The notes below the pieces were generated by a model. It was not told the DNA's origin and searched no databases. It saw only the letters and a list, made by a program, of their open reading frames with translations. From contig ADNK01001510.1 in assembly GCA_000320545.1 (NCBI GenBank), positions 1 to 64,000 on the forward strand: a DNA stretch of 64,000 nt. The letters are read 5' to 3'. How positions within the stretch are numbered: the stretch's first letter is position 1; each line of letters opens with the position of its first letter. The position numbers and the translations under genes are program-made. Of this stretch, positions 1 through 64,000 are shown piece by piece. The DNA is from Bigelowiella natans CCMP2755. Its lineage: Eukaryota > Protista > Cercozoa.

Positions 1-40
1 CCCCCCCCCCCCCCCCCCCCCCCCCTCCCCTCCTCTCTTA

Positions 41-76
<36 letters not shown>

Positions 77-80
77 TAAG

Positions 81-406
81 AGGACTGGGTATAGAGACAC
101 AAATGGTGCAGCTGGATAAACAATATTCAAAGCATAACAAACATGCCTGTTTGTCTGTCGAATTAGTAGCAGTAGTAGTAGTGTGCTAGAATCTCATATT
201 CCGGTGGTATTATAATAAACACAATTTAACGCAGAGAAAGAGGTATATGAAATGGCAGACCGACTACGTACACACCAGCAAACTCTTCGAGAGTCAGTCA
301 ATCAATCAATCAATCAATCAATAACACTTTTTCTCCCTGAACTAATATCATCGCATCTGCACCATGAGGCGACATATGATCAATAAATAAACAACTCAGT
401 CAACAC

Positions 407-471
<65 letters not shown>

Positions 472-976
472 GTGGGGGGGGGAGGGGGAAAGAGAACGGG
501 AGGGAGGAGAGCGATACATACAGCACCAAAATTACCTTCGATCTTCCTGAAATTTTCCCACCGATGTCTTCTTTCTTTCTCCAAATTGTAGTTGACTAAT
601 TTCCAATTCTATACACGTTTGATTGAATCCTGCACGGATATGATAACAATATACTACAGATACGCCACCCTTCAAAGCCAACTGCGCAGCAGCAGAGTAT
701 ACGACGTATCCAACATCCTACAGGTCCGTTTATTCCTTCTATTAGCAGTGCCGCTCGTAGAAGATGTATAGGTAGTGTATTGTTGCAACTAGGTATACTG
801 ATATATCGATATTTATAATATATCACAGGACCCCAATGCACAGCAATTTTGGGTCGCAAATTTTGGAGCCAACGTCCATGCGGTGCGTTGGATAGGGGGA
901 AGGGGGGGGGGGGAAGGAAAACATATAGCATTTCCAGTGTTTGTTTCAACTAACGACACATGTGTATGCGCACGCA

Positions 977-1023
<47 letters not shown>

Positions 1024-2290
1024 CACATATGTGTATGTGCGCTATATATGTGAATAAGGACGCGGCTCGACACTAACAACTTCTACTGCCATTGCTACTA
1101 CCCCTACAACAACAACTACCACTACTACTACTACTACTACCTCATAGGTGGAAACCGATCGATTGATTGAGACGCTGCTGTATGAGACAGACGAAAACAT
1201 AAAATTGCATTCCCAAAAAGCCAGGCACGCAATCTATCTTCTCTTGGTAATTGTACCGTGCGTCATGTCATGTGATGGTTTTGCTTGCTATTCGTCACCA
1301 TGAAAAGTAAGATAACTCACCTCCCACACAGTTATTAGTGTCCTCATTTGCCTTTATATTAGTTCATTGAGACTTTTTGCGAGAAGCTCGGATGGTCACG
1401 AATTCAGCGTTTGTTGACATCATCGTCTTCGAGTAAGCATTCATGAAATTGAGGGAAAGGGGGGGGGGGGGGGGGGCGGAGAGGAGAAGAGAACAAGTGG
1501 CTATAATCAACCCTGGTGATGATTACGATGATGATGTAATGACAATTTAGAGCACTGCTCAGGAAAAAGTGAAACTTATATATGTCGGAGTGACGATGTA
1601 CTCATCTTGTTCTTTTTCTTTGACTGCTGTCTTTGGTATGGTTCGGCTTATGCGTGGAAAGGTGCCCCAAAGCATCTAATGATCGAGGGTGTGGAGGGAG
1701 GACAAGAAGAGAAGAAATGGTGGCGTGATCTATTTGGTGAAAATCGTTCGTTGAAAGAGTCAGAAGACAGGAAGAACGTTATTGGTCAGTAGTAATAGTA
1801 TCATTAGTAGTAGTAACTAGCACTAGCATACGTGGTATTGCCAGTTGAGTATTAGCTAGGAGCACCATTGAGGATGAGGAGAAGGATGAGGAAGAGGGAG
1901 ACCGAAGTGATGATCGTGTCGTCGTGATAATCAACATCAACATGATGATAATTAATTGTCTTATCAGGCCGGAAAACCTTGCAAGAAGAAGACTATGAGG
2001 AAGGTGACTGAGAAAGAAGGAAAAGAAGAGAGAGAATGATCACAACATCAGGAAGAAGAAGACTCACACACTCTTCCCTCCCCCCACCCGTTCAAATGAA
2101 TCATCTTGATCTTGTCCCTTAGGAGTCGATCGTATGCAGTACTTGTCGGAGCAAATGGCCCTGCTATTGATGTACCCTTATTTGGGAATGGCTCAGAAGG
2201 AAAAGATAAGAATACCGTTCAATTCAAACCAGGTCCAGTGCAATTGCTACTATCAGCAAAACTTTCTACGTGATTGATGGGGATCACCGT

Positions 2291-2326
<36 letters not shown>

Positions 2327-4616
2327 TGTGAGCGCCGTTTGTTGTTGCATTTCGCAGAAAAAGGTGATGAAAGATGCAAGTCTCACCTTACTTTCAAAGG
2401 AAAAACTGGTTAGTCGAAAAGAGAACGAGAAGAGGAAAAAGAAGAAGAAGAAGAAAGCCACCTAGAAGAGGAGGGGGGGGGGAGGAGGGGGAGGGGAATG
2501 CAAAGAGAGAGAAATCAATGTGATTGATTACTACAAGACATTGATGCTGCATAATGTTTTTTCCGAAAGGGTTGATAACCTAGGAATGTTTCCGCTGCAT
2601 GTTATGATTGTTTATATCGTTGTTATTGTTATTATTGTTATTATTATTATTGATGATGATGTTGTTGTTATTGTTATCGTTATTGGAACCGAAAATACAG
2701 CCACTACTTACTACCGCTACTTGGTTTCTTAACTTAAACGCCATAAACACTATTATGACAACACAGCACCTGGAGGGGGTACTAAGTGGCAGAGAGTATC
2801 AAGAAGCTTTGGATCAGTACGACAAACAGGTATGCAATGATAATGATGATGATGATGATAATGCACATCTCATCTACGACGTATTTTCACGGGGCTGAAG
2901 AGTAACATGTAAACGGTACAACGAGCAGGTTGAAGGCGTGATGCTGTTGGCCTGGAACTCCTTGCAACTGTCAAAAAAGGGGAGCACTTTACTTGCTATG
3001 CGGCCACCCTCTTTCAAAGAGGCAAGGGATATCATGGTAATTAATTGGTGGGGGGGGGCCGATTAAGGCGAGAAGAAGTTATTCGCAAGAAATCCCTTCC
3101 CCTTCTCCTCCTCTTCCTCCTCCTCCTCCTTGTTTCTTCTTCTCTACGACATTACCATCACCACTAACACCATCACCACCACCATATCTCCTCCTCCTCC
3201 TCTTCCTCCTCCTCCTCCTACTACTGCTATTATTACTACCATTAGGGGCAGATACGGCAAGCAAGGCTGCACCTACCAGATCTGGCGTCCAAAACGTCTA
3301 AGGAGCTCTCAGAAGCACTTATCTGGCTTGCACAAGGTGGGTCAACCTCTAGATATGAGATCGATCATAAGCCACGACGACGATGACGAAGTGTGATGAT
3401 GGGTAGGATGGTTGAAGTCGTATTTGTCTTGAGTGTACTATCGACGAAGAGAGCCTGTTGTTATTGCCATTCCAATAGTCGTTGTCCTCATCGTTCCAGC
3501 ACTTTGTACTGTTTTTGCTGCTGCTGCTGCTGCTGCTGTTGCCGTTCAGGTGACTATTGCATGGATTATCTTCGACTTGAAAGCAAGAGAAATACACTGC
3601 GCCAAGTCCTTACCTCCCTCCTGGTAGGAATTCAATTGAATATAATGAGTGTGATAACCAATCAATCAATCAATCAATCACGACGGCGTAGTAGGGCAAT
3701 AAACGAGAGGATTGAGATGATGATGAGGATGATGTTGATATGGTGATATATGGGGATAGAAAGAAAGGCAGTAAAGTCTTCGGTGAGAAGGGGGGTCTGA
3801 TAACAATACATTCCTCCTCCTCCTCCTTCGCTACTCAGGCAAAGAAACAGTCACAAACGCATGTCAGTGCGTACCAATTCCAGGACTTTGTCCAGTCCTT
3901 CGGCAACTTAGAGTTCCTCATAAATCGGGTGCTTTTGTCGTTGATCCGCATCTGCTACCCACAAGGAATGAGGAAGGCTCGGAATAAGCACCAATGGTAT
4001 CAGTCTTAGAACTATTGCTGCTCCAATGGCGCGACGATTTCAACACCTCATCTATTCATTTAGTTCATCATAATACCGAATAGTTCCATAATTTAGTTGC
4101 CAGCATCATCATCAGCAGCAGCATCATCATCATCGTCATCACCACCATCGTCATCATCATTATTTACATATGCGTTTGTATAACCTTGCCTTTTGAAAAT
4201 ACATTTGTTTCACTCTGCGGCTCTCTCTAATCAGGTATCTGCAACCGTTTTTCTCCACTGATAACCGGTGCGTGCATATAACAATAGATTTATATAAATA
4301 TATAGTATAATAACATATATACGTGCATCTTTATTGTGGTGCGGGAGCTTGCTCGTACGCACTTGCCAAGTCTCTTCCACTCTCCTATCTTTGCGTGTAG
4401 ACTTATATACATGTACTTTTCCATGATCATTATCGTAATGACCATCATCGTTGTTGTTGTTTGCTACTGTTGTTTGCCGTTGTTGTTGTTGTTATTGTTG
4501 TTGTTGTTGTTGGCAGAGACGAGAGGGAGATTATGGCAGCTATGAAGGCTACTTCAAAGAGGGGCGAGTACATCATACGGCCTGCTCATAATAAGATTGG
4601 TACTTAGCAGTAGTGT

Positions 4617-4660
<44 letters not shown>

Positions 4661-5186
4661 CTACTGCTGCTTTTGACAAGAAGAAGTAGAAGCCAGTATG
4701 ATAGAAGAGACACGTTGTCGTTGTCGTCCACATTATTATCACCGAAATACTACATCTATCGTCAATTAATTAATCGATAAGCTGCTACTACGGCTGAAGA
4801 GATGTGCATTTATTCCAGACTCTGCCATATATCACCATCATCATCATCATCATCATCATTATCATCATCATCATCATCATCATCCTTCATCGGCACCAAT
4901 TCCAAATTGTTATAGGCGTTTTCAACCTGATCTACCGCGACTGTACCTCTGGCAGTAGTAGTCTGCATGTTCTCCCAATCGTCAATGTACCCGAAAAGGC
5001 TCGTTTTTGCATCGTCAAGAATAGAAACAAGGAGGGAAAGGGGGTGTCTTCGGCGAGGAATTACTACTTCACACTGATCGATATTATCAATGATATGAAG
5101 GTGATGAGACTGCGAGCACATGCTTTCATTATGTGTGTGTGTGTTGTGCGTTGTGCGTTGTGCGTTGTGCGTTGTGCGTTGTGTGT

Positions 5187-5224
<38 letters not shown>

Positions 5225-5761
5225 ATTTGTGTGGGAGCAAATCCACCCAAGAAAGGTGCTCTATCATCCTTTATGAGTGCTGTTGTGATATAGAATGCTA
5301 TGTTTAAGAAAATGTTCCAATCTGGATTGCGTACGTCTTCAAAAGTGTCATCACGTCAATGATGATGATAGTGATGATAATGGTGATGATGATGCGAAGA
5401 ATAAGCGTGATCATTATTATTATTATTACCACTATAATCATCATCATCGTCACCAATATCATGACCACCACAATCTACCATATTACTCTTTAGGATGAGC
5501 TCAAGAATCCTTTCGTCGATCCAGATCTCCAAACAACGTTAAATCTTCGTGGCACTGGCATTAGAGTCGCTGTCAGCATGTTTCTACAACCAAAATTCTC
5601 CCAAACCCGCCTTTACGAGATGTTTGCGGTCCCATCCAGTCTGAACAAAAGTAACAAGAGAAGACATCACCACCGCCCTCGCCTCCTTTTTTCCCCTTCT
5701 TCTTCCTATTCTTCTTCGTCGTTATCGTCGTTGTCGTAGGTTTTGATACCGTCGTGATTAT

Positions 5762-5794
<33 letters not shown>

Positions 5795-7709
5795 ATATCA
5801 TTATCTTTATCATCAGATTTAGGTTACTTCTGGATGGACCCAACACGTGAGTTGCTGTACGATCGTGATATAGAACTCTTCAATATCATCCTGAATATCT
5901 ATCGGTAAAATCCTCCTCCTCCTCCTCCTCCTCCTCCTCCTCCTTCTCCCCATAATGCTGTTTTTCTTCTTCTTTCTCCTTAATCGATTATTATCCTCAC
6001 CACCACCACCACCACCACCACCACCACCGCTACCTCCTTAACTTATTCCTATGATCACTTTCATTCAACATGGGGATGCTGATGCTGATGACGATAATAG
6101 TGAAAGTTAACGTAGTAACGTAGTAAAGAAGAGGAGGGGGGGGGGGGGGGGGGCACGGAGAAACACACAGCTTGTGAATGGATAGAATTGTTTATGGAAA
6201 TGTGTTATTGTTGTCTTCTTTGTCGTCGTTGTTGATGATGTTGTTATTTTTGTCGTTGCTGCCTTCTTCTTCGATCTATAATTAGTTACTACCCTGACAT
6301 TATTCTCTCCTCTTCCTCCTCAAATGGTGGGGGTAGAGGAGGTGGAAGTGCGGATAAGAAGAAAGAGGCCATCATAGCCGAAAACAAGATTCTCCCTCGT
6401 GAAATGCCAGAAGGGTTCTATAGCCTACTCAAGGATGAATTCACCTACTGGAAACTTCCTTATGATGTCAAAATTGCTGGCGACAAGAAGAGTATATGGC
6501 TCACGTATAACCCTGGCAAGAGATTTCCGACCGACGAAGAAATGTCAGTGAATAATGTCATGTTCATGTGTTAACACATATGTAAGCATGTGGGGGGAGG
6601 GGAGAGTGGACGAGAGTACATTTGTAGCATAAAGATGGTAAACGTAGAACCCCAATCGTTTGTTCTTGTCAGATATGCTGCACGGAGTGATTGTACTCAT
6701 CCAAAACATCTACACTCACACACAGACATATTGTATATAACACACACATCATGTGTATATATTTAGCCTAAGAAGAGAGCGTGCCGCAGCTACTAGTAGC
6801 AGCTCTTCCTTGTCCCGTTTGCGGTCTAACTCTGGAGGCAGTGAAGGATATGGAAGCGATGTCGATGGGGATTTTGAGTCTATGGACCCTGACGATGACA
6901 TGGATGATGTGGAAATCTTTGACGCAGGAGGGGGGGGGGGGCAGGAAGAACCGCAATCTGGAATGATTAACAGTATGGGGCAAGGCAAGGATGCTTGGGC
7001 TTCTTCTATGAGGTGATGGTGACACAATACACGCATTACTGCGAGCAATTATTGAGTTAGTAATAGTAGTAAAAATAGCGTCGTCAAAGAGTTGTAGAGC
7101 TGATCTCCTGACCTCTCTTTGTTGTTTGCCGTACATTGTTACAGTGGCTTGTCCCATGATAACAAGCACAACTCCTCCGACAACAATGGCGTTGAGGATG
7201 CTGATGCTTTGCTACCGATCGAGCAGCTCAAGCACGCATACGAGGTATTAGAAGGATTGCCACTGTTCCACGAGGACCCCAATGGGAGGGTCATTTCGCC
7301 TCCATTCTCGGCCGGCGATAAAGTTGAATATATGTCGCGCAGTACAGGTTATAAGTTGTTCTAAATTAGTAACGTCTACCATGCCGCGCGAGTAGATTTG
7401 TTTACCTGCAAATATGCACATCTTTCTTTTCAAGCATTGGAGGCGTCGTCGTCGTCGTTATCGTCGTTCAGTCAATCACTCATCTTGACATGATAATTTA
7501 CTGGTGCTGGTTGTATATGCTGTGTAGGCAAGTGGTTCGGCGCCGTTGTGCAGCATATCGACATGGACGAGAAGGTGACTGTGATTCTCAACACCTCCCA
7601 ACAACCAAAGATTGCCACTTTCGGCCAGTTACGCGAGAAGGAGGAGGAGGATCGCCACGGTTACACGGCGGCAGTTTTGGAAGGCTTCGAAGAATTTGAT
7701 GAGGAATAA
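81..7709 (+). CDS. Multi-exon protein with Cbl-type EF-hand-like segments, SH2-like domain, BTB/POZ (T1/KCTD-type) domain and C-terminal Tudor/Agenet-like domain; 5' end probably outside the window
   Basis: Manual GT-AG splicing. 660-892 gives DVSNILQ|DPNAQQFWVANFG. 3839-5100 gives HVSAYQFQDFVQSFGNLEFLINRVLLSYLQPFF...KRGEYIIRPAHNKIGVFNLIY...YFTLIDIINDMK. 5493-6545 gives TTLNLRGTG...RLYEMF...ELLYDRDIELFNIILNIYR...LKDEFTYWKL. 7300-7630 gives FSAGDKVEYMSRSTGKWFGAVVQHI. Stop TAA at 7707-7709. Some middle exon boundaries (1300-2800) are uncertain. Confidence 0.75.
5143..5192. repeat. (GTTGTGC)n heptamer repeat grading into (GT)n, intronic
   Basis: Read directly from the sequence. Confidence 0.85.
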
Positions 7710-7749
7710 TGAGTTCGACGACGATGCTGGCGCAAACTCAGTGATATTC

Positions 7750-8460
7750 GAAATCCAGCATGATACTGAAACACATATACCAGATATGTATACCCGCTGC
7801 TACTCGTTAGGAAATGATAGACATGCATGGAATGCCTTATCTAGCCCAACTAGCCAAGCACGCAGGAAAGAATCGTTTGTCAACCTTTGGGTCGATCGCT
7901 AGTTGGATATTTCCTCTATTTTATGATCACCATTACATTTACATGTTATGACATGTTGTTCGATTTGCGTGTCGCACATCGCATAAGTTTGTTACGTGCG
8001 CATTCTAGCATTGCACATCCAGACATGTTTCAGCAAAGAAGTGCATTATTGAACGACAAGTGTCACAAGTAGCGGTAACGCGAAAAAAAATGAAGCTCAG
8101 ATCAGCACACTCACCGAACGACGTACGCATGTGCGTACGCGCATCGCTAGATCGCATACACGCGCTAGCACGACGGCGGTGGACATGAATAGCATGCCAC
8201 ATTATCAGCATGATGAATACGATGTAGATGACGATACGATGGTAAAAAATGATGTGTTTAAGCAAGGAAACCGCTGCTATATAATCTATGTGGGTGTTGT
8301 GGCCGAGTTGAAAAAACAACACATCTAGATATATCATATGCATGACTGAGGCAACGCTGCTAGCTTACATGCGTACGATGCGTTGCGCGAACGAACGTTA
8401 CACTTACGAAATTGTGCCTGCTAGCCTGCATTTACGTGCACTCTCACAGCTAGACAGGTA
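7750..8460. other. RY-alternating, palindrome-rich convergent intergenic segment 1
   Basis: Dense GCATGC/CTAG/ACGT/TGCA words; hairpin CGTACGCA-tg-TGCGTACG at 8122-8139. Lies between a + gene end (7709) and a - gene end (about 8926). Confidence 0.65.
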
Positions 8461-8925
8461 AAAATACGCTGCGATTATCGAACATAGTTGTAATATAAAT
8501 GATCCATTGTGAATATGAGTATGACTAGTAGAATGAATAAGCGGCTCGAGCTTAGAGAGGCAAGTGTTATTCCGTAATATTATTTGTGTAAGATTGACTA
8601 ATTTCATTTCATATTATCTTTCTCCAATATTTATTGGTTCTAAACTCTGATTCATTGACTCGCTCAAGGAAGCCGACATAGCTTGAATACCTGCAAATTC
8701 AAAACCAAAACACAAGTATGAGCAGATGTGAACAAAAGAATGGTAGTTTTCTTCGATAATTCCCTACTTAACATCAGATTAACGAGATTCTGCTTTATTA
8801 TCTCCCTCATATACCCCGTCTGAGACAGGAATGTTTAAAGGGCCAATGCAATTTGTGCATTAGTTATCATCAGGTGTTGTTTTTCCTGCCATTTCTACAG
8901 TGGGTGCTGGCCATCATAGCTATCA

Positions 8926-11900
8926 TTAGTCGCATATACAACCTTGGGAAGATCCAAATTCAGCAGCCCTGCTCTCAGTTTCAACTCTGTTGAAGTCATC
9001 GATATTCCTGCTGATGTTTCCTCGGCCTTCGTCCGATAGCTGGTGACGAAGATAATGAAGATGACGACCATTGCTTGGCCGTTGGGGGTTGCTCGATGCA
9101 GCAGGGAGACCCACCCTGCTTCTCAAGTTAGTTTTCAGCACACATGATCGCGAGGGATCTTGAAGACTGAGCAATAGCTCTTTAGATTCATTTCCACTTA
9201 TCTTGTTCTCATACTGCTGATACGGCAGCTGCTGCTGCTGGGGTATCTTCGTCATGATAGTACTGGGCTTCGCAATGTTGTTGTTGCTGCTGCTGCTGTT
9301 GCGTGCATCAGAGGAATTTGTTAAAGCGGCCACCATCTGCTTGAATCTTGACAAATCCGCGGCCTTATTTCGTACATCCTCTCGTAGTTCGGCGCAAGTG
9401 CGAAGTAGATGCTGTCCTCTCGCAGCTTCTGCAGTTGCCCTCTTTTGCTGATTCTCGGCTTTTGCCATTAAGTCGCTTCCCCTCCTTTCCAGGGCTTGTA
9501 GCCTCTCTCTTAACGCTCCGTTGACTTCAGCCTGATTTCTGTTTTCAACTTCTAGTCCTTGGAGGCGCGCAAGTAGGAGAGCATTCTCTCGTCGTGCCCC
9601 TTCGAGAAGTGATCTTTGTGTGGTGAGATCAGTTGAAATTCCTTTCAGCTTCGTGGACAATAAGGAAGACCCACTTTCCAGCATCTTCACTGTCCTCTCT
9701 CTCGACTCGAGGCGTAACCTCAACTGTTTGATTTCAACAGCCATAGCTTCTGTATGCCCTGCCAATTGTTTTCTTTGCTCTTCACCTTCTTTATATCGCT
9801 TTGAGGCGGCGTCTCTAGCCTTTATGACGGAATGGAGATTATTTTGTTCCCGGTTTAGACTTTCCTTTAGTTCTTGGACGAGTGAGTTGTGCTCACCTTC
9901 CTTTCGAATCTGGTCACTTCTCAACCTGCCCAACTCCGCCTGACAACTGTTGTACTCGCTTTTCATCACCATGTTACTTTGCGTGTTGCGAAGTGTCCCA
10001 ATCAGTTCTTCTAGTTCCTTGTTTTTTATTATACTCTCCTCCAATTGCTTCCCTAGCCGGTGAACCTGCGACTGCAACCGTTTGGCTTCAGTCGCACACG
10101 TCGCCTTTTCCCTTTGTGCAAGTCTCAACTGCACTTGTAGGTTTTGGTTCTCCTTCTTCAGAGCATCTACTGCCCTTCGAACGGCTTCGACTCCCAAATC
10201 ATCTTGCATATTGTATGCATTCTCTTGTGAAATTATTCGTACGATTTCTCGACTGCTGCTGCTGGCGGGAATATGCAAACCTGATGATTTTAACCTTGAG
10301 GAGTCATAATGATGATAAGATGGAGAATTGGCAGGTATACTAAGTAATCTTAGATGCTGCATAAATCCTGGGAATATGTTGCGCATTTGGCCAAGGCTAT
10401 CTTTGTACCCACTGTTTTGCATCCTAGCGTTCCGCAGAAACCGCCCTGCAGCCATTATTGCGCTCACAGCAGAACGTAGTGATGTCAAATGACGCTTCTT
10501 ATTCGAACGTTTGCTGCCCGCACCGACTATTTTGGAAACCTGATCCCTTGGCGCGGCAGAGGCTGCGAGCGAGAGAAGGCGGGTCTGCTGTGTTCGATTT
10601 TCTCTCATCAGATAATTTTTTTGATGAATCAACTCACGAGCACGAAGTAGCATAGGAGCCTGATGCTTGATCAAGATGTCTAGCTTAGCTTTCATTGTCT
10701 GCATCTTTGAAGCTACATGTTTCGCTGCGGCCAAATTACTCGATAAAAGGCTGTTCTTGCCTTTGAGCTCCTCCACACGCAAAGATAAATCCTTGGCTTC
10801 CACAGACCGCTCGGAAAGAATGTTGTTCAAATGCTCTTTTATTTCCATCACTTCCTTCTCGGCCTTGCCCGCTCGATCTCTTTCCTTTCTTACAGCCTCA
10901 GCAAATTTCTCATTTGCGCTTTCTGTCAAGAAGCGTTTCTCTGCCTTGTGCTGAGCTGCAGCTGCCTTGGCCTCTGCCTTGACCTCCACTATCTCCCTCT
11001 CTAAGTGCCGAATACTTTCCCTGAATTGTGTCTGTTCCTTGACATGATCCAGCTTCAATTCATGGAGCTGCTGTTTGGTCAATTCCATACGTTGTGAGAC
11101 CCGACCTTCTGACTCCCTGGCCTCCCTAGCCCGCTTCCTATCTTTCGAGGCAGTTGTGATCTGCAGCATAGTGCTTGAGGCAACTAACCGAACACCCGCG
11201 ATTAAGCGCCCAACCGCGCCCTCGAATTGCGGATACTTCTGGATGCTCTGTGGCAGATTTGAGACCGATGGAACAGCGCTCAATACGGCCTCCTTTGGTG
11301 ATGATGATGATGATGATGATGATGGGTTTCTTTCCTTTCCCTTCCCATCGTTTTCTTCGTCTCCCTCTTTTTCCTCCTCTTCGTCGTATCCGTCTGCAAT
11401 TCTCCGAAGTGAAGCAGCCATGTCAGTGACGATGTTGGACGCAAGATGTTCTAAATCTGCTACCCGTCCTCTGTATTCGCTCACAAATTCATGCTGCTTC
11501 TCTAGCTCTTTCACGAGAGATTCGATTTGGCGTTGTTGGCTGTTGCATCTGACTTCAAAATTACGTGTTGCTGAGGCTTGTTCCCTATATTTTTCTTCTG
11601 CCTCAGCTACACGTGCTGCCATGTTTTTACGTTCAACAGCATGCCGTTCTGTCGCTGCCTGGGCTTCTAGGCCTCGAAGGCGTTCTCTATCGAGTTGTTC
11701 TTTCGTCTGTTTCTGCAGCGCACGAAGACCAAGCATCTCTGGCCGCAAGGAGGCGATTTCGTCTTTGCATTTCCTCAAAGATTGCAGTTCCGCTTGCTCT
11801 TCCTCATACCTCACTGATCGAGCTCTTAGTTGTGCTAGTTCAGCCCTTCCTGTCTTGAGCTCCTTTAGCAGCCCATCTCTCCCAGCACTTAATGTGCGAG

Positions 11901-13016
11901 ACTCGAAAGTTGCCGCCTCTAATCTTCCTCGCAGCTGTCCTATTATCTCATCTCTTGCATTAAGTTCAGATGCTAGATCTCGGAGAGTCTTCTGTACCTC
12001 ACCCTGTTCCAGGCACATTTTTTCTATCTCGTCCGTTCGTTTTTGCTCAATTCTCTCTCTTTGGGCAACCTCCTCTTCCCTTAGTTTCTCCAAAGATGTG
12101 AGCTGCAATTTGAGACTCTTATTTCTTTTCATAATCTGTTTATTAACCGCCAAGTGTTTCTCCACATGAGATGCACACTCTGCAATCTTGGCCTCTAGTC
12201 CTCCTACTACTTTTAGGTGTTCTCGGGCTTGTTGCAACTTGCTGCGGCGTACTTCTGCAACTTGATTCCGTAAAGCTACCTGGCTTTCGCCGGAGTCACG
12301 CACTTGTAACAGTATATTCTGAAGTTTTTCTTCTCGTGCTGTCTCCTGTTCCTGTAAGAAGTCTAATTGAGCCCTTAGCCTGGCATTTTCCAGTCTCAGC
12401 TGTGCAGCATCGAGAGCTGACGTTTCCCTGTCATTCGAAGGTTCCAAGTAGGAGAAAGAAGGATCAACAAGGTCGGCTTGACTCCTCTTTTTCATGTAGG
12501 AGGAAGAAGGATCAACAAGGTCGGCTTGACTCCTCTTCTTCATGCTTCGAATACTACTTTGCTCGTTGTGTATTCTGGTTTTCATCTCACGACGTGGTGT
12601 TCTATCTTGTTTATTTCCATCTATCTTCTCGCCTTCAGCCATCATGAGTGCAACCCGGCTTTTAGAAGGTGAGTGGATTGTTCGAGATGAGAACTTTGTC
12701 GGCGACGACAGTTTGTCTCTCCCACCATCTTCATCGTCATTATATTCCAGATCGCTACTCAATTCTAATTTGTTATCCAAATGAGGCCGATGCTGTGATA
12801 ACATAATATGGGTAGATTTAAGAGCATTTCCACCTAGCATTAAACCGGAATCATCAAAAGAGGAGTTTCTTGCTCCCTCAGCCTTGTCAAAGTGCTTTAT
12901 CTTAGATTCCTCTTCTGCTATCTCAGCCCGAATGCGTTCTTGTCGTGCCTGGTAGGTGCAGATTTTGTGCAGCAGTGCCATTAATAACAGCAATACGATG
13001 TCTTTACTCCCCTTCT

Positions 13017-13057
<41 letters not shown>

Positions 13058-13527
13058 GAGTTCTACAAACATACACACAAAATCGTGCTGACAAGTGTTC
13101 CAGCATTTCGGTAAAGCATTCGGGTATCCATAGCAACCTTGCTCTCACGTATTCTTTGGGCCAAGTCTTCTTCGCTAGCTTCATCATCAACGATGCCATC
13201 TAGGTTAGTACGGTATAATGAAATATTCCATAGAAAGTCAATTTGATGCATGGTCTAACAGCACTATGAAGATACTAAGATACTACAAGCATCGGTTAAA
13301 TCTAAATTAATCCATTTTTTACTAAATGCGGAAAAAAAATGCGCACTGAACATACACGTGTTGTCTTCAGGATGCTATATCTATAGGAATGAGAATACAG
13401 TAAAGTAGTGATGAAACGAGTTGAAACCTAGTTCTGAGCTGGTTGGTGTTAGTTGGAGAGGAGTATTAAGAAGCTGTGCTCTAGGACCGGTATCTGAGAG
13501 GGGAGAACTTAGAATAAGACTACTCAT
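8926..13527 (-). CDS. Large coiled-coil protein with an internal PACT-like motif (CCDC171/pericentrin-like, probably centrosomal)
   Basis: 1355-aa E/K/Q/R/L-rich ORF 8926-12993. Probable upstream exons 13527-13428 (MSSLILSSP...SSEL) and about 13200-13138 (DGIVDDEASEEDLAQRIRESK) splice into ARQERIRAE. Motifs ELIHQKNYL and LRSAVSAIMAAGRFLR at about 10430-10650. The 3' end may splice to small exons near 8690-8890. Confidence 0.75.
12448..12543 (-). repeat. In-frame 48-bp tandem duplication (MKKRSQADLVDPS[S/F]SY x2)
   Basis: Two near-identical 48-bp units, 12448-12495 and 12496-12543. Confidence 0.95.
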
Positions 13528-14099
13528 AATCAGGTATGTGTCGTCATAAAGTGGAAAGGATATCCAGCTGTACAAGGGACATTAATGTGCAGGAAAAAGT
13601 TTTGTTCATCTAGACCGTGCTCCTCCATTCCGGTGTTCGTTTATCGGTCCCTCCTACTTCCTACTCAAGGTAGTTCGTTGGGGTTGGGGGTGATGATGGT
13701 TGACCGTTAAGCCGAATACGAGTACTTAGTCGAATGGGTGTCGTTTTGACCGTGCGACATCAAAGTATTCGAACTTAATCTAGTAATTCAGAAATGTTTC
13801 CAGAAGATAGAATTGGTGCGGGAAGTAGCTTCGAATAGGAAATATAGAAGGGAAAACTTGGTAGCGACAAGCGCTAAATCAAGTCGTAGCATGCACTCCT
13901 TTTCTGTGAGCGATGAGGTGGAAATTGCCACGTTGAATCCATGCATCACCCATCTTGAATCTTGAGGGGCGCGGACATCTAGACATGGTGTGCTCCAGCG
14001 GATGTCAAACGAACCTCAATTATTGTGTGGCAAGCTGATAGCGGAGGGTGTAGATGAGTTAGTATACTCCAATCTAGCAATGCTCCTTTCAGATCCCAC

Positions 14100-14600
14100 C
14101 GACGCACGACACACGTCAATTGACGACACACGAGCACGTGTCATGCGTGCGTGCACATGCTATGTGCACAGACGATGCTGACTGTGAATGTTGCACATGA
14201 TTTGAGCGCTGTAGCCGCTGCTTTGCATGCAGCACAGCTACATTAGCTAGTTAGGATGATCATTGATCAAATTCAAATTGGTCACAACATCCGTCCATCC
14301 ATCTAGCCTAGCACAAGCTTGTGAACTTCGCAGCAGCAAGCACATCAGCAGCTGCGTTGGATGGAACGTAAGGTCTGCTGCCATTTCATCACACTTAAGA
14401 TACACATGTGCACATGCAAGTAGGCAATGCTACATGCTGCACAGCGTCCAGCCCACACTTCTGTCATCTAGTCATCTAGCTAATCTTAATTTTACATGTT
14501 CTGTTTCATTCACATAACTGGCTATGATGTGAGCTGCACTCCGCATTCATGTTTTATTCGCTGTCTATTGTTGTTCCATGCATTTTGATCTGTTTTACAT
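14100..14600. other. RY-alternating, palindrome-rich intergenic segment 2
   Basis: Hairpin GTGCACAT-gct-ATGTGCAC at 14151-14169; many CATG/CTAG/TGCA words; downstream of the 3' end of the - strand TPR-like gene. Confidence 0.6.
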
Positions 14601-14665
14601 TTAGGATTAAGGGATACTCTTATTAATCTAGCATATTTCCCGTAGACATGCACAGTGGCGGAATG

Positions 14666-14739
14666 ATTGTGTAACCCCAATCTGCTAAAATGAGGCCATC
14701 GTATTGTGTAACCCCGATCTGCTAAAATGAGGTCATCGT
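14666..14739. repeat. 37-bp direct tandem repeat (2 copies, 2 mismatches)
   Basis: ATTGTGTAACCCC[A/G]ATCTGCTAAAATGAGG[C/T]CATCGT starts at 14666 and at 14703. Confidence 0.95.
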
Positions 14740-15036
14740 ACAGTGAAGTACAGTTTGGTCTATTTCACACTTATGGCGTGCAATCTGGCTGGTTGCACTG
14801 AGAGATTACTGGGAATGCGTGCAAAATATCAGAGAAAGATGGGAGAGTCCCATTATAGAGCAAGGGGGATAAAAGTGTACGACCAATTACTGCACCAGCG
14901 ACCAATGCGGCAGGAAGTGCAGCCAATATACGTCGGCCTCTTTCGAAATCCCGTCCCTTTATTAAATAGCACGTATCAAAGGTTTTTTTTTAAACTAGAT
15001 CTCATAATAACCACCGCCACCATCATCAAATGTACA

Positions 15037-16041
15037 CTATTCGTGCAATTGCGTGGGTTCGACGCATGTGAGATGTACCTTGGCAATAGCGATGAGTTGA
15101 CGCTTCATGCTTTTACTGAGCCTAGGCACTCTGGTGCGCAGCGTCTCGCCTGGCGCCGAAACTACGGAAGAGTGCGGGGCAACGCTGTCCAGAATATCCT
15201 TCTTGACTAATTTCAGTACCCGATTGAGCTTCTTATTTCCACCAACTCCGGAGGTTTTCTTGCGATTTGCTTGGCGCATTGCATCTTTGAGTTGGGTCAG
15301 GGCTGTACTTGTGTAGGGATGTCGCTCGCCGAATACGGACATTGTGTCCATTAACCCGGCAAAGTAATTGCGCGCGCTAATATCGATATCTCCCTTACCC
15401 TTGAGCGCGTGGGCGAGTAGCATGTGCGCGATTGCCTTTTCCTCGGTAGTTTCGCGGATCTCTTGCGACAAACGGTTTCTTCGCTCCTGTACCTTCAGAT
15501 CGTCTATCGTAGGAATACCCTTCATTCCTAAGTTTTCGCATCAGGAAGACCGACGATAATGTGGAGAGGAGAAGAAGGAGGAAGAGAAATAACGATATAT
15601 CATACTATCTCAAAGTGTTTTTGTTCGAAGATCAGGATTTTTTGTAATTAAGTAACCCGTCAGCTGACGTTGTTGTGCTATGTTAGAGACTGAGAGGGGG
15701 GAGAGAGAGAGAGAGAGGGAGAGAGAGAGAGAGAGATGTATTATGTATACCTAGCATCGATGCTCCGAGAGAGGCAATTACCATGAGCGGCGATTGCTCC
15801 TTACCACTACTATTACCGGTACTACTATCACTACTGCTCCGACTTATCGTTGTATTCAAGACTTCCATTTCCCTATTGAGGTCATTCTTCAGGACCTCGA
15901 GTATATCCACCGCTTTTCCTGCAGCAGCAGCAGCAGCAAGTCATTCATCGGGGGGAGGGGAAAGGAAGCATCCAATTTTAGGGAAGAGGATAGCAGAAAA
16001 GTTCGATGAAATACTTATAAAAAATTGTAATTATCGTACTA

Positions 16042-16126
<85 letters not shown>

Positions 16127-16638
16127 CACACAGAAACACTAAATGAGAAAGAGAGGGTTTCGGAGTCTAATACTATTGACGTTATTTAAGTGGTGGTGTC
16201 GCCCCCTCGCATATCTCCTCCTCCTCCTCCTACTACTACTTCTACTACTACTACTACTACCACTACTACCTGCACATACGATGGCCTCATCATCCATATC
16301 ATCAGCACGGTACAATTCTGCCATGTCCTCTAGCATGCGCGCCTCGCAAATTTGCACAGTTTGCTTCTTCACACGCCCAACCTGTTCATGCGATGTATTC
16401 ATTACCTCATAATCGTACTGTCATAAGATCATCTTATCTATTGCAATTATTAGGTATAATCATACCCTTTCGCCTTCCACGTCGTCCAGTGCAGCGTACT
16501 TTCCAATCCCTTCGATGTGCCATAGGCCCCTCTGCAGCACGTCACGGGCACGCTCACGAGGAAGGGGGGAGAGAGTCGAAATCGAGCCACAATCTAATGC
16601 AACATAGATTGCTATCAAGAAATATAAAATATATGTGA

Positions 16639-16679
<41 letters not shown>

Positions 16680-17591
16680 TAATGTACTACTGGCACAACA
16701 GGATCACCGCTATTGCCATCTCATCATTTATGTGGAAATCTGATCACCTTCTGTCCAGAGCTTCGCCTTTATTCCTACAGCTAGCATCAAATAGGGTAAC
16801 ATCAATGTATATACACCATATATGTGTATGTGGAGGGAGGAAACTACGAATATAGCCTTACTGCTACAATAAATTGTATATAAAATTAATTTCCTCCTAC
16901 AAACATCCAGTGTCTCCTATCCTTGTAATCAATGCCATGATCATAAAATATCTACCTTGACCGGCATGTGCCTTTGCCACCCAGCGCAAATATGATGTGA
17001 CTGTTCTCAGTAGTCTTTCCGCGTTCAGATAATCAGGTTGTCGTGGATTTAAAGCCGCCTCACTCTCCCTTCTTGAGTACGCCTCCAGTGCAAACAGCTG
17101 CCTCAGCAGCTGTGCATTTATTGCTGCTCGTAGACTTGCAGAGTCGGGACCTCCACCACCACAACCACCATCTTTATTGTCGTTTGTTGCAGTAGTAGTA
17201 GTAGTAGTAGCTTCTTGGAAGATGTCTTTCTCGACCTCTGCCTCTTCGTCAACAATCTTACGACACCAATCGAGTTGTCGCTGCTGCGCGGGGGGGAGTC
17301 TATCGATGGACGACGACGACGAAGATGATGGCGATGATTCTAATGAAAGCAAAGACGATGGAGGAGAAAAGGCGGAAGATTCATATGCTACTCTCCTTTT
17401 GTTGCTGCTGGTACTGCTAGAGGGAATCAACCCGCTTTCGTGAGCATACCTGGGGGAGGGAGGGAGGGAGGGAGGGAGTAGTGCAAATGATCATACATCA
17501 TCGAACAGCTGATTGTGATTATATGTATAATAATATGCTCTTTGCTACTGCTGACTGACTGTTGGGACGATTGATGCTAGTGCTGGTTTTA

Positions 17592-17625
<34 letters not shown>

Positions 17626-17847
17626 CGATGCTTGATAACCATGGAGGCTGTCATGGTTTTCGATCATACAACTTCAAAATGTGGGAAACAAAATGCCACG
17701 CGATGTCTAAAGCAAGTCTTCTATAAACAGGGCAGAACACAGACGCAACGTGCTTATGATTGGCTTTCAAGATTGAACGACGATATCATCCTATGCATTT
17801 GACCAAATATTGCAGCAAGCAAGCACACGTATACTAGTAATAGTAGC

Positions 17848-17881
<34 letters not shown>

Positions 17882-18594
17882 ATAATGTTATGATATTACG
17901 GAAGCCATTCTGGGATAATTGGCGGCACGTTGGCTGCAATCTTCATCGATCCTCCTCCCGTTGAGGATGATGAGCTTCCTTCCATCATCACCGCATCAGA
18001 CCCTCCTCTCTTCCCCACCCACCTCAAACTCCGTATCTTATAGTGAAATGCATGGCACAATCGCTTCAGCTGCATCCATGCTTTTCCATCCCGCTCCGCT
18101 ATTTTAGCCCTTGCTAAGGAGAGTTCGGACAAAATTCCATACGATTCGGAAGCCAGGGGATCACTGGGCCCTGCAACTTTGTCGCGAATGTCGGCGCATT
18201 TGCGGTAGCACCACGACGCCTGTCAAAGAAACAGTAGCATTCAAAAATTGCGTTCCACTTCACCGGACTGTGATGATAACCACCATCACTGGCGTAATGC
18301 TATCATCATTATCATCATCATCAGTATTATAAACACATTACAACTGCCTTGCTGAAGTGGCTTGCTAGATTGCACAGTGGTTAAATGGAAATAAAAACTA
18401 GAGGCTACTGACCCTTCCTGCGTTGGATTGGTTGCGCCACAAGGCTCCCAAGATTGCATACGATTGCGATGTCTCTCTACTTTCCGGAGCGACTTGTCGC
18501 CGAATTGCAAGGCACTTCTCGGCTATCTTTATAGCCTGGGGGATCTCTCCCACAATTGCCATTACCTATCGATAACGACAGCAAGAGACAGACA

Positions 18595-18633
<39 letters not shown>

Positions 18634-19311
18634 CAGGCGATAATTTCTCAGCATGTTGATATGGACTACCAATAACCAACAACACAGTTGTTCATCACCC
18701 ATGTAAAAATTAGTTTTACTTGAGAAATCGACTCCAGTACTGGTGCGAGACACGGATGCATGCCCCCAAAAGTTGCATTTCTAATGATGATGAAAATTAT
18801 GAATAATAATGATGATAATGACGATCTTAGACACAAAACCAAATATAGTGATTGATGACCGTATCTCAAAACTAATGTCCATAAATCGTAAGGCCGGCAT
18901 CCAGCGTTGGCATTCCACAAATCGCTTTGCAATGATAGTCGCCATTTCGTCAACACAGGGGTGCAGCTTTGTTCCGTGCATACGCGTTACATATTCTAAG
19001 CAGTGCCGTGCAGCCTTCTCGGCTTCCCATGGATCGCTGTGTATCAGTTTCACCTGATTTACAGGGTGGTGGTGGATAAGTGCAAAATCTTTAGAATGAT
19101 GCCACCCGATATGAGATAGCATCGCAACACATGACGCAAGGTAGGTAGGTAGGTGGTAACATCGGATGCAAATAAGTAGATGATAAACAATGTAATAACT
19201 GCAAATAGCCTCTGGAAGAGATCAGCAATCCTCGGATGAGTTCCATTTCCGCGACTCGCCTTTAAAGAAATGCAGTCGTGAAGAAGAGTATATAAATTGA
19301 AAAAAGACTTC

Positions 19312-19353
<42 letters not shown>

Positions 19354-19774
19354 CAAGCGAATCCTGTAGGAGCCTAACTTTGGCTACAACTGCCGATGTT
19401 TGCTGAATAGCCTCCGCCAGAAGCCGTGTCTCCTCCTCATGATTTCCATTCTTGCAGTTTCTATTTGCTTGGGAGATGTAGTCGGTGGCCATTGATTCAA
19501 CCTGCTCAGAGGCTACCTTCCCCATTCCGAATTGAGTAGAGGATGATGGGCTTAAAAACGAAGGAGGCCTTGGATTCATTAGCCAGTTAGAGAGGCGAGA
19601 GACCCACGAAGGATCACCCTCTGAGTTTCCACCATTACTGCTCCTTAGGATCCGTATGCCTCCTCTTCTACTTGGCTCGGGGTTAAGACCCAGACTCACG
19701 ATGCACAATGAGGCACAAAGGGTTGTTAGAACCGCGGCTGCCCGAATACGGAGGCGGTGGCGGTTTCGTCGCAT
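15037..19774 (-). CDS. Multi-exon TPR-like helical-repeat protein with an N-terminal signal peptide/anchor
   Basis: N-terminus MRRNRHRLRIRAAAVLTTLCASLCIVSLG. Kinesin-light-chain/CLU-like repeat motifs HCLEYVTRMHGTKLHPCV, LEDMAELYRADDMDDEAI and MSVFGERHPYTSTALTQL lie in collinear - strand exons. Could be more than one gene. Confidence 0.55.
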
Positions 19775-20156
19775 TGCTTCCCTTTTAAAATAGCAGTGTG
19801 TGCATCACAAAGTCATCTAGCACAACAACGAGGCGGGTTCTGATAAGAAGAAAATGGCCGAGCCGGTAACAACTACCAAACGAATGACCAACATACCAGT
19901 ACGGGAGGGGGTTGAGCGGTTTCTACCGAGCGACATGACTACAGGCAAGTCGCAGTGCCAAATCGCACCCCATTCCATCGGTTGATGCATTTTAGGCAAA
20001 GATTCGAGGATATTTACCGGAGCGAGGAGATCGATTATCGGCACACATACACCAACTACGATGGGGGTGGTACTACTAGAAGAAGAAGGAGAATATGGCC
20101 CCATTGCGCCTTGCGGCGGCGTTCAGCGACGGACGGCATCGAGATTGAAACCTAGA

Positions 20157-20834
20157 ATGAGATCGAGGAGGGCGATGGCAAGGCAGAGGCTATCCGTCTT
20201 TGCTGTTGCTGCTATGAGTGTAGTTGCAATTTGCGCAACGATTCGGTATGGATCTCACCACCTGTGCATGTTTCCTGGATTATTTGTTAAGAATAAAAGT
20301 AATTGTAAATACTATTTGTTTTCACTCGACGTACTGTGTAAAGAGCAAGTAGATTGTTGAATTGTCGTCGAAGAAAAGACTCTAATAGAAAAAGAACACA
20401 CAACACAATAGCGATCGATGATCGATCGAAAAAAATACGTTTTGAAGAATTCTAACAGTGTAAGTCACGCCCTGAATTACAGCATTTCAAACACACGCAC
20501 GTTATGGAAATCGAACCCAATGGCATACTTAATTAAAGGTGGTTCCCCACGAGCGATTTCGCTGGAAAGGAGGCGAAATTGGAGGGAATGGGATGGCTAC
20601 GGGACAAACTCTCTGAGAAGGGCATCGTTTTCAAGGCCAACCCTTCCGTGGCAGAACCCCCGCAAGTTACACTAATGGAACCAAAACGTCCCAATCCGGG
20701 GCTGCTTACATTAGGGTGGTGTTATAAATATAGCACTCATTAGTGAGCAAATTCGACATGTAGAATGCTGCACTTTTCGTCTTATATATTTATCATGCTC
20801 CTCTCTCTCTTTATCTCTCTCTCTCTCTCTCTCT

Positions 20835-20894
<60 letters not shown>

Positions 20895-22549
20895 ATAACC
20901 CTCCCTCCCTCCCTTCTTCCCATCCTATCCTTCCTCTCCTTACATAGTATCTCCCATTCCTTACATGAATTTTGATAATGAAAAACTTGGTCATCATCAG
21001 TCGCATCGGGGGGGCATCCATAGGAGCAGTATTTGCATATCGAATTTATCCCATGGCCGAGGTTCAATTGCAAAGACTTGCAAACGGAATCAAAGTAATC
21101 GTTGAAATTAAAAATGTTACGTATTACTTCGTTTTCTTCACCTCACTTTATTCCATAGACAGTGCTCAACGTTCATTCTCGTAGACCAATCAATAAGCTT
21201 CACCATCAGGGAAATCATGGAGGAGAGAAAGAAGGATTGGCCAACAACAGGAAAGATGACGGTCTTTATTCCGTTTGTAGTGATTCTAGCAAGCAGTCCC
21301 CAGTGCGCACACCAGATGTTGCTAGAGCAGAAGGGAGGGGAGGAGGAGGAGAAGGAGAGGAGAAGAACACCAAAGAGGAAGAAAAGGTTGAAGCTGTTCC
21401 TGACCCAGATTTTGACGATCTCATGGTTTGTGCTTGCACCTTGTAGATGTTAGGACAACTAGTAGTAGTAACAGTAACAGTAGTAACAGTAGTAGTGGTA
21501 GTGTCAAACGCAACACTACTCGTAATTATCATCGTCAAGATTTCCCCATCATCTATATACATACTTTCTCTCTTCTTCTTCCTTTCCTTCTTTTTTTTCC
21601 GTACTCAATCTCGAGGGATAGTGAGAAAGACGATTACCCTTCCCTCTCTTCACATCAATGATTTATTACAGGATAAACCAGATGGAGCTGGGGCGGAAGA
21701 TAATGAGGATGGTGGCGATTTGGACGGCGCTGCAGCTGTCAAGGGTAGGGAGAACAGCAGAGAAAAAACACCAAAATAATACGGGGATAATGTAAGGATT
21801 GCTTGCTTAAAAGCGTTATTCTGCTGCCACACTTGCAAATGTCTCGTTAACGTTCGTTTGAATTTTCGTTCTGTTTCCGACGCAATGTGTCCTTTCTTTC
21901 CTATCTCACGGCATGCCTCAAAACCTGTCTTGCAATTCAGACAAAAACGAGTACATTGACGTCATAAAGAAAAGTGGAAGGTATTTCTCACTGCACTGGA
22001 TTGACTCCGATAATTTCCATAAGATAAATCATTGGCACTGACCTTCGTTTTCACATGGATTAATATCTCACAGTGACATGCTGAAGGCCTTACCTCCTCA
22101 ATACATTGATAAAAGATGGAGCATGAAGGATTTTAGATTGGTATCCACATTTTGTGAGATATATTAGCATAACTCTACACAGTACTGATCTAATCCTTTG
22201 AAAATAGAAGTTGTGTCTTTTTCCCTGAATGATGCCGGTTGGCCATATTTTTCTGACGAAATAATGGTGATGAACCGATGGCGGCGATGACAAGACGCAA
22301 ATAGGATGATTTATTGTATCTATATGATGTTTTAGCGTTTCTTCTCTGCAACCGGCCTCAAGATCAGCGCATCTGTCATGGAAGATATTTTTGGGTAAGA
22401 AACTAACGATATACCAATCTCAATGTGCCAACACTAAAATAAAGTCCATTTTCTAAATGCAAAACCTCAGGGCGTGCAAAGATGAGCAATCCGATGGGAA
22501 AATCAGTACAGAGGTACTTCGAGATCTAATAATGAAGCACACAAGCTAA
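20157..22549 (+). CDS. Hypothetical multi-exon protein: signal peptide, one hydrophobic segment, acidic region, possible EF-hand-like C-terminus
   Basis: MRSRRAMARQRLSVFAVAAMSVVAICATIR; spliced exons WFPTSDFAGKE...LLTLG|RIGGASIGAVFAYRIY; last exons MEDIFG|ACKDEQSDGKISTEVLRDLIMKHTS*. Exon linkage at 21750-22330 is unresolved. Confidence 0.45.
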
Positions 22550-22589
22550 AGGAGTGTAGACTGGATATACCGTTCAATTGTCAATTTTA

Positions 22590-23070
22590 TCCATGGCATG
22601 TTTGCTTGCGCAGTGTGATATTGCATATGCGATCGCTTGCCACATGCATACACATGTATCTCACATGGATCGTCTTCTATATTGCTAGATTGTAGCTCTT
22701 ATACCATCAACAACACGCTTTGGTTCAGACCATATCACAAGTAAAGTAGACTACTTGACATGATGTGACGCCTGCTTGACATGATGATCTAGCTCAAATT
22801 CAGCACAGCTATGCATGTGAATAAGTGGATCATGGACAAGGCGCAGCACTGCATGTGCATCATGTGCAATATGCAATAAGTCAGATGTTGCCAAAGCATA
22901 TGTTCCATCAACTCTTTCACAACTTATACCGCTCGCAACTTCTAATTGCATGCAGAAAACCGCATCACAAGCTAACTAGGTCGAATGAAAAGACACTTGG
23001 GCTCGCAAAACTGACTTTGCGTCTGTGATCACACGGAGAGCATCAATTACATGATTGACTGTGCACTCCC
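22590..23070. other. RY-alternating, palindrome-rich convergent intergenic segment 3
   Basis: GCATATGC, CACATGCATACACATG, GCATGTGCATCATGTGCA; lies between converging stops at 22549 (+) and 23077 (-). Confidence 0.6.
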
Positions 23071-23076
23071 TATTGT

Positions 23077-24577
23077 CTAAAATTTAACAACTTCGTTTGA
23101 GTATCCAAGCTTCGCAAGGATACCCGTCACTTCCGACTCTCCTCTCGGACCACAGAGCGACTCGTACATTGGTGGGGGACCGCAAACAAAAACCTTTAAA
23201 TAGTAACGTTTACTTACCAATAATCCACAGGTGGAACGACAGTGAAAGAGGACGTGATAGACGCCAATTTGCGCATGCTTTTGTCTTGAGATTATAGTAG
23301 TGCTACACATACCAGCTGACTGTCTGAAGGCGGAGGACAGAATTTCTTTATTTTCTCGCCATCGATAAACCCTGTCTCGCCATCCCAGCTAGATTCGGAA
23401 AGAATGTTGACAATCCTGTATTACATTACGTAAATTGTGGTGCTGCTGAGCATATATAGCGTGATGAATCTGCTTTATCTAAAAAGAGATAGTACATACT
23501 CCAATCGGCCCAAGTTGGTGGCTTGTATCTCCTCAAGTTCTTCCTGTAGCAAGATGTCCTTCTCAGTCTTGTTGCCGTACAATAGAGTTACCTTCAGGTC
23601 GTCATCAAAACCGTCATCCCTAAAAATGCTCTGCAATGCCTGGAACATTGGGGTGATACCGGAGCCCCCAGCCAACATCACAATGGACTTTTTACCAAAA
23701 GGGTACTGCTCCTAAGAATGAATGTTGTTCATCAAATCAGAGGATGATTTGGAGGAGTACATTGGAGACAAGAGAGACTTTCAAGAAAGACAATACCTTT
23801 ACATTGAACGGGATGTGCTTAAACTCAACCTCATCTCCTGACTTTAGATCTCCAAGGAACTTACTCGCGGTCCCTTTTTCGTATACCTACGAAGTAGGCT
23901 CCTATTCAATCTTGCCTTGAAACATCGAAATTATCACTTGCTTACTTTTACGAGAAGATCAAAAGATCCTTTCCGAAGGTCGTCAGAGACTTTCAAAATG
24001 ACAATTAGATTGTCGGATGTTAGCGCTAATAACGTTGCCACAAATGCGAGCTGAGTCACCTGGTGTGTACGGCCTCACAACATCGTCACCGTTTTCGCCC
24101 TTTCCAGGAGCCTGTGGAATTAGGATAATCTCATTTTCAACGAGGCAACACAGATTCTGTATAACGTGAAGCAAATACATAGTTAGACAAATAGATTACA
24201 ACCACCATACTCAAGAAGAAGACCTTGAGCAATAAACAGGCACACACAGGTAGTTGCAGCGATTCTTCAGAACTCGGAAGAGCGAATTCCAGCAATTTCG
24301 AATCGTGGTTAACCTGCAAAAAATGTTAAAGCGTTTCATCTAAGCAACCTCTAGATTTTTGACGCGTACCTGCTTGGTCTCACGGAGCGCAAGTTTCGTC
24401 CATTCCTCCGTAAGAAAGCACGGCGGTTTGGCCTGATCAAAACGAGGCGATAGCGCTCAAGATTCGACAAATGTGCACATGTTGGATTCGCATAGCGGTA
24501 CTCACCGGCATCGTTGCCAGAGTCCGAGAGGGGGTTCCCCTCCTTCGTCTTCTCAGAAAGGTACGAGCGAGTCTCAT
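23077..24577 (-). CDS. NADH-cytochrome b5 reductase (MCR1/CYB5R-like) with an Arg-rich, probably mitochondrial presequence
   Basis: Motifs VNHDSKLLEFALP, VVRPYTP (FAD-binding RxYT), FDLLVK-VYEKG, MLAGGSGITPMFQ, LLYGNKTEKDILL, VFVCGPPPM and LGY..VVKF*. N-terminus MRLARTFLRRRRRG. Short introns. Confidence 0.93.
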
Positions 24578-24887
24578 GCAGCAGGGAACGACAGGTGTCG
24601 ATGCGAGTTCCAGTTTGCTTTGCTTACTACTGGCAAATCGGGAGATAATTAGTAAAATAAGGGAGCGAATTTTCCATGTCGCAGCACAAATACGCATGTG
24701 TTTTTTAGGAAATTTATTTTGTACTAAACATACCCGATGATGATGCATAATAAATGCATGATCATGATCATTCATGACCTCCACCTCTTCTACATGTTAG
24801 CTCACACTTCCTTCCGAGTGATGACACTATGATCGCACAGCACTAGCATTGCTCCTAGCACTTCACGCTGCGGTCTTCCTCCTGATC

Positions 24888-26494
24888 ATGCGGAAAACAG
24901 GAGGTGTCGTTGAGAATCTCGCCCATGGTCATCAAAGCGACAAGCCTAATCAGCACTTCAAGCATGCTGAAAATGACATGAAGAAAGAGGGGGAGTATGG
25001 GGGGAAGGATCGGTCTTCATCTTTGCAAGCGTCAAACGCAAAAGGTGGTATCATTCAAGCACTATCAGCCAGCAAAATGCAACTGCACAAATAACCTCCC
25101 TTGGTCCCTCTATAACGCTGATTTACTTAGATCGTTGCTTAGATCGTTCTTCGGACAAACCGCTGTTCCGGTTTGGCGTGATTGCAGACGTGCAGTATGC
25201 TGACATTAAGAACGCCTCAAATTTCGACCACACAGAGTATCGTTTCTACCGAGGTGCGTTGTCCAACTTGAAGAAGGCCATAGGTACTCTGCAGAGATTA
25301 AGACTTCGATTCTCTGATGCTCGAATAAAATCATCCCATAAGACTTCTCCATTCTCAAACATCCTCTGACACAGATTACTGGAACGAACACGAGCCAGAG
25401 ATATTGTTCATAGCACAAATGGGGGACCTCATCGACGGACAGAACTCAGGGAAATATGGGGAAGGATTGAAAATGAAGGAGGTATTCCATTTCAATCTCA
25501 GTCACGACAGTCATGGTGTCAGCAGTTTTTTTTCTAAAGCCTCATACCGATGAGGCCATAGGGAAAGTTCTTGCCGAATTCGAGCGGAGTAAATGCTTTA
25601 GCGTACACCACACTGTCGGCAATCATGTAAGAAACCGATCATGGATTAAATAATCGTTACAACACAAGCCAATGATGCGGTTTCCTAGGAACTGATGAAC
25701 TTCGATCGTGGCACTTTGCTCAAGTTGCTATTTAGCCACCGAAAGGATGTGGGCCTCGATAAGCTCTACTACAGTTTCAGGCCGATCAAATCATGGCGAT
25801 TCGTTCTCATCGACAGCTTCGAGCTCTCTGTGGAAAGACATGACAAGGATAGCGCAGCGTACCATGAGGCAAAACGCCTCATTGATAACAACAACCCGAA
25901 CATAGCTCGCGGCCGAAACTGGTTCAAAGACATTTCGAAAGATCGACAACGGTACGTAAAGAGCTGTGTCTAAGCCGGCAACATCAATAGTAGAGTGGAG
26001 GGAGTCTAGGTGACGGCTGCTGCTATCACCATTGTTAGGTTTGTCCCGTATAACGGGGGGCTAGGAAAGGAACAGATTAAGTGGCTCAACAATGAGTTGA
26101 AAGAGGCCACTATAGAGGGCGAAAGGGTTGTGATCTTATCTCATCAACCACTGACCCCTGAGGCTGCCAGCTGCCAGACAGTTCTGTGGAATTATCCAGA
26201 GGTATGACTGGTGTAATCTCGAAAACTTCAAATTTAAATATTGTTGTGTTGCATTTGTAGGTGTTGTCCTTGATTGAGAAATTTGAGTGCGTCTGTATGG
26301 TCATCGCCGGGCATTATCATAATGGAGGGTATGTGAAGGACAAAAATGGGTGCCATCACGTTACAGTGAAAGCTTGTCTGACGTGCGAAGAAGGTGCATA
26401 TGGCACTCTAGACGTTTATGATGATCGCATAGTCCTGCGTGGACGTGGAGCAATCCCCAAAGAGGAAGTTTACCATCTCCGTGTTGTGATCTAG
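24888..26494 (+). CDS. ADPRM: Manganese-dependent ADP-ribose/CDP-alcohol diphosphatase (metallophosphoesterase)
   Basis: LFRFGVIADVQYAD, RFYRGAL, QMGDLIDG, GNH|ELMNF, YNGGLGKEQIKWL, LSHQP, LWNYPEV, AGHYHNGGY and HHVT motifs in order. Start codon approximate. Confidence 0.92.
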
Positions 26495-26529
26495 AGAAGG
26501 AGAGAAATAAATTAGATGGTAGTTCCGGA

Positions 26530-27050
26530 AATCAGCACATGCTAGTATACTAGACATATAAAGTCGAACACATCATGGCCTGTTGCATCACCGTAGTATA
26601 TCAACGATCTCCATCTATCACACATACCAACGATGTCTAGATGTATGTGCTACTACTAGATTGCTAAATGCGTGTCTATTATGTCTAGGTGTGTGTGGTG
26701 TTGTGCCAAGATTAGTGTGTGGCGAGTGTTTCTAGTGTTTGCTGATGACTAGATTTATTGAGCATGAACCCGTGTGGATGAAGCAGTGAAGTTACTTCAC
26801 ACAGCAATAGCACGCATGTAGTCTGGTAGTGTCGTATGAGCTCTGCACGTATTACTGCATCACCGCGCTACCACTGCGTTCGAAGGGGTAAGGTGTGATA
26901 TCTGCTAGCGCCTATAGGATGCGCGGGCGCATACAGCTAGATAGGCTAGCAGACATATTAGAGGCGGGCATACACATTTACACACATGCCACCATTATTT
27001 AGCAGTTGCGATGAGCTTTTTTGTTGTTGCATATACATCACACGTTTTAC
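26530..27050. other. RY-alternating, palindrome-rich convergent intergenic segment 4
   Basis: 12-bp palindrome CTAGTATACTAG at 26542-26553; repeated CTAG/GCGC/CATG; between stops 26494 (+) and 27097 (-). Confidence 0.65.
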
Positions 27051-27096
27051 TATTCAGTTCATGAAACTATGATCTAGAAGGTGCAGAGATAACTTA

Positions 27097-28327
27097 TTAT
27101 TCTGCTCCAGGATTCTGCTCCGCTTTACCACCTCCTCCTTCGTTCTTCCCTTCGGCCTCTCCTTCCACAGCAGCTGGTTCTCCTTTGGATGTAGACGCTG
27201 CTTTAGCTTTTCCCCCTTCTTTTTCTTCTTCTTCTTCTTCAGTGGTATTTTGTGAGTGTTGCTCTGTCGTCTTCTGCTGCTTCTGGTCGTTTTCAGCTGT
27301 GGAAACCTCTCCAGAAGTACTGCCGGTAGTAGTAGTAGAAGCTGGCGCAGATGGGGCGATTTGATGAGATAGCAGCAGCAACTTCACAAAAGCTCCCGAT
27401 GAACGCGCATCTTGAACAAGATTCTTAGGGGATTGTTCGAGGGAAAATATGGAAAGAGTACAAGGACAAAAATAAGAGAAAAAGAAGAAGAGCTTATGCT
27501 TATTGCCATTCCATATATCAAGATGAAATAGCAGGCGCTCATCTATTGTTTTCACTTTACCCTCCGACCGAATTGGGAGTGCATGAAAGATGATAGGCGA
27601 AATGTTCTTTGCTCACACAATGTAGTTCATCACCACATTCCAACACTCATCGTCACCGTCTTCTTCCCTACATCCCTTTTAAGTACTTACCCCCCCCCCA
27701 ATTACTAGTAATATCATACTGTAATCGTTTATGTATGGATGGATGCATACATGGAAGAATAATGGCTGACCTGAGCGTTTGGCTTTGGGTTTCGTATGAC
27801 GCAAGGGCCTAGCACAACGGCCAGATTCGACAAATTCATACGATTCACCTGAATAATAACCAATCAATCAGTAAATCGATAAATCAATCAAACGACGAAA
27901 AAATGAATAAATCAACGAAATGAATAAATGAATTTAGTCAAGACGACTGCTTTTTATCAATAATGAAATGTGATAAAAATTGAGTACATAGGATAGTTTA
28001 ATGACTATAATGAATGACTGCAAGCTAGCAAGGAAGAGAGCACATCTCCCTCCCTCCTCTTTACCATATCGTGGAGTACTCGTAAAAGCAGCTAATGAAG
28101 ATCCGTCACCAACGCATCATCACACGTCGCTACTACTACTACCACTACTACTACTACTATTGGTGTGATGTTGTTATAATAATTACCTGCTCATTCTGAG
28201 CCACTTCATGCGCGAATTTAATCAACGCAATTAGCACGTTACGATGTATCTAATGCGGTGAGTAAGTAGGTATCATTAATACGTCACACCGCAAGGAAGA
28301 AGAGAAGTAGGAAATTTCACAAAAATG

Positions 28328-28373
<46 letters not shown>

Positions 28374-28634
28374 TGGCAACAACGACGACATAAGATAAGA
28401 AGGAAGGTATTCGCTTTGTATCATCGATGTACTGTATTTAAAGGAAAATTCTGGAGGAGGAAAGCTGTTCTCATTTTCCCAACACTGTTAGAACTACTTA
28501 CTGTGGGAAGGTTGGCGACGAATGCTCTGGCTTCTTTCTTCAGGGATTCACTCGGCTCTCCAGATGAGTAGCTTGAGTTGTATAATAACACAGCAGCACG
28601 TAATCATGATAGAGCATACATCTACAGTATAATC

Positions 28635-28665
<31 letters not shown>

Positions 28666-29302
28666 AGAAGTACAATTGCCATCTACAACAAATACACGCG
28701 CATGTAGTATTATATGCTTTGCCTTTCCCATAAACTCCTTGTGATGGTGGTGATAATGATGATGGTGATTATGGTGATGCTGATAATGATGATGACGATA
28801 CCCTCCATCCGGCCTAACCAAGTGCTGCGCTTGAGCGTACATCTTCGAGGGAACAAGCGGTTCCTGAGTATATTTGCAATTATTACCATTATCATTATCA
28901 CTCACATCGCTGCATAACCAATCTATCAATCAATTAATCATGGAATCAGTAAATGTACACTATTACCATGTTAGTAATGCACAAAGAAGGTAGAAGGTGT
29001 ATCGTGATAATCATGTTGTTTACATGCCGAGAACAAGTGACGATAACACTAGATACAATAACACACACTCACACTACCTTGAGCGATCTGAGCCATCGTT
29101 TAAGCATCACCGCTGGAACGTGCGGTGATGTGTTGAAAAACTGATATTTGCCCTATGATGATGGTGATGATGATGCAAGAATTAAAAAATATACAAAATA
29201 AGTAAGAACGAGTTGGAACAGTACAACAAGTAGTAGTATTTTGGAGAAAAATGTCAATGGTCAGTAAAAATATATGGTTGTCGTCACAGTCACAAACACA
29301 CA

Positions 29303-29339
<37 letters not shown>

Positions 29340-31562
29340 ACCATCATCATCCTCATCATCAATAACAACAACAATATCAGTACTACTACTACCGCTATAA
29401 AGCCCTTGTCCAAGGCAGCAGCGAGTGCCTGAACATCTTCCTTTGATGCAGAAAGGCGGAATATACCCTCCTCCTGCAACCTAATAATGATGATGATGAT
29501 GATGATGATGATGATCAGGCCAATAACGAGAATAGTGATTGTACGATATATATACAACAATAAATCAAGCACACACAGTTAAGTATTCTTCTTCGACAAC
29601 ACTGAGTAGAAGAAGAGATACAACTACTCCATATTGTTATGGTGCTGTTGGTGTAATGCTGCTGCAGGTTTGCTACCCTCCAAGCTGCTTGATGTATTTC
29701 ATAAGAGCCTCCATTGGTGTAGGAATCCCAAGCTTCCTCTGTGATGCCCGCAGGGCTAATAATAACAAGGAGAATAACAACAAGAATAAGAATGATGACT
29801 GACAGAGTGATTAAGTGACGACTACCAGTAGTCCTCTGTGATTTATTGTACTATTATTATTTCCTGATATTCTTGATCAGAAGACCATTTCTTCTCTTCT
29901 TCTTCTTCTTCTTCTTCTTCTTCTTCTGCTTATAGCGATAAATAAATAAAAGGTTCCCACACCTCTATTTTCCCTTTGGATCTTCATGATTCGGTCAAGA
30001 GAGGAGGAGAAGATGGAGGGTGGCTGCGGTTTCTTCCCTTTTGGAGCATCAATGGAGTAAACTTGCTGCTTCACCATATCAACTGTCACTCCCAACTCGT
30101 ACCTAATGATGATGGATAGTGATGATGTTCAAAATAGTAAAATTGCTTTTCTCTCGTATCGTCCTCCTCCTGTTCTTCCTCCTCGTCATACGCATAAATG
30201 TTGTACACTCCTCGTGATCATTCCAATTGATAACATAAAATCCATCCCCCCCTCCCCCTCCTCCCCACTCATCGCACGTACGTGTATTTCTGTTGTTGCA
30301 GCATTTTTGGGAGAGACTTCTTGTGATCTTCCTCAGCACGCTTTAACAGCGCTGGTAGGCCTAAGAACAAAACAACAATTTGATGATGCTACTTCCCCCC
30401 CCTGCTCGCTGCTGACCCTCCCCTTCACCCCCCTTCTCCTCTTTTCAAGGGTGAGTACCTCCTGCTGCATTCATAGATTCTAATAGTTTCCCCAAATTCT
30501 CCACTTGCGGTGACCGTTTGCCCTGCCAATTGTACCAACGCAACACACACTCAGAAGAGGGTTATCATCATGAAGATCATAGGAAGAGAAGATGGTTGTC
30601 AATGACATTGGCAGGTAGGTAGGTAGGTAAATGTAGGTAGGAACTACGGTTTAAAAGAAGAAGAAGAAGAAGAAGAAGAAGAAGAAGACAGCAAACGAAT
30701 AGGCGGTGAAAGTACTAATTTGGAAGAAATAGTGGTGGTATATATATACTACATGGTCAAGGTTAATCTGGTGGAAGGTGCCGAGGAAGGTTTTGACGTT
30801 GGCAACCGTAGTGACGGTCAGTTGCCGAAACTCATGACAAACACGAATCAAATCCGCACGAATGTATCTACCAAAGACGACAACGATGATGGTGGTGGTG
30901 GTGGTGATGATGATGATGATGATGAGTTTTTGTTGTTGTTCTTAATACATTAGTATATGTGGACGCACGTTTGTAATGTAATAATAAACAAGGGTGTTCG
31001 TGCATGTAAGATAAACTAATAACGACAATATGAATGACAACAATACTACAATCTTGTGGCAGTGAAGAACAGCAATAGATACCATCCCATCATCGTCATC
31101 AGCATCATCAACAACAACAACTGCTGTTCCACATCATCATCTACTACTACTACTACTATCACTACTACTACTACCCCCTCACATACGATACCGACAAGCA
31201 CCCAATACATATGATGATGATGATGCCACCTTTCCATCCTCTTGTTTGCAATTTCAATCTTCTTGTTATAGTCTTTGTGCGGAGAGGAGGAGGAGGAGAG
31301 AAGAAGTAAGGAAGACACAGCAGCATAAGATAAGAAGATGATGGAACTTTAGATAATACACGCACTTTCCTTTTTCCAACGCCCACTATTAGCAACAACA
31401 TTGCCTCATCATCATCATCATCATCATTATCATCATTATCATCATTATCATCATCACCATCACCACCATTTGGTAGAACATACCCGTGATGGCAATCTGC
31501 ACTTTTCGATGCAAATCTGGCAATGTTCCTCGATAAAGCTACAACAGTAAGTAGAGGAATCA

Positions 31563-31600
<38 letters not shown>

Positions 31601-32192
31601 GTGATGCTCATCATCATCATCATCATCGTGACTATCACCTCTGCCACTCCCATCGTGAATTTGGACAAAAAAGAAATTCCTCCTTGACTTGTTTGCTATA
31701 ATTATCATCAATCATCAGTGATCTAACCACAGAGACATGTAAGCACACGAACAGTAAGATGTTGATACTCATGAGCACAGAGTAGCACAACAATAACAAC
31801 AAACAATAATAACAATAACTGGTTCTTGTTGTACTCTTCTTCTTCTTCTTCTTCTTCTTCAAGTACTACTACTACTGCTACTACTACTACTCTTACCTCA
31901 TCTTTCTTCTTGAGCTCATCCTGTTGAGCACGAACGCAAGACTCCAGCAATTCACGGCATATTTCACGCTATTATTATTATTATTATTATTATTGTTGTT
32001 GTTGTTGCTGTTTTTATTAATCGAATGACGATCGTTATGATGATATGATGACGATGACGATGATGATGATGATGACAATGCTGGTGGTTATGATGATAAC
32101 TAACGATGTACATATGCCACTACTGACATATATCGTCAGCGGCAGGTCTAACGATCAAAATGTATTACAAAATAGCAATCTTTGGCTGTTTT

Positions 32193-32229
<37 letters not shown>

Positions 32230-33087
32230 ATTATTATTATTATTATTATTATTATTATCATTATTATTATTATAATTTTCGAATCCTTCCTTACGTTGCC
32301 GATAACTTCATCTTCGTTCTTGTGAAGCTCTCTTTTCCACGCCTGTTGCTGCACCGTGATAGCCTTGTGCTTACGTCTGGCCTCCACAATCCAGTTGTTT
32401 AATGGTGTCACCACCTTTAATGGACGATGTTTTAGAAAGATATGAAACATTAAATATGATGAACGATGATGATGATGATAACAAAACACTAATACTATTA
32501 CTGCCGTAAAAATGACAATAACAATAGCATCAATATTAAGAAACGGCGACATACTCGCAAACGCACACACACACACACACACACACACACGAAAATACAA
32601 GCAACTACCTTTGTGATAACTTCTTCCGCAAATTTAGCTCTCGAATTAAGGTCTGCATCAAACTGTGATGGTGGCGATTTGTCGTTGTTGTCACCAAGGA
32701 GGAGGAGGAGGAGGAGGGGGAGGAGGAGGAGGAGGAGAAGGAGAAGGAGGAGGGGGAGGAGGAGGAGGAGGAGGAGGTGGAACGATTATATTAATAACGA
32801 TGATACTTGATGATGATGATGCTATTGGTAGGTGACATATTAGGTGTTATCGTCTCTTTTTTGCCCTAATGATTACCAATTTCTCAGTAGCAACCCATGC
32901 TGATGCTACTGGCTCGATCGCACTGAAGTCTGTATGTAACACGAAATAGTAGCAAAGCTTGTGAGTTTACACATTACTCTGGGCATGATTACATACATAT
33001 ACCACTGAATACTGCGTAGTTGTATTCCGTTGATTTTTGTTCGAATATGATGATGTCGGAATATATGTAAAAGCAAATTGTTTGGTA

Positions 33088-33123
<36 letters not shown>

Positions 33124-33173
33124 TCGTCATCACTTAGTCCTCGCGCTATGCAAACGAAAATAAAGATACACGC

Positions 33174-33204
<31 letters not shown>

Positions 33205-33216
33205 TGCATATGCATG

Positions 33217-33247
<31 letters not shown>

Positions 33248-34621
33248 GTGTGTGTGTGTATTTTTATGCCGTGGCCAAGTTGTAGTACCAATGCCAACCA
33301 AAATGATGATGTGACCAACAAAAAAATAGTTTATTCTCGTAAGATTCACATATCTACAACTACAACAACAACAACTACTACTGCTACTACTACTACTACA
33401 CTACTACTGTGGTAGTTTATATTTTACAGCTAATAGTGGTAGGCATTTCTAAACTACCTTGCATGGATTTTGTCTCGGCCCTTTCTTTCATTATATGCTG
33501 CAAAGACTTTACGCAGTAAGCTCTTTCCTGGAAGAAGGCAGACATACCGCAGCACACAACACACAACACACAAACAACAAGGCTTAATAGAGACGGAGTG
33601 CAGTCAATGATTCAGTGATTACCGCAGAGTAGACTTGGTTAAGTCCTGCTGCTGTGCGACCACACAGAGTGATCATGCTTTCGAGCCGATGTGAAAGGCT
33701 TTGCAAACGCCGAGGGAACGACTGCTGCTTGTTTTGGAGGGGGGGGGGGGGGGTTTGTTTAGGATGAGTCAGTAGTAGTAGTAAAAGTAGTAGTAGTATA
33801 ATGTTGATAGTGATGACAATAATGCTTGTGGTAAACACTTTTAAGATTTATCATGATTGGCACGATAATCAGAGTACTATGTAGTAACAATAACAGGTAA
33901 AGTGAGTACAAAGCGTTCGGATTATTTCAAAAATATGGAAAAAATCGACATAAGGTAATAGAATGCAATTTAGCATATTTTTTTACCGGAGGCTTCGTAA
34001 CAGGCGGTGCTTTTTTAGCATCAGCCTTATCCTTTAAAGTAGAAGTCGTCCCCCCCTCCTTCTTCGTTGTAGTAGCTTCTTCTTTTTGAGTTGCTGGAGC
34101 GATCTTCTTCTTCTCCTCTTTGTTCACACCACTACTACTCGCTTGAGTCTGTGTTATGATTCCGGCCTCAGATTGCTGCTTACCCTGCTGTGGCGGCTGG
34201 GATGTACTCCCCTCCCCTTCGGAAAGAGGAGTCTTGCTCTCACCTTAAGGGTTATTATAACTACTTGTCAATATCACATTTTGGAAGAGCATTTCTGCAT
34301 ATCATTTGCTAAAACGGTTGACATCAAAGGCCAGGGGAAGTATATAATGTTTTTGGAAAATTATAGTTTACGTTGGTTAGTATTAAATTTGATCGCTTTT
34401 TTCACACACTTATTTAAACGACGCATGTAAGAAGATGGGGTGGCAACATTCCGGCGGTTCATCAAACGAAAAGAGGTAGTATGCAGGAAAGGCGATGACC
34501 GCGTTTTCTGTCTACACTTATCTAAGATTATTTTGAGTATCGCATCGTGATATCGACTTCTAATCCTCGAGATTCTAGAAATAGTGTTGAGATACGAGTA
34601 GGGACCTGGTTTGGACGCCAT
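27097..34621 (-). CDS. Rho GTPase-activating protein with an N-terminal helical F-BAR/BAR-like region
   Basis: RhoGAP exons SIFSSSLDRIM, IPTPMEALMKYI, LQEEGIFRLSAS (Arg finger), PHVPAVMLKRWLRSL, EPLVP and NRMNLSNLAVVLGPCVIR. Upstream helical exons such as AKFAEEVITK|VVTPLNNWIVEARRKHK resemble F-BAR. Many microsatellite-filled introns. Confidence 0.85.
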
Positions 34622-34940
34622 TCTTCGTCGTCACGCCTACCGATGAAAAAAGTAGGGCGATTTTGGTATAATCGAGGGCATATTTTCCTTGTCTTTCTCC
34701 AAAAATATATCGTATTTCTCCCATAATTTATTTCTTCTCTGCTGCTGAATGCAGGAAATAGTTTCATATTTTGTTGTCTCAGATAAGATATGGCATTGTT
34801 TATATTCTTTATTATTTTTTTAGATGTTTGCCGGATAAATATTGTGCTAGATCTACAACAACTACACTACTACTTTTCCCTGTCCCCGGCCCATCTCCCA
34901 GCATCTTCGAATTTCTCTTCCGTCGAACCCCGGGCGATTG

Positions 34941-35327
34941 ATGGCAGGTGACGTATACCTCATTTTGAAGTTAGTGATAAGTGTTAGGCCATGCTACATT
35001 CACCAATAAACCTTGCCAAGCAGTAGTACGGTTTCAAATGAATGGTAGCATAAGCAGTACTTGCATCCGACGGAAGATGGCATTCCTCCCTCCCTCATTT
35101 ACTTACAACAATATTTCCACTTACAACAATATTTCCTCACACAGCCTGGCCGGGCCTATGGCGACTAGTGCCATGGACAATCCTGCTGCAGGTGGTTCTT
35201 TCGCTCTTTAGTATTGGTTACCTTTGGGTCAAGAGAAGGACCGCTTCCAGGGGGTGAGTCAGAGAGAAAGAAAGAAAGAAAGAAAGAAAAAGAAGAAAGA
35301 GAAAGAAAGAAAGAAAGAAAGAAAAAG

Positions 35328-35406
<79 letters not shown>

Positions 35407-36286
35407 GCCTTTCCCGATGACGTGTCTAAAAACTTCCTCAACCACACACACCTTAATACTTCGTTGCTGTATATTCCACCCATAAATTTTCACGGTGCGA
35501 TTCCCCCCCCTCTCTTTAAGTGATGCCGACGCTGCTCGAGTTGTGATTTTGCCGGTGTTTGAGCCCCTCCTTTGGACATGCCTTATCTGCCAGGTTGTAC
35601 AATGTGATGCAGTAGTAACATATGCTGATAATAACCAAATCGTCGTCGTTTACTGAAGACCCCGATCGAAAAATAATAGCTTAGAAGGGTCGGCTTATTT
35701 TGACGAAATCCAGAGATTCCGCCACTGGCAGCTTCTATTCCCCCCCCCCCCTCCCCCCCTCCTTGAAGTGCCTTGTTTCAATGACGATTTTGTGGTGTGA
35801 TAAGGTTCTCCATTTTTCGTTGAGTATATACACTTACCCAAATATGCCTTCGTGGAAGCAAAGAGCGAAATGGGAAGAGGTACTACATTGAGGAACGATG
35901 ATCATGATGATTATGATGGAGGAAGCAACCCGGCAGTATTGTTATATTTTTTTAGTTGTATTAGTAGAGCTACTACGTGTCAGGGCTACGTGTGAACCGA
36001 TCTGATGTAATGTCGAATAATGAAATAAGTCTAGATATGAGGAGGGGGGAATGCAAGTTTGATTGCATTGTTGTTTCTTCGTTTGGTATAATTAGGTCGA
36101 TGTTGAGTGGACTGATACGCTTCAGTATTGGCTCACAATGACGGCGGTATGCATGTAAAGATATTTATTTAAATTGTGTGTTATCGTCGTATGTGAAATG
36201 CAAGGATTGCAATCGAAACGAAGATCTGTTGTCGATACGCCCATTCCAATTATAAGCATCATTCATCTGTCTCTATAATTGTTATG

Positions 36287-36326
<40 letters not shown>

Positions 36327-36331
36327 TATCT

Positions 36332-36367
<36 letters not shown>

Positions 36368-36477
36368 CCCTGCAGGTGAATATCGAGTACAATATCATCG
36401 CAGCTTTGTACATGCAAACCGACCTTTCTCATAGATCGATAAGGTCGTCGTCATCGTTCCCATGATACTCATACATC

Positions 36478-36544
<67 letters not shown>

Positions 36545-36790
36545 AGAGGATGTGTATGTTTTTGGGTATATTTATATGAGGTGATTATGATGAATTTGTA
36601 TCTAGGAGGTCGGTTTATTACGTTGTCTTCTACGCACTGACAAGTGGAGTCGTCTCCTCTTATTGCTACCATTCTGGTGATCATGATCATGATCATGGAA
36701 TAATCATAAACTCATATAAATTTAACGCTGTATAAATATGTAATGTATGAAGAAATGGTCAATATGTTGAGTTATGTTTGGTATAACTAT

Positions 36791-36828
<38 letters not shown>

Positions 36829-37355
36829 ACAAAATATTATTTCTTATGATGTGCATAACATTTTTGTAAAAGCTGCTGGCCAAAGCATGCTCATAGCTTC
36901 TCTCCTCTTTCCCTACTACTACTATTACTACTACTACTAATAATAATAATAATACTATAGGCATAAGCTACAACGCTTTTGCTCTATTCGATGCAATATT
37001 CTTCGTCTTCGAGTCAGCTTGGTAATTGTAACAACAACACTATGTTCGGTGTGCTTGTGTGTCCTCTCCTCCTCTCTTCCTCCTTCTTCTTCTTTCCCCT
37101 TCTTCTTCGTTCATGATCGTAAATGATAAGTGACGTAATCTTGTTCTTGATCATCAATAATATATTCGTTCCTTACCTTATATTAGGTATACTTGGCTTT
37201 TGGCTCGCTCTATGATTGTATCTAGATCAACTTTTTTGGTATTATTATTATATAGATTTAGTGGTAGTAACTATTACACATTAGCATGCTTACCACGCAC
37301 ACGCAACCAGCACACGCGTCCATCATTGATGAAGCGCTCATTGCAACACGTACAG

Positions 37356-37395
<40 letters not shown>

Positions 37396-38440
37396 AGCCT
37401 ACTAACCCACAATATAGAGGATGATAATGATACTGATGATGAGTAGGTATATGCGCTTTACTCTCTACTGTGGCGACTGCTGATTATCCCCTCCTCTCTT
37501 GGCTCTAGAAATGGCATGCCAGGTAATAAATAACAACAACTAGAACAACAACACAATGACGATGCAGAACAAGAAGAAGAAGAAGAAGAATAAAGATATA
37601 GGAGGAGAAGGAGGAGGAGGAGTATGAAAAGGACAGAGAACAGAGATGACAATGCCAAACACCGCAAAACTGTTGGTTTCCCTATTGTTTTCGTTCTCTT
37701 GTTCTTTCTTCTGCGGATGGGGATGGTGCTGTGTTGTATGTGTTGCTAATTGGTTGGCAAGTTTACTAATAATGCAGCTAACCAAAACAACTATGTGCTA
37801 CTATTACCAATGATAGTAGTACTAATAATATGAAAATAGTAATGATCATCAATACTAATGATAATATCAATGTTGTTGTCGTCGTCATCGTCGTCATAAT
37901 TGTTATTGGCAGAGCTGTACTTCATATGGGTAGCATTTCGATCTCTTGGGTTCTCTCCATGTCTTTACTACACGTTGTGGAATGAGACTCAGTATTGGCG
38001 AGGAAACAGTAAGAATCCAGCACCATATTATCTATCTCCTACTGTGTAAATTATAATACTAGCTACTGCACTTTAATATCTCAATGTAATCGTTCATCTT
38101 TGAAAGCTGCTTTTCATCATCCTGCTTCTCTCACGACAACACGCATACTACTTCTACTACTACTACTACTACTACTACTACAACGCCCACGATCTAACGA
38201 TGATTAGGTGCCAAATCGCTTTGGCTGATGAATCGTGAGATTGGTGACATGATGGCTGCTGAGATGAAAGGAGGAGGAGGAGGAGCTTCTCCTGGCCTCA
38301 AATTCTCTGTTATCTCGGATGATCTCCCAGAGCTTTTGAAGGAGAACAAGCTCATCGATTTTGCTTTTCTCCGGTATACCAACTCATATATTTCGCCTAC
38401 TCTTTATAAAGTTTGTCCATAGTCTAGAAGACTTTGTTGC

Positions 38441-38476
<36 letters not shown>

Positions 38477-38606
38477 ATCACGAATAATAACATATCCATC
38501 CATTGATATTGATACTCAGGTTTAGTAATCTTTTGGATAGTGGTAGTCACTCCAAGGTGTACAAAGGAAAGCTTAGAGGTATACTACTACTTACCTACTT
38601 GCTTAC

Positions 38607-38652
<46 letters not shown>

Positions 38653-39453
38653 ATCATTCTTGTTGTCGTTCATAATCACTGCCAATAACCAACAGATGGT
38701 TATGGAATATTATCACTTTATTACATGAAAGAACACCGTATATACTACATTATATTTTTGTGCACGAACCATTAGGCAAGCCAGTAGCAATTAAGCTTTT
38801 CACGCCTCCAGAGATGGACAGAAGTGCGATGAGGAGATTCATAGAGGTGCAACGTCAGCATAAGTAGCACATCATCACTGTGAACAAGTATGATGTCCCT
38901 CTTTCTCCCCTGTGGATAGAAAAGCAGCAGATGTGGTTCATTATGTATGTTGTACTCTGGATTATCATTCATCGATCACTGTTGTTGCCTGCTTTCTGCT
39001 ACTACTACATTGATATCTAATTAGGAGACACGTATTGCCAGCAAGCTAAAGCACCCTCATATAGTCAAGTTGTACGGGGTAGTATACTATGTCACCATGT
39101 ATACGATTTACTAAATACTTATCAATAATCTTCACCACATTCTTCATCATCATCATCAAATTGCCCATAATACCATGCAGCAGTCAACCTCCATCTAAGC
39201 TGTGTATTATACGCTTGCCCATCCATCAGTTTTTCTTCTCTTTTTCCTACTCACCCCTTCGCCAGCCATTTCCTATATTGTTAATTTCTGACCAATTATA
39301 ACCTCAGATCGCCGTGAGGCCACCAGACATTTGCATGGTTTGACGATGAAGTAGCAGCAGCAACAGCCTTCGTAGTATCTGTAAATGAGGATGATGCTGC
39401 GCCAATTCAAAAAACACAGTGTATGTGTATATAATGCTGTCTGTTGTATATAT

Positions 39454-39498
<45 letters not shown>

Positions 39499-39660
39499 AT
39501 GTGTGTGTGTGTGTGTGTGTGCGTATCACAGGTCGTAGAGTATTGCGAGAAAGGATCCTTATTCAAGCTTTTATCGGCCGAAAAATTAAGTTTGGAGTTG
39601 AAATTGCGCCTCATGGTCCAAGCAGCCTCCGCTCTTGCGTAATAAAATCGATAACTACGT

Positions 39661-39696
<36 letters not shown>

Positions 39697-39853
39697 TCCA
39701 TTGCACTTATAGTAATAATAATATCACTGCTCTCGAAGGTACCTCCATTCATTGACACCTCCAATTATCCATCGAGATGTTAAGTCGCACAACTTCTTAG
39801 TTACGGGTAACTAGTAGTTGCAGTACGAGTAGTTTTGGTAAAGGATAATGAAT

Positions 39854-39884
<31 letters not shown>

Positions 39885-40155
39885 TAATAACAATAATATG
39901 AATGATGAGTCGTCTTTTCTCTGTCATCATGTGGTGTACTATATATATGATGATATCGACTATCATCCGTAAAGATACCAAGCAGTAGCAGCAGCACAAA
40001 TGTGATAAATTAGTAAGTAAATAGATCAATCTATCAATCCTAGATACGTACATGGTAAAGCTGGCCGACTTTGGAGAATCACGAATTGTTGACGAAACGA
40101 TTATGACGGGATATATCGGTGTGTAGTTCATGATAGCAGCATCCCCAAAGTAGTT

Positions 40156-40188
<33 letters not shown>

Positions 40189-40630
40189 CATTGTTGATGG
40201 TGCTCCTTCGGTCGTATTATTAAAGGTTCTCACGCTTATATGTCGCCTGAGATCATCACAAGTGCCCCTTACAACACGAAAGCAGATGTGTACAGCTTTG
40301 GCATTGTCCTCTGGGAGGTAGTAACAGGGCTAGCAATATACAACTGTGGTCGTTCTCCTATGATGTGCTACTACTACTACTACTACTACTACTACTCTAC
40401 TACTACTACTTTCATATATGCATGATAAATAACTGCTGATAGAGTAAGGAATGACGAGATAAATAATAGTCTCTATATTAAGCAACCTGTTGTTGTATAT
40501 TGTCCCCCCTCTAGTATTACACACATACACACAAATTTTCATCTCCCTTTCCCTGTGACTTTCCTCCTCCTCCTCCTCCTCCTCCTGCTGCTGCTGCTGC
40601 TGCTGGTGGTGGGTTGTTGTGAAATAAAAT

Positions 40631-40674
<44 letters not shown>

Positions 40675-43031
40675 GGTGTTGACACAGCAGCGACCTTATG
40701 AAGGAATAAAGCAGATGTCCGTCCTAAGAAATGTAAGTCAAGACGTATATTGTACTACTATCTATGTACTACCACTAACGATTAGTGGTCATTCATCATC
40801 ACGATTATGCTCATCATAATTGGGAGGAGGGAGGAGGAGGAGGAAGTATGGACAACAAAATGTGACATCGGATAGGCAGAATGGTTGTCGTAGTCATTGT
40901 TTCATCTCTGAATGATTGTCGTTTGTTATTATCGTTTTGCATTGGTGGTTCTTCATCATCATCTTCTTCTTCTTCTTCTCATGCTTGTTATTGTCCTTAC
41001 TCTTATTCTAACTGTTAGGTCGTAAAGCTGAGTCTGCGCCCCCCTCTTACCCCAGACATCCCAAACCCACTCACGGAACTACTCAGAGGTCACTTATCAA
41101 TACTGCAAATAAAATACACATGAAATATAGATGATGATGACGATGATAATAATTTTCCACAACAATTTCTTTTATCCTCTACCACCACCAACAATTGAAA
41201 CAAAACGACGGCAAACATGTAGAAACATGGGCTGCGAACCCAGAGTCACGCCCTTCTGCACGTCAAGTTATAGAGCGTCTTCTGCAGGTAGGAAGGAGTA
41301 GATGTGAGAGAGTGAGGACATGAAGAAGGAAACATGTAGATTGATTCACGCAGTACATGAGAAGGAGGGGGAAGGGCAGGACGGAAAGAGGAGAAAAACC
41401 ATGACAACAGTAGTAATCATTTATATTTGATGAAGAGAGAGAGGGGGGGGGTGGGAGAAAGTCGGAGAGGGAGGAGGGGCAAAATAGTGGACAACTACTG
41501 CATAGATAAATATAAGTACGTTGAGTAGTGATAAAACAGTGAAAGAAACTCGACTTAGAAAATAATGTGCAGTACATTAGCTTCCTGTTGTTTGTAGAGT
41601 TATGTGGTGGATACAGTGTTAGTACTTGGTTTACTTTCTACCTCTCTCCTCCTCCTCCTCCTCCTCCTTCCGCCTTCACTCATTCCCATATTCATCACTC
41701 CCAGTTCAGCAAATTAGTCAAGGAAGAAAATAATTCTTCGGCTACAAAAATGTCAGCATCGTCGTCGTCAGCATCGTCTTTATCGGAAATGAAGCGCAAG
41801 CAAGCTTCTTCTCCTCTAGAGCCGTTGCAAGAATTCACTACCCATGATTACAATCCCAGCAGCTATAAAAATGATAACAGTAATGGTAGCAATAAAAGCA
41901 GTTGTCAAGATAAAGGCTCCATCCATAGACGCCGCAGCAATGAGGATGATGGTGATGATAAGAAAACGACTGGGAAAGAAGGTGTGTGGTAGTTATCCAT
42001 CATATGAATAGATGATGATGAAAAGATAGGTCAATGCTACATCACATATTATACCGAACACGATCATCACGATGATGAGATCAAATATTCAATTGTTTTG
42101 CTGTTTTTGCACCCACTGCCCGTTGTTGACTTGATTGCTCAAACTTAGTGATTGGTACTGTTATTACTGCTACTGCTACTACATGTCACCATCGCGTTGT
42201 CCATGTTATCTTCGACTCTTGTAGTCCGTACAAAGTTACTTACTTAAACCCAATACTGCACATTCTTAGATGGTGTATCATCAGCAGCACCGCTGATGAA
42301 TAGCTCTAAAGGCAGTAAGAAACGATGGTTGCTACAAAATCTTTTAACGAAGGTAGTAGTAGTAGTAGTAGTAGTAGTAGTATATTATATATATAATCGT
42401 AGTAATGTACGGTGTTGGTTCTTCTCTTTCTCATTTAAAATATGATCACAGAAGACTAGTATTTGCTGCTGGTATTAGCCAATAGCGTTGTGTAGCATTT
42501 GCGCTTTTGTTAATAAAAGCATCATCATCATCGTCATCATCCATGTTCTTTCTCATATAAATCATGTGCGACGAGATACTGCTGCTGCTTTGATATGATT
42601 CTGGATTTTTATAGTATTGGATCATTGACTGTCTCCTCCTCCTCCTCCTCCTCCTCCTCCTCCTCCTTCTCCTCCTCCTCTTTTATTCTCATATGTTATT
42701 ATTACCAAGGAATTGAAGGAAGTAGAGAGGCAGCTGAACGACCTTGCTGTGAGAAAGTTAACGATTTCTGAACAGCTACAGCTGCAATGTAACCAGCAAT
42801 TGCATGCCCAGCCTCTTACTCGTTCTATGTCGATTGGTGGATATGGCTCTCTCAGATCAAGTATGATCCTACTGATGATGGTGGTGGTGGTGGTGATGTT
42901 TATACTTAATGATGAGCAACACACAACCAAGTCACATTAAAGAAGAAAACGGCATTTTCCTTCTTTGGAACCGCCGGCACAAACGACGATTCCACGCACT
43001 AACAAGATAATACACACACACACACACACAC

Positions 43032-43075
<44 letters not shown>

Positions 43076-43631
43076 TGCTTTATATTTCCCTTGTCTGAAT
43101 GTTTGTTCTTCCGTACTGTTACTGCTTGACGCGTGCTTGCTCATCCCTTTGGGTATCGTCGTCGTCGTTGTTCTCACAGAGTCGAACCAGAACTCTCCTG
43201 AGCGCCGATCTGGCCATCTTTCTCAGCAGTCAAACACCGTACTTTTCAAAACGGCCTCCTCCTCTTCTTCGCAGCAGCACAAGAATAATTCGGGGGGGGG
43301 CAGCAACTACTACTCCAGCATGCACGCGCCTCGGCGCTCTCGGGTCTTCTCTTCGTCAAATCGTAGATTTTATAGCTCAGATAGTCCAATACGTGGCGGG
43401 AGGGCTGCTAGCAATCATCAAAGAGTAGGCGGGGGGGGGGGGGCAATTCCGCCGTATCACCATTATTACTTAATGGAAAGTAGTTCATCTTCTGACTTGA
43501 AGCAATCTCGACTGGAGACTCCACCTCCCCGTAATCGCACAGTAGTCAACAACGATGACAACGCCAGAACTACTACTACTACTACAACTACTATCGACGA
43601 TGGGCAGCAGGTAGTATGCAACCACAAGTGA
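34941..43631 (+). CDS. Seven-transmembrane (GPCR-like) domain fused to a TKL-family protein kinase, with a Ser-rich tail
   Basis: About seven hydrophobic segments across exons 35145-38008 (e.g. [27 protein letters not shown]|[18 protein letters not shown]; [18 protein letters not shown]). Then LIDFAFLR and kinase motifs [60 protein letters not shown] and NPESRPS. Confidence 0.88.
35101..35136. repeat. 18-bp perfect tandem duplication ACTTACAACAATATTTCC x2 (intronic)
   Basis: Read directly; lies just upstream of the acceptor AG at 35143-35144. Confidence 0.9.
35265..35405. repeat. Compound (AAAG)n/(AG)n microsatellite, representative of very many intronic SSRs ((CA)n, (AT)n, (GAT)n, (AGT)n, (CCT)n, poly-G)
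   Basis: Read directly. Such tracts account for most of the poly-amino-acid ORFs in the track. Confidence 0.95.
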
Positions 43632-44099
43632 AAAGGTGTCAATTGAATGTTACAATGCTACTCTACTCTCAATTAGACAATCGAGAGTATAATATGATAT
43701 GTGCTAGATATGAAAGGAAACGATTATGCCTGTCCTTTCACGATGCCATTTTGTCTCAACAGTTTTGTGACAAAATGTGTAGGTAAATTCACGTGATTCT
43801 TCTGTTCTATCGACTACAAGTAGTCGGAGGTCCTATCAGCAGATTGTTCATCAACCGATGCATAGATGACAACGATTGCAATATGGAGATCGATAACTGC
43901 TTTTTCACGTAATGTATTAAGTGTTTGAAATGGCAGCTGCGTCGTCGTTGCTGCCGCGTGTACCAATGAATGAATTGTAATTATGAAATCCATCATTTTT
44001 CTTAACACAATTAAAAGTTTGTAGTTCGTAAACAAAGTACCAGCTGCAATCACTTTGTATATTCATCAGAATAAATATGCATTTAAACACAATGCTCGT

Positions 44100-44560
44100 A
44101 TAAAATATGAATTTACATGTATTGCACGTGTGCAGGGATGCGCTCGTGCATTGTCAATGAGCTCAAGTGTATGTGTTGTGCCGATAGGTTAATCTTATTG
44201 CCATATAACATGTTGCAGTACGTACGTCGCTAGCTAGGTCGATGGGGTGCCATGTACGCTAGCACGCAGTGACAGTCGTCTTATTGCAACGTAACACATG
44301 CATTGCATGCAGCAATTAAGTAATTGCATCCGTTATGTGACGATTGTGTATATGTATCTAGACATTGCCAAGAGCAGATGACTATGGGGTGTTAAGCATC
44401 AGCACGATGACCGTTGTTTCTTGTCGCGCGGCTCTCAAGCGCGTGCGGTATGTCAATATATGCTATATGTGCATATTACATGATTATCATGCAATACTCA
44501 TACCAATGGTGCTGGGATGTATCCGAGCAGCACCATCCAATCTAGCAATGGAGATTAGTG
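44100..44560. other. RY-alternating, palindrome-rich convergent intergenic segment 5
   Basis: GTACGTACGT, GCTAGCTAG, ATGCATTGCATGC, GCAATTA-ag-TAATTGC, TCTAGAC; between stops 43631 (+) and 44610 (-). Confidence 0.65.
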
Positions 44561-44609
44561 AGTTTCTAAAAATAGCTTTAGATGACGGAATAAAGAATGA
44601 ATTTTCACA

Positions 44610-45842
44610 TTAAACATATCCTGGCATCAAATAACCGCCTCGTTCAGCCGCAACGGAGCCATGAAGTGCAGACATACGATGGTGACCGAGATTCGATAGG
44701 GTTCTAAACATCTCAAAGACCATGGGTAACGTGTTGGATGCCAAGAGGACGGCAGTGTAAGCACATGCGATGTAGATCACAGTCGGAGGCACAATTGGCT
44801 TGTCCTTTTCCAAACTAACTCTTCCTGAGAAAGAGCTTCCTATATTTTTCTGGGGGCCTATGACGTAGCCAATTATCCCCCCCGCTATAAGACCTCCCAT
44901 GTGTGCGTAGTTGTCAATCCTGGAATGAGGTTGTAGACCGTAAAGAACATTAAGACCTATTGTGAAGAGGAGGGAATTCACACTTATGCCTACCGGAGCA
45001 ACCGTGATTTTGTTCTCAGATCGGTAAATATGTGCAAGCAATCCACCGAGGATACCGAAAATGGCTCCTGACGCACCAAGGCTTCGCCCATAGTAATCAC
45101 CGTACCACAACCCAACCAAGTTTCCAGCGAAACCGGAGAGGAAATAAAGAGTGAAGAACCGAACACGCCCGAAGAGTTCTTCGAGTGTCGGTCCATAGTT
45201 CCTCAGAGTGAGAGTGTTGATTAGCAAGTGCATGATTCCTCCATGGAGAAATATAGATGTCCATAGACGATGGGTCTGCCCGTGAGCCACCAGATCGTTT
45301 GCTCTAATTCCGATTGCAGTGAACCGTGGTGAGAGCTGCTGGAACACGAAGAAGACGATATTGGCAATGAGGATGAAATATGTAACTTTCTGAGCGCTTG
45401 GTAGGCTGAAGAGAGACAGAATTGAACGGAGTGAGAACTGTGATCGGGGCCTGAACTGTCCGTAGTTTGGCCTTCTTCGTCCATCTCTACGATTTCTACG
45501 CCCCGCGAAAACACTAAATCGCCCTACTCCTGCGTTATTACTGTCTATATCATCAGAGGTATCACGAGATGTTGCTACATCCCTTCCCATTGGCAGGAGG
45601 GAGAGACTCTTGGTAGGATTTCGCGAAAAGGAAGACGACGTGCCAGTGCGGTGCACCAATGGAAACCCTACTACTACTACCCTGGATGCTGCTTTTGGAG
45701 ATATGACGGCTACCTCTCGTGCTCTATTTGAGGATGATCTGTACACACTGGCTTGTCGAAATGGCCTCGTTACTGTGGAAAACGATGTGACGAGGGGGAT
45801 GCAAAGAAGGACCACATGGTGGAGCCCGGCTGGGGGCGCCAT
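44610..45842 (-). CDS. Rhomboid family intramembrane serine protease, intronless, with a bipartite-like leader (probably plastid-targeted)
   Basis: HRLWTSIFLHGGIMHLLIN, SLGASGAIFG (catalytic Ser) and IDNYAHMGGLIAG (catalytic His). Leader MAPPAGLHHVVLLCIPLVTS followed by an S/R-rich stretch. Confidence 0.93.
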   Translation of the reverse strand: MAPPAGLHHVVLLCIPLVTSFSTVTRPFRQASVYRSSSNRAREVAVISPKAASRVVVVGFPLVHRTGTSSSFSRNPTKSLSLLPMGRDVATSRDTSDDIDSNNAGVGRFSVFAGRRNRRDGRRRPNYGQFRPRSQFSLRSILSLFSLPSAQKVTYFILIANIVFFVFQQLSPRFTAIGIRANDLVAHGQTHRLWTSIFLHGGIMHLLINTLTLRNYGPTLEELFGRVRFFTLYFLSGFAGNLVGLWYGDYYGRSLGASGAIFGILGGLLAHIYRSENKITVAPVGISVNSLLFTIGLNVLYGLQPHSRIDNYAHMGGLIAGGIIGYVIGPQKNIGSSFSGRVSLEKDKPIVPPTVIYIACAYTAVLLASNTLPMVFEMFRTLSNLGHHRMSALHGSVAAERGGYLMPGYV

Positions 45843-46181
45843 TCTTGGAGGAAACACTTGTTGTTTGGCACTTTATGATGCCAAAATGGCCTGCGTTTAG
45901 GCTAAAAAAAGATGGGGAACTTGTTCTCGTACATCTGTTGTTGTTGTTGTTGTTGTTGTTGTTGTCTCATCATTCATCGCCATGAACATTAGTCAGAAAT
46001 ATATCCTAGTCTTTCCTAAGACAGATGATACCGATGAGCGACTAAATAACTCACTTGTTACTAGCCACTAACTTAACATCACCAATTAGTCAAAAATATA
46101 TACCAGAACTTTCTTAGTATAGATGATAGTCGATGAGCTACTGAACTGATTACTATTCAAACCAATCAACGCCACCACCAA

Positions 46182-46795
46182 ATGAGCTCCAAGGTAGGAA
46201 GTGGAGGTACGACCAAGAGGAGGTGGTTCCAGAAACGCATCGAGGTCAAGTGTCCGAAGGCATCAGGGAGAAATGGAACTCATTGCTACTTGGCTACAAC
46301 CGCCATCCTCCGTCAAATACCGGAGATACGGTAGAGAACTAAAAAACGTCACGTTTGCAATCATTTGTCCAATGTGCTCGAAGTGATCTCCTTCATTTCA
46401 GCTTTTCACATCTCTACACGTTGCTCCTTCTGTTTCAGCCTCCTTCAACGAATACAAATTTAGTACGTCTCATATTATTCTGTTGTAAAGGTCAATAAAG
46501 TCCGGTGCAATTAACTTTTTCCTAAACTCTCCGGGTGGCAGGTAAATCGCATGCATAGACAAAACAAATCTCCATGTATGCGAAGGCACATATTCTGCTT
46601 GTTTCTCGACAATGATATACTCTTCTCCCTTTCCATATCTCTCATCCAGCCTCTCAGTCAATGAAAACGCCGATCCCACAGTGCGCACTGATATGGATGG
46701 TGCTATGGAGAGAATGTGTGAAGCTGGCGTTGGCCAAAACGGAATGAAAGATAGAAACCTCCAAAGTCGTAAAAGAGCGTGGAAGAATATATACA

Positions 46796-46831
<36 letters not shown>

Positions 46832-49415
46832 TCTTCTTTTTGTTTCTTAATCCGAGAGTGGCTCAGCCTCATCTTCACCCAATCCTAGGAGCATTTAAAT
46901 CGTCTCTATTTGGCCAATCGCTCACACTTCCGGTTGCGGACGGAAACATTCTCTTTGGTGCTTACGGATAGACTAGTTTACATTTAAATTCATAACCTCT
47001 ATAATTTATGTATCTATACAAATTTGTATTCCTACCTGCGCACTACACATACACAGAGCACGAGGGTTTATCACCATTAACACATACAAATTGATGAAGC
47101 CATCACAGCTCCTCCTCTGTCTGCCATCATCATACTGATTGATTACTAGGAACTTGGCAGGGAATATACCTTTGTAGCTGGGACGATGATAGAGACGATG
47201 ATGGTGATAATGGCGGGTGCCCCGTCAGGAAGATCACTGTGACAATCTACCATGAACCTTCTGCTCAGGTCAATAATATGATAAAAAGACAGAACAAATA
47301 GCAGTAGTGCAATAGAAGAAACAACAAGATTTGCGCGTTTGTCCGTAGGTTCGCAATGTTACAGTTAAGCCACCGGAGAGAGGAGTGCACTCCATCACTG
47401 CGGAGATAGCGAAGGTGCGGTAGAAGAAAAAGAGGAGGAGGAAACGCTGTGTTTCACGGACTGAGCATAGTATTGATATGTTGTTCCCACTGATTTATTA
47501 TAACCGGCTTTTATCTTGTTGCTGTTAGAACTACTTGTGGTGTTTGTAGTAGTAGCGGCAGCAATAGGATCTATGTATTCGGATGATGTTCTTTAGAGAT
47601 GTACGTGCACATGAATGCATGTGTATTGTTGTAAGGGGTTTCATCTGGAAACAAAAAACGGTGGAGCAAAGTCAGGGAAAAAACAGAAAATGGGGCAAGG
47701 TTCGTTCGTCTTTAGTACCGCTACTATCCCAAGTAAAAATAAAATGTATAATCTACACATTGATCGGTCTTCCTCTTCATCGAGTCATTCCCATTCTTCC
47801 TCTCTTATTGCTCCTCCTCTTCTGCCCATGCTTCTTCATGCCTCTATTATAATTTCTATCACTTGTTCTTGCATCATGAATGATAGGCGTTCTCTATGCA
47901 ATGGTCAAACACACTTCGGCATCCATGGGCCTTACGTGCGTGAAGCCCCAAGATATGAAGACACTGGACAAAGCATTTGATAACGTTGTACCCGAGAAAT
48001 GGAACGATGAGTTCTTCATCCATACATACGAAGGCCCAGGTTGATATTGTTGTTGATGTTGATGACGACGATGACGACGAAGATACCCATGGCTCCTGTT
48101 ACAATTGGCCTTTACTACTACTACTACAACTACTACTACTACTACTATTGTAGACGATATGCCTGGCCACGTAAAGTCTTCATTATTTGGTGTGGCGACA
48201 TCTCTGCCCATAAACGGGGGGGAAATCGATCTACCGGAAAATGTAGGCCTTGTGCTCGGGGGTAGGATTATGTAAAAAAATATGATGATGATGACGATGA
48301 AGGAGGATGTGTTTCAAGTAGAGATGCGGAAGACCACTCATTTTTCTCTAATCTGCTCATCTTGTGCAAGCAATGTTATTATTAACATTTATTACGTTGT
48401 TCCTAGAGCATCGTGACGTAGGATGGGGGCACACTAGAAGGGTCGATGAAGAACATATTCTCTTTACAGAATAAGCATTACAATCAATAATATACTTGGT
48501 GACACCTCTCAACACATATCACAAAGAGCGTGTGCGGTCGTTTGTTCCATTCATTTCCGGTCAAATATAGCTATAGCTACAATTTGTCTCTTTTTCAGGT
48601 CGTAGGTGTGAAAATCACAGACGGAGTCATCGCATCGAAGGAAGTCCAAATAAGCGGGGACGACGACATTAAAGGGGACATCTCCCCACTCATTGTAAAG
48701 GCGGTTACTGGTCAATACTTTTTACGATTCGTCTTCGTTTTGGCATACGCTTTCCATTTCTGATGAGCCTACGCACGTGCAACAAACACGCACATACTAT
48801 AACACGCGCGTGCCCACGTATCTCCAACACACTTGAATAGCTCCACATTATGACTGACTTGTGCATACTTTAGTATTTAGTATTATTTATTGTTAATATC
48901 TTAGTCTTCTACTTGGTTTGTCAGAGATATCATCGGTTGAAGCTGGATGGTGCACACTAATTGCAAAAGGAGACGTCACATCAGCCCTGACAACGGTAAA
49001 GTACCAGCACAAACCTGTCTTAAATTAGAGAGATATAGAATCCACATCTACATGTATCTAACAAAATGCGGTTGGGAGGGCTACAATATATCATAAAAGC
49101 AGTTCTCTTTGTACTACCTTTCGTCGTCTTGATTAGTTTCCGAAAGGCAGCAAAGACGATGATGACGATAAGGAGATCGATATGGCCAAGCACTTTAGGA
49201 ATCTAACCTCTAGTGATACCGGGTTGGCATTTGCTGGAAAATCTTTAACAATACCCATAATAGATGGGGATCTGGATACCAGAGAACAGGCTATTATGTA
49301 TCTGTGCAACTCAGATAATCTCTCATCGAATACAAATCAGAACAATAAAGGCGGGGTAAAGACAGTTCACGTCCTCGTTCTTGGCGGGGAAAAAGTTAAA
49401 AATGAGCACAAGTGA
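46182..49415 (+). CDS. Triple-repeat YjbQ/UPF0047 family protein
   Basis: Repeat 1: WFQKRIEV..LSVNENADPTVRTDM..KSSLFGQSLTLPV..GTWQGIYL. Repeat 2: RGVHSIT..KHTSAS..HTYEGPDDMPGHVKSSLFG..EHR. Repeat 3: DISPLIVKAV..GWCTLI..GKSLTIPIIDGDL. The GT-AG junctions I checked keep the frame. Confidence 0.88.
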
Positions 49416-49419
49416 TGAC

Positions 49420-50060
49420 ATCATCAGCTGTGCATAATGTATGTTAGTGTAGTGATTAGTTCTGGTAGCAGTGGTTGGTAATGGCAGACAATATATCACA
49501 TATATGGAATGTAACTCGCAATATACAATGCGAAAGTACTCACGTGCATGCAAACAATATGGACATATTTCTGTATGTCATATGCAAGAAATCTTGCGCA
49601 AGGTGTCTAGATATGTGCCGATAGTAGACGTACTCTATTACTGCTAGACTGACGGTCTTTGTTATAGGGATACATTGCATGATGCGATGGTACTCCCGCT
49701 TACGACTTAGTGAAACAGCAATTGCGTTAGCACAACTATAATCTAGATAATAAATGCATCGATAGTCAATATGTTACATAGTCATCACACACAGGTGACA
49801 CCTCTAGACATTTGATCGACCGCGAATTGCATAAATGCATCTTCGTCTAGTACATGTAAGCTGCCGTAGCGCAATCCTAATGAGGTGAGCGCTACATTCT
49901 CACCTGATTGCAGCATACATACCTACGTAGTATTTCATATTGTAGCTACATCAGGATATGACCATTGAAAAGATTATATCACTTATTCATTACATCCGTC
50001 TCATATTGTCATTGCAATCTTATTGATTGGTTTCACTTGCATTATAAAGACAACGTTGCA
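49420..50060. other. RY-alternating, palindrome-rich convergent intergenic segment 6
   Basis: CACGTGCATGCA, CTTGCGCAAG, several TCTAGA, CTACGTAG, ACGTTGCAACGT; between stops 49415 (+) and 50071 (-). Confidence 0.65.
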
Positions 50061-50070
50061 ACGTAGTGGT

Positions 50071-50989
50071 TTATGCCCAGTGCTGTGTTATACATGTAGA
50101 ATGTGTCATCTGGCTCCATGAGTGTGCTCGATCTTCATACACAGATACAGTTGGCTTTGGAAAATCTTTGTCGGCAAATGCTCCTAAAGTTACTATTAAC
50201 ATATCGTCCATCCCATCGAATCGATAGTAAACCGTTGATCCGCAACTGTGTCATAGGGAGGAAAGAAGTCAAGTCGAAGGGTGTTTTATTTCTCAGTCAT
50301 AAGAGCATTCAGGAGTTTCTAAAGTTTCATTTACAACAGAACAAAATTTTTTTTGAAATTATTATGATTGTGATGGCCTTAATATACAATATCTGGCAGA
50401 GTCTCTACTTAAAGTAAATACTGACTTTGGACAGAAGTGGAAATGAATCTTGCCCGCGTTTTCATCGCCTTTTCGTGTATAGACAGTACTGGATACTTTT
50501 CCCTCAATTTTTACTTTGCTGCAACTATATCGTGCTTGGGCTCCGAATGCGCTTCCAGTGCGTCTTTGGCATTCGTAACAATGACAGACTGAAACCCTTT
50601 ATATTTTGAAAGAAGAGCTAAACTAAGGCAGCATGTTTTTGAATATCGATAGAATGCAAGGCAACTATGGTCGCATCAGGCGTGTTGAACCAAGAGAAAT
50701 GCTGTCATTGATCTGTATGGAAATCGATGGAGTGATCATGCAAAACTCCACCTAATAGGATTTCCCAGGCAAGTTAGCTTAATATTTCCACAGCAACACT
50801 GCGCCATTCTAATAATATCCTTCTTGCTTGCGCCACTCTGCCCTGAAAGAGGAGCAAAAACGATATATATGCCGTAAGCGAACGCAAGGCCTCTTATCCC
50901 TGAGCCTTACCATTAGAAGCTCCAGGCTTGGAACATTCTTCTCCCTTGATTTCCAGTTTAGTAGCACCCGTGGATGGAGGTGCAGACAT
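50071..50989 (-). CDS. GFA/CENP-V family zinc-binding protein (glutathione-dependent formaldehyde-activating enzyme-like); absent from the ORF track
   Basis: Four exons give MSAPPSTG...AQCCCGNIKLTCLGNPIR|VSVCHCYECQRRTGSAFGAQARY...FHFCPN|CGSTVYY...LGAFADKDFPKPTVSVYEDRAHSW...*, with the CxC, CHCxxC and FCxxCG Zn ligands. Confidence 0.92.
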
Positions 50990-51737
50990 TACCTTGCCGT
51001 CAATACAATAAATATGTGTTTTATGTGCCTCGTGCGGGTATTATTGTCGGTTAGTCTGCACTACGATATCTCCTACCCCCCTTTCGCTCCTTCTCTCTTC
51101 TTTAATTAAATGGAAGCATGTAAGAGAAGGAGGGAGAGAGAGAGAGAGGACATCCAAACACTACTCCGAACGGATCATCACACTTTAGAGCACGGTTTGT
51201 ATGGATTTCAACGTGCGACAACACAATATTCCTAAACAAGTGAAGAAAGCCCTTGAAACCTAGTAAATATCGTTTAATGCATAAAAGTATGTAAATTGCA
51301 TTCAAGCGACACGACCAACGTGGCTTCGCAACGATTAAAGGGAAAGAGGTGGATATCTGGACGAACGTTGCAAATTCAGAGACATTTCACGGAATTCCAA
51401 CTCAAATCTACATAAAATCCCCTCCATTTGCAACATATATTGAAGAATTAATAATTCAATCGCGTAAGCCTGTTGTTTTCAGTGGCACAGGGGGGTGGTG
51501 ATGGAGGGAGAGGGGGATTAAAAATATTTGTGCGAACGAGTTAGTGAGCAATATTTGTTATTTAACGTTATTCAAATAAATGGAAATTGGGTGAAAAGTA
51601 ACTTTTATGTATTGTTACGTTTACTCAGTTATTCTTATCATTGTCAGCCTTCACAGCCACAAACATATGTTATCAGTATGTTTGTCAAACACTGATCTTC
51701 GATTGATTCTTGCACTTATTTCTCTTAGGTATTAGCC

Positions 51738-51983
51738 ATGGTTGTATCCGCATTCGTAAGAGCAGTCGTTGGGTCCTTTAGTGGTCTCCCTCATGGGGCA
51801 AAGATCCCTGCTATGGTTACTGTTGGCTGCATTGGGTCCACAGTCATCTACGAAACTTTCGTCATTCCAAGTAACATAGCTTGATGATATTTAGTGATAA
51901 TCATTAATATTGAAATAAACAATAAATACCGGAAAATAATGAGACATTTTGGTATCATCTCCATTCTAATTTCACTGGGATGT

Positions 51984-52058
<75 letters not shown>

Positions 52059-52110
52059 AAGAGAGAGAGAGAGAGGAGAGAGAGAGAGGAGGGAGAGAAT
52101 GTATCCAGAT

Positions 52111-52146
<36 letters not shown>

Positions 52147-52336
52147 CACTTTACTAAAAGATAACTTACACGCAAATCTATCATGGCATGAAGTAAAAAG
52201 CAGAAGTTTTGTTTGAGTTAAGTTTGTTTTTGTTGCTTGATTCGTAGAAAACACCCCGAAAACCATGAATGATGCTTGGAAAGCTAAGAATAAAGAATAC
52301 GGAGCTCATCAAAAGATGAACCCTATTAAGGGATAA
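51738..52336 (+). CDS. COX4: Cytochrome c oxidase subunit IV-like (COX4/yeast Cox5 family) minimal 73-aa protein; absent from the ORF track
   Basis: Exons 51738-51870 and 52248-52336 give MVVSAFVRAVVGSFSGLPHGAKIPAMVTVGCIGSTVIYETFVIPKNTPKTMNDAWKAKNKEYGAHQKMNPIKG*. One TM helix is followed by the COX4 signature PKTMNxxW...EY...Q..NPI.G. Confidence 0.8.
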
Positions 52337-52399
52337 GATTGCTGTTCCTGAAAGCATACTTCGAATTATGGCCCAATCCTATACCAAGATTATCTGACA

Positions 52400-53370
52400 A
52401 GATATTCTATGTTTTTGGCATGTATGATGGTATAAGTTATAACATGCAATATATTATAGAGCCTGATACATACTGGCATGCAGGAATTGCTACGTTGCGC
52501 TTGTTTGTATATCTGGAGCCGCATACACGTGATGTAAGATTCTATAGCGTCGGTGTACGTAGTAGATGCATCCGCATACTATTCTGAGTTATTCGGAATG
52601 CGAAGGTCAAATAGAAGCAGTGTGCATTGCCTGCGATGATAGTGTTTGCTTATTATACATCTGCGCGCCCGCCAGTCTTCATCGATCGTTCGAGATGTGA
52701 TCGACACGTCTAGACTTGACATGCTATACTAGTATACACAGCAATTACGTTAAATGTATATGGCTAGATAGCGCTTGCTTGAGCTAGCAGCATATAATTA
52801 CCTACAGTAGCTAGTTAAGATGCACGCACCACGTGACATGGTGCTGCACGACATGCATGCTAGCGTGCACGGTGGACACGATATAACTAGATAAGGATGC
52901 TTTTTCAAATTCATGCAGAAAGCACACAATACAAACAACAGGAAGCAACGTACAGGTTACAATATGCAGCATGAGCGCTGCCACTGTGCACTGAAATGAC
53001 GCGCTGCTGCAATATCTAAATATAATTTATTTTTTGTAGTAAGAAGCAAGCTCATGGTATAAAATTTAAAAAATTATCCATGGGCTCTCGTCAGTCTGCT
53101 TTTTAGTACCCTGTACCGCCAGACATGCAGGCACTCGCTCGCTCTGCCCATGCACGCTTAGACTACAATAGTTGGCAAACATGTGGACGTTTGTTCGAAT
53201 ATCTCTCGATCGATCGATACTGGCAATAATAGACAACGTATATCTATTATCAAGTCGTAGCACGAGCCCATGCAAAGCGAGTGATAAGTGCATCACTACA
53301 TGTGCCCTCACACATGATGAATGGCGAGTCGAATTGCTGTCAATAATTATTCGCTACATGACTTGAATTG
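52400..53370. other. RY-alternating, palindrome-rich convergent intergenic segment 7
   Basis: GTCTAGAC, 12-bp palindrome TATACTAGTATA at 52725-52736, ACATGCATGCTAGC, TCGATCGATCGA; between stops 52336 (+) and 53424 (-). Confidence 0.65.
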
Positions 53371-53423
53371 CTACACTTCTATATGCCGCTGATTTTTTAA
53401 CTATTATTGTAAAACGCTATATG

Positions 53424-54207
53424 TCATTTCTCTACCCAATTTACAAACGAAAACAACATGATATTTATCAATCTTAATCCCCCAACAAAAACCACTGTAA
53501 TGGCAAGATAGAACCCCACGCTCTGAGTCATATTAAACCTGATGGTTGAATGTACTTCTAGTTACGCGGTAGCTAAATAATGCATTTTATGACAGACAAT
53601 ATCATTGGCAAGGATGTTGAATTACTGGTCTAAGACGTCGTTTCCGCTTGTGATTGGACAGTAGTAACGAAAGCAGTTCGGATCATTTAACTGCAATATT
53701 ATAATATTCTTACCATTTAGCAAATTAAATAAAATAAAGTGGTTGGTGGTTTTGCCAATGATAGTGAGTATATGGCAGGGACAACGCCAGCAACAAGATC
53801 CATGAGCATCTTGAAAAGGTGTCAGTGGATAGGAGCCATAACGTGCTTTATGTCTTTAATACTAAATTGTTCTTTCCTACTCCTACTCTTTCCCCCTCCT
53901 TCTCCAATACACACAGTTACTAATCCTACACATGCAGCACTCTTGCCATGAGAACTACTACTACTACCATGATAACAATAATAATGGCAATAATTATGAT
54001 TTTACCTGCCCTACACAAGATGAATTGCTGCTCACAAATACAGGAACCGCTCCCTATGTTATTACTTCTTTATTATCATCATCATTATTATTATCATTGC
54101 GTGTACCATTGATACAGCAACAGTGCACTAGTATTTATTTTTGAATTTGACAAGGAAATAATTGCGAATATCCGAATTGAATAATATTAACATTCTTTCC
54201 ACCACTT

Positions 54208-54244
<37 letters not shown>

Positions 54245-56480
54245 GCTACTGCTACAACCTCATTTCCAGGACAAGATACGTCTAAGCCATCAAGCTCATT
54301 AACACAAAAGAAGGAGAGGGGATATCGGACCGAATTGATGTAATACAACCAGACCCAGTAGTCTGGAATGTTTGCTTCTTTCACGAGAAACCCGGCAAAT
54401 AGTGACTGGATGGTCATCAACAATGTGAAGACTCCGAGTCCAATTTGCTCGTTTGGCAATCCAAATGCACAGCTCTCTGCGATAGTAAGTCCGAGGAAAA
54501 ACACCAGAATCACTCCAATCCAACATAGAAAGAACCGTGCTCCTCCATCCTCTAGATTAAGGCCCGACAAGAAGTACACCATAATCGTGAAGATTGTGGC
54601 TCGAGGAATGAAAACTGCTGCATCGGCCAGCAATTGTGTGACATAAAACACCCACCTAATCGATCAAACAGCATTCGTTTCTCCAATTATCAAAATGATG
54701 GCTTTGATGCAAGGTGGAGTGCTGCCACCACTATACTTACATTTACATGATATTCTCAAAAGAAAAACTAACAATCGGCATTCTTCTTCTTCCTCTTCTT
54801 CTACTTCTTCTTCTCTCACTGTTACTACTACAACTATTACTGCTAATACTATATGCTACCCGCGGTACATATTTGCCGTTGTTTCTCGGAAGAAGGAGGA
54901 ACGTGACTTAATAAGTAGCTGTATTTTATACGAGCTTGAGAAACAGATAAAGATCAGGGACAGAAAGAAAATTGCGACACGATTCGTTGCACCGCTTTGG
55001 TCAGTGGCAAGCTGGAAGAAGAGAGTGCCGAAAACAAATCCCATGATTACTATCGATCCGAACTGGCTTCTAATCGTGTCTAGATCACGTGCAGTGGTCG
55101 CAAGTGAACGTCTCATCACCGTTGTAAATTGATCCATGGCTCCTTTGGCGAAGACAGAAGCAAATGTCGGTACTTTGAGCCCACCTTCAACCAAAGCATT
55201 CTCTGTCTTAAACACGCCCTTTTCCAAAATTCCCTTAGTTTCAAGCCATATCTTTGTCTTTAGAAAGACGTCAGCAGGCTGAATCATTAGCTCTTCAGTC
55301 GTCAACATCGTCGTGGTTGTCGTTTTTCCTTCTCCCTTCTCCTCTTCTTCTCTTCCCTTCTTCTTCTCCATCTTCTTTCGAGGCCCTCCTAGTGCCTCTA
55401 ACGCAAAATCTGCAATGTTGCGCCCCTCTCGAAGGTCTCCTAGCTGCATTTTGTGGCAGTAGTCCTTGACAGCATCGACATTGCCAAAATATGATACACG
55501 TCCACCTTGTGCTTCTTGAGGCGTTTTGAATGGCTGTAAGATGAGAATCCGCTTAAACCTGGCAAACAGCTCCGCTGATGGCTGATGTATCGTACAAATC
55601 ACTGCAAGACCCCTGCGAGCAAGAGTTGACACCGTATCAATGACAGCCATTGCTGATACAGAGTCCAGACCCGTCGTTGGCTCATCGAGGAAAAGAATTG
55701 TTGGGCGTGCAACCAGCTCCACAGCAATTGCTGTCTTTTTGCGTAACTCAGGAGAAATACCACCTGTATCTAAATTTCCAATGATTCGGTCTCTGACGTG
55801 TGATATGCCAACCGACTCCATTGTATGCTCCACTTCTTCCTTTATTTCATTTTCGTCGCTTGTCTCGAGGCGCAGTCTGAAGAGATTATGGTGTTGACGA
55901 TAATGTTGGCTATTTTAGAATATGCAGTATTGCAGGTAAAGAATCGTCACTATGCTCTGTCATGATGTTAGTGATGATGATGATGAGGAGGAGGAGGAGA
56001 ATACTACACTCACAATCTCTGTCTATTCATCATTCATTCCTCATTATCATTATCGCACCCTCTTCTTGTTGTTGTTCTTTTATTATTATGATTATATTAC
56101 CTGGCTGAGAAGTAGACTGATTCCTCAACAGTAGCAAGCTCAACATGTGAATCAAACTGCTCAACATACCCCGCAATCCGAGGGAAATACTCATTCGCAG
56201 GCTTGCCATTTACCTGGAAAGGCAACAGTATTCTTTCTGTTAGGAAGCGCTACTGCTGCTGCTGTGTTGGTGTGGTGTGTTGGTCATTATTTGCTAATCG
56301 AACATAAAGGACACGACCAGGATTTCTCCAGTGATTGTCCCACTGGATTTTTTCCCAGCAATAACGTCTAAGAGCGTTGACTTTCCCGCTCCCGAGGGTC
56401 CCATAAGTGCTACCATATCGCCGGGCTTTGCGTATCTAGAGTTTATTTACAAATATAATAATTTAGATATCTATATAAAT

Positions 56481-56517
<37 letters not shown>

Positions 56518-57366
56518 CGTGTGTATGGCTGCATGAAGTCCCGACTTATCATGTTGATCACACTCATAAAGCAGCAGCATTATTTTTGAATTATTACATT
56601 ACTACCACTACCTACCCCGCGACATTGTTGAGGAGCTTTATTTGTTGTGACTTGTCTTTTTGGTTCACCACGGTATAACTTAAGTTCTTCCATTCGATGT
56701 AGCTCACTGTCTTGCTTCTTAGCAAATCGAGGTACTCCTCACTGATATCATCTAATGATAGGGATGGAATGATGTTGTTAATGTTGTTGTTGTTGATGAT
56801 GATGATGAGAAGATGAAGACGATGCTATATGAATAACGTCTACGGCTGCATCCTTCATCGCTAGATATTGCAATGACATTTTGATTAAAATTTAGTATTA
56901 GAATAAAAACTCACAATTGTGAAGCATTGCATTCTATTAGTCATTACTAGTCGTTAAATGCACTAGGAAAACAGCTTACGTATTATTCCATTCGTTCAAA
57001 CAGTACCTGAAGCGTGGCCAGCATAAACAGATGCAATTCTTTTATTCTTCTCTTCACCGGCATCATCATCACCACCATCTTTCTTTTCCTTGAGAAACTT
57101 TTTCTTCGTAGCACCTAGTGATGAGGATGTATCACCATGGCGAACTCCTCCTCCCCCTCCTCCTTCCGGTTGAAAACGAGGTGGCTCCTCTTGGTCACCA
57201 AGCTCATGCTGCCTTATAACAAGTCCCCAGAAAGATAGTGCATTGAATACACTAATGAATGCGATCATATAATACAAAACCTGACAATAATGATAGTAAT
57301 ATTAATGATGATGATAGTCAGGAGGAGGGTGGAATGAGAGATGACGATGATGAAATGAAGACAATA

Positions 57367-57398
<32 letters not shown>

Positions 57399-60300
57399 AA
57401 ATTTGATGAATACTAGATATGGCATTGACACAAATATCCTGATTAGTGCGACACGAAAGACAATACAGTTTTATAGTTGCTCCTCCTCCCTCCCCCCCTG
57501 TAATCACAGAGTAGTAGTAGCCCCTCCTTCTTCTCCTTTCTTCTTTGCCAAAATGACATTCATATTCTTCTCTTTCTGCGCTTCCAAATCACACCTTCTC
57601 TTTCTCTTTATCCGGATTGAAGCCATCCATATCGTATGCGCTTAGAAAGACATCACCGGTGGTAAAAGGACACGTTTGTGAGCCTCCAAATCCGTTTGGA
57701 GGTGCGGTGTTAAAGTCTGGCTCATTTGTAGGAGGTACTTGCTCATCGTCGTCACAACTCAATGAGAGCCCATTAAATTCGTTCAACATTAGTCCTCGAA
57801 AGCCATAGGTGATGAACGAGATAGTATTTAACCAACTCCAGTACACAGGGATATCATCAGTGGAAATTAAATACCCGCACATTATCATGAACAAGACTAA
57901 CCCCACTGGTGTTGCAGCCTGAGCTGCGATTGCATTTGGGGTAATACTACAGATGAAAAGCACGTATGCTTGAGCTGTCAACACGCACATTACAAGTAGC
58001 CCAAACATATACCTAGTAGTAGTATTAGTATTAGTAGCAGTAGTTAGTGGTAACGAATTGAGTGAGTCAAAGAATCAGTAATAAATGTAAATGGAAGAAG
58101 CAAGTGCTCACCAAAACTTTTCCGAGCCAATTCCACCGTTCAGGCCCGCAAGAGGGTAAATTATGAGAACAAAAATGAAGACATTGATGACTGCAAATGG
58201 TATAGGTATCAATGCCTGTGAGACGTAGAACGCAGAGCCATGATAGTAGCCGGCAGCTTCCTGAGCATAGTACACTCTTTTCTTGTTCATTATATCCGGA
58301 ACATTCTTTTGAGATCCCATGATTTGTTGCAATAATATGATGAACAGCAGACCCACCCGTGCTCCAGCATCACCTTGGGAAGAACTAAGTTTCAAGAATA
58401 CCGTGCTTACGATGATAGAGACAAGGCAGGTCTGTAGAATCTCAGAGATAACAGTGACTTTATCTCGCATCTTCACGATCCACTCTCGTTTCAAGCACTC
58501 GAACGTTTGGTAAAACCACGAGGTCGCAAACCTAAACAATTAGATAGTAGGAAAAACGATACATAATAAAAAGAACGAAAGCGCCATTATCAAACGTGAA
58601 TGAGAAGAAAAGAGTGGTGGTCGTGAGACAACTATGCTCTTTCGCTGTCGTTGCTATTGTGAATCTTGGCGTTTGTCTCTTGGTTCACTTTGTGTGCAGT
58701 ATGAAAAGCAAGAAAGTTTTAGCTTGCTTGCTAGCAGCGAGATGAAGTGAAATAACAATGCATGATCGAAAACACTAGAGCCACCCATCCAGGTGGCAGT
58801 ACCGTCTACCTACCTACCTACCTACCTACCTACCTCGGTATGCTTGAAGTAGTCTCCCAAGGCATTTTCTCCTGAAACTCTAGCCAGAGTTCTTCACCTA
58901 GCTTTCTGTAATGATTGGATTCCTTGTACGATTTGATGAGATAAAAGTACCCCACCTCCCTTTCATTGTCCTTCACATCGTAGCTATACAACTGCGTTCC
59001 TGACTCAGTGAGTGCCTCTGTTGCGTGTCCAGATTCTGAAGTAATTGGAACTGTCGCCTTGTTAGGTAGAACCATTTCTCGCAACATCAGGGAAAAGTTT
59101 GGAGACTGATGCTGCCGATGCTTTCCCTCCCCCCTCCTCCCTATTCCACCAATTTCATCCCTAAGATCGGTACCCACCTCTGGTCGACCCACTTTGTCCT
59201 CTTTCTCCTCCGCAACAACAGGCATTGGATTGTAACGAGTGTGAGCTGTTCTCTCCAGAGCATCTTGCAACTTTTTGATAATTAATGCATGCTTCTGAAT
59301 GAAGGTCGACTCATGAGGCCTTTTCTCCTTTTTCTCCTCAATCTTGTTGTTGAGCAATTGGTATGTCCCATTATCTAACAAGTACTTTGGGATACGCGAA
59401 GAATGGAACTTTACTGGATTGGAACTGACTTCAGCAAGAAAGTCAGGAATGCTCTTTCCTACTGGTCGAGCAAATCCTAAACTTCCAAGGAAATCGAGCA
59501 CTAGATATCTAATAGTGTATGTGTAGATCATTCAGTTTGAAATCAGTATATCAATGCTTTTAATGCCATTGTCATCATTACCATCATTATCATCATGTCT
59601 TTTATATGTTGTTCATTTGGATGCTAATCTAGGCATTCTTCCAATTGAACAATTTATGTGCTCTAGATGTAGATTTTTCTTCTTTTTCTCCCCATCTTTC
59701 CCCCCCCTCTTTGTATCACCATCTGCCTACCTGCCATGTTGATCTACAAGAGGTCCAAAATAGACGCACCTGCCTTTACTCATCACTAAAAGATTATCAA
59801 ACAGTTCAAGAAGCTCTGGAGCAGGCTGTACAAGGGATATCATGAAGGCTTTTCCCTCAGAAGAGTTTTTTACTACCATACGCATCTGGTAGGCAAGGTC
59901 ATAAGCGGTTTTACTATCTAGGCCGTTTGTGAGAAGATCTGCTAGGATGATGTTGTGGCCTGCCACTATCTCAGTAGCGATGCTAACACGCCGCTTTTGT
60001 CCTCCCGAAATGCCTCGATGGGTATCATCCCCAATGATCGTGTTGGCGGTGTTGCCAGCCAGTCCCAAAAACTTAATAATCACTTCGACGAAGAACTTCT
60101 TGAAGATGTCGTCTACGTATCCGAACCTCATCCGGACCGACAAACGCAACGTTTCTCTTACCGTCAAGGTGGGGTAATGAAGATCATCTTTTGGAATAAA
60201 GCCTACATGCTGTCCATATGCTTCATCGACATGTTGCCCTCCAAGAAGAATCTCTCCAGATACCACAGCATCGTGAGAGGCCCTTCCAGCCAGTGTCTTT

Positions 60301-60601
60301 AAAAGGGTGGTTACTCCAGCATCAGGAGCACCAAGTACGCATGTCATCTTATTCGCCTTAGTATTATTTTGGAAGTAGCATAAAATGTGTCAGAAACAAC
60401 AATGGGAGGATTAAGTGACTGTTAGAGACAAGATAAGTAACACAATACAGTTCTTTCTTATGTCTCACCGCCCTCACCTTCACGTATCCGGAAACACCAG
60501 AAAGGTAAGTTATCTCGCCTTTTCGATAACTGATATTGCGGAAGGTGAGGTCCTTCTTGAGATTATTTAGCCTGTTCATACTGACTTTCCTGTTGCATTA
60601 G

Positions 60602-60632
<31 letters not shown>

Positions 60633-61584
60633 GCCGCAGCCATGGGGAAGTGGTTAGAGTAGGGGAGGACGAGGACTGCCAGCAAAGTAACTATAATCAT
60701 ATCAATAATAAAGGCATGAAAAAGTTGTAGATATAGAGTATAAAGCTACCGCGGCGGCAGTGGCGGTGGAATGGATGGTATATGTAGTAGTAAAGAGTGT
60801 GAACGCTTATATTGGGTGAGTCAGTGTGTTCCAAACGCAACCTGAACTTCTTTATGATGGTTGGGATATCTGCCACCTCGAATGCATCGATAAGTTGGGC
60901 CTACAGTTACATGATATTGCAAGTTGTATCATGAATACATTCCACACTTTGAACAACTGATAAATGTAAGTGTTAGGTCGATGTAAGTACAAATAATGAG
61001 TTGGTGAGTGTTCTTACGAGCTGCACATCTTCGAGATCTCGAAGAACTTCGAAGTCGATGTCATCGTCAGGATCCAAAAGCTGACGACTATGCATAGAGA
61101 TAAAGAAAAGATACTTGTTTGTAAGAAGGCACTTAAGGCACTTTCCCCACTATCAATTTGGGGCATTGCGTATAGAATTGTAATTGTTGTCAATGGGGCA
61201 AGTAAAGTTCGTTTTAACGAGAAAAATACTCACGTTATTTAACTAAACATATTCATACATGATATTATCTTTCTCCTCTGTAGTCATAGCTTCAACATCA
61301 ATACGACCCTCCCTTTGACTTGTTTTCTTTTTTTGGTGATGAATCGTCAATTCCACCTCCGATCGCTATTCAGGGAATTGGACAAAGCAATCTTATTTAT
61401 GGTTACGAATCTTAGACCAATGGTATACCTTCGGCACGTTCCTGAGGCTTGGTGCCCCCTCCAACTTTGCATCTACAGAAATCTGAAATAGATTGTATTT
61501 GAGTTTTCAAAGTTTCAAACGTAAAGGTGGTTTTCCGACATTATGATTCTTGATGCTGGAGATTTGGGACAAATGCTCCGCCAT
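53424..61584 (-). CDS. Full-length ABCG (PDR-type) transporter, NBD-TMD-NBD-TMD
   Basis: NBD1: [44 protein letters not shown]1 at about 56990-58540. NBD2: [43 protein letters not shown]2 ends ...[13 protein letters not shown]|FNM...FVNWVEK*. Start codon approximate. Confidence 0.93.
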
Positions 61585-62040
61585 AGTTTAACTCGGGTTG
61601 AAGCCTGATCTATTCTATGGCTCTGCGGTTTGATCTTTGCTATGCCTTCTATTGGTTACGTTTGTTTCGCCCGGAAGCGTAGGGGGAGGGGAAGAACAAT
61701 TCGGATGAGATTCTCTTGATTGGATCAGTCTCGGATCAGTTGGAACTTCCGTTTGAACACTCGATCCTATTTTCCTATTGCAACTTCATTTGGTATGTCG
61801 CAGGGCAAGAACGGCCTCAAACCAACATGTATTTTAACCTTGTTGCTGCTGGTACAAACAGTTAAACTGAAAGGAGGAGGAGACCAACAGCACAGTTTCA
61901 TCCTCACCCCCCCCCCTGCCACCAGATCACAGTTACGGGTAGGAGTTCGAGGCAGCAATATCCGTAAATTTTCAGTGCATTGTATCCTTCGAGGCCCATT
62001 TCATACCAAATAAAGCAATCATCTAACCTGCCACTGAATT

Positions 62041-62885
62041 ATGGCGACACGCCAAAGGGAGACGAGTTAGTTTGGAAGTATTCGTACAACGAGGATGCAT
62101 GCAGGATACGATGAGGACGAGCTGCCCTTACTATCAGTTAAATTAAGAAGAAGCAAGTTCCGATCGAGTGAACAAAAGGCACAGCAGCAGCAGCAGCAGC
62201 ATAGTCGAGGTGGTAGGGGGGCTGCTGCTGCTCTTCAGCGTGTAGGTCGTATTAGTCCTCAAAGCACTATATTTCAAAGTGCTGCAACGAGGAGCAATGA
62301 GCCAGATACCAAAGAGTCGTCAAATACAGAGAGTGAGTATGTAAATAAGACAGGAGGAGTACGAACTAAAAACAACACAGGAAGAAGTCATCATCATCAC
62401 ATATCTTCTTCGGATGATCGGAAACACCGTTCTAATGATGCAGCAGCGGCACCAGCAACTGCGGCCAGAGCGACATCATCAGCAGCTTACGAGGGGGGAA
62501 CACGGTCATCCTTTAGGAGGAGAGATCCTCCATACACGCACTTCCAGAATGGGGGAAATAGAAGATCATTACAGCAGCAGCAGCCACAGCCGCCTAAAAG
62601 GAAAAGTTTGCTTCAGATGCGAGACCAAGTCGAAATATCACGTGAGAGTGATCCACCACCTCATATATGCGCAAGGATTCATCTTCTATCGACTTCACAA
62701 AGGTCTCGTAGTACCGTCACACGATTTTGATTTGATTCTAAAAAGACATGATATTCACCCTCCTCCTCCTTGAATTCTATTGTTGTAGATACATGCAAAC
62801 TGCTCATATGAGTTCACATCGAACAACATATTGGAACCCTCCAAAAAATACCAAGGCCCTGTCAAAGATGGAGGTGTACATACTT

Positions 62886-62925
<40 letters not shown>

Positions 62926-63222
62926 ACATATGCTATCAACACGCATAGCTATCACGGACGCACACACCACACACACACACACATGAAAATTGTATGAATA
63001 ATCCCAGGAGCGCAAAGGTTTCTCATCATAGAGTTGATCAATATTTTTTATCTATGAATCATCAGGGATATGGGTTTCACAGCGAGTATCTCGAAGCACG
63101 GGGAGAGTATGGAATTTTACCAAGGCGCTTACGCCAAAACCTCATGGAAGCTGAAAAGGCTATGTACCATGCAAAGTACTATGCTTCAACTTGTTATCTG
63201 AAGAATCAAACTGTTATATAAA

Positions 63223-63292
<70 letters not shown>

Positions 63293-63536
63293 TATATATA
63301 ACAGCCAACACACACTCACACACACAAACACACACATAGGATGTATAAGATGCCTTCAGATTTAAATGGAAACTGCAGCAGCAGCAGCACTTTTTCCTTA
63401 TCTTCATCTTGACCACATTTGCTTCTTCTTCTTCTTCTTCTTCTTCTTTCTTCTGCTTCTCGAAGGCCCATAGGACTAGGTGTTTATGAGAATTCCATAG
63501 ACGTTGTTCTTCAAGATCTTTCCGTATACACGTAAG

Positions 63537-63571
<35 letters not shown>

Positions 63572-63719
63572 GTGATAATACATCGCGATCCTCGACGGCC
63601 TGTTGCTTGATTTAGCGTTTATTGGCGTCCAAATTCTCGAATATCGGGTCATTGGACATGATCCAAATATTGTCTTCTTATGCAATCATGCGATCACATC
63701 AAAAATCAAAATATCTCAG

Positions 63720-63759
<40 letters not shown>

Positions 63760-63923
63760 TATATTTGTTTGTGGTTTCTTTTTGTGAACAACGATAAGGT
63801 ATCAATTCTCAGAAGCACATCCTCAAGAGAAAGGGATATTGCCTGGAGAACTCCAGGCTGTATTTCTCGCAGATGATCAGGTTGTGTTGTTTTGAGATTG
63901 TTATGATAGTGATTGTGCTTCTC

Positions 63924-63957
<34 letters not shown>

Positions 63958-64000
63958 CAGTAGTAGTAGTAGCAGTAGTAGTTTGAGCCGTTCGGTAAGA
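62041..64000 (+). CDS. Hypothetical multi-exon protein with a low-complexity N-terminus, 3'-truncated by the window
   Basis: ORF 62095-62730 plus coding-like exons (GYGFHSEYLEARGEYGILPRRLRQNLMEAEK; YQFSEAHPQEKGILPGELQAVF) separated by microsatellite introns; no family recognised. Confidence 0.5.

Follow-up and report, generated by a model that had tools for sequence, protein, structure and literature searches.

On the forward strand of the window, by which we mean the whole 64,000-nt stretch of Bigelowiella natans DNA that was analysed, positions 46182-49415 are occupied by one gene of 13 exons, whose product of 463 residues (hereafter the window protein) consists of three tandem YjbQ/UPF0047 domains, here called repeats 1 to 3 or R1 to R3. 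No long open reading frame exists in this interval, which holds short in-frame pieces on the forward strand with YjbQ-like motifs. The start codon at 46182 and the stop codon at 49413-49415 are the exact ends of the interval noted earlier, and the joined exons, which are separated by introns of 80-221 nt, amount to 1392 nt and 463 codons with no internal stop. The exons are listed below; X1, X2 and X4 denote sequencing runs whose assembled contigs display the respective joints.

Exon 1, 46182..46330, forward strand: start codon at 46182 and N-terminal strands of repeat 1; joint 46330/46491 is GT..AG in X1, X2 and X4
Exon 2, 46491..46541, forward strand: SPGG (46528-46539) at the HTSA position
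Exon 3, 46650..46765, forward strand: NENADP (46660-46677), then a degenerate remnant of H..EG.DDMP.H; joint 46765/46889; PF01894 positions 31-55
Exon 4, 46889..46957, forward strand: AFKSSLFG block of repeat 1, which has lost the His of.H.KSS; PF01894 positions 73-91
Exon 5, 47150..47268, forward strand: GTWQG (46957 and 47150-47163), an acidic loop insert and the final strand of repeat 1; PF01894 positions 95-117
Exon 6, 47349..47414, forward strand: first strands of repeat 2, with almost no linker after repeat 1
Exon 7, 47636..47699, forward strand: 64 nt, encoding a loop insert of repeat 2 that is rich in Lys and Gly; X1, X2 and X4 show joints 47414/47636 and 47699/47887
Exon 8, 47887..48039, forward strand: HTSAS (47910-47924) and HTYEGP (48021-48038) of repeat 2, with TCVKPQ at the NENADP position; 30.9 bits
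Exon 9, 48154..48261, forward strand: DDMPGHVKSS (to 48182), with PENVG at the GTWQ position; PF01894 positions 68-98; the upstream intron 8 is deduced (see below)
Exon 10, 48407..48441, forward strand: EHR (48261 and 48407-48414); joints 48261/48407 and 48441/48599; the donor at 48442 averts the stop of a two-repeat protein
Exon 11, 48599..48710, forward strand: final strand of repeat 2, continued directly by the opening strand of repeat 3 (at about 48620)
Exon 12, 48925..48995, forward strand: repeat 3, with GDVTSA at the HTSA position
Exon 13, 49137..49415, forward strand: C-terminal half of repeat 3 and stop codon; joint 48995/49137; the 3' UTR extends to about 49554

Of the words sampled from the 3.4-kb stretch, 30-50% are present in twenty public runs from seven studies, approximately the amount expected from the exons alone. 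Contigs of the runs X1, X2 and X4 show 11 skip joints, all of them GT..AG, and the joints of exons 1 to 5 are likewise found in these runs. Overlapping contigs together cover the gene from exon 1 to the 3' UTR, none of them spanning the whole coding sequence by itself: record 7 of X2 (908 nt) runs from 46169 to exon 9, record 14 of X4 (1166 nt) from exon 5 to 49554, and the 5' ends of contigs lie at 46160-46169. The records of X1, X2 and X4 bear no RNA label, and we take these runs to be RNA-derived because spliced contigs arise only from RNA. The only run with an RNA label is X21, whose raw reads are confined to the 3' end of the gene (49175-49567), with the first mates on the forward strand. 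The twelfth intron, intron 8 (48040-48153), is located within a masked repeat and was deduced rather than observed as a skip joint; its splicing follows from record 14 of X4, where 143 nt separate exon 8 from exon 11, corresponding to the 108 nt and 35 nt of exons 9 and 10. The same intron is spliced out in P0002, a transcriptome protein of 255 aa (MMETSP) which is an exact suffix of the window protein (residues 209-463). Given the GT..AG joints, the open frame of 463 codons and the suffix identity of P0002, the locus is one gene with one message. A single mRNA for all three repeats had been postulated from the sequence alone, and the spliced contigs of X1, X2 and X4 together with P0002 bear this out; the start and stop coordinates of that earlier exon layout were correct, the 64-nt exon at 47636-47699 had been overlooked, and two boundaries had been slightly misplaced; the last exon, then thought to begin at about 49151, is placed by its joint at 49137.

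Three YjbQ domains in one chain

YjbQ proteins (UPF0047) are found in bacteria, archaea and eukaryotes, and are normally single domains of ~140 aa that assemble into homotrimers with a putative metal site at the subunit interfaces. When the exons of the window gene were searched against Pfam one by one, PF01894 was the sole family matched, with scores of 12.5-18.8 bits per exon that lie below the curated cut-off of 27 bits, and the matches followed the profile in colinear order (R1, positions 31-55, 73-91 and 95-117; R2, 20-65 and 68-98; R3, 76-106). Scores above the cut-off were reached by a six-frame genomic match at 47883-48242 in R2 (30.9 bits), by R1 with its neighbours (36.5 bits) and by P0002, i.e. 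window residues 209-463 (69.9 bits); R3 alone remained below it, and the Pfam HMM detects R1 and R2 only. The full joined product of 463 aa was handled by translation, a local HMM and alignment. This local HMM was derived from 26 YjbQ proteins with a single domain and gave 81 bits for R1 (residues 15-163), 108 bits for R2 (residues 170-312) and just 6 + 6 bits for R3. Comparison of an alignment of third repeats from 26 related proteins with the single-domain alignment by hhalign resulted in a probability of 98.1% (E 1.3e-13, 124 columns).

Structure models cover the C-terminal 255 residues of the window protein, represented by the AlphaFold model of P0002 (pLDDT 85.8, pTM 0.85), and P0005, the closest full-length homologue (415 aa, sharing 52% identity with the window protein over the entire length), whose model forms one compact body (pLDDT 93.6, pTM 0.93) in which the same order of strands and helices occurs three times. 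R3 of the window protein (residues 110-247 of the P0002 model) matches whole YjbQ chains with Z scores of 10.3 (1vph), 9.9 (1xbf) and 9.2 (2p6c), compared to at most 4.8 for unrelated chains. For R2, Z scores against YjbQ chains are 10.7-11.7 in the window protein and 9.4-11.5 in P0005, the latter with roughly 130 residues aligned at an rmsd of about 1.9 A; the fold of R1 can be seen in the P0005 model, whose repeats share their strand and helix order. Judged by profile comparison and predicted fold, R3 is a YjbQ domain that keeps the fold only. The junctions between the repeats are almost devoid of linkers, the last strand of each repeat being continued by the opening strand of its successor.

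Exon 13, which encodes 92 aa of R3, retrieved its own cluster alone at E<=0.001 when 1.84 billion representatives were searched, since the divergence of R3 is too rapid for relatives to be picked up with one sequence as query. When an exon of 50 aa was compared with PDB sequences, the only matches were chance ones to aspartase, an exon by itself being too short for this purpose. Three YjbQ/UPF0047 repeats, as first recognized in the sequence, were thus recovered, R1 and R2 by the local HMM and R3 by hhalign and fold; of the three matches to the UPF0047 HMM that had been anticipated, those to R1 and R2 were obtained, and R3 needed profile-profile or fold comparison.

Distribution of conserved motifs among triple-YjbQ proteins

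The conserved motifs of YjbQ were treated as two sets, a His/Asp-rich set X comprising HTSA, H..EG.DDMP.H(.K) and EHR, and a set Y comprising NENADP and GTWQ. No domain of the window protein possesses the full set. R1 has NENADP (residues 71-76) and GTWQG (129-133) only; SPGG (63-66) is found at the HTSA position, EHR is missing, and H..EG.DDMP.H is replaced by a degenerate stretch of similar length, which is kept because exon 3 extends to 46765. R2 has only HTSA, HTYEGPDDMPGHVK and EHR, present as HTSAS (220-224), HTYEGPDDMPGHVKSS (257-272) and EHR (299-301), with TCVKPQ and PENVG at the positions of the absent NENADP and GTWQ. There is no YjbQ motif in R3. A complete motif set is reached in the window protein only by R1 and R2 taken together. 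Complementary losses in R1 and R2 next to a third repeat reduced to scaffold had been described in the sequence-only reading, and the motif content of the spliced product is as described there, except that R1 had been said to lack the H..EG.DDMP.H segment, for which exon 3 contains the degenerate stretch.

A word-index search seeded with P0002 and then with P0005, drawing on JGI, ENA, Logan, EukProt and MMETSP, yielded 45 further triple-YjbQ proteins, or 46 including that of the window, with 370-590 residues, two strong domains and room for a third. Among them are proteins of Mesostigma viride and of the chlorarachniophyte Norrisiella, and the best-sampled triple-YjbQ group is eukaryotic and mostly made up of Chlorophyta. 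In the ESM Atlas, a cluster designated 'putative secondary thiamine-phosphate synthase enzyme' has 160 members, all from Eukaryota and mostly from Chlorophyta, and an independent model from this source, of a chlorophyte relative of 480 aa, superposes on the P0005 model over 401 residues (TM 0.90), which together with the pTM of P0005 points to one compact body. By sequence comparison, the window gene is a member of a widespread eukaryotic family and not unique. A second triple-YjbQ gene is present in the same genome on contig G000:C1824; it shows the one-site motif pattern of the window protein and is colinear with P0097 of Norrisiella over residues 59-571, which hints at, but does not prove, a chlorarachniophyte origin.

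For each repeat, both motif sets were scored as the share of consensus residues kept, and the proteins fall into group A (n = 18) and group B (n = 28, including the window protein, P0005, P0009 and the truncated P0077), with the following scores; the number denotes the repeat.

X1: group A 0.17, group B 0.15
Y1: group A 0.99, group B 0.94
X2: group A 1.00, group B 0.99
Y2: group A 0.99, group B 0.17
X3: group A 1.00, group B 0.03
Y3: group A 0.19, group B 0.06

The half-set of R1, with Y kept and X lost, is common to all 46 proteins, and the complementary split first seen in the window protein is conserved in every one of them. In group A, R2 is complete and R3 keeps the His/Asp motifs only. 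Y2 and X3 are jointly kept in 18 proteins and jointly lost in 27 (that of the window included), the latter not representing 27 independent trials because the backbone of the tree lacks resolution; the sole exception is P0077, which comes from a truncated gene call and is almost identical to P0064. If Y of one repeat is paired with X of the following repeat, i.e. Y(i) with X(i+1), no conserved set is left without a partner, and wherever a set has been lost, its partner is gone too. The sites predicted in this way are Y1+X2 and Y2+X3 in group A and Y1+X2 in group B, with Y3+X1 gone everywhere. Two other pairings were rejected: combining X and Y of the same repeat gives group A a single site beside two perfectly conserved half-sites that lack a partner, and gives group B none, and pairing Y(i+1) with X(i) produces conserved orphans in both groups. 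The joint loss of Y2 and X3 is what a site acting in trans between neighbouring repeats predicts. The motif pattern points to a composite YjbQ site shared between subunits, probably formed by Y(i) with X(i+1), and the composite site originally proposed from the window protein gains support from this comparison, in which group A has two pairs and the window's group has lost both halves of the second.

In a tree of the individual repeats, the R1 domains form one clade (99% support), which speaks for the fusion having arisen once. After removal of the motif columns, group A is monophyletic in R1 (98%) as well as in R2 (99%), and R2 and R3 together form one clade (98%). With the backbone of the tree lacking resolution, Y2 and X3 may have been lost jointly in one event or in several. 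Some R2 domains of group B are placed nearer to R3 of group A (84% support), a placement that persists after removal of the motif columns.

Proposed arrangement of the site and alternative explanations

We consider it likely that the window protein is a single-chain YjbQ pseudo-trimer with one composite site between R1 and R2. According to this proposal an ancestral homotrimer would have been concatenated head to tail, almost without linkers. Each site of the trimer, whether catalytic or ligand-binding, would have consisted of Y of one subunit and X of the next around the ring, and after the fusion the three sites would have been free to decay independently. The site of Y(R3) and X(R1) would have been lost in every triple-YjbQ protein examined, and that of Y(R2) and X(R3) would have survived in the mainly chlorophyte group and lost both halves in the window's group. 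What would remain here is one putative site made of the NEN/TWQ motifs of R1 and the His/Asp motifs of R2, with R3 as a structural filler closing the ring. X and Y would come together at the interface of R1 and R2 and bind a metal or substrate there, and the nature of the chemistry is likewise putative; as no biochemical function of YjbQ has been established, the 'active site' might be a ligand site only.

Conceivably, the site could instead lie within a single repeat, in which case no repeat of the window protein would have a complete one, and the protein would be a pseudoenzyme serving as a dead scaffold or as a binding protein. Both motif sets are indeed found together in none of its repeats, and an activity of YjbQ is not established. 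However, Y1 and X2 keep 94-100% of the consensus in 46 divergent proteins, compared to 3-19% for X1, Y3 and the Y2 and X3 of group B, and a dead protein is not expected to keep two orphan half-sites invariant; in group A, moreover, a site in cis would render R2 alone functional and leave the conservation of Y1 and X3 unexplained. We therefore regard a pseudoenzyme as improbable. A similarly low probability is assigned to the idea that the NEN/TWQ surface of R1 and the His/Asp cluster of R2 do not touch and serve two separate functions, e.g. in binding substrate and metal, as a result of subfunctionalisation. The motifs are located in different parts of the domain and contact cannot be read from sequence alone, which would be compatible with such a division, but all 27 complete proteins of group B lack both Y2 and X3 and all 18 of group A have both, and X1 and Y3 have jointly disappeared from every protein; such paired decay is unexpected for independent sites.

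A further explanation would be an annotation artefact, in which separate YjbQ genes, two or three in number, or fragments of pseudogenes were seemingly united by read-through or chimeric contigs. Unspliced contigs across introns 4, 9, 10 and 11 do exist at lower depth, P0001, retrieved with exon 13, is an open reading frame starting inside the retained intron 9, and unspliced intron 10 leads to an in-frame stop after exon 10. Yet the donor at 48442 precedes that stop, and in-frame splicing of all 12 introns is seen in contigs of three runs from different studies and, independently, in P0002; in addition, 45 homologues from other organisms, many of them on short cDNA-like contigs, show the same length and order of three repeats. 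An artefact is thus already largely refuted, and we consider it extremely unlikely.

Returning to the single-chain pseudo-trimer with its one composite site, a bolder extension, which we hold to be possible but doubtful, would be a stepwise, selected reduction from the homotrimer with three sites via a chain with two sites to a chain with one, in the course of which the dead R2/R3 and R3/R1 interfaces and the fast-evolving R3 would have been re-used, e.g. for a regulatory ligand or a partner protein. If this were true, the protist and algal chains would be functionally distinct enzymes, beyond fused YjbQs. The fused chains in any event resemble a natural complementation experiment, which would point to an inter-subunit site, to the composition of its halves and to the direction of their pairing around the ring. 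The triple-YjbQ series could thereby provide a natural map of the YjbQ residues that act in trans, in a universal family with no known function. A chain with one site would also remove the threefold redundancy of the trimer, and single-residue mutants, stoichiometry and co-crystals should be more readily interpreted; the predicted number of bound metals or ligands is one for the chain described here, two for the chlorophyte chain and three for a bacterial trimer.

Comparison with known systems

To our knowledge, only a weak secondary thiamine-phosphate synthase activity is on record for YjbQ, and there is no agreed function; the two multicopy phenotypes that have been reported concern the rescue of E. 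coli thiE and pdxB mutants. For the relatives studied here, secondary thiamine-phosphate synthase is a name derived from database sources only, and a 2026 preprint states that yjbQ 'has no clear function'. The library searched contained no paper on the active site of YjbQ, its trimer or multi-domain forms. The solved YjbQ structures found in a PDB search with P0005 are all single-domain structural-genomics entries; nine such YjbQ/UPF0047 structures are available, yet an accepted function is lacking. These single-domain proteins (PF01894; 1VE0, 1VMF, 1VMH, 1VMJ, 1VPH, 1XBF, 2CU5, 2P6C and 2P6H) share the domain, the fold and the conserved motifs with the window protein, but they are chains of about 130-145 residues that each carry all motifs, and several of the PDB entries hold three chains. 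The window protein, in contrast, has three domains per chain, none with the full motif set and one with none of the motifs. Closer to it are the chains of group A (about 415-515 residues; P0006, P0007 and P0062-P0076, together with the ESM Atlas cluster of 160 members), which likewise have three repeats, the overall shape and the half-set of R1. However, their R2 keeps NEN/TWQ and their R3 keeps HTSA, HTYEGPDDMPGH and EHR, giving two predicted composite sites compared to one in the window's group.

The principle of a fused trimer is already known from other protein families. Cyanuric acid hydrolase AtzD and barbiturase have the Toblerone fold, which has been described as a concatenated trimer of the YjgF superfamily, forming a chain with pseudo-threefold symmetry (PMC3758960); these enzymes differ from the window protein in their parent family and in having one central site to which all three repeats contribute. 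The whole P0005 model matches Toblerone chains at Z scores of 3.9-4.6 over residues 1-415, which is too low to show homology, and its match to HCMV pp71 is also weak (Z 4-5); both would at most reflect a similar overall arrangement. In the monomeric dUTPase of herpesviruses, a homotrimer whose sites involve neighbouring subunits has been fused, several motifs have been lost, and two domains with a single site are left; the dUTPase of Drosophila virilis is a single-chain pseudo-heterotrimer of three near-identical domains (PMC12524310). The dUTPases belong to an unrelated family with unrelated chemistry, and the herpesvirus form has two domains where the window protein has three. To these few known examples the triple-YjbQ proteins would add a clean case in which fusion of a homo-oligomer lets its sites decay or diverge one at a time.

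Further YjbQ-like sequences in the genome

The B. natans genome carries a second gene with three tandem YjbQ domains (R1 to R3), which lies on contig C1824 and is colinear with residues 59-571 of P0097, a triple-YjbQ protein of Norrisiella sphaerica. Its R1 contains LNEKADPAI and GTWQGFYLCEF and lacks HTSA, its R2 contains RHTSAS and GPDDMPGHVKSGLLG, and its R3 is degenerate. A weak YjbQ-like match (7 bits with a local profile built from 26 single-domain proteins, 21 bits with the Pfam profile, cut-off 27 bits) was found on contig C1957; this fragment may represent a third copy that has diverged strongly, or else a chance match.

L008 (G000:C1824:33500-42500), about 2298-6552, + strand: second triple-YjbQ paralogue
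L009 (G000:C1957:55000-63000), 4042-4134, - strand: weak YjbQ-like C-terminal fragment, IGSWQ...RRLGVQIIG

In the R1 exon of the C1824 paralogue (L003, another stretch of this genome, 1441-1794, + strand), two tandem copies of AGLTIPIVDYELAL directly precede GTWQG on the 5' side, which could represent a genuine duplication of 14 residues or an artefact of assembly.

Transcripts and surroundings of the YjbQ gene

For introns 4, 9, 10 and 11 of the YjbQ gene in the window, unspliced RNA contigs were found in addition to the spliced forms, at a lower depth than these. Retained intron 9 is where the P0001 ORF starts; P0003 continues across the exon 11 donor. Intron retention or pre-mRNA seems to be frequent at this locus. 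Intron 3 holds a microsatellite and intron 8 triplet repeats; at the latter, many unrelated contigs have loose sequence at their ends. An intronless Rhomboid-domain ORF of 415 aa (PF01694, 112.6 bits) and the YjbQ gene are divergently transcribed, with approximately 325 bp between the two start codons.

44610-45857, - strand: Rhomboid-domain ORF
46784-46841: (TA)n microsatellite, intron 3
46929-47178: unspliced, intron 4
48040-48158: triplet repeats (GAT/GAC, then CTA), intron 8
48232-48435: unspliced, intron 9
48416-48627: unspliced, intron 10
48681-48953: unspliced, intron 11

History of the repeats and likeness of the whole chain

In the repeat trees, 16 R2 domains of group B (the window's group, which has lost the NEN/TWQ motifs of R2 and the His/Asp motifs of R3) cluster with the R3 domains of group A, which retains both, and not with group-A R2 (84% SH-aLRT); the clustering persists when the motif columns are taken out of the alignment. 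Shared loss could have produced it artefactually, or it could hint at a more complex history, for example domain replacement or conversion.

The whole-chain model (residues 1-415) of P0005, a 415-aa homologue 52% identical to the window's protein, showed weak matches to other pseudo-symmetric chains in structure comparison (Z 3.9-5.2), namely the Toblerone-fold enzymes cyanuric acid hydrolase and barbiturase, the dUTPase-related protein pp71 of HCMV, and jelly-roll capsid proteins. The modelled likeness suggests a similar arrangement and is no evidence of homology.
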